A stretch of DNA of 64,000 bases from Hydrolagus affinis. Lineage: Eukaryota. The position numbers were made by a program, and so were the translations under genes. The notes under the pieces are model-generated. The model saw nothing but the letters and a program-made list of their open reading frames with translations. It was not told the origin of the DNA and ran no database searches. Of the stretch, positions 1 to 64,000 are shown in pieces. Positions within the stretch are counted from its first letter, which is position 1. Each line of letters starts with the position of its first letter. The DNA lies in NCBI GenBank assembly GCA_012026655.1, contig JAAILG010001098.1:1-64000 (forward strand). Reading direction: 5' to 3'.

Positions 1-180
1 GTGAGGTAGTTGCGGAGCCTGGCAATATTGCGCAGGTGGAAATAAGCGGTGCCGGTTAAGGCGCGGATGTGGGGGAGGAAGGAAAGTTTTTGATCGAACA
101 TGATGCCGAGGTTCCTGATTGGCTTCGTGAGGTGGAGAGTGCAGCCTTGGATGTTGAGGCTGGCAGCGCCTGATGTTAGG
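1..180 (-). mobile_element. L2/CR1-group LINE ORF2 fragment (post-RT region)
   Basis: Minus-strand translation PIRNLGIMFDQKLSFLPHIRALTGTAYFHLRNIARLRNYL is a typical L2 ORF2 motif. Confidence 0.85.
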
Positions 181-199
181 TTATGGAGAGAGCCGGGCA

Positions 200-290
200 G
201 TGGGATTGAGTTGCTCTGTTCAAAGAGCCGGCACAGACTAGATGGGTCGAATGGCCTCCTTTTGTGCCGTATAATTCTACGGTTCTATGA
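200..290 (+). mobile_element. CR1-type LINE 3' end fragment
   Basis: gagccggcacagactagatgggtcgaatggcctcct...ttctacggttctatga matches the CR1 3' hairpin plus an 8-mer tail. Confidence 0.65.
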
Positions 291-701
291 AGTTTCTGGG
301 CTCAGAATGGGAAGATTTAAGATTACGTGGATGTTAGTGAATGGACCAACTAAAATTCCAATCTCCCTACACACCCTACCTGGATAACGCATCACCCAGA
401 AATGCCCAAACAAACCGGCCTATACCAGGGGCCGTCTCACAGCAACATTCTTGTGCCCAGTGATCAATCGAACCTCGATTGTTTCAATTATGGCCAATAT
501 AAATATTGACATTTGGAGCATTAAGAGATAACCCACTCACCACAACTTCAATCTCATGGGAGAAATCACATGGCCTAATGGGAGTGACACTGAATTCTAG
601 TTGTTTCGTCAAACAAAAGTAACGGCTCTAAATAATTAATCTCAAACAAAACTCTTGCGCGGAGGGGGTGGTGGGGGAAAGAAAACTTCCTCAGCATGCA
701 A

Positions 702-831
702 TCATGTACGTTTCCAAGCGTCCCTGCCAGCTGGATGAAGAAAGCAGTCAGGGATAGTATGAAACGACTCAATATCTGCAGGGGGAACGACAGCACAGCT
801 CTAAACTGCTTAGCTGTAACTTAACCTGCTA
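702..831 (-). ncRNA. SNORA63: H/ACA snoRNA, SNORA63/E3 family, in RPL35A intron 4
   Basis: Two hairpins (GCAGG...CCTGC; CGTTTC...GAAACG) and an ACA box at 705-707. Blocks GTCGTTCCCCCTGC and CAGGGACGCTTGG match human E3 as recalled. The 3' pocket is complementary to 28S CCAAGCGU-UC-AUAG. Confidence 0.88.
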
Positions 832-1067
832 TTAATAATAATAATCCTTACATCTTTATCTAGAATCCTCAACAATTATAATAAACTGCACACCAGCCAA
901 CCAGCAGGACTTCAATACCTAGTCAAGTAACTTCGCCCAAATCAGTTTACCTCATTTCATGGGCACCCAGCTCAATAGACTTCTTGGGATGAATTAACAT
1001 TAGGGAGGGCATCTGCTATCCAAGGCAAGGGAAAGGCCAGACTCGGTTGTAAAATCAGTAACCTATA

Positions 1068-1378
1068 GGGTAATAGTTAAGAGCACTCGCCTCGCGAGTG
1101 AGAGGATCTGGGTTCAAATCCTGGTAGGAGGAAACGTTGGCAAAGTTTTCTTACTCCAAATGCCTATGTTCACCTAACAGTGAATAGGAACCCGGGTACT
1201 AGTCGATCGATGGATCAAATTTCTGGGGCTAAAAATCCCTTCAAAATAAATCATTTGGTCACTCAATCTACAACCGCTTGTGGGATTCCGCTGTTCACAA
1301 TTGGCTGCTGCATTCCAAAATATATGGTCAATTCTCTTTACTCTATATTCTGTGAAGCGCTTTGTGGCGTCTCAAAGA
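1068..1378 (+). mobile_element. Diverged tRNA-derived SINE
   Basis: Box B GGTTCAAATCC, core ttggctgctgc, and tail ctgtgaagcgctttg shared with the other SINE copies. Confidence 0.7.
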
Positions 1379-1570
1379 TATACTTTGATTGGGTCACAAG
1401 CAAATAGCTGCTCACAGAGATATTGCAATGGGTAACCAGTGCTCTTGCATCATAAATTAACACACGTGACTGAAATTAGTAAAGAACCTCCTCCGAATCC
1501 AGCACAAAGAGACAAGGGAGAATATTCCCCTTTGAATGTTTTTGTCACAATAGCTTTGAAATCCACTCAC

Positions 1571-4500
1571 CACCCGGATTCTGTGTCCGATGGCCTTTGC
1601 GGGAAGGTTGCTTCTGAACTTGGCGCGGACCATTCCGCTGTTGCCATGAGCACGCGTTACCTTACCCCAGATGACACGAGTCTTGTTTGGTTTACCACCA
1701 GGGGTAACCGTGTTACTGTGAAAATGGAAACAATACTCAACAGGAGACAGCTCAAATCCCTTAATTAAGTTAACCTTGGTTATCCTGTTACTGACCATAC
1801 TCTAAAAAGAAAGGGAGTTGTCGCTGTCTCGAAGTGAGATTACAGAACAGGCTGCTGGAAACATTGTTGGTCTCCAAGGGTCCTGCCAACTGGAGGAGGA
1901 AAGCAGGCGGGGACAGTATGAAACAATTCAATCTCTGCAGACCACTTATCTGCTGAGCTGCAACTTAACCTGTAAACATCTAGTAAGTAAGCGTATTTTG
2001 CTTGTCAGAAGCTATTGCACCCAACAGTACTCAAGTAACAGTGCTAAGCGCTCTGGGACGCTAACCTGTGAGCAGGGCGCTAGGTGAATCAAGTTATATA
2101 AAGCAAGTCAGCCATTTATTTACACCAGCAGATGTATTACACAATACCAGCAGGCAGCAAACTGTTACTTCATGCTGGATCCCAAATATGATGTTCCCCT
2201 CAATGAAAAACTAAAAGATGGACGCGTTATATCATAGATATGACCATGTCTATTTGCGGACACAATATTCACACCTGCAGTAGGAAGTAGCCGTGGGTGG
2301 ATAAACTCACCCCCAGACATTTTGGTACAAAACGCAACCACGATTACGCCTGTTCCAAAACCAGTGATGCGAGGGCCGACTGTACACACGGTACAATCTG
2401 AGGCGTTCCATCGCTACAGAGAACAGTAGGGTCATGGAATATATACTCACTTCTTTGCTTTGTAGACGTAAGCACACTTCTTGCCCAAGTAGAAGTCGGT
2501 TTCATTGCGAGAGTACACGCCCTCAATCTTCAGGAGGGCGGTGTGTTCCCTCTGGTTGCGGAGGCCGCGCTTGTAGCCGCTAAACACAGCTTTGGACCAT
2601 AGTCTGCAGGAGGAGGGTAACATACAATCAACCCTGGATTCATCCTCAACAAACACACACATGAAAAGGCAGCATCGTCACCAATTCATATGCATTTCTA
2701 CCGCAACAGACGCAAGCTCTGGAGGGGGAACTACAGCAGTTACTCAATGTGAATAGAGTTGGGTCTACATACGGGCCCAAGGAAATGTTTAAAAATCCTT
2801 TTGGTTTCGGGCCCGGTGCTGGTTAGGGTTGAATTTCAGAAACTTGGGGAGTCCGTTTGTTACGGTCAGGTTTACTGTATGCTAATCCTTGCATTTGATA
2901 TTGTGCCTTTTTTTTTTGTCAGGCAGGTCTGTAACATAGTGTCTTCCTTATCACTTCAGTGAAACATCTCAAATAAGTTTTTTTTAATGTAAAATGTATT
3001 CACTATTTGTAGGTAAACCTGCACATGTAGCATACAGATGTTTTCAGTTGGGTTATTTTTGAGGCGACAGCTATATGGTGAACGCATTAAAGCATTGTTT
3101 ATTCCCAAGCGTCCCTGCCAGCTGGAGGAGGAAAGCAGTCAGGGATAGTATGAAACAATTCAATCTCTGCAGGGGGAACGACAGTAGAGCACGTATCTGC
3201 TCGGCTGTAACTTATCCTGCAAACACTAGCAAAGTGTTTTATCACAAACTTTTGCATCAGTGTACAGCAACAGTAAACATACATAAAGCAAATCAGCAGA
3301 AATGTTTAAAACAATGTGTGCGGTATTAAAAGCAAGACAAAGATGAATGAATCAAAGAGAAGGAATCAGGTCTTAAGGAGTAAGGTACCCTCCTCTCCCG
3401 GTGCAAATTACTTGGAACCATAGATTCAATGGGAAACACTTTAACAAAGATATGGGTTAGAATGGAAAGAGAACAGGCCTGTGGGAACAGAGAAGAAAGC
3501 CAAGATCTTACTAAGAAACTATTTCAGGGCTCCGAATACTGACCAACGGAAGTTGATTGCAAGATACCACACATTGATACTAAGCATTTGAGGCAGACGA
3601 ATGAGATAGAACTCGACAAAGGGGAAATTGAAAGTAAGGATGTTGGTAAACTCGTCCCTCAAGATGTTCAACGTGTGGCAGCAAACAAGATGCTGGATGA
3701 TCTAAACCAGTTCAATTTAGATCCTTAGAAGTCACACTCAAACAACAACAACAACAACAAATTACATTTGTGACGCTCTGGATACGCCGCACAAACAGTA
3801 GGTCTGGTTGTTGAAACTTAAAAGTATCAAGAAATAGAGGCCGGGATAAGAGTAATGATCTATGAGAACTAACTAAGAAGCTCATTGGCATAGGAATGTA
3901 GGATAATATGATTTTACAGTACAGTGGCCCACCGGGCCTGTGCCGGCTGTTTGAAAGAGCTACCAACTCCTCCCCGCTTACCCCGACTACAACAACAACA
4001 ACAACATTAAACGTGTATACAGCAGTGCCTTTCACGTCAGGAGGGTGTCCCAGGGCGCTGAACCAGCCCCACTCCCCCGCTCTTACCCCAACTAGTCCCC
4101 ACTCCCAAATGTGATCCCCAAATTATACTTTTAGACACGACTTGCGCCAGAAATTGCACCTGCATCGACAAGTCGGGATATCATTTCCTACAATTCAATA
4201 CAATAGTAAGGATGGGAGTAATGTGCGGTATTATAAATCAGTTGGCGATTAACATGAGAATGTGCAACCACGATCTTTACTGAATGGCGGGGCAGACTTG
4301 AGGGGCTGAATGGCTTACCCCTGCTCCTTATTCTTAAGTAAAGAGTAATCCTTGCATTTTTTGATATCGCGGCTTTTCACATCTTATGGACGCCTCAAAG
4401 CGCTTCACAGAATCCATTATAGAGTGATCTGACTGTATATTTGTGGGTGAAACGCGGCGGCCGATTGTCCACACACAAACAATCGTTTCGAGTGACCAAT

Positions 4501-5132
4501 TTATTATAGTTTCTTATTAGGGATTATTATTAGGTGTGTGTGTGTGTGTATGTTTGTCTGTGTGTGTGTGTGTGCGTCTGTCTGTGTGTGTGTGTGTGTG
4601 TGCACGTGTGGAGTAAGGGTTTGGCCCTCACCTGCCTTGAATTGAACCCCGAGTGTCACGCCTGTAAGGCGAGCGAGTGCTCTCACCCACTGAGCTACAG
4701 GGACCCCCCGCCCCCACAACAGCCTGGCCGACACAAGTGACATCTGCCTGTTCACTTGACTGGGTGGGGACAGGCCTCACACGTTTGGCCGTTTCAATAC
4801 CTGGCGCCTTAAAAAACACCTGATTTTAACAATAAATCCTCCCCCATAAAGATATTCTCACGTTTATATAACCCCCCCCCCCCCACCCCCCTCCACACAC
4901 ACACACACACACAGAGAAGGATCCTCACACATTGAGAAGTTAGCTTGATAGCCAGCCACCAAGGGGAGCTCTGAGGGAGGGGGAGGCCTCGCTTCTGTCT
5001 GGAGGCTGACCTGACACCGGGAGAATTAAAAAGCTTTTGCTGGAAGCCGAACCCTGAGCAAAGCCTGACCCCCCCCGCCCGCCTCCCCCCCACCTCCCCC
5101 CCACCCCCGCCAGATCCTTACCTTCCAGGCAT
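1571..5132 (-). CDS. RPL35A: 60S ribosomal protein L35a (eL33), spliced; last coding exon lies beyond the window start
   Basis: GT-AG coding exons: 5122-5132 (ATGCCTGGAAG, 11 nt), 2451-2603 (153 nt, [50 protein letters not shown]) and 1571-1715 (145 nt, [48 protein letters not shown]). The frame is continuous. The terminal MLYPSRI-type exon was not found in 1-1570. Confidence 0.97.
1862..1975 (-). pseudogene. SNORA63: Degenerate SNORA63/E3 copy in RPL35A intron 3
   Basis: Aligns to the other two copies and keeps ACA (1865-1867). It lacks 15 nt (ggggaacgacagtag on +) of the 5' hairpin and has GACCCTTGG in place of GACGCTTGG in the 3' guide. Confidence 0.75.
3093..3222 (-). ncRNA. SNORA63: H/ACA snoRNA, SNORA63/E3 family, in RPL35A intron 2
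   Basis: Minus strand GCAGGATAAGTTACAG...CTGTCGTTCCCCCTGCAGAGATTGAATTGTTTCATACTATCCCTG...CAGGGACGCTTGGGAATAAACA. ACA lies at 3096-3098, 14 nt from the top of the 3' pocket. Confidence 0.9.
4270..4336 (+). mobile_element. CR1-type LINE 3' end fragment
   Basis: gaatggcggggcagacttgaggggctgaatggcttacccctgctcc. A related inverted piece lies at about 38170-38235. Confidence 0.65.
4346..4708 (-). mobile_element. Full-length tRNA-derived SINE (Deu-domain-like core, L2-like tail, internal CA repeat)
   Basis: Minus head GTAGCTCAGTGGG (box A)...GGTTCAATTC (box B). The core and tail are shared with copies at 24.5, 28.0, 39.7 and 62.2 kb. Confidence 0.85.
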
Positions 5133-5403
5133 CGCGACGGTGCGAGGCTGAGTGGTCTCCAGCGGCGGCTCAACCTGGAGAGAGACAGACAGAGAGAGAG
5201 AGAGAGACACAGGTCAGTCAGGCAGGGCCCGGGCGGCACGATCCATTCAATATCACAGCCATCCGCACCCACGCGGGGCACGGGAGCACAGGTCTCGGGA
5301 CTCTGCACTCCCGAGCAACTATTCCCGTCGCGATGGCGGCCCGGAGCTGGCGGGTTGGACGCTATTTTAACGGGTTTAACCGGCGGCGGCGGCGGCCTCC
5401 GAC

Positions 5404-5434
5404 CTGGGGTAGGATCCAAGATGGACGAAAAGGG
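5404..5434 (-). promoter_or_regulatory. RPL35A: RPL35A non-coding exon 1 with 5'TOP/TCT-type start and YY1-like CCATCTT motif
   Basis: Minus strand reads CCCTTTTCGTCCATCTTGGATCCTACCCCAG|gtcgga within a CpG-rich island. The next exon, 5122-5174, has a ctctccag acceptor. Confidence 0.75.
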
Positions 5435-6108
5435 TGTCGCAAGGCTCGCCGGGAGTTTAGGTGCCCGCGGAGCCTGTCCCCCCCCCCTCCCACAAAGGCC
5501 CCCACCCCCCCCTCCCACAAAGGCCCCCACCCCCCCCCCCCACACACACACACGCGCGCGCGTCATCAGCAGCAGCATCGCTCAATTTATTTTAAAGAGT
5601 CGAATTAATTCAGACTTTCCTCTTAACTTTTTTTTAAAAAAAATTAAACGCCCCTCTCCCGCACCAACGAAGAAAACTATGATTTAAATTTTTTAAAATA
5701 AATAATAATAATTCAGGCAATGTAAGAAGACGAACGGTACCAAGCGCAGGACCCCCACAGCCACCAACCCGCCAAAAACTGTCGGCGGAAACAACAACAG
5801 CAGCTTCTGTGTGTGTGTGTGTGTGTGTCTGTGTGTGCACCCCCCCACACCCGGACTGACAATGTACACACCGCCAAACCCGGAGCTGGTCAGGTCTGTC
5901 TGTGTCTGTCTGTCTGTCTGGGGGGGGGGGGGGAGGGGACAGGCATGGCTGGAAGTGACCGTGTGTTTGCCGTCGCCAAGGCAACGCGCCCGCCCCACAC
6001 ACACACACTCACACACACTCCACCACAGCCGGGCTCTCACCCCTCCAGCCACATCCCTGATCAGATCAGAGCCTCACCGTGGCCGAGACACGAGCCATTC
6101 CTGGGGGG

Positions 6109-9100
6109 ATGTCCAGCCAGGAGTCCCGGGGGTCACAGGCCCAGCCCCAGGGGTCAGAGCCAGAGCCCCAGGGGTCAGAGCCAGAGCCCCAGGGGTCAGA
6201 GCCAGAGCCCCAGGGGTCAGAGCCAGAGCCTGAAGCCTCCCCCACGGAAGACGAGAACTCCATCCCCAGGTGATATATATATACAGTCGATCCCATTTCC
6301 ATTATATTCTGTGAAGCGGCTTTGAGACGTCTAGAATACATGGAAAGCGCTGTATCAAACGATTGTGACGATTATTATTATTATTATTATTCTTGTGTAA
6401 TTTGAAGGTGAACACAGCAGCCTGTCGTACAAATTGAAGTAAACGTTGAAACGGCTGCTCTGTTTGTCCTCACTTAATGATCGCAATACGGTTTTGCCCG
6501 TGTCGTCTCCTCAGAAGAATCAAAGAGATGGAGCCGCTCTCCCGGACCACCATCCTGCAGGTCACCACCGTGCTGAAGGAGTGCGTGGATCAGCTGGCCA
6601 TCCTGGGGTACATCATGCCCGTGTCCTACGACGAGAAATCAGACGTGGAGAACGTGGGTTAACATTAGATTCTGTGAGCCAGTAAATGAGCCAGTTTCGT
6701 TCGCGACGTTAACCTGTATTCTAGTTGTGTGTGATCTGAGAAGAGCGAGATGGAAATGGAACTGTAATCTAACCATTGTAAGATTCTAGAATGTGCCATT
6801 CTTTTCCCAGTGTTTAGAAATTCCTAACTGGAAATGATGTTTCTCAGTCCAGCAATAATAATATACAGTAGTTACAATGGGATTGAATTGCTCTTCAACA
6901 CTCCACTGAACTATTGAGAGAAACATCAGGACTTTCTCACTTTTAATAAATATCATGAAACTTCTGACGGAAAATGGGATTCACGTTGATAGGGTCCCCT
7001 CAGTCCTCACCTTCCTCCCCACCATCCTCAGTATCCAATGGATAATCTCCAGGGTGACCCCCACCACAAAGCATACATGTCCCTCCCCTCCCCTGTCAGC
7101 ATTACAAAGGGACCATTCCCTCCGTAACTCCCTGGTTCTCTCCTCCATCAACACCAACAGTTGCTCTCTTTCCCCCGGAACCTTCCAATGCCAGCGCAGG
7201 AGGCAATACCTGCCCTTCCACCTCTTCCCAGACCACCGTCCAGGGCCCATTTGTGCACCGAATGCAAGTGTCCCGTCAAATCGGCCGCCCAGTCTGTGTT
7301 TGGTCTCCCCAACGTAGAGGTGACCACATCGGTGAAGAGTGGCAGCAATAATACCACATTGGTGACAGTACCTGATCTACCGGATTCTTGCCATTTCAAC
7401 TCTCCTTCTCACTCGCAGTCTGACCTCTCCATCCACGATGGCCTTCGCTTTCTGTTTTTGTTTTTGATGTGATTATTACCCGTCTGGTAGGGGAGGACAA
7501 GATTGTGATACCCTACCGCAGGACAGCTTGCCGACACTAACTCGTGTCTTATTCTTATTTCCAGATTGTAGGGAGTGAAATCGACCAGATAGTCCTCAGC
7601 CAAAAGAGTTTGGAGTTCAAATATGACGATATCATGTTCTCGAAGAACATTGAGAAGATGTCTGGAATACTGAACGCAGTGCGAGTGGTAGAGCTGGGAG
7701 ATCAACTCCAGGAAACTTCCGGGGAGATAAAGAGAAACAATTGGCTTTTTAGTAACTCCTTCCAGAACAGCCCCGTGGCCCCTGATAATCTAATCAAAGT
7801 ACAAATGGACAGGTGAAACAACAACAGCGGCAGCAAAATTACACTTGTATAGCGCCTTCGAGGTCAGGCGGACGTGGAACACTGTTCAGTATTGTGCTCG
7901 GCTCTGACAAGGAGCACTTGGCTTCCATTGCGCTCAGAAACAACACATTTGCTTGGCACTGATTGAGTACTTAACAGTTTCTCTTGTAAGATCAAATCTG
8001 CCCTCAGACCGTTGTCAAGAAGTTTGCACGAATGTCCCAGCCGATCAGGCTTAAGCAATTAACAGTAACGTGTATGTCCAGGCACTGACTGTGATTGTAT
8101 TGGCTGGTGTGGGCAGTTGGTGTCTCCAATGGGAGAGTAGGGGAGAGTCGCTCTGCTCTGCTTCTCTAACCAGGCTTGTTCTCTTGTAATAACAGGCAGG
8201 TTGCAATGGATGTGGTGACTGACACTTTGCATGAGATCAGGACTTCTGGAACGTTCCTGACTCTCATCCACGCTGTCCAGTTTGAGAACGAGAAGAAAAC
8301 CAACAACCAGAACACTATTATCAGGTGACTGCCGCCAGCCCGACTGCTCCTGTTGCCCAACTCTGGCACCCACTGACGTGTGTGTGTTTGGTTTGACAGG
8401 GAGGAGGAAGGGAGGAAGAAAATCACAGTTCTGCAAAGACACCTGCAAGATATGAGACAAGAGAAGGAGACTGAGTTACAGGTTTGGAAATGTTTCACTG
8501 TTGTTATTCATTCTTTGTCTTGCATGTGCTTTACACATAATCCTTTACTGAGATATCAGATCAGAATTTTTGGCATATTTTAAAGAAAATCCAAAGGTAG
8601 CTTTTCATAAACTGTAGATCTCTACAGAACAAAAATAGTTCCTGCTCTATGTTGAATTATTTGATGTTGGTTCAGCATTTGTAGGGATAGTACAATTGTC
8701 CCAAAGGCCCTAGATTAGGGAGGTAAAATTTGACTATAAATACTACTCATGCTTGGTGCTGAGGACAATGTGGAGATTGGGTAAGGACAGGATTGGCTTG
8801 GCTTCGATGCCCTCCATGGTCGAGTATCATTTCTGACCAAACTCTCATATGAGTCAGGAACATGTAAAGGTGCTGCAGAACAACTTGGGTCGAACAAAAA
8901 GTTGGGAGGGGGGGAAATAATCAAATGAATAACAGATGTTGTTTTAATGGAATCTGACTGAGATGCCCAACCTCGCAGTCTACAATAATATGGTTTATTG
9001 TCTTGTTTATTATTTGTCTTGTTTTAATTTCAGAGAGCGCAGAGCAGCTGAAAATTCACCCAATCTGAATCTAGTTCCCAAGGGCAAATTTACCCCTCCC

Positions 9101-10831
9101 CGAAAGACTTGCCATCAGATTCCAGGGATGAAATATACAGCCTCGTTGTTAAGGCTGGTGTGAATCCAGGCAGATAGCTGTTGGGCAGGGGTGTGTAGAC
9201 ATCCTGAAACACGTTTAACTGTCAGCACTTGTATTTTCTGTCTCTGATTAGCGCAAAGATGAGATTATTGCCCATCTAAAAGACCAATTACAAGAGATGA
9301 AAGCAAAAACCAACATGGAAAGGAAATACATGAAGAAGAACGCAGAACTTCAGGTCCTCCAAACACAAAAGAAATGTGCACAGAACGAACAGCAGCTGCA
9401 GGACGATCTTGAGGTCAGGAGGAGAAATAATAAGAGTCTTTGCGCATGACAGAGTGCCTCGTTATACAGTGAGGACATCGCCAGTGAATTAATGTTTCCT
9501 CTTCTCTCCAGCTCCTGAAAAACAAAACTGATCAAGAGATTCGCGTACATTTGGAGATTGAGAATTTCCTGAAGCAGCACCAGACAGTAAGTGGGAGAAA
9601 CATTCTGTTGGTGCCTAAAGTGGGAGACTGAGCAACGTATTTAATACAGCTTGGAAATATGTGTATCTTAATCCGACTCAATGATGAGGTGCTGTGTGGT
9701 TCCGAGACCTTCCTTGACTGCCCTTTTGCTCTTTCCCAAACAGGAAATGGAGGAAAACTTGGAGCACTGGATGGAGAAGTACGATAAGGATACCGACGCC
9801 AAACAATTGGAACTTAATTTTCTGAAAATCACAAAGTCAAATGATGTGGAACGCCTCAAGAACCTCTCTGCCAAGGTAACATCGCCAGATGGACTGCCGT
9901 GCGATCAGGAATCCTGTCACCCTGCCAAACTTCTCTGCCAGTTTGGTGGTTTGTGGAGGTCAGATACAGACACGGTCGTCAGCCTTGCTGGTGATGTTAT
10001 CTTGAACATTCTCTTAGCCCTCACTGGCAGTTCTCAAACATGTCCCCCAAATCCCCCACTGCTTGTCTAGCGAGGACATTACTGTATTATGTTATTCACT
10101 AGGAAATTATTATATTATGTTTCTTTCTGTTCTTTTAGTACTTGATGAGTGAGCAAGTAATAATCGAGGATAGGATTGAAAGGGAGAATGAGCATAAGAG
10201 ACGAATTCAGGAGGACACAGAGCTTCACGCCATTATTAAGGTAAGTGAACTCCAAATAATTGTATCCGTGCTTCTCAGTGTTTTGGTTGAAATGCAAAAA
10301 GTGACATTGTTTCTGTGTGTGTGTTACCAAAACAAAATCTAAATATCTCCCGTTGCTGAAGTGGCCAGTTAGTGCTGAGGAACCACTAAAACTGAATGAT
10401 CAGGTCAGATACTGAGGAGTTCTCGTTACATTCCAGTAACGTGCTGCCCAAATATCAAAAGCAAAGTGGAAACTTAAAGGATTAAAATATCCAAGCAGCG
10501 GACAGTGGTGTATTTTCAGGACCCAAGGGTTAGAGGTAAACTGGACCATGATTAGCAATGTAGTAGTTGTTCGATTCCTGATTTGGAATTCTCGCAGCAG
10601 TAAAAATAAATATAATGGTGCAATTAATCCAGGATTTATCTGGACTTAGAAGATCTCTGATCCTCCTCCGACTCACCTCGTCTCTTGCAGCTCCAGTCAT
10701 GGTGGCGAGGGGAGATGGTCCGGAGAGGGATTGGAAACACGAAGCTCAAGAAAGCCAAGAAAGGAAAAGATGACAAAGCGAAAGGAAGAGGGAAAGGAAA
10801 GGGGAAGGATAAAGGGAAGAAGAAAAAGTGA
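6109..10831 (+). CDS. IQCG: IQ domain-containing protein G / dynein regulatory complex subunit 9, about 456 aa
   Basis: Phase-consistent GT-AG exons: 6109-6269, 6515-6653, 7565-7812, 8196-8324, 8400-8481, 9252-9413, 9512-9586, 9744-9875, 10139-10240, 10691-10831 (1371 nt). Features include coiled-coil [24 protein letters not shown], the IQ motif [15 protein letters not shown] and a Lys/Gly-rich tail. The first exon and start codon are less certain. Confidence 0.93.
6124..6230 (+). repeat. 21-bp coding minisatellite, (PQGSEPE)n
   Basis: CCCCAGGGGTCAGAGCCAGAG occurs 4 times perfectly (6145-6228) plus one degenerate upstream unit. Confidence 0.95.
6965..7445 (+). mobile_element. Decayed Penelope-like retroelement fragment in an IQCG intron
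   Basis: Peptide remnants [12 protein letters not shown]...[19 protein letters not shown]...[10 protein letters not shown] and [13 protein letters not shown] are typical of the RT-to-GIY-YIG linker and endonuclease end of chondrichthyan Penelope elements. The copy is frameshifted and deleted. Confidence 0.75.
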
Positions 10832-11165
10832 AGCTGTGTCTTCATATTTCAGCATTTTTGTTTCTTTTCTGTTCTGTTAAAACTTAGTTGTTTTGCTGAA
10901 AAGTTTAAAGATGGACCATCCGAAAACCAAATTGATTTTTACATCTCACTCACATTGTAAACTGCAATGAGCAACATGTCAATGTCAAATTCTAGAAACA
11001 AAAACTTTAGCCAATGAGAAAATCACAGCTCGATGTCTCAATACCAGCAGCTGACCATTTGCTCATTGGTCTTCAGCCCGGATTGTTTATTGTTTATGCC
11101 ATTTCTTTCCTCCAGTTTTTTCATTCGTTTTACTGTTTAGTTTTTTCCCTGATATTTCCTTAAGG

Positions 11166-11251
11166 CAGTGGCTTCCAAACCTGAATAGCGGAGCCCCCCG
11201 CCCACTCCACACTCAGCTCCGCACAGGTACGCCCCAGTTTGGAAACCAATG
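11166..11251. mobile_element. 86-bp non-autonomous hAT (Charlie-like) MITE
   Basis: TIRs CAGTGGCTTCCAAAC / GTTTGGAAACCAATG, with an 8-bp TSD CCTTAAGG (11158-11165) / CCATAAGG (11252-11259). Confidence 0.75.
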
Positions 11252-12793
11252 CCATAAGGAGTTGACTTCAGCTGGGCCCAGGCAGTACTTGGCTGAAGGT
11301 ATAATTCTTTATAATGTCAACATATCAGTTTGGACCTGAGGGGGAGTAACACAATGTAGACTGATTACAATATCTGCAAGAGGGGTCCAGTTAATTCCAG
11401 GATCTGTAATTCTCTCTCCCCAAAGTCAAGGCTAGTTGAGACCTCAGAGCTTCGCTGGCTGGGTGTTAACTCAGCCCAGTCCAGGGTTCGAATTACAGGC
11501 GTTTCTGGTTTGCATTGCTCAGGACCACAGTATATTTATTCACTTAAGTGACACTACTCATTTATAACAAATTAAAAATGATTGTGCATATGCAGTTTTA
11601 TAAACACTTAATTCTCTGATGGGAACAGGGATTTTGATTGTTGCTATACAACAGTAGGAAACCGTTGGATCCAAACCCTCTGTTTCTCTGCAACAATCAA
11701 ACGTCTACTTCTGTGGTGCAGAAATGATTCAGAGGCCTGGATAGGAACACTCAAATACTGTGGACAAACTGCCTAGTCTTACACTGCCAGAGGGAAACGG
11801 AGCTCAAACAGCACAAGTCATTATCTCCTGATGTGGAGGAAAGAAATTGGGGATAAAGATTTTAAGTAGTTTAATTATTTTGAATGTACATGAACAGGAG
11901 TCAAAAGGCTCAATTGTGTTTTCAAATATAAAAATGTTCTTGCCTAAAGTTAATCTGAAAAGGAATAGATTTGATTTATCATTTATTTAAGTGTCGCACA
12001 GAGATGTTCTTAAAAATATCCACGTCTGTGTTTTTTAACCAAGGTACAACCATTGCAAAAGCGAATCACTAATATGTTTGAGCTGTAAAACCTGTCAAAT
12101 TCACAATTCCATCTCCCAAATGGAAGTTGATGAATGGAGAGGATTCGATTACAATCTGGGTTGATACCAACTCCCTCTATCGAGGAAACATTACATTTGT
12201 GTAGTGCCTTTCACATCGGGAAGTCCCAAGGCACTGGAAAGTCAGTATTTAGGACCCAAAGTGGGGGGTCGTAATTGGGGAGATTGGGGGAGGTGGGTTT
12301 GATGAAAAGCACGGTTGAAGAGGAGGGAGAGGACACGGGCTGCAGAGTTCTGGATGATCTGTCGCCTGTGGAGGGAGGAGTTGGGGGGATACAGTCAAGG
12401 GAGATGTCAGGAATACTGTACGTATACAGTATGAGAGTTTGGGCAGCCTGCGATGTTGGGGAAGCTGTGCTCCAGGTGAAGTATTAAATTGCTGTCTGTG
12501 CATTCTGAGCCTCTGCAGGCATTAAACACCCTCTTGGCCTCCAGTATTTTTAAGGAGAGTTCTGGTGTCCTGCCACTATTCCTTATTCAAACTTTAAAAA
12601 ACCTAATAGGATTCTCTCTTATGATTAAACATGCTAACATCCACTGTGCAGAGTGACTCAGATATAACCACTCAGACGTATGGAAAGGCACCCATACAAA
12701 GCCCTCGCCTCAATATAAAAGAGAAACGATGCTGTAACATTAGTTAAAGAAAATGACACCATCAATAAAACAGGTGAATCCCAATGTACAGTG

Positions 12794-12799
12794 TTTATT
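12794..12799 (-). terminator. Candidate distal polyadenylation signal (AATAAA) of LRCH3
   Basis: TTTATT on + at the end of a 3'UTR-like tract. Nearby are TGTACATA (12842-12849) and TGTAAATA (13126-13133) on the minus strand. Confidence 0.45.
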
Positions 12800-15700
12800 C
12801 ACGATGAAAGCCCCACAAGTAAGATGCTATATGTTATACATTATGTACAGGGAGGCAGCTATAGCAAAGCTGAAGTAACAAACACACCTCTTTTTTACAT
12901 TACAAATATCTACACATATCAAAGCCAAGGCCTCTGGGGTTTCAGCTCGTTTACATTGGATACGCAGCTTAAAAACAAAGAATATACATCCATTCTCTCT
13001 CCCACGCAAAACATGACTATCTGCTCCCCACAGAGGAACTACAGTATATATTAAAGGAAATTTTGCACGTGAGACGAAGAACCGTACACACATGAGCAAA
13101 CTGAGCAGCCGCAGCAAGACCACAAGTATTTACAACAATACCAACAGAAAAATACAAGCAAATGAGCCCGAACGGTGACCGTCACCTCTCCGATCCAAGC
13201 CCTGGTTCTAGGGAGCAATGGGTAAGGAGTTAGTTCTGTAAGTTATTGTGTTGTCACACACGCCAGTTTCAACCTGCCCCAGCTCACGGGAAGAGACCAG
13301 AGCAGTGAGCCAACTCGACTCACTTGAAATGTAGTGTCAACACATCTCCCAACACGACCCTCTAGAACTAGTCAGATTTTAAAAAGGTCACCAGTACTCC
13401 AGCCTCGCTGACTAAATATGGACACCTTGCTTAACGCCTGGTGGCTCGGTCGCCTGGCAACAGTAAGATGCCTCGGAGAGCTGTGATTTCGCAGCATGCA
13501 GTTATAAACAACAGCAATGAAGCAGAGCAAGAGATATAAAAACAGCAATATCTACCAAAGGAAATACTGGATCCCAAGTGCTGTGATAAGAAAAAGTGGG
13601 TTTCAAAACTAAAATACAACTTGCGCCCCTCAAGATTCCAGCCCGGTCCGTTTCAGCAACACTGCGGTATCTGCCACAAAATCAACTTTGTATATTGAAT
13701 AGGATATAGTTCAAAAATACCCTCTAGTTATTTTTTAAAAATTGCTATTAACTTAGTAATATTAGCTTGCGGCTGTGAGGAGATCACTATCTTCATTAAA
13801 TGAAAGTGATTTCAACATAAAGCAACATTAACGTGCGGGTGCAGATCATATTGCGAGGACAGGAGTAACTGCAGAAGCATATACGTGATTATATTAATTC
13901 CACTTCTCTGCTGGGCTGAAAGAGCAGAGGAAAATATGCCTGCTCCACCAGAGAACTAAACACTCAGGAAATACTGAACGCGGCGTTCTGAGTGAAACTG
14001 GTTTATAGAGAAAAGTACACGGATTCTCTGCACACTGCAGAAAATCAACTACAATTTATTACTTAACTAAGCAAGTACCACTGACATGGGAACAGAATGT
14101 CAGATGTAATTAGACTGCGGTGACACACAAAACAGGCGAAATAATCCGAATCACAAACAAACTTCAAAGACTGCTGAGGAACCATCTTACCCCAGAATTC
14201 GTTGATCTTCTGCTGAACTGAATTCACCGTGTGGGGGGAATTACAGTGTGTTATGTTATTATTGGCCTAGATATAGACAAATATTCTACTTCTGAAATGT
14301 GATATTCTTGTTATTCGGATTCCACTTTCGGACTTGTACAAGGAGCACTAAACTTGCTTTATATCTGTACTTGAATCTATGGCTAATTTATTTTTAATAA
14401 GTGCATAAAACAGCTTATAGTATCATAGAGCATAGAGGCCGATTCAGACATGTGCCAGCTCTCCAGAAGTTATTCACTCAGTTTCACTGCACATTTGCTG
14501 TATCCTGGTTTTTTTTTGCCCTTTGGGGGTCATTTGCAATGTCAAAATACTACAACAAATGTGGTCACCCAAACCACAAGCAATTAGCTGCCGCGTTTCG
14601 CCCACAAAATATACAGTCTTTGCAGTATATTCTGTGAGGCGCTTTGAAACGTTTCAAAGACGTGATAAGGCTCTATATCAAATTCGAGGATTATTATTAT
14701 TATCATCCTTCAATATTTTTCTATTTCTCAGAAATACCAAGTATTTTTCTCTAGCAGGAAATAAATTTCAAAGTCAGAAATGAATGCCCAAAATGCAGCA
14801 ACATTTAAAATGTTGTGGTTATACACCAGATGGAAATAGTACAGAATTTGGTCCATTAGAAAATTGTTCCTTGTGTTGCTGGCAAAGCTATTCTCCGAGA
14901 GCCCAATATGAGGTATTAAAAATGAATTGTATTACAGTATTCGCAGCTGCACACCTTGTTACCTTGTTCTTTCAGTAACTGCTTCCGCCTGAGTGTAAGC
15001 GCAGTAAATTCCTGTAACCGTTTCCACTCTGGTATAATTTAGGTTGTCAGTCTGGCTCACCAGTCACATTCTGGACCTGTCAGGCTAGGCCACGTCTATG
15101 CTGCCACTACAGAGCAGGGCTGGGGGAGGGCTGCGGTCAATGGTGTCATGGCTCGGGCTGAGATGTCAGTTTGCCTGTTCAGGTGGACGCTGATGCTATT
15201 TGAAAAGAGAAGCGACATTTCCTCTGCGCCTGTCCTGGCCAACAATCCCCAAATACAATTGGTAGCTCACTCTGTGACTGTGGAAACTGTCTTTGCACAA
15301 ACTGGTTGTCATGTTTCTCAGACAAAATACAGTCACTGCGCTCTCCAGTATATCCTATGAAGCACTTTGAGATGTCTCGACGATGTGATAATGAAGGCGC
15401 TGTAGCCATCGCAAGGATTATTATAATAATAAAGCTTGGCAGCAGCTAACATCTCCCGCTCTGTAATACTAATAACAAGTAAACTCCATACAAGCGTTTG
15501 TTCTTTCTATGGTGGTTCATTTTAAAAGATGGTCTTTCCACCTTCGCCCACCTGAACACTCCAGGCATCAACATCTAATACATCGATTAATGAATGCTTC
15601 AAGGACTGATACCCGGGATACAGCAAGGGCTCTCTTCCCACAGAACATCTCCAGCTGCGTCAGGTCATTCAGAAAGTTAAAAAACAATGTTATCTCCCCA

Positions 15701-18363
15701 CTCCGCACACTATATAGGGCAAAACAGGTCCAGAAAACCAGGGTGAGCAAAATCAGCCCTGTGTAATTTGGTGTATTTCTCAAACAGTGTACGTTAATAA
15801 CCTGATCTGAAAAATAAACTTTCTGCAATCCAGATCCCAAACTGGTTTAAAAAACCAATGAAACGTTCAGATATTTAGTCACTAATGATACTAACTGAAC
15901 GGTTAATGATTTTATAACAATCATTTTTTTCTCCCACAAAGTCAATATGTTGATGAAAACATCAAATAGAATGGCGTGAGGGAAACAGTCCAAATAAAAA
16001 CTCTGGAGAAGTTTTATAAACAAAGAACACATGGAATGTACACAGGAAAACAAAGTGTTTGCCAAGATCCATCCATTCATTCAGGAATTAAAGTAATGAA
16101 AAGAACGTGTGAGATGGTACTCTCCAGCTGGCTACTTTCTCTGGGTTTAGAAGCTTTCATTCCAAATGCGCGAGGATAATCCAATTCAGTTATATGGAAG
16201 GCCATAACAAGCCTTTCAGACGGACAATTACTACAAGTGCAGTCTGTGGAGTCTCAATGGATCATTTGAGTTCATTTAGAAGCAAAGACGTACAGTGGAA
16301 AACTGTGGTGTTTCATGACACTGGGAATCTGTTCCCTCCACAAGGAAGGAAGGAGGAACGATGCCATCCAGCCAGTTTGCAAACAAATTAAATCACAGAA
16401 GGAACTAGACTTTCTGGTTTAGAAGAGGCAATTTCTGTGTAGCACTAATTCCCCCCCTGGTTACAGAAACAGATCCATAATGACCTATAATTGAAGTTGT
16501 TTTGAGTAATGTAGATACGCAGTTGCTTTGGGTCAGAAGCCGAGAATGTTAATGCTACTTCATCATCATGTCACCATCTTACATATCATTTTACATCAAT
16601 AACAAGTGGTAGAGGTTCTGAGTTCATGCCCAGTAAACAGTTTATATATATATATAGCTCTGTACTTTTACATATAAAACATAACACAGTTGGAAGTTTT
16701 CAATCTCCCAAGAGATTGGATTGTATCTTTGGTACATTAGGTGCAGGTATTGAGAAACCTTTCAGTCAGAAAGGCTCTGATCAGTGGTGGGAATAAGTGC
16801 CTCGGAACCCCCTCCGGGCAAAAAAAGGCGCTTCACAAATGTCAGCTTGTGATACACTGCTCAGAAGCAACTGTGGCTCGTTCACCTTCCAGGGTACCCG
16901 CCAATATCAGTCCATATCACCTGTATAGAACCCACTGACCCCCATCTCCCTGCATTGTCTCAGCCTAAATGAACTGGTACAATAATAGGCAAACCGGAAA
17001 TTTGCTCCGGTGTTTTCCTGCAGAACATGAAAGATCTGAAATATCCAATTATTTTGGAGGCGATAGACTGAACCGAACTCCCTCAATTTGTGTGAAATTG
17101 GAATGAATCTACTGCGTCCCTAAAAGTAAGTAAAAAAAAATATGGCTTAGGACCTGGAAGCAACCTCAAATACAGGAAGGTCCATCACGAGGAGGCAGCC
17201 TGACTGCAAAAGGCATCGCTCTGTCCAGGTTTAACATGTGTTAATGTCTTATTAACGTCAGTTGGATCAAAGTCGGAATCTTTTGGAACTGTGTCCTGGG
17301 GTTATTTCTCAGTCTAAACTGGAAAATAAAGGGAAGGTTCAGGAGAATTGATGGATTCACAGCAACGTTCGTTGCGGTTACGTTTCCACCAATATTAACT
17401 GGACCGCGTTGACAAGGTGCAGCAATCATCTCTTGAAAGAGAACCTTAAGGTTTTCACTTTAAGTTACCATATACAAGTGTTTTGTTGACTGAAATAAAA
17501 AATCTAAAGATTAAAAAAATAAAATACTCTAGTGATAATTAACACAGAGAACACAGTGCCCTGGACTTGCGGTGGCAGTACTGTATACTCCTGTCAAATT
17601 AGCTTTAGACTCCACCGCTTAAGTCAGAATAGTACATCCTCACCCATATTAAGTGAGTATGAGAATTACTATCACTTATATTTCTTGGGTTACACGGGCA
17701 ACTGCTGGATAACTATAAACCTTTGTGTTACTTGCGAGCAGTTCACACGACTTGTGTGAAGAAGGCTCTTTGACCCAACTATCTCACCCTTCCACAATTT
17801 TGAATTTTAAGTGAAGAACACTTGAAAAAAAAATGAACACGATTTAAATAAGGTGAGACTCTGGATTCTGACTGCTGTCTGAAAGATATTAAAATGAATT
17901 GATGAACACACACACACACACGCACATAAATGTAAGATGAACTCATGTTCCCTGGGTAATTGTGAATAGCTGCAAGCCAGCCCTCCATTTACAGTCTTCG
18001 CTATCCGATAGCAAGTTTTACTATCTGGAGAGAGGAATTTGTGAATCAAAGGTGCGTTAACTGCGTCTGCAGTTCAGGTGTGTCCTTTCCAATGTCCGTA
18101 CAAAGTTTGATATTTCTATACCTAACGGAATGGTGCTCGTTGTGGCTTCACACAGTTATACAGTTCCAAGAGGGATTGCTTACTGATAAATTTAGCAGAT
18201 TGGCTAATCAAACTGACAATTTGTTTCCCACCATTTTAACACGCACTGTGTACTGGCTGTGAATGTGATTAATGTGATCACCGTATGGAGTCCATCGCGG
18301 AACATATCCTACGGTGACGTGACAAGTGTTTCGTGGCTGAGTTGCAGATTACTTGCAGGCTCT

Positions 18364-18483
18364 CTAGACAGTTGACAAATGGTGCAGTTTGGTAGGGGCG
18401 AATTCGAGCAGGGTTTGTACAGTCACAGCTACTTGTGCCAGTCCTTTCTCCTCTAGAATGTGAAGGGGGAGACACAACCGCTC
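18364..18483 (-). CDS. LRCH3: LRCH3 distal terminal exon (soluble isoform)
   Basis: catttag|GAG... translates as ERLCLPLHILEEKGLAQVAVTVQTLLEFAPTKLHHLSTV*. It resembles human EQLCLPLHILEEKGLSQVAVTVQALLE as recalled. Confidence 0.9.
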   Translation of the reverse strand, partial: ERLCLPLHILEEKGLAQVAVTVQTLLEFAPTKLHHLSTV

Positions 18484-21400
18484 CTAAATGAAATAACAAA
18501 AAATAGGGAAACGGGAAGGGGATGAAAGGAAAGAGATGGGAAGGAAAACAGGGAAAGACAAAATTAACAAATGACACACGTACAGAAACCAAACTTAAAA
18601 AATGGAGGATTGTTTTCAAAACAAAACAAAAAAAGACAAAAAACAAAAACACCAAATTGGTAATCACAATTATTCACATACAAATGGATTAATGAGCACG
18701 ATAGATACCCCAAATACCAGGAGAGGCCTGAGGGGGGGGGAGGGGTGGAGTATGAAAGTACCAAGAGTATAAAAGACTGACACTGACCCACCGATGGCCA
18801 GATTGACACTAGCTGGTGTCAGGAGCGCAAACAGAAACATGTCATACTGCCACAGGCTGATTCTTGTTTCCCACTTCAGTGGCGGGTGGAGTACAACAAT
18901 ACAAATGTGCACATCTAAGGAAAGCTCAAAATAAAGATCTAACTGAAATAAAGTTGGGTTAATTTATTTATCCAAGATCCAAAATTCAATGGACAATGTA
19001 GGCAAATGAGAGTTGGGTACTTTTTTTTTGGTAAAAGCAGAGATTGAGAGATATGAGAGAGCAAGCGAGAGTGAGAGAGAGGGAGAGACTATGAGTATTG
19101 TTTAGTATTTTTCATATTTTAGAACTGGCCAGATGGACTGCTCCAGTCTTATCATTTCTACAGTACATACACTTAAATAAAATCTGACATTCCTTCAACT
19201 GGAATGAAAAGCTGCTGCAAATGAAAAGCTCTGATTGATACATCATTACACCAGATTCAATTGGAGAGTAGATTAGAGAACAAATTGTTCTGCATTAACA
19301 GGCAAAAAAAAACTCCCCTTAGGACTGGTTCCAAACTTATCAGTTTAAATACTTCCTGATCACTTAAAAAAATGATAGATGGCACCCTGACAGCTGACCA
19401 CCACACACACACACACGCGCGTAGACTTTTTGAAACTGTTTAAATTTACCTCGTACTTATCCAGATGGTTGAATTATCCTAATAACATTTCTGGAAATTG
19501 TGTTCCGTTACAATGGACGAGAACTCAAGTTTAATAAATTTATTAAGAGCAATAACTATGGAAACTTTTTTTTAAAAGAGAAACTCAAGACATCTTAATG
19601 TTTAAAAAAACACAGGAAAGAGGCTGAGCAGAGTTACATCAACAGACAAATTGGATAAAATCTGATTTTAACCAGCAAGATGCTTTTAGGTTTGAGCTGA
19701 CGCACAACTATATCCAGGAGCATTCACACAGTTATTATACACGTTGTGTAAACCATATTGTTATCTTCATATGACCATAAGATTGGTTTGAACGAAGAAA
19801 GCCCCTTGGCTCATCCACCTCCCAGGTACACTAACTCTATTGTTCCCTCATCACAAACACACCATACAGGTTAGTCATTTTAATGCTGAATCTGCTTTGA
19901 ACACAATTGTCCCCTGTAGGAGAGGGATGATGATGGGGGGGGGGGGGGCAAGAGGTAGGAAAGAAAACAGGTTTAATCTTAGAAGAAGCATTAAGATGGT
20001 TAGAAGTGACATCCTAAATCATTCCCTCACACACAGGATTGTGAGAATGTCAGCAGGTGCAGAACCGAATGAATTATTGAAGTGGAAGACGGGTGAGTTC
20101 ATTGAGAATTAATGGTATTAAAAGGTGGAATGAGATCCAAAGCTTGTTTATCAAACTGGTGAAACAAGGCCAATGGACCAAATGGCCTCCTCTGGCTCCC
20201 ATGATCCTAATCCTCTGAATGAAAATATCAGATATTCAAACGCCACAATCTCTCCATTAGTGCTGGGAATGTTGAACCACCTGAAGCGAACGGACAGATT
20301 GTAATGAAGAAATTGAATGCTCTGTACGGAATTCATCGACACACAATATCAGCTGTTTCATGGTTAAAAATATAGTACTATTTGACTTATTCAGCAGGAT
20401 CAAGGTTTATTTTTTATTCATGAAAACAGAACAAAAACAGTGTATGGCAATGAAATAAATAGTCCCCCATAATTCATATCAGGGAATGATCCAAACCTCT
20501 CTGGGAATGACTGAACCTGTCAAACAAAATGCATCATCACTGTAGTTGCCAGGGTAAGATACCACGGTTTTGTGAAAGGAGAATAAGTTCTGCTATTTGG
20601 ATTGTAGCACAAAAGGGATCGATTGAGATGCTTTTTACTGGAGAATATCTGGGGCTTTCTCCCGTGTCATCACAACATTTATCTACTAGTCCTCAGGTTT
20701 CTCCCAAATCACCGCAGACAGAGCTCAGATTCCCCCCCCAAGTTTGCTCATCTACTTTTCTGAACTGACCAAACTAGATATCGACAGGGATTAAAGGCAG
20801 TTGATAATATTGCTTAAAAGACTTGTCCATTCTGTTCTGTATTAACAACAATGATACTAACCACTTATTCCCCTCTTAAATGAGGCACCATTGCATTGCT
20901 GCAGACGTTAATGATTAATAAGTTGTTAATTGAATGCTGATGTGACACGGTAGTGAAGGAGAGACACAGGCAGGCACTTGACCGTTGGCATAACATATTA
21001 ATGCTTACATTTCCTCACAGTACAGTGCGGAGAGATGATAAATCCTTGTTTAAATCTTTCTGCCAGTATTAGTTTCAGCATTGGGATTGCAGGACCTGAG
21101 AGAATAGTTTTTGACTGATAAAGCTTTGGAGGTCCCAACACCCAATCCTATTTAACCTCAGGAAGTGGGAGGCTGTTGGAACAGTTCACATTTGGCTCGA
21201 CAAGTCTAAAAACAGGAACTTGCAAGACGTTTTGAAGGCATAGGTGTTAAAACAATATCCTTTCACCTTTGAATACAACCTGGGAAAGTTTCACCTCTAA
21301 AGGCAAATAAAGGTTCCAAATACACTGTAATAGTGAGTCGAGCTTTCGCTGACGTGAATCCCACACTTTCTGCATTAGTGTCTTAAGAAAACTAGAGTAT

Positions 21401-24400
21401 GTATATATATATACTGTATATATACACATGTTATTATTTTGGTAATACTTGAAACTGGCAATTAAGCACAAAATTATCTTGATAGTAAGTACTTGAAAGG
21501 CTCTTCTCAGTAAAGAATTACTACAAACTAATTCAGTCTGGATTTTAAACTCCAGGAAATTCAATGAAAGGCACTCGAAATGGCTTCTGGTCCAAATGTT
21601 TGGGAGTTTCTCATCTGAGGAAAAATCTTGATTAGAAATAAACGATTAATCTCTGGCGAGAAGGTTTGGAAATTTAGTATACAGTACACATACTCTGACT
21701 TCTGATTAGAACACGGTGATCAAGCGATACAGAGTGGAAAGCAGCAGCATCACACTGACGTAAAAGAAAGCAAAGCCTGCAAGCTGGGCAGAGAGAGGCA
21801 CGAACACAGGGCAGGCTGTGCACTCTCCCATAGTCAGCAGAGTCTCAACCGTCCTTTGAGTGCTGAGGAAGTTGGCTTCGAGCACATCAGGTGAGGAGCA
21901 AAGGTCATCCTTCCCAAGTTTCAGTGACAGCAGGAGAGAAACGATACAAGAAAAATTAGTCCAGAAACTCGGCGTGCAGCATCTTACTAAAGAATTAATC
22001 TGTGTTCTGTTTCACAGGGCATGCAGAATAAACACAAAGCGCAAGATTAATTGCCGAGTCAGTATTCGGTTTGAACGGCAATAATTCTGGTTCTAGTTTG
22101 CAATCACAAATTTCTTCCTGTTTACCGGACAAGAGGGGAATCGCAATGATTCACGGCTTTTAATTCTGAAGATTATACAATAATGTTGATTTAGGAGACT
22201 TTGCCTCAATGAAAAATTAAAAACTGTGCGACAAGAGTTATTTGTGCTGTTGAACGAGGTTAGTGTTTCTAACCACAATATATGGAATGGCGGCTGTTTC
22301 TGTTCACACTAAAAAAAGGTCAACGTGGCAGTCACAGAGCTGGTTTCCTTCCCCCGAGCCACACAAGTAACAACTCAGCAGACTCTGGACGGCTCTGTGA
22401 CCCCACCTGGCTCATCCCACCATCAACAATCTACCCTTGGGAACTCCATTGCACAGTCCCTTCACCTTCATCCCTACACTGTCTCCCCTCAAGGCCCTCA
22501 TCAGGACCCTTGTTTTTGGCCAAGCCTCTGACCTCCCGACCCCCGCCTGGGATCACATTCCCGACTGTCCAGACCTGGAGACTCTATACAATTCTATACA
22601 AATGTCATTTGTTATTCCCAATCAGTGCTTTTAGGATATGGTCAAAATCACTTGAATGCGTTCTGCAGAAGTTCACTCCAAGCTTTGCAAACCTTGTAGC
22701 TGGCAGCAACCCATCAGTGGAGCTATCCTAAGATCATGATTTTCCAAGTAGAGTTTGATCAGGAAGAAGTCTACTGCCATCATTTCTCTCAGGGAGGGGA
22801 ATCACCAGGAATGTCCCCAAAGGATATTTATTCTTCAGCAGATCAAGAGCAGAGTTGACAAACTGTAGGTTTTAGCCATAATTCCTATTACTGTGTTACT
22901 TTTTTTTAAAAAACAGAATGCCTTTCAGAGAACGTCATACAAGCTGTGATGGACAGATTTACTTTTAACACTTAAGGATTCACACATGCTGATATCTTCA
23001 GGAACTCTTAGGATATTAATTCCAATTAATAAGGATACCAGATACAATATTATAATGATGGATACCACTTTCAACATCATACCAAAACAGGAATTTAAGT
23101 GAAAATTTAAGGATAAATTTTCCAGAAAAGAACTAGTGAATTACAACCTTAGTGCTCAATTAGATCATGGAAATTTATGAATCCTTACTGTTGATTCTAG
23201 TGTTTCGTTCAGGCTTTTTCGGTGTATTTTAAGTTCATTTAAACATATTGGATTGTGTGTATTACACTGCAATCTCTATGTGTTTAGAGATCAGCATCGA
23301 AAGGCAAAGGCAGAGGACATAAGACTGATTTGAAAAGCCCTTTAGTTAAATGACTACAAGATAGTATCAAACTTCCTGAGGGGAATACACAAGTCTGGAT
23401 ACACAAGTCAATTCACTTTACAGTACATTCTGTGAAGTACTTTGAGACGTCTACAAAGACATGATAAGGCGCCATATCAAATGCAAGGAGTATTATTATT
23501 CTTATTATGAGTAATTTGTTGGGATTCTCATTGAACAGAATTCAGACACAAGTCATTAGTGGGGATTGTTGTCCCCTCCCTGATGACATCTGATTTTTCC
23601 TGGCCTGGCCCTACCCTCCCAGCTAACGGGAGATGGGAGTTCTGTCTGATGGTGGCTGTGTGCTCCGTACCAGGATGTAATCTGGGATAATTCTATGCTT
23701 TAATTGAGTTGGATTTCTCAAATACCAGTCAATAAGAGTAAAGAAAGTAGAAGTGTTACAGTCTGCTCTAAATATAGTTAAGGAATGTTACTTACAGCTT
23801 TTTAAGAGAATCCAAAGCCTGTTCTTTCAGCACATGCAACTTTAAATGCAGGCAAAAGATTTAATGGGTTACCGAGATCTCAAACACTCACAGTCAACCT
23901 TTCTCCAGCTGAGAGAATGGCACCAGTGAAAGGAACTCCTGAGCAAGAGTTTGCAATAAAGATATAAATATTTGCTAAAACAGTAATTTAGTGCCCATTA
24001 CCTTAGAAAACCAAGAGCTTCTGAATAGTACATTTTTAACTGAAGACATTAAAATGCAGATATTTCAGCTATGGTGATAGCTAGGCGTATATCCTGCACT
24101 GAGAAAAAAAATACTTGGCTGTCTGGAGAGTAGTGCACAGATAAGTTCAACGCGATCTCTTGAATGACAGCAACCTGAGGCTAAAAGCACTTACCTGTGG
24201 AACACCGATTTTCTTACAAGCCTCGAGGAAATTCTCCACGTTTCTTCTGCATTTTGCCATGGTCAATTTGGGCTGAAATCATAAAATAGAAAAAAAAGCA
24301 TTAAAGCTTTAATTAATCAATGCCATCCCCTCGAAATACAATAATCCTCAATAAAATAGTAAAAAAAATAAAAGATGAATGACAAATATGTTGCAATGTA

Positions 24401-27400
24401 AGGATTGCTGAAACTTGGATTCTAGAAATAAAGAGAGTGAGGATGCAGCGAGATCGCTTCAAACAGAGACTGCTGTAGAGAGTGGTGCACTCACCACTGA
24501 ACAATAATAATAATCCTGGCATTTGATATAGCGCTTTTCACGTCTTCTAGACTGTGTCTCAAAGCGCTTCACAGAATGTACTGTAAAGTGAATTGACTGT
24601 ATATATTTGTGGGCGAAACGCGGCAGCCAATTGCACACAGCAGCGTCGCCCCCCACACACACAGCCATGGACTGAATGACTAAATTATTAATGTTTTTCT
24701 TCCTGAGGGATTATTATCAGCCATGTGGAGTAAGGAAACTTGCCCAAGGTTTTGCCGTGCTGAGAATCGAGCTCAGGTCTCTCGCTTGCAAGTCGAGCGC
24801 TCCAACTACTGAGCTACAAGACTGAGATTATTCCCAACGAGGATCCATTCTCTCTCACACACAGAGGCAGTGCTGTGTCACTGTACACTGATCAAAGCCG
24901 TGTGCTTTACTTACCACTGCTGGGGATGGGACATGGATACTGGGCACGGAGCGAGGTCTCACGTGGTTCGCCAGGTGACAGAGCACCACACCGTCAGTAA
25001 GCGCTGACGCCAGGTTGCGCGGGAGAGAAACCTTCAGCCGCGATTCAATATTCTGCAACAAAGCGGAGAGAAACTTTCACATATCCTGAGATTTTTTTTT
25101 AAAAGATAAATATTACACCTTTATACAGTGCCGGACACAGTGAGGAGAACAAATTTAGTAACTTGGCTGTTGATGAGAGGCCGATTGAGGTGAACAGAGA
25201 GAGAGAGAGAAGACACACTCACATTTGAAGAGCTCTAACGAATTAACGTGAATGACCGGGTAGGGAGAATGGATTGGAAAACACATTGGGCACATCGACG
25301 GGCCTAGTTTCTGCTTTGCACCAAATCCCATTAGCCATTCCGTAGCTCATTACCTTTCGTAACTGCTCTATCACTCTCTCTTCATCATCGTATCGCTTTC
25401 GGTTCTGCAGTAAAGTGTCTCCAGTGTCCTGGCTGGGGACGGCGGAGGAGCAGGCAGACGTAGTCTCATCTGGAAACAACAGGAGAAATTATGTGAAAGA
25501 CCCAATTTCCACAAATAGCTCCCTGTTTACAAGCATCTTCCAACTCGCTTTATTCTGTAGTTTTTTTTAAAAAAACAACAACAAACATGCACTTATATAG
25601 CACCCTCCATGCAGGGCTGAGTCTCAGGGCGCTTACACATATACAGACCAAATCATTATCCATTTTATACAGTGAAATGCTGACTCCTCCAAGTCTCAAT
25701 GTCGAACCAGGCAAACTGGTCACCAACAACAACAACAACTTTGATTTACACAGTGCCCTCCACGCCGGGCGGCGTCTCCAAGCTCTTCAAACCCTGATCA
25801 ACCCTAATAGGACATGGTTCAAGTATTGCACCACTACGAGGAATTCACTGCTCCGTTCTCCTTTCAACGTGGAGCCGGCCTGAGCCGGGAGACACCCCTT
25901 AAATACAGTTGTCACAAGTGGATCCATGCTACACACCCTCCGTGGACCTGATGTGTTCTCTGTTTACACTGGGTGCCTGAAACTGCACACATTTGTCCAA
26001 CTGTCCACCTCCGAAACAGGGTAAGTGACGCAGAACAAATTGGCCTTTTTGTAGAAACCAAACAGTAGCCATGGAGTTCACTGCTTCTGTTGCTCAAGCA
26101 CTGAAAGGCAACATGACCCTAAACACCTAATATACAACTATAACATTTGTCTGAAACATTATGTGAAAAGCGTTATATCAAATGCAAGGATTAATTAACT
26201 ATTTATTCATTTAATCATTCATTTATCTATTTATGTGTGTACATATATATGTGTATTATGCTCAGAATATTCTATCTGACACTCCCGGACAACCGACAAC
26301 AACAATTTGCATTTGTATAGTTAAACCGTGCATTTGATTTTTTTTTACTGCACTCTCTTTTGGTTTAAACCAGTTTCTCCCTCTCTCCTCATTACCTGCT
26401 GGAAATGCACATGCGACATGCCTGTGTATACGTTGCTGCCGTTAAAACTATGGGTTTTTGAGAACTGACTCCCCATGCCAAACCTACCTTTCTTAAGTTC
26501 ACCTCTCATGGCTGCTCTGAAGAGGTAGCTTTCAGGCCGGCACGCGTGTGTGAGCTGTTTGTAAGAAGGGGAAGGAGGACCAGGGTATGGAGGGGAAGGG
26601 TGAGCTGCAGCCAGAGATAGTGTAAGAGAGTGATCAAGATTTTAATAAGATTGAGAAACGGGGTTAATCAATAACCAGTGAAACCAAGAAGTGGACAAAG
26701 AAATGAGATAAAAAAAATATAAACTAGTAAATCACAAACAAACAAACAGAATAATATTGCAATATTAAAACAGAATATAAATGGCATGCAGTATTGGCAT
26801 GGATTAGTTTTACTGTGATGGACAAGCTTTGTGGTGAGAGTGTTTAGGTTTCACATCAGTTAATGATTAGTCAAGTTTATAGGTTTCCAATGTTGTCCAT
26901 GACCACAATACAATGCAGGACAATGGGGGGTGGGGAAACTTAAAAAGGTTAGAAATTCTCAGGCTGATTCACGGAGGGCAGAAATCCCATTTCATTTCTT
27001 TTCCATAAGGAATGATTCTCCCACCCCGAGAATCGCAATACCCCCCTTGTAATGAATGCATGCCATTTTTATAACCAGCAACAAAATTATTTCGCAAGAA
27101 CATAAATGTTGAAAAGTAAAAAAAACAAACAACGCAAGTGCAGTGGAAGCCGGTTAAGACGGACGACACATTGGGGGGGGGGGGCGCGGCTGTATGTCTC
27201 AGCTCGACAGGGGTCCGAGGGTAAATCAAACTACCCCACGTTCCGGGTTAACCCGCATCTGGCTAAAGCGGATTCCACTGTACTTTACTTTTTTTTGACA
27301 ATAGTGTAGCGTCTGGAGGACAAATAAAGTAACGAGGAGTAAACTGAACTTGTTTAAAATCAGAAATGGCAAAATGTTATAATGGGAGCTTTTAATGTTT

Positions 27401-30400
27401 CAACCTGTGTTCAGGTGTGTCAAAGCTACGGCTAAAACAAAACAAGCATCTTACTGTCAACAAAGATCATCCTGCAGCTCAGGGAAAAGCAGAAAAGAGA
27501 ATCTGCATACACAATCTCTTAGTACAAATATCCTGAAGAAGAATTCAATGGGTTTCCTCTTACCTGTGTGAGCAGGTGGCTGTGTAGCAGAGGTACTCTG
27601 TGCCAAAGGAGCTCGCTCTTCACTCTATGAGGACAAAAAGAAAATTTAAGTATCTTTTACTGCAGCGGTATTCATAAGCAACGTACACAGCAGTGACCAG
27701 GCCTATCCAGGAACCATCCACTTAACTATGAATCAGGATCACAGAAGTACAGTTAAGCCTCATTTAGACTACAGAGGATCAATATCTGAAACAGATGGAT
27801 CAAACTGAATTCAATTCGATGGAAAGAGGATTACTTTAGAAATGGAAATGGATCCACAAACCCCGTGGACATGCTCAGCGTCCAGGATTATCTCATCTAC
27901 AATTTAATTGGTGCCGCTCAATCCTACCAATTTCACCACGCAACGAATACGTCCCGCTGCAGATTGTAACTACTGTATAAGGGGAGCATTTGTGGAGACG
28001 TGTAGCTCAGTGGTTAACAAGCGAGAAACCCGGGTTCAATTCCAGGCAGGTCAGGGCAAAACCTTGGGCAAGTTTCCTTACTCCACACGCCAAATAATAA
28101 TCCCCCCAAATAAACAATAATAAATTGGTCATTTTCAATCCACAACTGTGTTTGTGGGGGGAGGGGGACGCTGCTGTGCGCAATTGGCTGCCGCGTTTCG
28201 CCCATAAATATATACGCAGTCAATTCACTTTACAGTATATTCTGTGAAGCGCTTTGAGACGTCTAGCAGATGTGAAAAGCGCTGTATCAAATGCAAGGAT
28301 TATTATTTTCAATAGTTCTACTAGGCAGCAACATCCACGTTTACTAGTCCTTTAGGTCACATTTCCAAAAGACCGTAATGTGCAATAGTTATTTTTACGA
28401 TGCCCAGTTGGAAAGCAGGGCTCGGCCTCCACAATAAATCCACATCAATTCATTCACTTCCAGGTGGAGACTTTTCATTCTCTGGATTCATTTAGTATTT
28501 ACAATTTAAAAAAAAAATGATTGGTGTACTGAACACTCAAATTCAAACGTCGCTGTTGTACAATTACCACAGATTTGGGCAGCAGATCGGTGCAACAGAA
28601 GGATTCCATAGCACTGTACATTTATGTGGTTGTTCTCAGCTTGTTGAGAACAAATAGACAGATTTAATGCCAAAGCGTTTAGACGTGTCAAAGAGGAACT
28701 ATTGGTTTGTTTCCAAATAGTAAGTGGCAGAAGGAGAAAGGAGATAATATGAGAAACAGGGGAGACAATGCCTAGATTAAGATGGGCTTTGATGGACAGC
28801 AGTAGGGGGGTGGGGGTGGAAATTTAATCTTTCTTTGAATTTGAAGCTCTTCTCTAGTATATTTTCAGCAATAGGGGGCAGCACCAATGGTAGAGATGTG
28901 ACCCCAGGAAGGGAGCAGAGAGTCAGCGGAAATAAAATTATATTTTAGAAAAAGAGAATCTCAGCAGTATGGTCCTTTACTGGCCAAAGAAGCTTCTCCT
29001 CAACAAAGATTATCTAAAGGTCTGATGAACGAGTCTACATCTCATATATTTTATCTGTTTGGATCTAAGAGAAAGTAATGTATATCCCCACAGACTGCCA
29101 TCCATTTCATATCACCAGGAGTATGTGGCAGCAACTTTCACAAAAAACATCTTTCCTCCAACTAGAAAATATTCCAGCCTTCTCCGGTGTATGAAGTGGA
29201 ACAGAAAATCATATCAATGTCTGTCCATCTCTCTAACATTTAACAATCATTTTTGATCTCTCAAACCACGACTGTTTGTGGGGCGTTGATTGCTGTGCGC
29301 AATTTGGTTGTCTCATTTTGCCCACAAAATGTACTCAACTCACTTTAATAATCAAAGCGCTTTGAGTTGTTTCGAAGAAGTGATAAGACGCTATAGCAAG
29401 GATTATTATTACTACGATGATGGAAATTAACATATTCACTTATTAAAATCTAATTCTGTGACCTTTGTCAGAATGTAATCATGAACCTACCTTTAAATTG
29501 CCTTTACTTTAAAAAAAAAAAAATTTGTTTTCACTATTTCCACAGTAAAAATTGGGAATGGTAAAATAATTCTACTCAAACACAATATTAAATTGTGAAG
29601 ACAACACTAAATTACACTGCAATCTGGACATCTTACAACAAACTGTTGTATTTCAGGCCTTTGTCCCAAGTTTAGATTCTTAATCCTTTTAGGACTAAAA
29701 ATACTAAATGAGAGAAGGGAATATTGTGCTTTCTCTTAACTCTCAAAGCAGAGGTCACCTATCTGCAGGACAGACGACAGCTCGAGTCACCAGCATTTGA
29801 CATATTACAGTTCTCTATAGGAATTAGCATATTTTGACAGTGACAACAGCCCGGGAATTGCACATGCACAAGATTCTTTTTTTCAGGACAAACAGCAGAT
29901 ATAATCACATTAATTATGCATTAGTAATGAAACATATTTCAGTTCTGTAAACAGGACTTCCTCAAGTGATTTAGCTCCTGCTTACGTTACACCCAACTTT
30001 GGTTGTCAATGTGGGAGGAATGCTCTGACAATCTGGTGCTTTCAGTGAGTGAGTGAGTGACGCAAACTGTTAGGGTAACCTTGTATATCATGAAGCTCTT
30101 CATTCCCGAGTTAGCGATGGAAAGAGGATAAGGGACAGATGAAAGGATAGATTTCAGGGATGTTGCAAACCAGCTACATGGGAATGGAGAGAAATTTATG
30201 GGTATAATTTAACCGTTTCAGGGAAGAAAAAATTACAACGAATGAAAATGATATGTTAAGGGCAAGCTGCATGGTAAAATTTAAATGTAAAAGATAGAAG
30301 TGGCCATGTGACACCCTGTGCCAGATTTCTGAAAGAGTTAATTATTCAGTCTCATTCCCCTGTTTTTTTCAAGCACTTTTAAATTCTCCTTTTTAGATAT

Positions 30401-33400
30401 TTACAGTTCAGTATTTTATAAAAACCCTAAGGAACCAAGATATACATTTTGTTGCTGTCTAACATCCTAATCTCCCAGCAATCTGTCCATTCCTCTGCTC
30501 AGTGGGCTCCGGCCTGCTTCGCATCCTCTGCTTTGCCTACTCCATGCCCCCACCCTCTGGAACTCCATCCCAATCCCACCGCCTCGCCCCCTCCCTTCAA
30601 GACTCTTCTCTTCGACTGTGCCTTCGGTCCTTACTGCCCAGAGCCTTGGGACATCTTCCTGACGTGAAAGACCAGAGCTACACACACGTCATTTGTTGTT
30701 GTCTCTCTCAGGTCACCCGACATTGAGTTTGGAGTGGCCCAGTGACTCCTTATGTTATTTGTGTGCCGCCCTTTGGCTCGTTTGTTAATGACACTGGCTA
30801 TCATTGGAAATTAATTATCCAACGTGGAAGATCACAGGTTTCATCTCCAGCCTGGGCCGGGTCACTGATCTTAATAAGGGCAGCAGTACGGACAATCACT
30901 TTGTCTCCATAATTCTGCCAAAGGAAGAAGAAATGAACAACAAAGGCTTCCACTGCTCATCGCTACTGTTAAGTGTGTGTTGTGTGCGCACATTTACATG
31001 TACATGCCTGATAATGGCATGATGAGACTTGGCTTCAATGATCTGGCATTTAAACAAATGTGTTAACACTCACAATCACAAACAGACCCCTCTAAATGCA
31101 TATAAAATAACAGTGTAAACCTAATGACAGGTTAGCCATACACAGCAAAGACTTTGGTCTGGTGAGACGGTCACACACAATTTCATGCAGAAAACACAAA
31201 CCACATGCTTCACAAAGCCACACACAATGCAAAAGCTGCTCAATCACCTTGCTGTGTGAGCCAGGCCTCCGCTTAATGGTATTGGTGTTACTGTCAATCT
31301 CAAAGAAGAAGTGCGGTTGAAAGCCATTCTGTTACAGAGAGAAGCACAGAAGAAAGCTTTAAGACAAGAGGGTCAAAGCCTGAAAATTATCAGCCAGGGG
31401 TAGACTTGGAAAAAGGCGGCAACCGCATTTTAATTTATTTCAACAGCCTCCCTTGTTTTGTACAGCAATACAATCTACATCACAAAAAACAATCACCGGA
31501 TTAGAAGAATAACTGAAGGCAGTGAGCTGGAAACAAACAGTGGGCAAATTCACGTTCTACATCACCATCAACAACAACAACACTGAGAAAGTGCAATACC
31601 CATCTTCGAAAATAATGATTGGAAAATTCTCTGCTAATGACGTTCATTTAAGAAACTTGTTTCCACCTGTACACAATCTGGGATATTACATGAACCTCAC
31701 ACAAACTTTCATAGATTTTATTAGCTTTCATCCAATGAGATGGTGTTGCATGTTGACATATGCAAAATTCTTCACACTATAAAATAATTAAACCTGTCTG
31801 TCCATAATAGTAGGCTAATAATAATCCTTGCATCTGAGTTTTTTAATTTGTGTCCGCCGGTTCTAGTTTTTTTTGCCCATTTAAAATATATTTGGAGGAA
31901 TCTATTTTGTAAGCTCTTGATGTGGAAGCACTTGGGAAACAGGAATATTTAAAAGGGAAAAGCACTTATTTTAAAATTTCATTCTCCCCCGATGTACTGA
32001 TTAAAAAGTCAACTTCCAGTAGTATAATAATAGTGATATAAGTAGTTAATAATTCCAATGGTTCGATTGTTTTATTCTAGATCCTAACTAGCCAGAAACA
32101 TTCATATGTGAACTGATAAACTTATAGGCATCATGTTGCAGTGAATTGTAACACTCAGATTATGTCAAACAGGTCACAGAATGCCTACTTCTGAGGGTGC
32201 TTACAGGTTGATTTGAGAATTGTGGATAATTTGCAGAGTACTGGAGATCCAGTAGTACAGTAGTAGGAAGAGAAAAAGGAACCAAAAATAAGACAGAACA
32301 CAGGAAAAGTGTAAAATTATGGATGGAATAAAGCTACAGCTACAAAGCACAAAAATAAAATAAAATTAAATACATTTAAAAAATGCATACGAGGTATGGA
32401 TTAGGCAAGCACTCAAAACAAAAACACAATGGTTTTACAAACATGAATACAGAAATGTTGGCCAAGTAAATAAAGTTTAGTGGGTACACAAAGGGGAACT
32501 GCAACAATCTAGACCATTGGTTTTTAGCAACTGAGGGAACCTGGATCAGTCGCCAGGAAAATAATCTTGCACCTCTTAGCATTCTTAGTAACCTGGGTAA
32601 TCCAGTGTTTTGCAAACTGTAGAGAGGCAGCACAGAGTCTGGTGATTGTGTGTGGATGGTGCTGCACCAGTGAGCAGGCGATTGGTTACTGGAGCATATT
32701 CAGTTGTTGAGTTCATGCAGCATGGGCAAAAATTACAGTATTTGCTCGGGTGAGTTCAACTACTGATTGAAGTTAGAATCAATGAACAGAAATAACATTC
32801 GCTGCTACGTAAAACAAACGTGAATAGCACAATCCACAGCACTTTCCTCCCTCCCAGCCTCCAAGCTGCTAAACTGTAGTTTTTGTAGGAAAATGGTAAA
32901 TGCAGACTCACAGTTTCGTCTGCAGCTGGTCTCAATACTGGTCAATACCAATACTGGTCGATATCTATACCGGAGATACCAATTTTATCTTGAACTGGAA
33001 TGACTGTATTCCAGCTTTCCCTTTGGAACTCCCAGCTCCGAACCTCAACCTCCCGTTACCAGTGATGTTAAGAAGTCAACCCACCAGGGTCAGGGTATGC
33101 AGAATGATTCTGAGTCACCTTTGATAGCTGTGCTTCCATTCCAGCTCTTTAACCCACATCAAATGTGTCACGGGTTCCAAACGTCAAAACCCCCCAACCC
33201 CCCCCCCACCCCACCCACCACCTCGATAAAAGTGGTTTGTGGTTTCTCAATGTGTTACAGGGCTCACAATGTGATATTTACCAATATCCAACAAGAGAAT
33301 AAACTAAATACCGTTCCATGTAAGGTTTAACTGTTCTCTAATCATGTTCTGATCATGTTGGGTGTGTGTACACTGGGGTGGGGGTGGGGTGCGGGGGGAA

Positions 33401-36400
33401 GAGAGGGTCAGAGGACAACACAGAAACAAAGATGACATCTGACCTTCTAGCCAAAGTTCGGCATGTGTGATCGGGTTCACACCATATGTGTTAGTCGGCC
33501 TTTGCTTTCCTGTCACTGTGGAGGGAATCTCCACTTCCACAAACAGTATAGACCCTGCTCGATACTAAAGATGAGCCACTGGTTACTTTGCAACTCCTAG
33601 GCCTTGTGACAACAGTGATTCTCACGTTGGAAACTTCTGCCCAACTCCAGCCCTACAGGGAAATCTGTTCCGCGCTTGCCTTGTCGCTTGTCAGCAATTA
33701 TGGCCAGAACAGATTTCACAGAATCCACATCTTCCGGAAAAAAAAAGTGCCCAGGAAACCAATTACTGTGACAGCAACGGAGAAATCTCCCTGAACAGTA
33801 AGAGAAATCCCCACAGGCCCAGCTGAGGTGGTTTCCAAGCGAAGCTCTGTGCGAGGAGGAACACACACACAGAGTACTTCCATTGCGTGTGGGTTGCGCT
33901 ATTCAGTACAGCTTTAGCTATCGGTTGTTCGGTTGACTTATTTATCATGCCCACGTCTAAGCTCTATGCTTCTAGATTACAAACAGGCCATGCCATGCAG
34001 GCACTCTCTTACCACTAACAAGGCGCTATCGTCTGTGTGCTGGGACCGTCTGGTAAGGAAAGATTTGGGAAGCTGGTGGAGGGGAAGGGGGAGAAAGACA
34101 GATGAATAAAACAAAACACAGCACAAACAATCAACGTGGGCTCGTCAGGACAAGGAAACTGTGGCCTGAAGAGGGACAAAGGCACGTAATTCAAATGTAA
34201 CACTCATCGCCAGGGCAAAGGGATGAGATATTTAGGGGCCCCTGAATTCAAGACCAAAAACAGTCATTTTTAATGATATGGCGACCCATAACACAAACTC
34301 TCACCCACGTATTCTTAGCTCAGTTCACAGCTAATCGGCCAATTCAAAGTATAAACTCAAAGTACAAATTGTCATTGAATTTATCCGATTCTTCACCTTT
34401 GTGCCCGAGGATGAGATGTTACTGAATGCGTGTCTGGTGCTGGTGAGGGGGAAGGGGGTGTGACATAACACATGCATACATAAAACGTGTAATGGATCCT
34501 GTCTGTCATATATTTCAGGACCCAGGCAAACAGCGTAGCCGAGTGAGGTTGGTAAAGGTACTGGGAAACACAGCGTTTCCAATATCAGTCTTTTTTGATT
34601 TTTTTTAAGATTGAAAAGCCAACTGAGTTACCAGGTTTTAAAATACTCAATAAATCAAGTTTTATGCTTCCAACAGTCCACCTCTTAAAACAAGGCAGCT
34701 CACCTCACAAAGGTGGAGCAAGAGGTGCTGTGCGCCTGGGTCTCATAGCACTAAAGCATGTTCTTGGCACACAGATATAGGAAGACGTAAACATTGATAA
34801 TTTAAATGCTAAGGATCTCTTTAAACCAGACTCAACCCATCTTAAACCTATCTTAAAGGTTTAAGATGTTACCCATGTTAAAGTACAACTATAAAAATAT
34901 ATCTCCAGAGCAAATGACAAGAGGATACTGTTTTGACAAAAACATTATTAGGCAAGAAACCATTGGCCTAAATTAATTTGACACATGTATGGAAACAGAG
35001 GAATGGAATGTACGTGTAAAGCCAGACAAATTAAATAGTAGGGGAAATTAAATCCACAAGGGAAGAAATAAGTCCAGAAGCTTTAACTGTGCCAAAATAA
35101 ACGATATTTTCACAACTACAGACAAACAACTACATCGTTAGCATTCTTCTTTCAACAAAGGGAACTTCTAGTGGTGATTATTTGTTGTCTGTAATCCCAT
35201 AAATAATATCCTATAACAAATGCCTGCAACAAAATTCACTGCCTTCCAGAGAAAGTTATACTTTTTAATACATTTTAGGATCCACATCTGAAAAGGAAAA
35301 TAAAATGACACCATATACCTTGTGAGCTACCTCCCATTTCTGGAATGGAAAGGTACTCACTCAGGATAACTTGTCATACATACACGCATATCTACTCTAG
35401 GAAGCCTATTAAAACATGTTAGAAATACAATGTGACGAACTCCATTAAATTATTATGTTTGTAAAATAAATATGCTCTTTAGAGTTGGGTGATTATGTCA
35501 AAAATGATCTGCGCTTGTGTTTGGGCTTATTATTAATTAGCTGCTTTGTCTTTGTTGGTTGAAATGAAAAGTTATGTTTCATGTTGTTATGGAGAACTCA
35601 GCAAAGGTCTTCCATATTTATTCTCTTTAACTCAAACTACTCTTAAGACTTACGTTGCTATGATCACTGTCTGATGGACTCTGTTTCTGAGGACTCTGTG
35701 CACTCTTCTGCTGCAGGGAAATCACAGAAAACAGCTTCAGTAGGTTTACATTACATCAGTCCGTTTATTTCATGCATTATATCAGACCCTCTCTGAAATC
35801 ACAGCAACACTCTTCACACCCACAACTTAAAAGCTCCTTCACCGTACTTTTGTTGTTGAATTTAAATTTGCAGTTCTCTTAACAATGAAATTCTTCCAAT
35901 TACATTTCCCTGTCCTAATGATTGATGTGTACATAGATAGAAATTAACACAAGAACTAGAATTCGGCAAAATACAGTCACTTCACTTTAAAGTAAATCTG
36001 CAAGGGGCTTTGAGAGATCCTCAACATGAAAGTTGTTACATAAAATGCAAGGATTTTTTTTTTAAAAAAGGATGTAAATATACAGCATCTAGGAGAGATA
36101 AATGGACCTCCTCCTAATGTGAAAGGTGCTATATACAAGTATAATTTTATTGTTATTGTTGTATCACAAAACCCAAAGTCCCTCTGAAACATAACCCTGA
36201 TAGACACTGATCAATATGCTGCTTGTTCCCAGTTTGTCAGCCTGACAGTCACTGTTGTTTGCAGTTCAGACAAGCCTGTGGCATTAATCAATATCACAAT
36301 TCAAAAATATCTCATCTGAAAATAGAACCACTGCAGTACAAAGCACACAGTGCTGTCACATGCAAGGGAAGGACTGAGGGAAGCCTATTCAGTGTAAGCA

Positions 36401-38806
36401 TCCAGCGGTGACACAGAGGTCATAGCTAAGGTCCTTCACAGAACTACAAGCTCTACATAGTCCTCTTGAAGAATCCCTGCTCACAGAAGAGCAAAACCTG
36501 AAAAGTCCTGAAAAGTCAAAGGGTTTAATGGTGACTGTTGACTCATTTCTTATCTGTTCCGTTCATCTGACAAAGTTTGGAGATACTGGCTGGCTCTCGT
36601 GTATAACAATAAGGATATCTGATAGCACTGGCATCTGCTGGCAATATAAGAGCTGCACTGTTTAAGCTCTACAGCCGTGAAGTACAGGCTGTATATCCGC
36701 CTGAACCACTAGATGAGGAGATAATTGAACATTTCATCTGAAGAACAATATGAGCAACGGCGGCGGCTTGGACTGCACCTCAGAAGAAGGCCATTGAAGT
36801 GTATTCCAGCACCTCAGTCTCGACAGTCGATGAGAGGAGGAGAGAAGAAAATTTAATCGGAATCCAAAAAAAGGCCTCTGGAATTTTTAGGAATTAAGAT
36901 CAAAATTCAGTTCTCGCAAATTTCAGCGATATTTTCCAGTGACGTTCAAATCACAAACGATAGGTTTTCTTTCAAGAGGACCGTACAGCTATCTTTCAAA
37001 CACTGGCACTTACTCTCACAAAGTCGAGGACAGCTTCTTTTTGAATCTGTTTCGTGCGAATTCTCTCCTCCTGGTATTGCTGGGCTGCGAGTTGAACTTC
37101 TCTCCGAGTCCGCTCCACTACCAAATGCTCGCGTCTCCTTTGCAACTCTTGCTCTGTGCAGCCGACGTTTGATGTCTGGCAAGCAGAGCAGTTAAACCAT
37201 TTAATCTGCTCACCAGCCATCTGGATCTCATTTGTAGCAAAGTTTCCTTCAGCAGCATCAGTAAAATGCATCAACAACGAGAATTCGTAATTAAGAGAAT
37301 TCTTGTTGCCCCCTTTACATTGGTCAAAAGACATGTCCCATTGACCCCACTGAACTGTGCATAAGCTGCCTGGCTACCCTACCTCCCTAGTCACTTCCTA
37401 TGATGTGCAATGTAATGCACCAATAAACTAATGACCAGTAAACTGTGACCAAACAGAACAAGAGAAGACGTCAGGATAAAAGAAGATGAAGCGTTCACCG
37501 TCAGGAGAGAGAGAGAGAGAGAGAGAAAGAAGACATTGGAGACAACACCTTCTATCAGATCCTAACTCTTTTGTGGTCAGGCGAGTGTTTGACAGACACG
37601 GATATCCATCACCAAGCTTAAGAGCCTCCAAACTTGACAAGGCAGAGAACAAAAATACAAAAATCTATATTGTAAAATTACAAGCATACTCACACACACA
37701 CATTCAGTCTGTCTGCTGGGCGCATGGAAAATGGTCATATCAGACATGTGGCAAAAAGCCAGGATATCAAAATGATATTGTTCCAGACATTACATAATCT
37801 GCCCAAACAGTTAGTGCGGTCGATGACACAATGCAAAAAAACCTGTTTAAATACTGTATTATCATCTGTTATGATTACCTGATATTGGCCACTAGATGGA
37901 GTCTGAGGCATCGAGCCAGCTTCCAAAAATCTACTGCAAAAAAACACAGAGAAATCCTGTATTGTGTTGATAAACGACAAAGGACGAAAATGTTCCCGAT
38001 CTTTGTATTAACATTCAATAACAGAAGAAAAATAAAGACAGCATTACCACATTTTAAACATTAAATAGTATAACTGTACTGAATAATCAACCCTTTTCGT
38101 TACACTGGTGGAATAGATCAGGACAGCAGCTCAAAAGTAGTTAATTTAGTTTCCTGAGCTGACTGGCGAACATAAGAACAAGGAGCAGGAGTAGGCTATT
38201 CAGCCCCGCCATTTAATAAGATCATGGCTGATCTACCCAGCCAGCAAAGATGGTATGTAACTTGGGACTCAACTTTGTTTTTACAGAAGCAACCAGCAGC
38301 AAACAATCAACATTAAACACAATTCCAGTAAGATATAGATTCAGATTTCAAAGTAATCTTGGTTAGTCCTAAGTTAGTTCTCAGTTTAATGTTTCTACAT
38401 TATTCAGCACAGTAAGTTTCAAACCAAATTGCTCTTCCTCTTTTAAAGCAATCAAGAATTAAAGTTAAGTTACCCATCTTTTAGCCCCTGCTGTCCCTCA
38501 CCATACTGCCACAATTGTAAAGTTTCAGGTCTCCGTGAACCAACAGGCTCATTCCTATAAAAAATGCATAAAATGCATCAGTATGGGTTACATGTTGGAT
38601 AAACAGCATCACTCCTAGTTTGTTGGCAGGACTCAGAAGGGCTGACCAGTCCCTGAAAGCAGTTCTTCTCACTTGGACCTTGTTAACCACGCAACCCACA
38701 GCACTGGTGGGTAGGGTCGTTAAAATCGCTACCTTTTCTGTTTCATTTCATAATGTCAAACTATTCCTGAGACCATTCGTTCTGTAGTGCTATCAATCAA
38801 TCATCC

Positions 38807-38839
<33 letters not shown>

Positions 38840-41800
38840 CCAACCAACCAACCAACCAATCAATCAAGCAGTCACTTTCCTTTCATTGTCTGGAAGGTGA
38901 TGAAGCCAGTACCTGTTCTGTTGTGACCAGCTCCTTCCATTTTCTGCTCGATGTCCATTCCCGATGGCCTTTGGCTTTACTAGAAATCCCTTCAGAACAG
39001 AAGCAAGTTTTACCATCAGAACAATACAATTTTATTCTCTTTCTCAAAACAGTGCAATTGTGAACCCATAAGATGCTGCAAAATGTAACTGTTCCCAAGA
39101 TCTACCCGTGTGTGAAATGCGGGGAAGTTCCTATGTCTGTTTCAGGCTGGTATGTTTGAATGGCAGATACAGACGTTTGTTTTACCTGCCCATAATCTCT
39201 GTTCACATCAGACAATAGCAACACAATACTAGTCTCAGGGGGAATCTTAAAGGAAAACTTAGTTCAACCAACTCCAGTAAAGATTCAGGGTTTGTAAATC
39301 AGTAGTACAGCTGCAAAAAATAAAGGTTGTTATAAAAGTTTTTTAAAAAAGTTTTGTCCCCAGAGCTGTGTGAACACCGGCTGCCAGAGACCTGAGCGAA
39401 GGGCATTATACAAATAGTGCCACAGGATCCGTACTGTTGGAGCTCACCTCACAGGTACAGCTCACAATGTCTTGTACCAGGAAAGCAGCGAGTGTTTGTT
39501 TATAGCAATGTCACTGGTCGAGTGTTACCTCGTGGTTGGTGCTCCGCCGCTCTATGTAAGCGATGAATTGTGAGCTGAGGCTGTTGGAATCTGCCTTCGA
39601 CAATCGGACGTCCTCTTCCTCCTCCGTCGCGCAGCTGTCAATGTAATCAATCTGCTCCAAGTCGTGCTCAACTAGTGAAGACAAAGTCATTTGTCAATGT
39701 TTCTGTGGAGATCAGTTGGCTGAGCAGAGATCCATAATAATAATAATAATAATAATAATAATCCTGGCATTGCATATCGCGGCTTTTCACATCTTATCCA
39801 CGTCTCAAAGCGCTTCACAGAATATACTGTCAAGTGACTTGACTGTATGTACTTGTGGGTGAATCGCGGCAGCCAATTGCGCACGGCAGCGTCCCCCACA
39901 CAAACAGTTGTGGATTGAAACAACCAATTTTTTATTATTGGGGGTTTTTATTAGGTGTGTTTGTGTGGGGAGTGTGTGTGTGTGTGTGTGTGGAGTAGGG
40001 AAACTTGCCCAAGGTTTCGCCCTGACCTGCCTGGATTCGAACACGGGTCTCACGCTTGTAAGGTGAGTGCTCTAACCACTGAGCTGCAGGAGCTTCACAA
40101 TGACTGAACCCAAGGCATTCCCGACACTGGATGGCATCTTTATCATTTAAACCATCAGGTCGTGGAATTCCAAGCTTTCCTAACTTTAGATGGTAAACAG
40201 TACAGAGCTACCGAATCACTGGTTACTGCAGAGACCCAGTGACGCACAAGCTCTGGATTTACCTGCTCCGTTTGTCACTAACGGCGCCGCTCGGTGTTCA
40301 GCATACTGAGCCTCCCGTCGTTGCCCTTTTGCAATTTCTGCTACTCGTTGCGGGAGGTCGGAAAACTCATCTGTCGGCTGCAACAAGAGAATAACAACAG
40401 GCCTTGTAGGTATCTCAAAAGGTTCTCGGTGATGCCGTGTTTTGCATGTGTAAAGCTATCTTCCTGGAACAGTCACAAATCGATTCTCATTTGATTTTTG
40501 CAAATTTGAAGAGAAATTCATAGGACAGTGAAAGGCGCTGTACAAGTGTCATTTTGTTGTTGTTGTTAATGGCGAATCGAGCGATGAATTGGGAGAGGGG
40601 TAAAAGGCAGAAAAAGGAGAAAAAGCATATTGCGCGGAGAAGANNNNNNNNNNNNNNNNNNNNNNNNNNNNNNNNNNNNNNNNNNNNNNNNNNNNNNNNN
40701 NNNNNNNNNNNNNNNNNNNNNNNNNNNNNNNNNNNNNNNNNNNTTCCCCCCCCCCCCCCCCCACTTACTAGCATACGTGATTTGAAGCGCACAAGTTGAA
40801 ATCCTCTATCTTGTTGGTCAGCCAGGTATCTGGCATGCAAACAGACCCCCTCACTGTGCTTTCAGAGTATCATCACCCACTGAGAGTTGGTGAGAGAATT
40901 CTATGGCAAAGGTAGCAGAGGCACTCACCTCATTCCCTGACCATCTCTTATCCCCACTGTCAACACTGTTGAAGCCAGAATCCAGAGCTCCATATGGTCG
41001 GCCCAAGATATAGTCCTCGTGACTATAAAAAAAAGAAGAGAAAACGGGTTTTAATTGATGAGCGATTGTTTGAAATAAAAATACAGAAACTGAGCAGAAG
41101 TATTTACACATCAGCAATATTGAAATTCCACAAACTCTTAAAATATTAACAAGCTGAGACCACGTTAGTTAAATGGGTCCATAACTATGGCAGCATGTGT
41201 CAGCATCTGAGTGATACCTACTGGACTTCTCAGCCAACCGCTTTACAGCCAGAGTCTACAGCAGCACACACAACACACACACAAACAAAATTAAAATTAT
41301 AGAGCGCCTTTCACGTCGGGAGGACGTCCCAAGGCTTGAACATTTATAACACCATGATTCTGTAGACTGAGTTGCTGACCTTCAATTGACTAGTCTGGGA
41401 GAGGGCTTATTACTAAGAAAACTAGGATCACATAATAAATTGGTGTCATATTTTACACCTATTACTGCCCATTTCTAAAGGACAACCTGTGCTCACGACA
41501 GGTTGTCTTGACTATTCAGGAGCAAAATTTTACTCACAACTACACTACACAAGAACAGCAGGAATACATTAACTGTGAGCTATCGAACCAAGCTTTTCTT
41601 CTCCTCACTGCTTTGTTTGGGGATTTTAACCCCATTAGTGTAGTTTACAAATGTTGTGGCTGACACAAGGATACCACAATCTTCAAGAGGTTTACCACTA
41701 TGGAAAGGGGAAGCTTATTCCATTGGTTTCCCCTTTCCCTATTTTTAGTTTAATAATAATGTAACCCTATTTTAACATCCTGAAGCTATAATCATACCAA

Positions 41801-44800
41801 TTGCACAAGAGGAAATCGGCGTCTTGAAAATCATTGCCAAGAAACCTCAAACAGAAAAGTAGAAAAGCTATTTAACTTATGTAACTTCTTGATCATAAAT
41901 ACAGTATTTCCATCGTCTCTTTACGCGATGGATCACACGCATGATCTCTTAAGAGGTAAGTAAAGAAACAAAATCCTAAATGTAGGTATTTCCTTTCTTA
42001 TTCCCCTTTTTCCTCACCCCTGGGATCCGTTATTGTGAAGTGCTCTGAGACGCTGTCCGGTGTGGAGGGAGCTATATAAATCAAAGTTGTTGTTGTTCCT
42101 ATACGCAGCAGCTGACACTCGGGGACACAATTCCACGGTTACCAGCATCCTTTTGGTACTTTGCCCAAGAACCAATTATTTTTGTGTGTGTTTTTTCACA
42201 CACACACACACACTAAGACAGTTAAGACAGAGAGCTTCAGCTATTGAGGTCCAATTCTGTCCTCCCTATAAAACATCTACAAAACATTCGATAATAATCA
42301 GCAGCAGAAACCCAGGATGCCTGGATTTTCTCCTCCCCAGCACAGATGTGTCAAGCTTCGTAATTGATTCCATGCTGAGTTGGTCAATTTAAGAACAAAC
42401 CTAGTTGTACAGACCCAGTATAATAGCTGATCTCTCACGTGTTTGAACAGTTCACTGCAGAAATCTTGGCACCCGCAAAGGTTACAGAAATTGACTAATC
42501 TTGAATGGCAACTCACTCTAACTTTTTCCAGAATTCCAGTATACAATTAATATAAAATAAAACAAATACATTGAAGGCTATTCAGAAGTGGGGTTTTTTT
42601 TAAAAAAAGTTAACATTCTGAAAATATTCAGCTTGTCTGTAATCTCCCAGCAGGATTCTTGTCTTAGAATTTAGTTACAATAGTCCTGGACCCACTCCAT
42701 CACATCTAAGTTCGTTAATACTATAATGAAAATCCGGGCAAGCGAAAAGGGACTGAATCTGGCATAAACACAACTGTTGATGTGAGACAATACATCAGCT
42801 GTCACCAACAGCTTGAAAATGCTGACAAACTGGAAGAACTGTCAGCAGGTGCTTGCTTACGCAGACAGAAACTCCTAACCTGGATCACTAGCCTCTGCTC
42901 CTTGCCAATAACACTTTCCTGCGTTGGGAAAGGTTGAAAAAAGCAAAACACTTTTTTTTTAAAAAAAACTGATCATGAAATGTTGAGCTTTTTTCTGCAA
43001 TAATTTTAGGTTCAATTGTGTTCCACTACAATAACAAAATACCCAAAAAAAAACTTCAAGCCAAAAATCAGAAGACAAACCACTTAGAATGCAATGATTT
43101 ATATCTAAATGTGTGTTTTGTCTGGCACTATAAGGCAATGCCACGTTTATTACATGTTTTACAATTCGAACCAGTTCCTGACAAGATTTTTTAGAAAGCA
43201 TATGGAAGAGATAATTTTGATTGAGATGAACTAAAGTAAATGAATCCTGAATAGTGACCACGATATGCTGTCATTTCCCCACAGCCAGGATTAGCTGAAC
43301 TGTTGGCATCCACAGACTATTTATATTATTTGCTTCTTCTGTTTAGTTAGAAAGTGGCAAACTGGAGAATAAACTAACACCAGGAACAAAGAATATATTG
43401 CTTAAAAGGTGTTTCTTTTTAATAAGGCGAGATCTCATAAGTGTCGTAAAAACGACGCTTTACCGTTAAACATAGAACCATGGAAATGTAAGATACAGTT
43501 GGGAGTCCATTTGGCCCATATTTTCATGTGATTATTCACTCCTCAAAGAGTGAATAATCTTTTTAAACTCCTCAATCAACTGTGTTCCAACAGCTACCCT
43601 GACGTGTGATTCTGTCCCCTGATAGCCCTCTAAAACAATAAGTTCTTGCAAACTTTTTTTTGTTGTTGATTTATTTTTGCTCCCACAGTAAGACTTTACT
43701 GCTAATACTAACCATGAATTGAAACCAATTGATCTGGTTCTGTCATATTCGGGCAGGTCAGGCGCACTTTTACATGCTTCAATATTCAGATATTTGAATA
43801 TGTGGACTTTTCCCTTGATACAAATCTGGAAGAAATAAAACATGTTTAGAGAGAGCTCATAAAACAATATCACTGGTTAACAGGTCGGTGAATGTAGCAT
43901 CACTTAAGGTGAACAAAAAGCAACCAGATGAAGTTGGCCATTGAAGTAGGCAAGATTTAATACAGTAAGCGAAATCTAAGATAAAAATAAACTCTCCTGT
44001 TTGCAGACTAACCTGTGCTGGTGGAGACTGTAGAGGATTATTATCCAGTATGATTGTCTGTAGGTGACGGAGGTTTCGGAAACAAACTGGGATTGTAGTC
44101 ACCTTATTACAAGAAAAGTCTAGTCGCACAAGAGGCAAATCTGCAAGTTCTAATAAAGAAACAAGTTATTAGCTAGAGTCCTGCACAGCAGATAAGCAGA
44201 ATTGGGCTCTAAATATACTCCGCAACGAGAATTTTAAATCTAGTTGAGATGCAACTTAAGAGTTCATCAATGCTTTCACTAAAGCAAAGTGGTATGTATG
44301 TATTCAGCCCCTTGGGACGTCCTCCCGACGTGAAAGGCGCTATACAAATGTAATTTTGTTGTTGTTATACTTGACTCCTTCCAAATTAAACGTAATATAT
44401 CCTAAATTAAAAACACAATCGATTACAAGAAAATTCTTGTATTTAGAACTCTTCAAAGGGACTAAATATCAAAGTGAGTTGAAACAACAAAAAACAGAAA
44501 ATGGCACTCGTATAGCGCCTTTCACGTCAGGAGGGCGTCCCAAAGCGCTGGGAACAATTCAACCTGAATCAAGTGGATGAGGAGTGGTCTCTGTAAGGGT
44601 CTTTACAGTTGACCTGTTTCAGCGCAGTCTGCCCACCCGCTAGTGGACACGAGTCCCCCTCGCCCTCTAGCATTCTTACCACATAAATGTTTAGGGACAA
44701 TGACACTGTAGATGTTGAGTAAGCCCTAAGCGTTATCATCAACAGTAAATGTGTGAGCACAACTAATGCTTCATTATACTGCTGCTCTCATAGCAAGAAA

Positions 44801-47800
44801 CCCCAGGAACCAATGGAACACTTTTAAGTGAATACCTGCAAGACACACACACACACCAAGCAATTTTACTATTTTGAGCTGATCAGAACCACAGAATGGT
44901 ACAGGTTATATTATTCACAAAAGAACCAACCTTCTGGTAGTGTAACTAAATGATTCCTTCTGATGTTTAGTTCCCTTAGAATCTCCAGATTCCCAACTTG
45001 TGGTGGTAAAACCTGGATCTCGTTACAGCTGACATCCTACAGAACAGAGCAAGATATCGGTTTACATGCGGTCGGCTTACCTGAAACAAGGCTACCGTAA
45101 ATACAATTTCTAATTGGAATCCAGAGCAGCGCCTGGTTTTAAGAAATCATTCTCTTTTCCTTCTTGCTGACTTCCATATTTTTACAGAAGCTATACCAGT
45201 TGAGGTGCCAATTTGCCAGATTAGATTCTCACAGGAAATCAGACACACACAGGATAAACAAAGGGACTCGGGGCAGTCCTGCACATTTCCTCTCCATTTG
45301 ACAGCAGTTTTTAATGCCTTACTTAAAATCACTTACATCTGCAGACAAACAAACAGCGTTTATAAAGTCCAGGACTAAACAAAGTTCTGATGGAAACATT
45401 AAACTCTTAAAAGAAGAAAGCTGCTTTGAGGAAGCATAATACAAAGTACATAGCAGTTATGTACAGTTCAATACTTGTATCAAAATATCTCTTAAATGCT
45501 TTAATAAATATTTGCTGACACTGAAATGGAAATGTAATATTTTAGAAATGGAAGCCAGGTGCAAGAAATTGACAAAGCAGGAGAAATACAAATGACATAA
45601 GCAAATTATCAAAGGTAGATTAAAAGGGTAGAAAAGCATGAAAAAAAAATTAATAACATAGTTTTTTTTTTAAAAAAACACCAAAAGCATGAGTGTGACT
45701 TCTATGAGAGAAGGAAGGCAAGCTGACAGAAAAGAATAAAAAGGATAGAGGTGCTTAATAAATATCCCGCTTTTTACAAACTGAGAAAATACTTCAGTTA
45801 ACCAATGTGGATCTGTACTTACTAGTTCAGTTAAGTGTCGCAGTAATCTTATTTCCTCTGGCAGTGATACTAGTTTGTTGTTACTTGCTATTAAAACTTT
45901 CAATGGGAGATGACAGATATGTCCAGGTAATGTGGTGAGTTGATTTCGACTGTGGAAAACAAAATACAAAACAGTAAACTTGTCGCTCTACTTGAAAAGC
46001 AAGCTTGTAAAATCAATTCACATTTCCAGAGTTACACAGCAACAAAATATGAATCCATTAAGTATGGAAACTATCAAGCCATTTCAACCGTGGAGCGAAA
46101 TTCAAATTTGTATAAAACATGAGATTTAAAGCCAAAACACACAGAGTATTTAGGTTAAACAACAATAACAAAGATGTAAAATGATCCCTTAAGTCATTCT
46201 TAAGATATCTGCACATCTCACTGGATGGACTAATTGTGTACTGATATTAAATTTCACATCATTACAGTACTTCTGATATTAACCATAAACTAAAACAATT
46301 AATTTTATTCAGATTATAACAAAACAATAAATCTTTTAGACTATATGGTTGGATCAATAAAATAAAAAATCCCCACACCTGATATTTAAGAAGTTTAAAC
46401 ACTGTAGGTTTAAAATGGTCTCTGGAATACTTCGTATACAGTTCTGATACAGGTTAAGGCTTTCCAATGACACGAAGTAACAAACTTCTGAAGGAATGTC
46501 TATTAGTCTGTTCCTAGATAGATCTGAAATAAAAGGGGAAAGGGAGAAGAAAAAGTCAAAAGTCATTCTGTAAGAACTACCTGGGGGAAATCAGTGCTTC
46601 GGGATGCTATCTTGCGAGAAGGGCACTATATAAATGCAAGTTGTTATTGAATAGATACAGCAACTTCACTGTTTGTTGGTTATTTTCTACAGATGAAGGT
46701 CAACAAGACCGAGGTCCTCCTGATTGACTCGCGCCAGCGCCTTCACGCGTCAGGCACTGGCAGCATCAACCTCCATGGTTGCACACTCCACCTTGCCGAG
46801 CCAGTCAGGAACCTAGATGTCTTGTGTGATCCTCGATTGTCTTTCCTTCCCCACATCCAAGCCATGCCTTCCCTCACCTCTGCACTATTGCCCAACTCCC
46901 CTCAGGCCGCCAAAACTCTATTTCTTGCCTTCATCACATATAGGCTCGACTACGCCAACGCTCGTCGGCCTTCCCAATTCCTCCCAACATTTTTGCTTGT
47001 TTTACTAGCGGAATCAATGTCAAAAAATCTTTCGGAGTGACTGCACCACCAGTGCCAACAACAATCTCATCAATCCATCCCGTCTTATGCCTCCAGTCAT
47101 TTTATTTTGCCTTAGAAGGACAGAACTCCTCCACCAACAGGAAATCACATTTTTCAACAGAAAATCATCTTTAGGTACAAAAAGGGCATCTCAATTTAAT
47201 TTTCTGCCTTTGATCCCTTAAATCCCTTTCTTTCCAAAAACACCTTGTTTCCAATTGAACGCATTGATACAGACTGCTTCAATGGGCTTCTTGATAAGTG
47301 TATTCTAATGTTATTCAATTATTTTCCGATATTTGCCAATGCCATATCTATACAAATATTTACATATGACTCTACAATCAAAAACAGCACATCCACACAA
47401 AAGGATTACCATTTTTTTGTCTCTACTCCACAATATACAAACATCTTAAAAGAAAGATAAGCAACATGTACAAAATACACTGTAATACTCTATAATAATC
47501 CTTACATTTGGTATACCAATAGACTTCATTTTATGCTGAATCTGAATCCTTATAAATAAAATATTGCACTTCACCAATAACTAAACCAATGCAAAATTCA
47601 AAATAATTAGAATTGTTAAAATAATTAAAATATTGCCATTTGGTACAGTTATGATTTTATCAGTGTCTGATAATAAAAACAAATCCTATCAGCAAAACAC
47701 AACACTTTCACACTTGTGAGAGGGGAAGGCTTTTAGCTCTATAAACAGCACAGAGTGATGCATATTCTTACAACAAATTGTATTCATATTGCGCCTCTTT

Positions 47801-50800
47801 TTCATACCAATTTTCTTTCATTTCATGCAGGGTAGTGTTCCAGAGCTAGTGATATTCTTACGTGTAGAATATGCTGTACACGTCTGGAGAAAGTTTTTTT
47901 AAAAAATAATCTCTGTCCCGTGGAACCATTTTAATTGAGACAGATGTGTGCACAAAGAATAATGCAAGTGTGTGACTGAGTACTTCATTTTCTATGTTGA
48001 AGAGCTGCCAGCAGCTTCTCATGCAATACACTGTATGCCCTACATAGAATTCTCTGCTCCGAGAGTTGACATGATTTAGTGAAGAGCCTATTCAATGCTC
48101 AAAATGCTCTCACAGTTCAGGAATTTTATAAATTAATCTGAGATAACATACTGTGCTCTTGGCAGTCTCAGCCTCCAGGGCTTCAGTAACCCCTGCACTT
48201 CATCGCTCTGCTGTCTGTAGAGAAACTGCAGCTACTGTTAAGATATACAATACAGTTTTTCAGCTGTGGCCTAGTTGTGGTGGTAGCTGCATGACAAACA
48301 AAAGGAGCACTTTAACCAGTATTTTTAATTCAGTTTATGCGACCTGTATTCTTTCATAATATCACAAAGCATATTTTTTCTTGCACTGAAAATTCATTGA
48401 TTATTTTTTTTAAAACAAAATGTATATACCTAAACCATCAAATTACCAAGCAGATGTTAGTTTGGAGATAGTTATAGCCTACAGCACAATTTTGGAAATT
48501 GACTAAGCCACGTCACCAAAATTCCTCCCAGCCCATGTCAGTCCCGTAACACTCTCCAAATCGAGTAGAGTCAGGAGAAGTGCACGGCTGGCCAAAGAAA
48601 ATGATTACAGCATCCATTTCCTAATCATCTACAAGCCTCTTGTTTTTATGTCATGATTTCCAAATAAGTATGGCTATTTTTACAGATTAACATCATGCTA
48701 GTTTCAAATTATATTACAATGCTTAAATAACAAAACACTTTCCATTTCGCACTTCCTAAGGTCAGTTTTAATTTGAGTAACAATACCGATACCACCATCA
48801 AGTCCATTAACTGATTGAACCCATGGGAAATTCTATCCCATCCATAGAGTATATGCGCTGCTTACTTTTATTCCTAATCTACAGTATATTTAACTATGAT
48901 CTACTCAAGTTGCCATATATCCTATTGAGCTTTCTTGGTAAGATACTGGTTGCCTTTTATCTGCTCCCCCAGTAGCTTGGTGTCATCTGCAAAATGTTAC
49001 TGCCTTGCATGGAGTATGCTAATATTAGGAGTATGCTAATAGGAAATATCTCAGCATGGACTTCTGAGGCCATCCATTCATTACCTTCTGTATTTGAACC
49101 TTGGGTTTACATGTTGGATTTACATGTAATATTCACTGACAGTTTGGTAAAGGAGTACAACTGTCACAACCGTTTGGAAGCCCTGGCATTCTAAATTGTA
49201 GATTTCCATCAATTTATATAATAATCGTTACATTTGATACACTGCCTTTCATGCCATGCCCCTGTATTACAATGCTTCACAGAAATATGTTGTACGGTGG
49301 AGTGACTGTGTGTTTTGCGGGCAATTCACTTCTCAAGAACGATTGCATGATTAGTCATGATTAGTCTACTTCCCCCACCTCCTCTCCCCCCACCCCACCC
49401 CCCTCCCCCTGAAGTCATGTTGGTTGTTATTTTATAATTTTTCATACCAATACTCTTTTCATTTTACTTTGGATTACAGTTGCTGTTATTTTTTTTCCCA
49501 TGTATTGAGGTCAGTTATTTGGTAAAGCAGTCATCGCAATACGGGAACTATAGTTTGTTGCTTTCAGTTAATCTGCGTTGAATCTCAACATGCACTGAGA
49601 ACTGTGATCTCACCGTGCACCCTAAAGTAACCCCACCTTCGAAGGAGATAAATAGAAAAACTTCATATACAGTAATTAGAGATGTAGCAGCTGGAATTTG
49701 CAAGTTAGGATTTATTTGAGAGAACTTTAGCATCAAAGGAAATCATGAGCTTTTGATACAGTACTACAACTGTACAAAAATCAGAAAACACACAACTTGG
49801 AATCAACTAAATAGCCCTTTATGAAGAGCTATGCATCCAGTGGTTAATTCAATACGAATTGGGTTCAATGGATTTGAAGAGAGAATCAATGGAACTTTTG
49901 TTAATATTCCATTAAGAGCCTGAATATCTGTTACATTTTCTATTTGAAATACAAAGTGCACATGTACCTAAATAACTGTTTTTTTCCCTCCCTTTCAAGT
50001 CAATATTCTCATTTTCCCACCTACTTGCTTTCAACTTTCTTCTACTAGGATTTAACTTTATAAATCTTGGTTCCTCTCTTGTATTTTGTTTCTGAAACAC
50101 CAGGTACAGGCCAATTGTACCTTGGTTCATGCTATCTGAGATTAGACAACCTGGCTTATCAGCTCTCTGAATAAACTCTGAGATGTTAGGAGTCTAACCG
50201 AGTAACGATTGTCTATTTTTCCTCATAGGCTGAACTACAATGACAGATGAACTTTAGGAGGAGATGATCGCAGCATATCGTTTTAGTTTAACACCATTTA
50301 CTTTCAAACATTGAATCTTTGCTGTGCAGTCCTGTTTCTTCCTCCCCGCCATCTCCCCTCCTTCCCCCACCCCCACATTTCAAAATCAAACCACATTTAC
50401 AATTCAGGTCCGAGAAGAAAACACAATTTAAGATGATTACAAGCTGTGACATATCAGCTGTGCTTTATTTCAACGTTCTATATTTATGTCCTATCCTGCT
50501 TTCAAACCACAATGAAAATGGTGTTAACTAGTTTACAATTAGAAATCAACAAACAATAACAAAATTATATTTAGAGAGCATATATACTACTCTTCCCTAC
50601 CTGAAAACTCTACCGTTACTTTAATAAAAAGTAAATCTTCAAAGTTCACGCATAAAAAAATCCATTTATGGTATTAACCAACATAAACTGGGGACTTTTT
50701 CAGATAACAAAATAGCGACTTTGTTACAGTATTGCTGAAAGAAATCATCTCAAGTATGAAACTCGCACAAAAAGATCTTTGAACAAAACTAGATGGGGTT

Positions 50801-53800
50801 AATTGTACGTGAGCTACACAGGTCGGGTCTGATGGATTATAATTGCTCTCATGAATATATGGTACATTATATGGAGAAGAGAAAAGTTAGATCCAAAGCT
50901 GTAACCAAATGTGAGAGTGTTGTGATTCACTTTGGAAATTCACTTTGGAAATTTCAATGCACAATATTTTTTCCGTTTGGGTTTGAAAGATTTAAAGAAT
51001 GGCTCAGTGCCATCGTATAATCCAGCTGAAAGCTACACTTAATGTTTTTTTTATTTGTTCTGAACAAAATAGACTTTCAACCCTGTGATTTCATTACATG
51101 GATGTATTTCAAACTAGCCACGAGGAAGGGGATTCCGTCTATCTGAGCCTACAATCAGATGGACCATACTTCCTGTGAACTACACAATGGCACAAGCAAA
51201 TTACATTCAGCTATTAAAAATAGTACATGTGAGTAATTTCCACCAGTAAGCACGCTCAGTTCAGATTTTCTATGATACAATATGGAGGAGAAACCACATT
51301 GGGCTAAAGGATAAATAGAACCTGGTTAAGTATTCTGTTGCACACGTCAATGGCTGAGAAAAAACAGATCTGGCCAGTTTCATGGACCATCTGCTCTCCA
51401 TTTGCACATTATTTTTAACCCACTCCAGCTGTCGTAGGAAGTCTGCCCTGCAGCTGCAGGAAATGCTCTTCCCAGCCACACTGCGGTTCACATTTCCCTC
51501 ATCCAGAATCAGCTAGCAGGAATGTGTGTCAAATCCCTCTCATTACATCGTATGCACACCAAAGTCACTTCTGCCATTCCTCAAACAAGCAAGCTTCAGT
51601 CATGCCATCAAATCTTTAAACACATCTTTCAAATTATATTATTAACTATCCACAAGAAGGCTAATCCTAGTGAGACCAAGAAATCTTACAGCAACTTGAA
51701 TTTCAGCAACGTTTAAGGTGGTGTGCTGACTTGTCACACCCTATAGATTGGATGCATGCGAAAGCTGCTGCTTAATCAGGAAAGGTTGGATTCCGTTCTT
51801 GTGAGGAGTGTGTGAGGAGATTATGGCTTCATACAGGACTGAGGATCGGTGGAACAATCAGGGAGAAAACAACAACAAAATGACATCTGTAGAGCACCTT
51901 TTGCGTTGGGAGGACCTCCAAAAGCACTGACTTGAGCATGGGAGAGTGGGGGCAAGTTTGGGATGACGGGGAGCAGAGGTAGGACGATGCCTGAAGGCCA
52001 TGGTTGAAAAGGAAGGTCTTGAGTCGTGCCTTGAAGAAGGCAAAGGGAGGGAGCAAGCGATTATGGGATGGAGTTCCAAAGGTTAGGGTAAGACAGTTTG
52101 AAAGCCTGGCCGCTGACGGTAGGGCGGATTGGGCTGGAGCCTGCTGAATGGAGGGAGGGGACAGATTAATAGGGGGATCAGCAGGTCAGAGAGGTAGGTG
52201 GGGCAAAGCTGTGGAGGGCCTTGAAAGTGAGGACGAGGAGTTTGAATTCTATCCTCTGGGGGATGGGGAGAACTACTTACACTGCCTTCAATCATTTCTG
52301 TAAGGCTTTCAACCCAGTATCTCATGAAGAAGCTAGAAACTGTAGAACTACTTGGCCATATTTACTCTTTAGATATCAGCCAAGCTGAGTTGGTTACACT
52401 CTCACCTCTGAGTCAGAAGGTTGTGGACCCAGACCAACAACAACAACAAAATTACATAAGTACTTTGAACTTATCATCTAAAATTATACTGCAGTGCTGT
52501 ATGATATTATGTGATGAGTGCTAAATAAGTGGTAAGGCAGAAGAAGCAAAATAATATAAATTTCTAATCCATCTGACTGGCAATTATTATTATTATTGGA
52601 TTAATGACACAGCCAATGTCCAACTCTAGAAAATAAACCAAACCACTGTTATAATGCAGACATAGTTACATTTATATAGAACTACTGTACTACTTTTCCT
52701 TTTACAGCGTGAAGGAACTTGCTTGTCCACATCCATTCATTAACCTCTAAGCCTTGGGCAACCCCATATTCAGTGATATCATCATATGGCACTGTGCCCA
52801 CAGTTAATACAATCACAGACATTCTTAATATTTTACAAAGAGAACCATGTTGAAGTGTTGCTTTGTAGGTCAGCTGCTTCTGAACAGATATTAAAGGCTG
52901 CAAAACAGTATTCTGTAACACAACCGTGATGTGGACTCCAATCGACCAACTAGGTCAAATCTTTCCATTAAACAGGAACACAGAAGGGAATATTCTCCAG
53001 CAAAACGAAAACAACAACCAAATCACAGCCTTTAAACACCCCACAGACAGCACAAACAGGCTCTTTACAGTATTTGGAAGCCCCATATATCAGCTACACA
53101 TAGCTGGCATTTATATATTTACATGACTCAAAGGTGACATTGTTTAGTTCCTCAATAAGAATTTAGGGGAAATAAATCAAACTTCTGTTTTCTGATAACA
53201 AAACTCAATTCCGCTTGTTCTATTTTATAATTTTCCCAAATTTGCACTTCAGCTATCATTCAGCATTAAATATGGCATTTCCTCAGAGAGCTGAAGATTC
53301 ACCACTTTTTCTACTGAAGTGCCAGTAACTTTGAAAACTCTTAGGTAAGCAGATATTTTAGTTGCCTGAATACTAAACAGCATCTGTTATTTCAATCGCT
53401 CACTTTTGAGACAGATAGGGAATAGGGGCAATTTACTGCTCTGGGTGGTCAGACTGAGTTTGCAAACAGGCAAATGCACTTCCTCAGAGGAAGCTGAAGA
53501 TTTTCAGTCAAAAGGTCCAATGGGACCAGGGACAATGGAAACAGCTTGAATCGGGAGCCGGGGGTAAACAAACAACAGAGATATTTAGCTTTTATACCCC
53601 TTTATTTACTTGTTGCACAGCCTTAAACCCACTGAAGACCACTCGCTCCCCTCCCAAATCTTCACTGATTGCTTTCTGGGTGCATTCCAATAGCCAGCAA
53701 AGTGTCTCTGAGGCTCCCTTCAGCACGTTTGTCAAGTGTTGTTTCTTTCCTAAATATCCACCGTTCGAAGAAATGAACTGTCTTCAGTGCACAGGGGAGT

Positions 53801-56800
53801 GCCACCTCTCCAGTTTATTTCTCCTTTCTCTGGCTGTTCAATCACGCTCTCTCCAACTTCATAACATTGCAGCTTCCTACTTCCATTTCCTGGGGATATG
53901 ACTGCAGTCACACCCTTTCCCCACAATATCCCTGCTTAAAAATACAGTGTCTCTCTTAAAAGATAAAATCCTGTGTCAAAACTAAGTCAAGATACAGAGT
54001 TAGAATGTATCTGGAAAACAAAGCTATGTCTCTGGCCTCAAAACACATAATGTGAGAAAATATGAATTCTTTCTAATTAATACTCAAGCTGCTGAGCTTT
54101 AGCCTACATGATTAAAATGATTTCAAAGCATCAAACAAAGCTTTGGCTACCCTCTGAATGTTTTCACATGTGCCTTTAAACATCATTCTCCGTTCTCTAT
54201 TGAATTCAAACAGATGTGTTCCCTTTGATCGGATTCTTGTTCTCTCTTGCTTTCCTTGTACTCTTCCCTTTTAGATTGTGTTAAGAAATGGAGCATAAGA
54301 GGCAGGCGCTAGACTTGAGTGAGGACAGACATTTCTATTTAGTTTACCATCAAAGTATTTGCTAAATTCTTGGCTGGTACCTTTCTTAGTGATGTCGGTA
54401 TGAATTTATTAGTGTAGCTTCCTGTGTCTGTTACAGATCATCTGTGCCGTTGGAAGTTTGGTTTAAGTCAAAATGTAGAGACCATAACTTTAAAACTTCA
54501 GTTTTCTCAGTCTTAATGCTTACATGACAATATCAGATGAAACAGAATAAACATAAAATGCTAATACAGTTACTAATAGCACTGTTTACATTCAGAATGG
54601 TTTATTGTTCATGCTGGAGCGTTTATCACTATAGTTCAGCCATCGCTGCAGCTGGTGTTACTCAGCACATTTAGTTACACCACATGGGAGGGGAACTATC
54701 AGTTTTGTATGTGGTTTATGATCAGATTATCTGAAGTTTATGCCGCCTAGATTTTTATGTTTAAAAACTACTCTACTCATTATTATTTTAAGATTAAATA
54801 CTTATATAAGGATTTAAAACTGAGTTGTTGTAATATCTACCTGTGACATACTGCTGCTCACAGCTTGTACAAACTAAGTCCAGGCACTTGAATTTTAATT
54901 GCAATATTATCGATGCCACAATAATTCATTGTAGTATTATAAAAGACAATTAGAGCAGCTGATGTTTAACTAGTATTTGCCATCACAAACTGAACTTTCA
55001 ACGTTTTGCTCCTCTGAAATCAGAAACTGCAGGCAAGAAATGCTGGAAAGTGCAAGTAATGTGCAAGCATAGTCTAAACTGAAACACTTGTTATTCCAAA
55101 TTTATTCCCTACAAAAATGGAGGATTACAGAATGAAAGAGAAATTAGCTGGCATCCTGTAAAAGTGCTATTAATAGGAATGGTTAAGATCATGTTTTAAC
55201 CCTCCACTTGTACACAGATCTTGAGATATCGGACCCAGAAACCCTAATCAAAACAGAGTTGCATTGTAGTAAAAGTAACTGCTGGAGAAACAATTAAGTA
55301 ATGAGAGCTAATGTGTGAGTACACCTGCTTTCCTATTTCCTGACAAAGCCTGCAATGCAGGAACAAAGCAGAACACTCAATACAGCAACTTGAAATAATC
55401 TGATCTGCCCCCAAAATCAGGTAAATGATTCAAAAAATTCAAAGGCTTGTGTCACAACATGTTGGCTTCAGGCACAGAATTTTTCGGAGAGACATGCCCA
55501 AAATTGGTTCATTTTTTGAAAGGAATGCAAAGTGCTGCGTGGCGCAGGAAAACCACCAGTCAGATTTGGTGACACAACATTATCTCTTGAATCAAGAATG
55601 AAAAGGATGGGATGACTCCAGGCACCATCATAGGAATGCAGTTTTACTGCGGGGACAAACCTGGTAATTCTGTCTAACACATCAGTTTAATATGTTTTAC
55701 TGCTGAGTGGTATAACTCACTATAATTCATCATGTAAGTCCCCAAACCACCCTCTTTATCGATACACTATTTTTAAGATCACGTACTGCATTCACGGCAT
55801 TTAACTTTCACTAATCTCTTGTGATGTAGGCGTCACTGTACTGTAGCTAAGATCTCTCCAACTTATCTTGATCGCTGCTGGAAAGCAGGATTTCAGTTAA
55901 TACTTTATTTTAAAAAGACATTAAAAAAAAATTTTTAAAGGATTTTTGTCTCTCTTCCCCGTGATCTTGGCAAGGTTATTGGTGAAATTACAGATTTATT
56001 TTAAAATAATAATAATAATAATGAATTGAAGACACAAGTCTCTGTGGAGAATTGGTGATTCGCACCCAAGCTGACAGTCAGGGCCGGAGTTAGGGTTAGG
56101 ATTAGGGTAGAAGGAGCATGATCAAAGATATGGTTGAAGAGGGAGGTCTAGAGACGGGTCTTGAAGGAGGCAAGAAAGGGGGTGAGCTGGAGGGACTGCG
56201 GGGTGGAGTTCCAGAGAGTGGGGGCAGAGTGGCTGGAGGACCACCTGCCAATGTTGGGGCGGGCAAGGCGGGGATGTGAAGCGGGCCCTCCGCTTCTTTA
56301 CAAAAAAAATTATTGCAACGAAAACTAAGTTAGCAAGAGATACTTTATAAAGAGAATCAAGAATCTAGATCATGTAAAAGTCTGCAGCAATATTATTCCT
56401 TCACATTAGTAAATGTAATGTAATTTGTAGGTACCTGTACTGCTGGAACCAGATCGGAAGTGTAAACACACTACCGTAGTTTGTTAAGAAGCAACCAAAG
56501 GCAATACAACATTGTAAGTTATAAAACTGCAACTCACGCAGCGATTCTGCAGTAAAAACACAAAGCTGTGCATGGAAAAAATAATATTCATATAGCATTA
56601 ATATGCCAATTAATCTATTACAGTAGAGATCATGAAAGAATAATTTCTACACTTACAGATTATAATTTCCCTTTTTACAAAGCAGTTTGCTAGCAAGTTG
56701 TCCTTTATATGATGCCTTGCAGATAACTTCCAACACCAACTTGTTTTTGCAAATAAAGCATTGTTTCACACACCAGCAGCCAGACTGAACACACTCCTGT

Positions 56801-59800
56801 GATGTTTACATAGTTCTCTGCCAGGATTCACTCCAAGCATCAAATGATGTTAGATCACCAGCTCCGCACACACAGAACATTTCTTTGTGGCCAAAATGAA
56901 TGGATTTACATTGTCTGTATCAGCCGACTACAGCCTCCTCACTCCAAACACAAATTAAATCTGCATCGCAGTTCTTCAAAATAATCAATCAGCATAATTT
57001 GCTTCAAAATATTCGAATGGAACTGGAATCATCTCAAGGATGTCCCTCAAATATTTTTATTACACCAGCTTTCTTTAACCTACATGATCACCATGTATTA
57101 CAAAGACCCATCTTTACTGACCACATTTTGATGTTGCCTTCTGGAAGAAATTACCCAAGGATATTTATATATGTACTCAGTTATATGGTTAAAACCAAAG
57201 ACACAAGATTCATAATTATTCTTCTCCATACCATTTTCATTTCTGCCAATGCATTTTAACTATAATCTAATCCTTCAAGAACTTAACAGTTTTGTTGCTT
57301 TTCACATTTTGTACTTCATCAGAAACATACAAATTTGCTTTTTTCCCCCCATTTGACAACTTTTTTCCTGTTTATGTTTTAAAAACCTGCTTGTGCTTTA
57401 AATTATAATCTTCTAAAATTTTCCACCCACAATTTGAGGATGAACTATTCATCTTCCAGCAAACATCTGCAATGAGAAGAACGACAGCTAAACTTTTATA
57501 AATTTTCTTAAAAGATCTACCTGCTTGCTTTTTCCCGAAAAGATCAATATTGTAATAGGAATCTTCCTCTTGTGTATGTATTTCTCTGTTCACGTAAGGC
57601 AGTGGTTTCATCAAATGATATAAAACAGCCAAGTAGACCAGGAAAATAATTATGCTGGTCAAAATGGGTATGCCACAATAAAAATTCGAATACTACACTG
57701 ACATAAATCACACGTTAGACAACTCAAGACATTAATATAGAACTTTCTGAAAGACCCCTCTCCCTCCCCCCAACAAATTGACCAGATTTTACTCTCTCCT
57801 GAGATCTATGTGAAGATCTGATACAGAATGACTCACAGGTACAGACCTGCCCTGAGAACCTCACCCATGCTTTACTTGTTAGCCAGGGCAGTGAGCATTA
57901 GCAGGCTACTTCACACAAAGGCCAACTTAGCTCAGCCCTTTTCCACCTTCATAGTGTACTCCCAAATATGTGTCAATGGGTGGCAGAAGCACAAAAAAAA
58001 TACACCTAATAGAGTAGAGCAACCAATACATCACAATAATAAAATTGGCCCAATAGGATCTATTGCATATAATCCCATAACAATCTGAATCATTTTTAAA
58101 TTTCTTTTTGTTATCTCAGGAGTAGACTATGATTGTTATTCTGGTCAGTTGGGTGACTGAAATAGCTGTCAGCGAGAGACTGAAATGTAACCAGACAAAG
58201 TGGAAATGAAATAAAAGCAAAGCTTCGAAGACACCATAGTATTTTCCTGTCAAAGCTAAAGTTAACGATAAACATTTTAACAAGCCAGCTTTATTTGATT
58301 ACTCCGAACCCACAAAACGGTTTATTTGGCATCCAAAATAATGCCACACTGACCTTTTGATTCAAGTCATGCCTTCCCTCCCGCAGGGTGCAGTTAGAAC
58401 TATGGTGACCAGATTTATAGCTTAGAACATTGTGAAGAAAGTTTTAAATGCACAATCACCTCCCTCACTATTTCAACCAAAAATATAGTTGGAAGAAAAG
58501 CCCCTAGAATGCTCAGCAATCCACTGAACAGAGTTATCAAGTGGATAGCCAGAAACAAATCTGATAAAATGGTATAATCTGTGAGTATCATTCTTTGTAA
58601 CATGACTAAAACAAAGCTCATTCAATTATAAAATGTTTTGGCAATCACTTTGACTAATTTCAGATTGAGTCATATCCAAGGAGCATTACTCAGGCTATCA
58701 AACAAGTAGCAAAAATCTCAGTTACACTTCACCATAAAGGGGCAAAACAAGAAGTGCCACAGAAGTTCAGTATCCAAGTGAGTAACAATATCCAAACCGA
58801 ATAAACTAAAGAACGTTATTGGATTTGATGTTTTATACAATGACCAACACAAGTCACTGAGGAGGTCAATGCTGAGAGATAATAAATATCAATAATCCTT
58901 GCATCTGATATAGTGCTTTTCAGGTTTTCATGACAGACTCACAACAATTTGCAATCATACAGCGCCCTTCATACTAGATAGCATCTTCGAGTGCTTAACA
59001 TACACACTTATTAAAGTCCAACCCCATTATAACTCGAGCCAGTTAAAAGTGTGTGTATGTTGTAGAACCGCTTACGAGACTGCTTGTGGTTAACTGGCTA
59101 GCCTAGCCTCCAGTATTTGTGAGCAAAAGGCTGCGCAGCCAGACCTGAAAGTGGAGCTGTAGCCATTTTTATTTCTGTGAACGAGGACCTGTTAACACAG
59201 GGTCTGACATTATGGACTCAAAATGTAACGTTCTGTGTAAGTCATTCGTTATCTCATTTCTAAAACATGCTTATAAAATAATAATTGCTGCATTATTGTA
59301 AAGTATTCACAACCTCATACTCCAACTATGCTAAACATATTTTATTGATAAACTGTCAAATGATGAGTTTACATTCCAATCTATGACACTGCACCATGCA
59401 ACCTCACAAATATAGCTCAAGCTGACAACAGAGGCTAAACAATACAATATTACAGTCAAAATATATGCACTTGTTATATACTGCCTTACCATATTGTCAA
59501 GATGTTTCAAAAGCGTTTCAAAGGATTTACTGTTAACAGGGACTGTATATTTGTAGGTAACAGTGTTCACTCATTCTACAAAATTAAATAGGAGGATATA
59601 TCTTTAGTTGTGTGCAAATAGTTTTGATTCAAATAGCTAAATCGCATAAACATATCTACATCTGCTGTGATTAAGTAACAGATCGAGTAAATACAATGGT
59701 TTCCTGCAATGTGTTCCTATATTGTCACTTCCATGTTAATATTGATGGAGAAAGAAAAAAAATCCACTTCACCCACCCTCCTGGTGCTTAATCCATTGAT

Positions 59801-59811
59801 CTCAATGCTGG

Positions 59812-59843
<32 letters not shown>

Positions 59844-62051
59844 AAAAATGGTTGGAACCAATTTTAAGATGTGCTTCATGAAGCAGATTGCAGTCGTGTC
59901 AACGTTAGTCATTTCACTTTAGAATGGCAAACAACTGTAATACATCCCATGCTAAAACAAAAGGACACTGCACTCTACTCGTCCAAATGAGTGTGCAAGT
60001 TCTCTCATGCCTGAAATGACCATTCCCCGAAGGTGACAACTCCAGTGAGGCGATGACAAGTATGGAGTCGCGGGTTGGCAGAAATTGCAAAGTAATCATG
60101 TTTCAGAGGAACCAAAACAATGCCCTAAGCCCTGTCACAAAGTGCATTTGTGCACTGCAAGTAACTGGTGGGTTCGGAGCAGCGCAGAACCTGACCATAT
60201 CCTGTAAGCCATCGTTCATCATGATAGCTTTGTGAAATTTTCACACCATTGTTATACCTATCAAAACTGTGAAATTGCCATGGGTAGGATATGATAGATT
60301 TATTCTGGGGAATGCACAGATATCTCTGGTGATCAACTTGGGGTATAGTTCTGGTGGATAAATGTTTGAGATTACACACTTGAGACGACACACAGTGAAA
60401 GGGGGAATAAAGAGAACTATGGTCACTGAGCTGGCTCCAACGGTATCAACAACAACAAAATTACATTTGTAGAGCCCCTTTCACGTCAGGAGGACATCCC
60501 AAGGCAGTGGAGAGTCACTTGAATAGTCAAGCTAGACAGTGCTTGACTCAGAATGGATGAGGGAGGGAAGAGAAGTAGGGGAGTGGCTGAAGGCATGGTC
60601 GAAAAGGATGGTCTTGAGTCAGACCTTGATATAGGCAAGGGAGAGAGAGCGAGGCGAAGGGATTGTGGGATGGAGTTCCAAACCGTAGGGACAGAGAGGC
60701 TGAAAGCCCGGCTGTCAATGGTAGGGTGGGTCAGCTGGGAGACACGGAGCAGGCCGGAGCCTGCTGAACGCAGGGAGCGGACACGTCAATAGGGAGACAG
60801 CAGGTCAACAACAACAAACATACATTTTTATTGGGCCTTTCAAGTCGGGAGGATGTTCCCAAGTCGCTGGACAGTGAGGGGTGGGACTCGACCTGGGATC
60901 GGGGGGAAAGGTTTCTCCCTGTCTGTAATCAAACCCAGGTCTCTCGCTTGCTTCCACCACACAGCTATAGGGCTAAGTGTAGAAGTGTAGACTAAGTGTA
61001 AGTATCATGTCTGTCGCAGAGGAAAGCTAAGCTGAGGTAGTGTGCAGGGCACCCTTGAGGGAGATCTAACACTTGAATCTAATACTTGAGTCAGACAGAT
61101 GCGCGAAAGAGATCAGATCAATTGTCCTTCCTTCCCCCCCACCCCCCGCATCCGGTCCCTCGACAGCAACCACCTCCGACGCATCGCCCATCTCCGCCAA
61201 TAACTCGCCCCGAAAGCCACCGAAACACCGGTGTTCGTCACCGGTCTCCCTTCCGCCACCACTCGCACAATCCAGGTTACCCAAAATCCCGCCGCCGATA
61301 CGTCAGAGGTGGAAACGAGCGATGCTGGGGAGGGATCGGATGGGGGTGGATGGGTGGGGGGGGACAGTTGGGGGTCAAACCTGACGCCTAGGAGAGTTTT
61401 CGGGGACCTCCACTTCGATGGTACCATCGGCAACTCCCTTCCCTCCACCTCCCCTCCCCCCACCCTCCCCACCCAACTCGGGTCTGAAGCAGTAACTCTC
61501 CAGCGCCTTGGGACGTCCTCCTGACGTGAAAGGCGCTGCACTGTGCAAGTGTAATTGTGTTGTTGTTGCTGTTGTTGTTGTTGTCCAGTGCAGGGCAGTG
61601 TTGGTGATGGACAGTGTAAGCTGCGCTGTGGCCCAGCAGGGGGCGCTGTCTGGAGCTGTGACTGACGTTGGTGAGAAAAACCCTCGTATTCTTCTCTTGA
61701 GAAAGAAAATCCCTGTCGCCGTTGGGAGTCTCGGTGCGTCCCGACCCACAGGGTAAACTCTCCCCTCCCCACCCTCCCCTCCCCTCCCACGTTACCAGAC
61801 AGGGTGGTGTCGGTCAGGTCCTGGTTGGCCGCGCTCCTCGGGAACTCCTTTAGTTTCCTGCCGCTGAGGTTTAACACTCCGGTGGCGGCCGCCTCCTCCA
61901 GGGCCCTCTCCACACTTCTGTTCCAGGGCACGGGGCCCGACACCGAGCCGCCGCCGCCCGCCGCCCGTGCGCCGCCGCCAAGGCCGTTGAAGACGCCGCA
62001 TCCGCCCACCGCCCCGAACGAATCGCCCGACAACAGCATCGCCGCCGCCAT
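18364..62051 (-). CDS. LRCH3: Leucine-rich repeat and calponin homology domain-containing protein 3, spliced
   Basis: Phase-consistent exons: 61796-62051, 46379-46523, 45823-45949, 44931-45036, 44013-44149, 43713-43825, 40929-41022, 40263-40377, 39529-39671, 38913-38989, 37879-37930, 37014-37175, 35654-35710, 34013-34072, [32205-32240], [31248-31328], 27564-27624, 26488-26604, 25354-25469, 24915-25052, 24195-24272, then 21706-21909 or 18364-18483. Motifs include LRRs (LNLSGRKLKEFP, DLSRNRL, LDFSCNKV), DSGFNSVDSGDKRWSGNE and the CH domain (LTDGVVLCHLANHVRPRSVPSIHVPSPAV, PKLTMAKCRRNVENFLEACKKIGVPQ). Bracketed exons are tentative. Confidence 0.95.
21706..21909 (-). CDS. LRCH3: LRCH3 proximal terminal exon encoding a hydrophobic, putative transmembrane C-terminus
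   Basis: ggaag|GAT... translates as DDLCSSPDVLEANFLSTQRTVETLLTMGECTACPVFVPLSAQLAGFAFFYVSVMLLLSTLYRLITVF*. It resembles the human DNLCSPSDIL...LLGFVAFY isoform as recalled. Confidence 0.88.
   Translation of the reverse strand, partial: DDLCSSPDVLEANFLSTQRTVETLLTMGECTACPVFVPLSAQLAGFAFFYVSVMLLLSTLYRLITVF
24502..24820 (-). mobile_element. tRNA-derived SINE
   Basis: Minus head GTAGCTCAGTAG, core GCTGCTGTGTGCAATTGGCTGCCGCGTTTCG, and tail GTGAAAAGCGCTATATCAAATGC(ATT)n. Confidence 0.88.
27992..28307 (+). mobile_element. tRNA-derived SINE
   Basis: TGTAGCTCAGTGG...GGTTCAATTCC...GCTGCTGTGCGCAATTGGCTGCCGCGTTTCG...GTGAAAAGCGCTGTATCAAATGCAAGGATTATT. Confidence 0.9.
30478..30702 (+). mobile_element. L2-type LINE 3' fragment
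   Basis: ccctctggaactccatccc...ccttcaag...ctcttcgac...cttgggacatcttcctgacgtgaaag...ttgttgtt. The same tail recurs at 44310, 51870, 60450 and 61500. Confidence 0.75.
38793..38866. repeat. (ATCA)n/(ACCA)n compound microsatellite
   Basis: Seen directly. A second (ATCA)n tract lies at about 59812-59842. Confidence 0.95.
39734..40092 (-). mobile_element. tRNA-derived SINE
   Basis: Minus head GCAGCTCAGTGG...TGTTCGAATCC, a CA tract, the Deu-like core, and an (ATT)n tail. Confidence 0.9.
40644..40743. other. Assembly gap (100 N) in the LRCH3 intron between exons 7 and 8
   Basis: Run of N next to a poly-C tract. The flanking exons join in phase. Confidence 0.99.
46690..46975 (+). mobile_element. 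L2 LINE ORF2 fragment
   Basis: KVNKTEVLLI...PVRNLDVLCDPRLSFLPHIQA...FITYRLDYANA. It is related to the fragment at 1-180. Confidence 0.8.
51868..52272 (-). mobile_element. L2 LINE 3' region
   Basis: Minus strand LHPIIA..., FFKARLKTFLF, followed by the conserved tail and (TTG)n. Confidence 0.8.
56105..56285 (-). mobile_element. L2 LINE 3' fragment
   Basis: ggtcttgaaggaggcaag...ggagttccagagagtgggggcagag, homologous to the 52.0 and 60.6 kb copies. Confidence 0.7.
60447..60870 (-). mobile_element. L2 LINE 3' region plus a second L2 tail
   Basis: caacaacaaaattacatttgtagagcccctttcacgtcaggaggacatcccaagg...ggagttccaaacc. A second tail lies at 60806-60870. Confidence 0.78.
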
Positions 62052-62070
62052 TACCGGCCACTGTCAACAC

Positions 62071-62139
62071 TGCGCGTGCGCGGGAGGGCCCGGGCACGCC
62101 GCGCATGCGCGGGAGGCCCGGCCACACCGCGCATGCGCT
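62071..62139. promoter_or_regulatory. LRCH3 proximal promoter with three NRF1-like motifs
   Basis: TGCGCGTGCGCG, CGCGCATGCGCG and CGCGCATGCGCT spaced about 28 bp apart in a CpG island just upstream of the ATG at 62051. Confidence 0.6.
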
Positions 62140-62154
62140 TCACGGAATATTACC

Positions 62155-62500
62155 GTGGAGTCCCTGTAGCTCAGTGGGTTAGAGCCCTCACCTCACTCAC
62201 CTGCCCGACCAGCGTCAGACACGGGTTCGAACCCAGGCAGGTCGGGGCGAAACTGTCAGCAAGTTTCCTTACTACACACACACACACACACACACACGCG
62301 CGCCTAATAATAATCCGTCCAAAAAAAACTATAATAAATTGGTCATTTTCAACCCCCGACTGTTTGTTTGTGTGTGTGGGGGTGGGGGTGGGGGGACGCT
62401 GCTGTGCGCAATCGGCTGCCGTGTTTCACTCTCCCACAAACAGTCAGATCACTTTACAGTATATTCTGTGAAGCGATTTGAGGCGTCTACAGGCGCTATA
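62155..62500 (+). mobile_element. Full-length tRNA-derived SINE, divergent from LRCH3
   Basis: Box A TAGCTCAGTGG, box B GGTTCGAACCC, CA tract, Deu-like core and tail. Confidence 0.9.
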
Positions 62501-64000
62501 ATCATAACAATCCTTGCATTTGATATTGCGCTTTTCACGTCTTCTCGACTGTCTCAAAGCGCTTCACAGAACATACTGTAAAGTGAAGTGACTGTATCAA
62601 ATGCAGGGATTATTATTATTATTATTCTACTGTAAAGTGAGGAACTGGGTGACAGTCATGCATCAATCTGGGGGAGGGATGTGGTGGGATTTGGCTAATA
62701 TTGCTTTGCAATTTTTCTTCTCGGGTGGAACGCAAGGATAACTTTAGGTAACTGATAAATTGAAACTATTCCGTTTCCTGACACATTAACACAATGTGGT
62801 TTTGCATATACAGTAGAATCTACATTTTCCTTATCCGCACATTTCTTCCTGCAACACACACCTGGGCTTGTGGTCCATGTCTAATGTAAAACAGTATATG
62901 TTCTATGCAAGACATTTTAAAGTCACACAGGCAATATTCATACAACGTGACACCTGGTTTCCACACTTGGCTAGAGTAAACCCATTCGCAAAAGAATCGC
63001 AAGGTTCAACAAGCGCAGGTTTTTTTCGATTAAATCGGTTACAGAATTTTCATGTACAACAGCGGGATCGTCCTGAAGAGCAGGGTGGAAAAAACATGAA
63101 GGACCTTTGTTGGTGAGGAAGAACATTGCAAGGCATAGCGAGGCAAAACACGCCTAAAATAATTTGCTTACAATTAGCTTCTGGATGCCTTCAGGCATGT
63201 ACAATTGTTTTCCAAAGCATGAGTTTCCCAAATTGCAATTCAGCTTCATATATAACATTTCCCCCACCACCAAACCGGCTTGAGTAAATAAATTGGTTCA
63301 AATGCTGTTTTTGTTTCAATACACACCTAGATTGCACTGACCTCCAGAAGTTAGACACAGGATCAAGGTTGGTCTGGAGCCTGTCAATTGCAGCCTTTGG
63401 AAATCTAATGAATGTTTACTGTACTTTTGAAAAAAAAGTATTGAAACAGTTTGAGAAGAATTTCAATTGTCAGAAAAGAGGCACCATATTTGCATAATGC
63501 TTTTTGAAAGTAGGACACAGAGGACACAGAACGCTTTTTACAAAAATTGTGAAACTGGCAAAGTTTAATTAAAAAAAATTTTTGATTGAAACTCCAAGAC
63601 GTCAAAAATACTGAATTGTATGGTCTCAAATGTCTGCTGAATTTATATATTCCGTTCACAAAGAACAGCATCCCTGGAAAAAAACAATTCAGTTTTTGCA
63701 ATCAGACATTAACATCAACGTTCATTTAACATCATCTCCTAGCCAAAAACTTTAACATAATCCCAATTTCAGCTGACCCTCTGGATGGCTACTGTACAAT
63801 GGTTCTTAACGCAGTGAAGGTGATAGTGTGAGCTCAGGGCAGTTAGCCATCAACAGTCTTCGCTAAAACGTCGCTCTTCTATCTCACAGTCACAAAGCGT
63901 CCGCTTTTGCATGAGGTGTCAGCTGTCCTCCGCTCCTTCAGAATTGCAAATCGTTCGTTCAAAGTGATCCCAGTCTGGAAGGAAAGATAAATTAGCTTCT

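Follow-up and report, generated by a model that had tools for sequence, protein, structure and literature searches.

SNORA63/E3 snoRNA copies in introns of RPL35A, and RPS14 as a second host gene in the same genome

The window, a stretch of 64,000 nucleotides at the start of contig C1098 of the Hydrolagus affinis assembly (genome G000), carries exons of the ribosomal-protein gene RPL35A on the minus strand (Table 1). A Pfam search of the genome returned two matches to PF01247, both at this locus. Splicing of introns 2 and 3 was evident in reads from relative A, where about 27% of run X14 was read and the joints 2603/5122 and 1715/2451 appeared in 1204 and 1311 reads, respectively. The junction of the probable exon 1 is absent among the read joints listed for the same relative, and our intron numbering follows from counting this exon. 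Exon 5 is absent from the window. A pattern made from a C-terminal motif of the protein gave a single match, in contig C76335, where an acceptor, a stop codon and also a poly(A) signal accompany it; the match represents a candidate terminal exon, and we therefore infer that intron 4 crosses an assembly gap and joins this contig. No SNORA63 copy was found on C76335 when it was searched. RPL35A is the host of the three SNORA63 elements of the window.

Table 1. Coordinates of RPL35A exons and SNORA63-related elements in the window.
Feature	Position	Strand	Basis
RPL35A probable non-coding exon 1	5404..5434	-	Sequence only; pyrimidine-rich, 5'TOP-like start
RPL35A exon 2, start codon 5132	5122..5174	-	3' junction in relative A reads
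SNORA63 copy, RPL35A intron 2, intact	3093..3222	-	Rfam RF00092 94.9 bits; ends predicted
27-nt stretch, RPL35A intron 2	2713..2739	-	23/27 match to SNORA63 5'-pocket strand and hinge
RPL35A exon 3	2451..2603	-	PF01247 73.7 bits; PDB eL33 E 2e-27; both junctions in reads
Truncated SNORA63 copy, RPL35A intron 3	1862..1975	-	Rfam 29.8 bits, E 0.082; own model 49.9 bits
RPL35A exon 4, followed by intron-4 donor 1570	1571..1715	-	PF01247 67.8 bits; reads
SNORA63 copy, RPL35A intron 4, intact	702..831	-	Rfam RF00092 93 bits; ends predicted

The first-pass annotation of this DNA had placed one element in each of RPL35A introns 2, 3 and 4, in the orientation of the host, and this arrangement was confirmed: all three copies are intronic and sense to the spliced gene, the exon downstream of intron 4 being located on a separate contig. 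The same annotation had taken all three for SNORA63/E3 and had asked for a covariance check of the family. The copies in introns 2 and 4 belong to RF00092 with scores over the Rfam gathering cut-off of 90 bits, and their alignments (3095-3222, E 1.7e-14; 704-831, E 4.1e-14) span model positions 1-130, while the intron-3 element is a truncated copy below the cut-off. The intact copies fold into the hairpin-hinge-hairpin-tail form with two open pockets, with concordant minimum-energy and centroid structures, fold z-scores of -2.36 (intron 2) and -1.92 (intron 4), and only 1 and 8 of 200 shuffled sequences, respectively, folding as well. In an alignment of five copies, 89% of the cells were paired and three pairs changed on both sides, a weak signal given the few and related rows. 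The covariation claimed earlier for the basal 3' stem is genuine though thin: the seven pairs include one two-sided change (C-G versus U-A) and two one-sided changes.

The two intact copies are 85% identical to each other, with differences at 19 of 127 columns and all four guide strands unchanged, and identity among the RPL35A copies in general is 81-86%, in agreement with the intron-to-intron duplication that had been proposed. The ACA box (3098-3096 in intron 2, 707-705 in intron 4) lies 14 nt from the 3' pocket in all three copies, a constant offset that had been noticed already in the first pass. None of the three has the strict H box ANANNA, each having G at position 6; they share instead the variant ANANNGA (3166-3160 and 775-769 in the intact copies), which in the two intact ones lies 14 nt from the 5' pocket. 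We considered this box as a novelty and dropped the idea, since ANANNGA is a recognised H-box form with a weight of 0.10 in the snoSeeker model, as given in PMC1636440. None of the copies is followed by an A-tail at its 3' end. Additionally, a 27-nt stretch of intron 2 resembles part of the element (Table 1; blastn E 0.002, a score reached by 0 of 500 shuffles) and is possibly, judging from its letters, the remnant of a fourth SNORA63 copy; the covariance model gave no match there at E up to 5.

Intronic H/ACA RNAs present the target U in a pocket located 14-16 nt from a box. In the intron-2 copy, pairing to the 28S site of Psi4491 is provided by the 5' pocket (3212-3209 and 3180-3174) and pairing to that of Psi4390 by the 3' pocket (3148-3145 and 3112-3105), and the guides of the intron-4 copy are the same. 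To locate the 28S sequence, the four guide strands were complemented and combined into a search pattern. It matched four 28S rDNA copies in the genome, against zero for the reversed control; all four are fragments in the assembly and may not be functional rDNA. No 28S rRNA was among the matches listed from the Rfam family search. The target U's are separated by 101 nt, the same distance as from 4390 to 4491, and both are marked as pseudouridine in the alignment of human and Xenopus 28S in the supplement of PMC6984369. Across the genome, five of six copies combine a 5' pocket of 7+4 bp (one wobble) and a 3' pocket of 8+4 bp, with 14 nt between each pocket and its box. The target named earlier, 28S position 4390, is borne out by the 8+4 bp pairing, but it is one of two, as SNORA63 is assigned both Psi4390 and Psi4491 in PMC6984369.

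The intron-3 copy is 85.6% identical to the intron-2 copy and scores 29.8 bits against the gathering score of 90 bits. With our own covariance model, built from the other five local copies, the match rises to an E of approximately 5e-11 (Table 1). A 15-nt deletion at 1940/1941 has removed the Psi4491 guide, which made up the complete 3' strand of the 5' pocket, and one G is missing from the upper 3' stem; the low Rfam score is due to these two losses. The Psi4390 guide remains with one mismatch and one wobble. Retained are the H box variant (1934-1928), the ACA (1867-1865) and a 6-bp hairpin upstream of the H box. The fold is no better than that of shuffled sequence (z -0.33, 68 of 200 shuffles as good) and does not qualify as a two-pocket H/ACA structure. 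From its sequence the copy is probably a pseudogene, and the presence of five complete guides elsewhere in the genome would have left a sixth free to decay, which explains its condition.

In this regard, the possibility that the truncated copy is under selection, serving either Psi4390 as a one-pocket guide or RPL35A splicing as a cis element, deserves attention, even if we regard it as unlikely. The same 15-nt deletion is found in the contigs of relatives A and B, with no such insertion listed, and both boxes, the 14-nt spacing and the hairpin before the H box persist. Further, a comparison of 722 nt of intron 3 with the two relatives gave 33 substitution sites, none of them within the 114-nt copy where 5.2 were expected. 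The probability of a substitution-free copy is 0.003, or 0.010 when adjacent changes are merged, and 0.014 and 0.025 when only the near flanks are used. For this count, 4 of 36 rows were omitted (1889, 1907, 1909 and 1914; the intron-2 copy on its paralogue) and site 1734 was added, while runs X12 and X13, covering little unique sequence, were left out of the divergence. However, the substitution-free run does not stop at the copy but continues for 67 nt of flank, and 27% of random placements contain an empty window of 114 nt somewhere. Relative A also carries a 4-nt insertion within the remaining guide strand, and the guide mismatch and shuffle-like fold likewise speak against a retained function.

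The search was extended to the whole genome, where blastn gave at least six copies (6 of 6 candidates scored), three in RPL35A and three on contig C17418, and the Rfam search at least five matches (49 of 49,405 candidates scored). All six copies are on the strand of the host, five are intronic, and five have Rfam scores of 89.6-97.2 bits. Contig C17418 carries RPS14, the first coding exon of which is identical at 49 of 49 residues to a PDB uS11. Two of the RPS14 copies lie in the introns that follow its second and third coding exons and the third copy approximately 400 nt beyond the poly(A) signal. All three possess a strict ANANNA H box and both guides, one of them with AUA in place of ACA, and they have a mutual identity of 97.6-98.4% and some upstream flank in common, while their identity to the intact RPL35A copies is 70-75%. 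The two RPS14 copies that were folded did no better than shuffled sequences (146 and 81 of 200 as good). Finally, metagenome contigs were scanned with a pattern for copies from other vertebrates; none of the nine loci obtained reached the Rfam gathering score, and these were taken as chance matches.

EIF4A2 is complete on contig C13484, contains no N and has eIF4A-II as its best PDB match. It hosts two SNORD2 and one SNORA81, and neither SNORA63 nor SNORA4 was found there by Rfam at E up to 1. With our own model and filters off, the best score in EIF4A2 was 8.7 bits, compared with 139-148 bits for the five copies from which the model was built. The complete RPLP0 (C10829) likewise gave no SNORA63 by Rfam at E up to 1, and a best score of 9.5 bits with our own model, filters off.

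Dispersed snoRNA-derived repeats are known, such as the platypus snoRTE, and the first-pass annotation had named a dispersed high-copy repeat as the finding that would overturn its proposal. The presence of several copies, in RPL35A introns rich in SINE-like repeats, could hint at such an element lying here by chance. Only six copies were nevertheless found genome-wide, a lower bound, and these are all in sense orientation, confined to two ribosomal-protein genes and free of A-tails. The element is therefore not a dispersed repeat, and we assign this explanation next to no weight.

The RNA data covered comprise two single-cell runs of a relative, both from poly(A) libraries. Mature H/ACA RNAs end 3 nt after the ACA box. 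The predicted snoRNA ends were without read pile-ups in these runs, the only pile-ups being at 1573 and 5063, and four reads from the intron-2 copy extend past its predicted 3' end and are therefore precursor or intron reads. Box conservation has been linked to snoRNA expression (PMC10234308), and with the minority H box at RPL35A and the strict one at RPS14, the latter gene could supply most of the RNA. Carried to its end, this argument would make the RPL35A copies silent relics and the RPS14 copies the working genes, at a late stage of a host hand-over. The minority H box in all three RPL35A copies, one of which is broken, the possible fourth remnant in intron 2 and the near-identity of the RPS14 copies, suggestive of a recent expansion, are in line with such a scenario. 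Yet the intron-2 and intron-4 copies have come to differ at 19 of 127 columns with unchanged guides and a compensatory change in the basal stem, and it is these copies that out-fold their shuffles, whereas the two RPS14 copies do not. Moreover, the host lineages are only 70-75% identical, and RPS14 was therefore not recently seeded from RPL35A. Taken together, we find it quite improbable that the RPL35A copies are relics. The identity values, low between hosts and higher within them, argue instead for an old split of host lineages followed by copying within each host, and we infer from them that the genome retains two long-separated SNORA63 lineages, one in RPL35A and one in RPS14. The copying within RPS14 appears, on the same sequence comparison, to be recent or homogenised.

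Human SNORA63 is paired with EIF4A2 in PMC7072173, and the supplement of PMC6984369 places Xenopus SNORA63a and SNORA63b in a cluster with SNORD2, SNORA81 and SNORA4, in rows that carry no host name. The RPL35A copies resemble these genes in family, in their two pockets, in the 28S targets 4390 and 4491 and in their intronic location (PMC6984369, PMC7072173), and the duplication within one host has a counterpart in Xenopus (PMC6984369). In contrast to human and Xenopus, which use the EIF4A2 locus, the hosts here are RPL35A and RPS14, the H box of the RPL35A copies is ANANNGA, and a search of EIF4A2 at E up to 1 gave neither SNORA63 nor SNORA4. In zebrafish, two of the four SNORA63 rows in the supplement of PMC11880993 (ENSDARG00000080690 and ENSDARG00000082928) are intronic in rplp0, which also lists further snoRNAs of 127-129 nt. 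Of the other two rows in that source, the one on chr21 is intergenic in one sheet and inside BX649250.2 in another, the one on chr4 is labelled SNORD33 as well, and no row is at eif4a2. A fish host other than EIF4A2 is therefore already on record in that supplement. The zebrafish case is similar to ours in having a ribosomal-protein host in place of EIF4A2 and several copies in different introns; it differs in that other ribosomal-protein genes are used here, RPLP0 is free of copies and two hosts exist in parallel. The earlier statement that RPL35A hosts the snoRNA instead of EIF4A2 thus holds for the absence from EIF4A2 in this genome and needs to be widened with regard to RPS14 as a second host and the zebrafish rplp0 (PMC11880993).

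Host turnover as such has precedents, including that of SNORA3A among ribosomal-protein genes (PMC13736004), and 'constrained drift' has been put forward as a general model of snoRNA host change (PMC3511168). The likeness of our case to the SNORA3A turnover and the SNORA58 migration is that an H/ACA guide switches gene while the hosts stay ribosomal-protein or broadly expressed genes (PMC13736004, PMC3511168). SNORA63, RPL35A and sharks each have no occurrence in the main text of PMC13736004, the supplement of which may list such hosts, and SNORA63 and RPL35 are unnamed in PMC3511168. Our literature search, with Ensembl, RefSeq, snOPY, RNAcentral and most subscription papers outside its scope, gave no report of RPL35A or RPS14 hosting SNORA63. 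SNORA63 is a snoRNA already known to be mobile, and RPL35A and RPS14 are new hosts of it.

Whether one of these genes was the ancestral SNORA63 host of jawed vertebrates, with EIF4A2 and rplp0 as later moves, is a related question, and the well diverged RPL35A copies (81-86% mutual identity) would suit a long residence there. The repeat types of the genome, which point to a probable cartilaginous fish, are also in favour. Four hosts over four sampled taxa provide no polarity, however, and neither rpl35a nor rps14 occurs in the zebrafish supplement (PMC11880993), so that we hold an ancestral role of either gene to be doubtful, if somewhat less so than the alternatives above. The broadest reading of the data would combine at least four SNORA63 hosts in vertebrates (EIF4A2, RPLP0, RPL35A and RPS14), two old lineages in this genome with different H boxes, and an intron-3 copy that was deprived of one guide prior to the divergence of three related organisms, has had no substitutions since and is retained as a one-pocket H/ACA RNA or an RPL35A splicing element, that is, a duplicate changing its job. 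As a whole, we would not expect this combination to be correct.

Intronic H/ACA RNAs are released by splicing, debranching and exonuclease trimming and are assembled with dyskerin, NOP10, NHP2 and GAR1. The explanation we favour, with high confidence, is that RPL35A introns 2 and 4 contain intact SNORA63/E3 genes with pockets pairing to 28S, which are likely excised and likely guide Psi4390 and Psi4491, and that the intron-3 copy is broken and probably a pseudogene. Under this explanation, introns 2 and 4 would be spliced out with SNORA63 released in the process, and the RNAs of both copies would be bound by the four H/ACA proteins, with debranching of the excised intron and trimming by exonucleases to the predicted RNA of approximately 130 nt. 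The intact copies would then direct pseudouridine formation at the equivalents of human Psi4390 and Psi4491, redundantly with the copies in RPS14. On the evolutionary scale, SNORA63 may have been handed between the introns of translation genes that are expressed constitutively, as in 'constrained drift', and subsequently copied from intron to intron within each host.

The findings add two host genes to the SNORA63 family. As SNORA63 was already known to change hosts, RPL35A is a new address and does not represent a new kind of system, and the accepted mechanism of H/ACA guides is unaffected. Automatic annotation with Rfam would probably recover five of the six, or come close to doing so. SNORA63 does not reside in EIF4A2 throughout the vertebrates, as also seen from the zebrafish rplp0 rows in the supplement of PMC11880993, and the case cautions against assigning snoRNA orthology from the host gene. 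One genome combines diverged copies of old age with a broken one and with a young set of near-identical members, and each of these can be distinguished by sequence in small-RNA reads. The locus is, in this way, a compact case of a conserved rRNA guide being kept while its own address in the genome changes.

Beyond RPL35A, SNORA63 is represented in the RPS14 locus of Hydrolagus affinis (L006, contig C17418) by three near-identical copies scoring 89.6-97.2 bits (see table). The RPS14 poly(A) signal lies at L006 2378, and because copy 3 is situated beyond it, its production would require a read-through or alternatively spliced transcript. Between this signal and copy 3, C-box-like and D-box-like motifs were also observed at a spacing of about 50 nt (L006 ~2633-2680); this stretch has no stable fold and no Rfam match at E values up to 1, and may represent a C/D RNA that is short or has decayed, or may be due to chance.

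SNORA63 copies at RPS14 and tRNA-like matches in the window
Feature	Position	Strand	Remarks
SNORA63 copy 1, RPS14	L006 1000-1127	+	intronic
SNORA63 copy 2, RPS14	L006 1949-2076	+	intronic; AUA where ACA expected
SNORA63 copy 3, RPS14	L006 2785-2912	+	~400 nt 3' of poly(A) signal
tRNA-like match	window 1062-1128	+	27.1 bits; within RPL35A intron 4
tRNA-like match	window 24752-24823	-	46.3 bits

In EIF4A2 (L009 and L010, contig C13484), SNORD2 is present twice and SNORA81 once, while SNORA4 has no match at E values up to 1, although the human and Xenopus SNORD2/SNORA81 cluster includes SNORA4 (PMC6984369). No Rfam snoRNA was matched in any intron of RPLP0 (L028, contig C10829) at E values up to 1, in contrast to the at least five snoRNAs listed for zebrafish rplp0 in PMC11880993.

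Within RPL35A, the plus-strand tRNA-like match resembles a tRNA-derived SINE head. In the intron-3 SNORA63 copy, the aligned contig of a relative (organism A) has a 4-nt insertion at window 1879-1880. With this insertion, what is left of the guide strand reads as a 12-nt palindrome, the kind of change that a template-switch mutation would produce. In intron 2, 23 of 27 nt at window 2713-2739 (minus strand) agree with the SNORA63 5'-pocket strand and hinge, a score reached by none of 500 shuffles for a stretch chosen post hoc, after being noticed. The stretch is possibly the remnant of a fourth SNORA63 copy in RPL35A.
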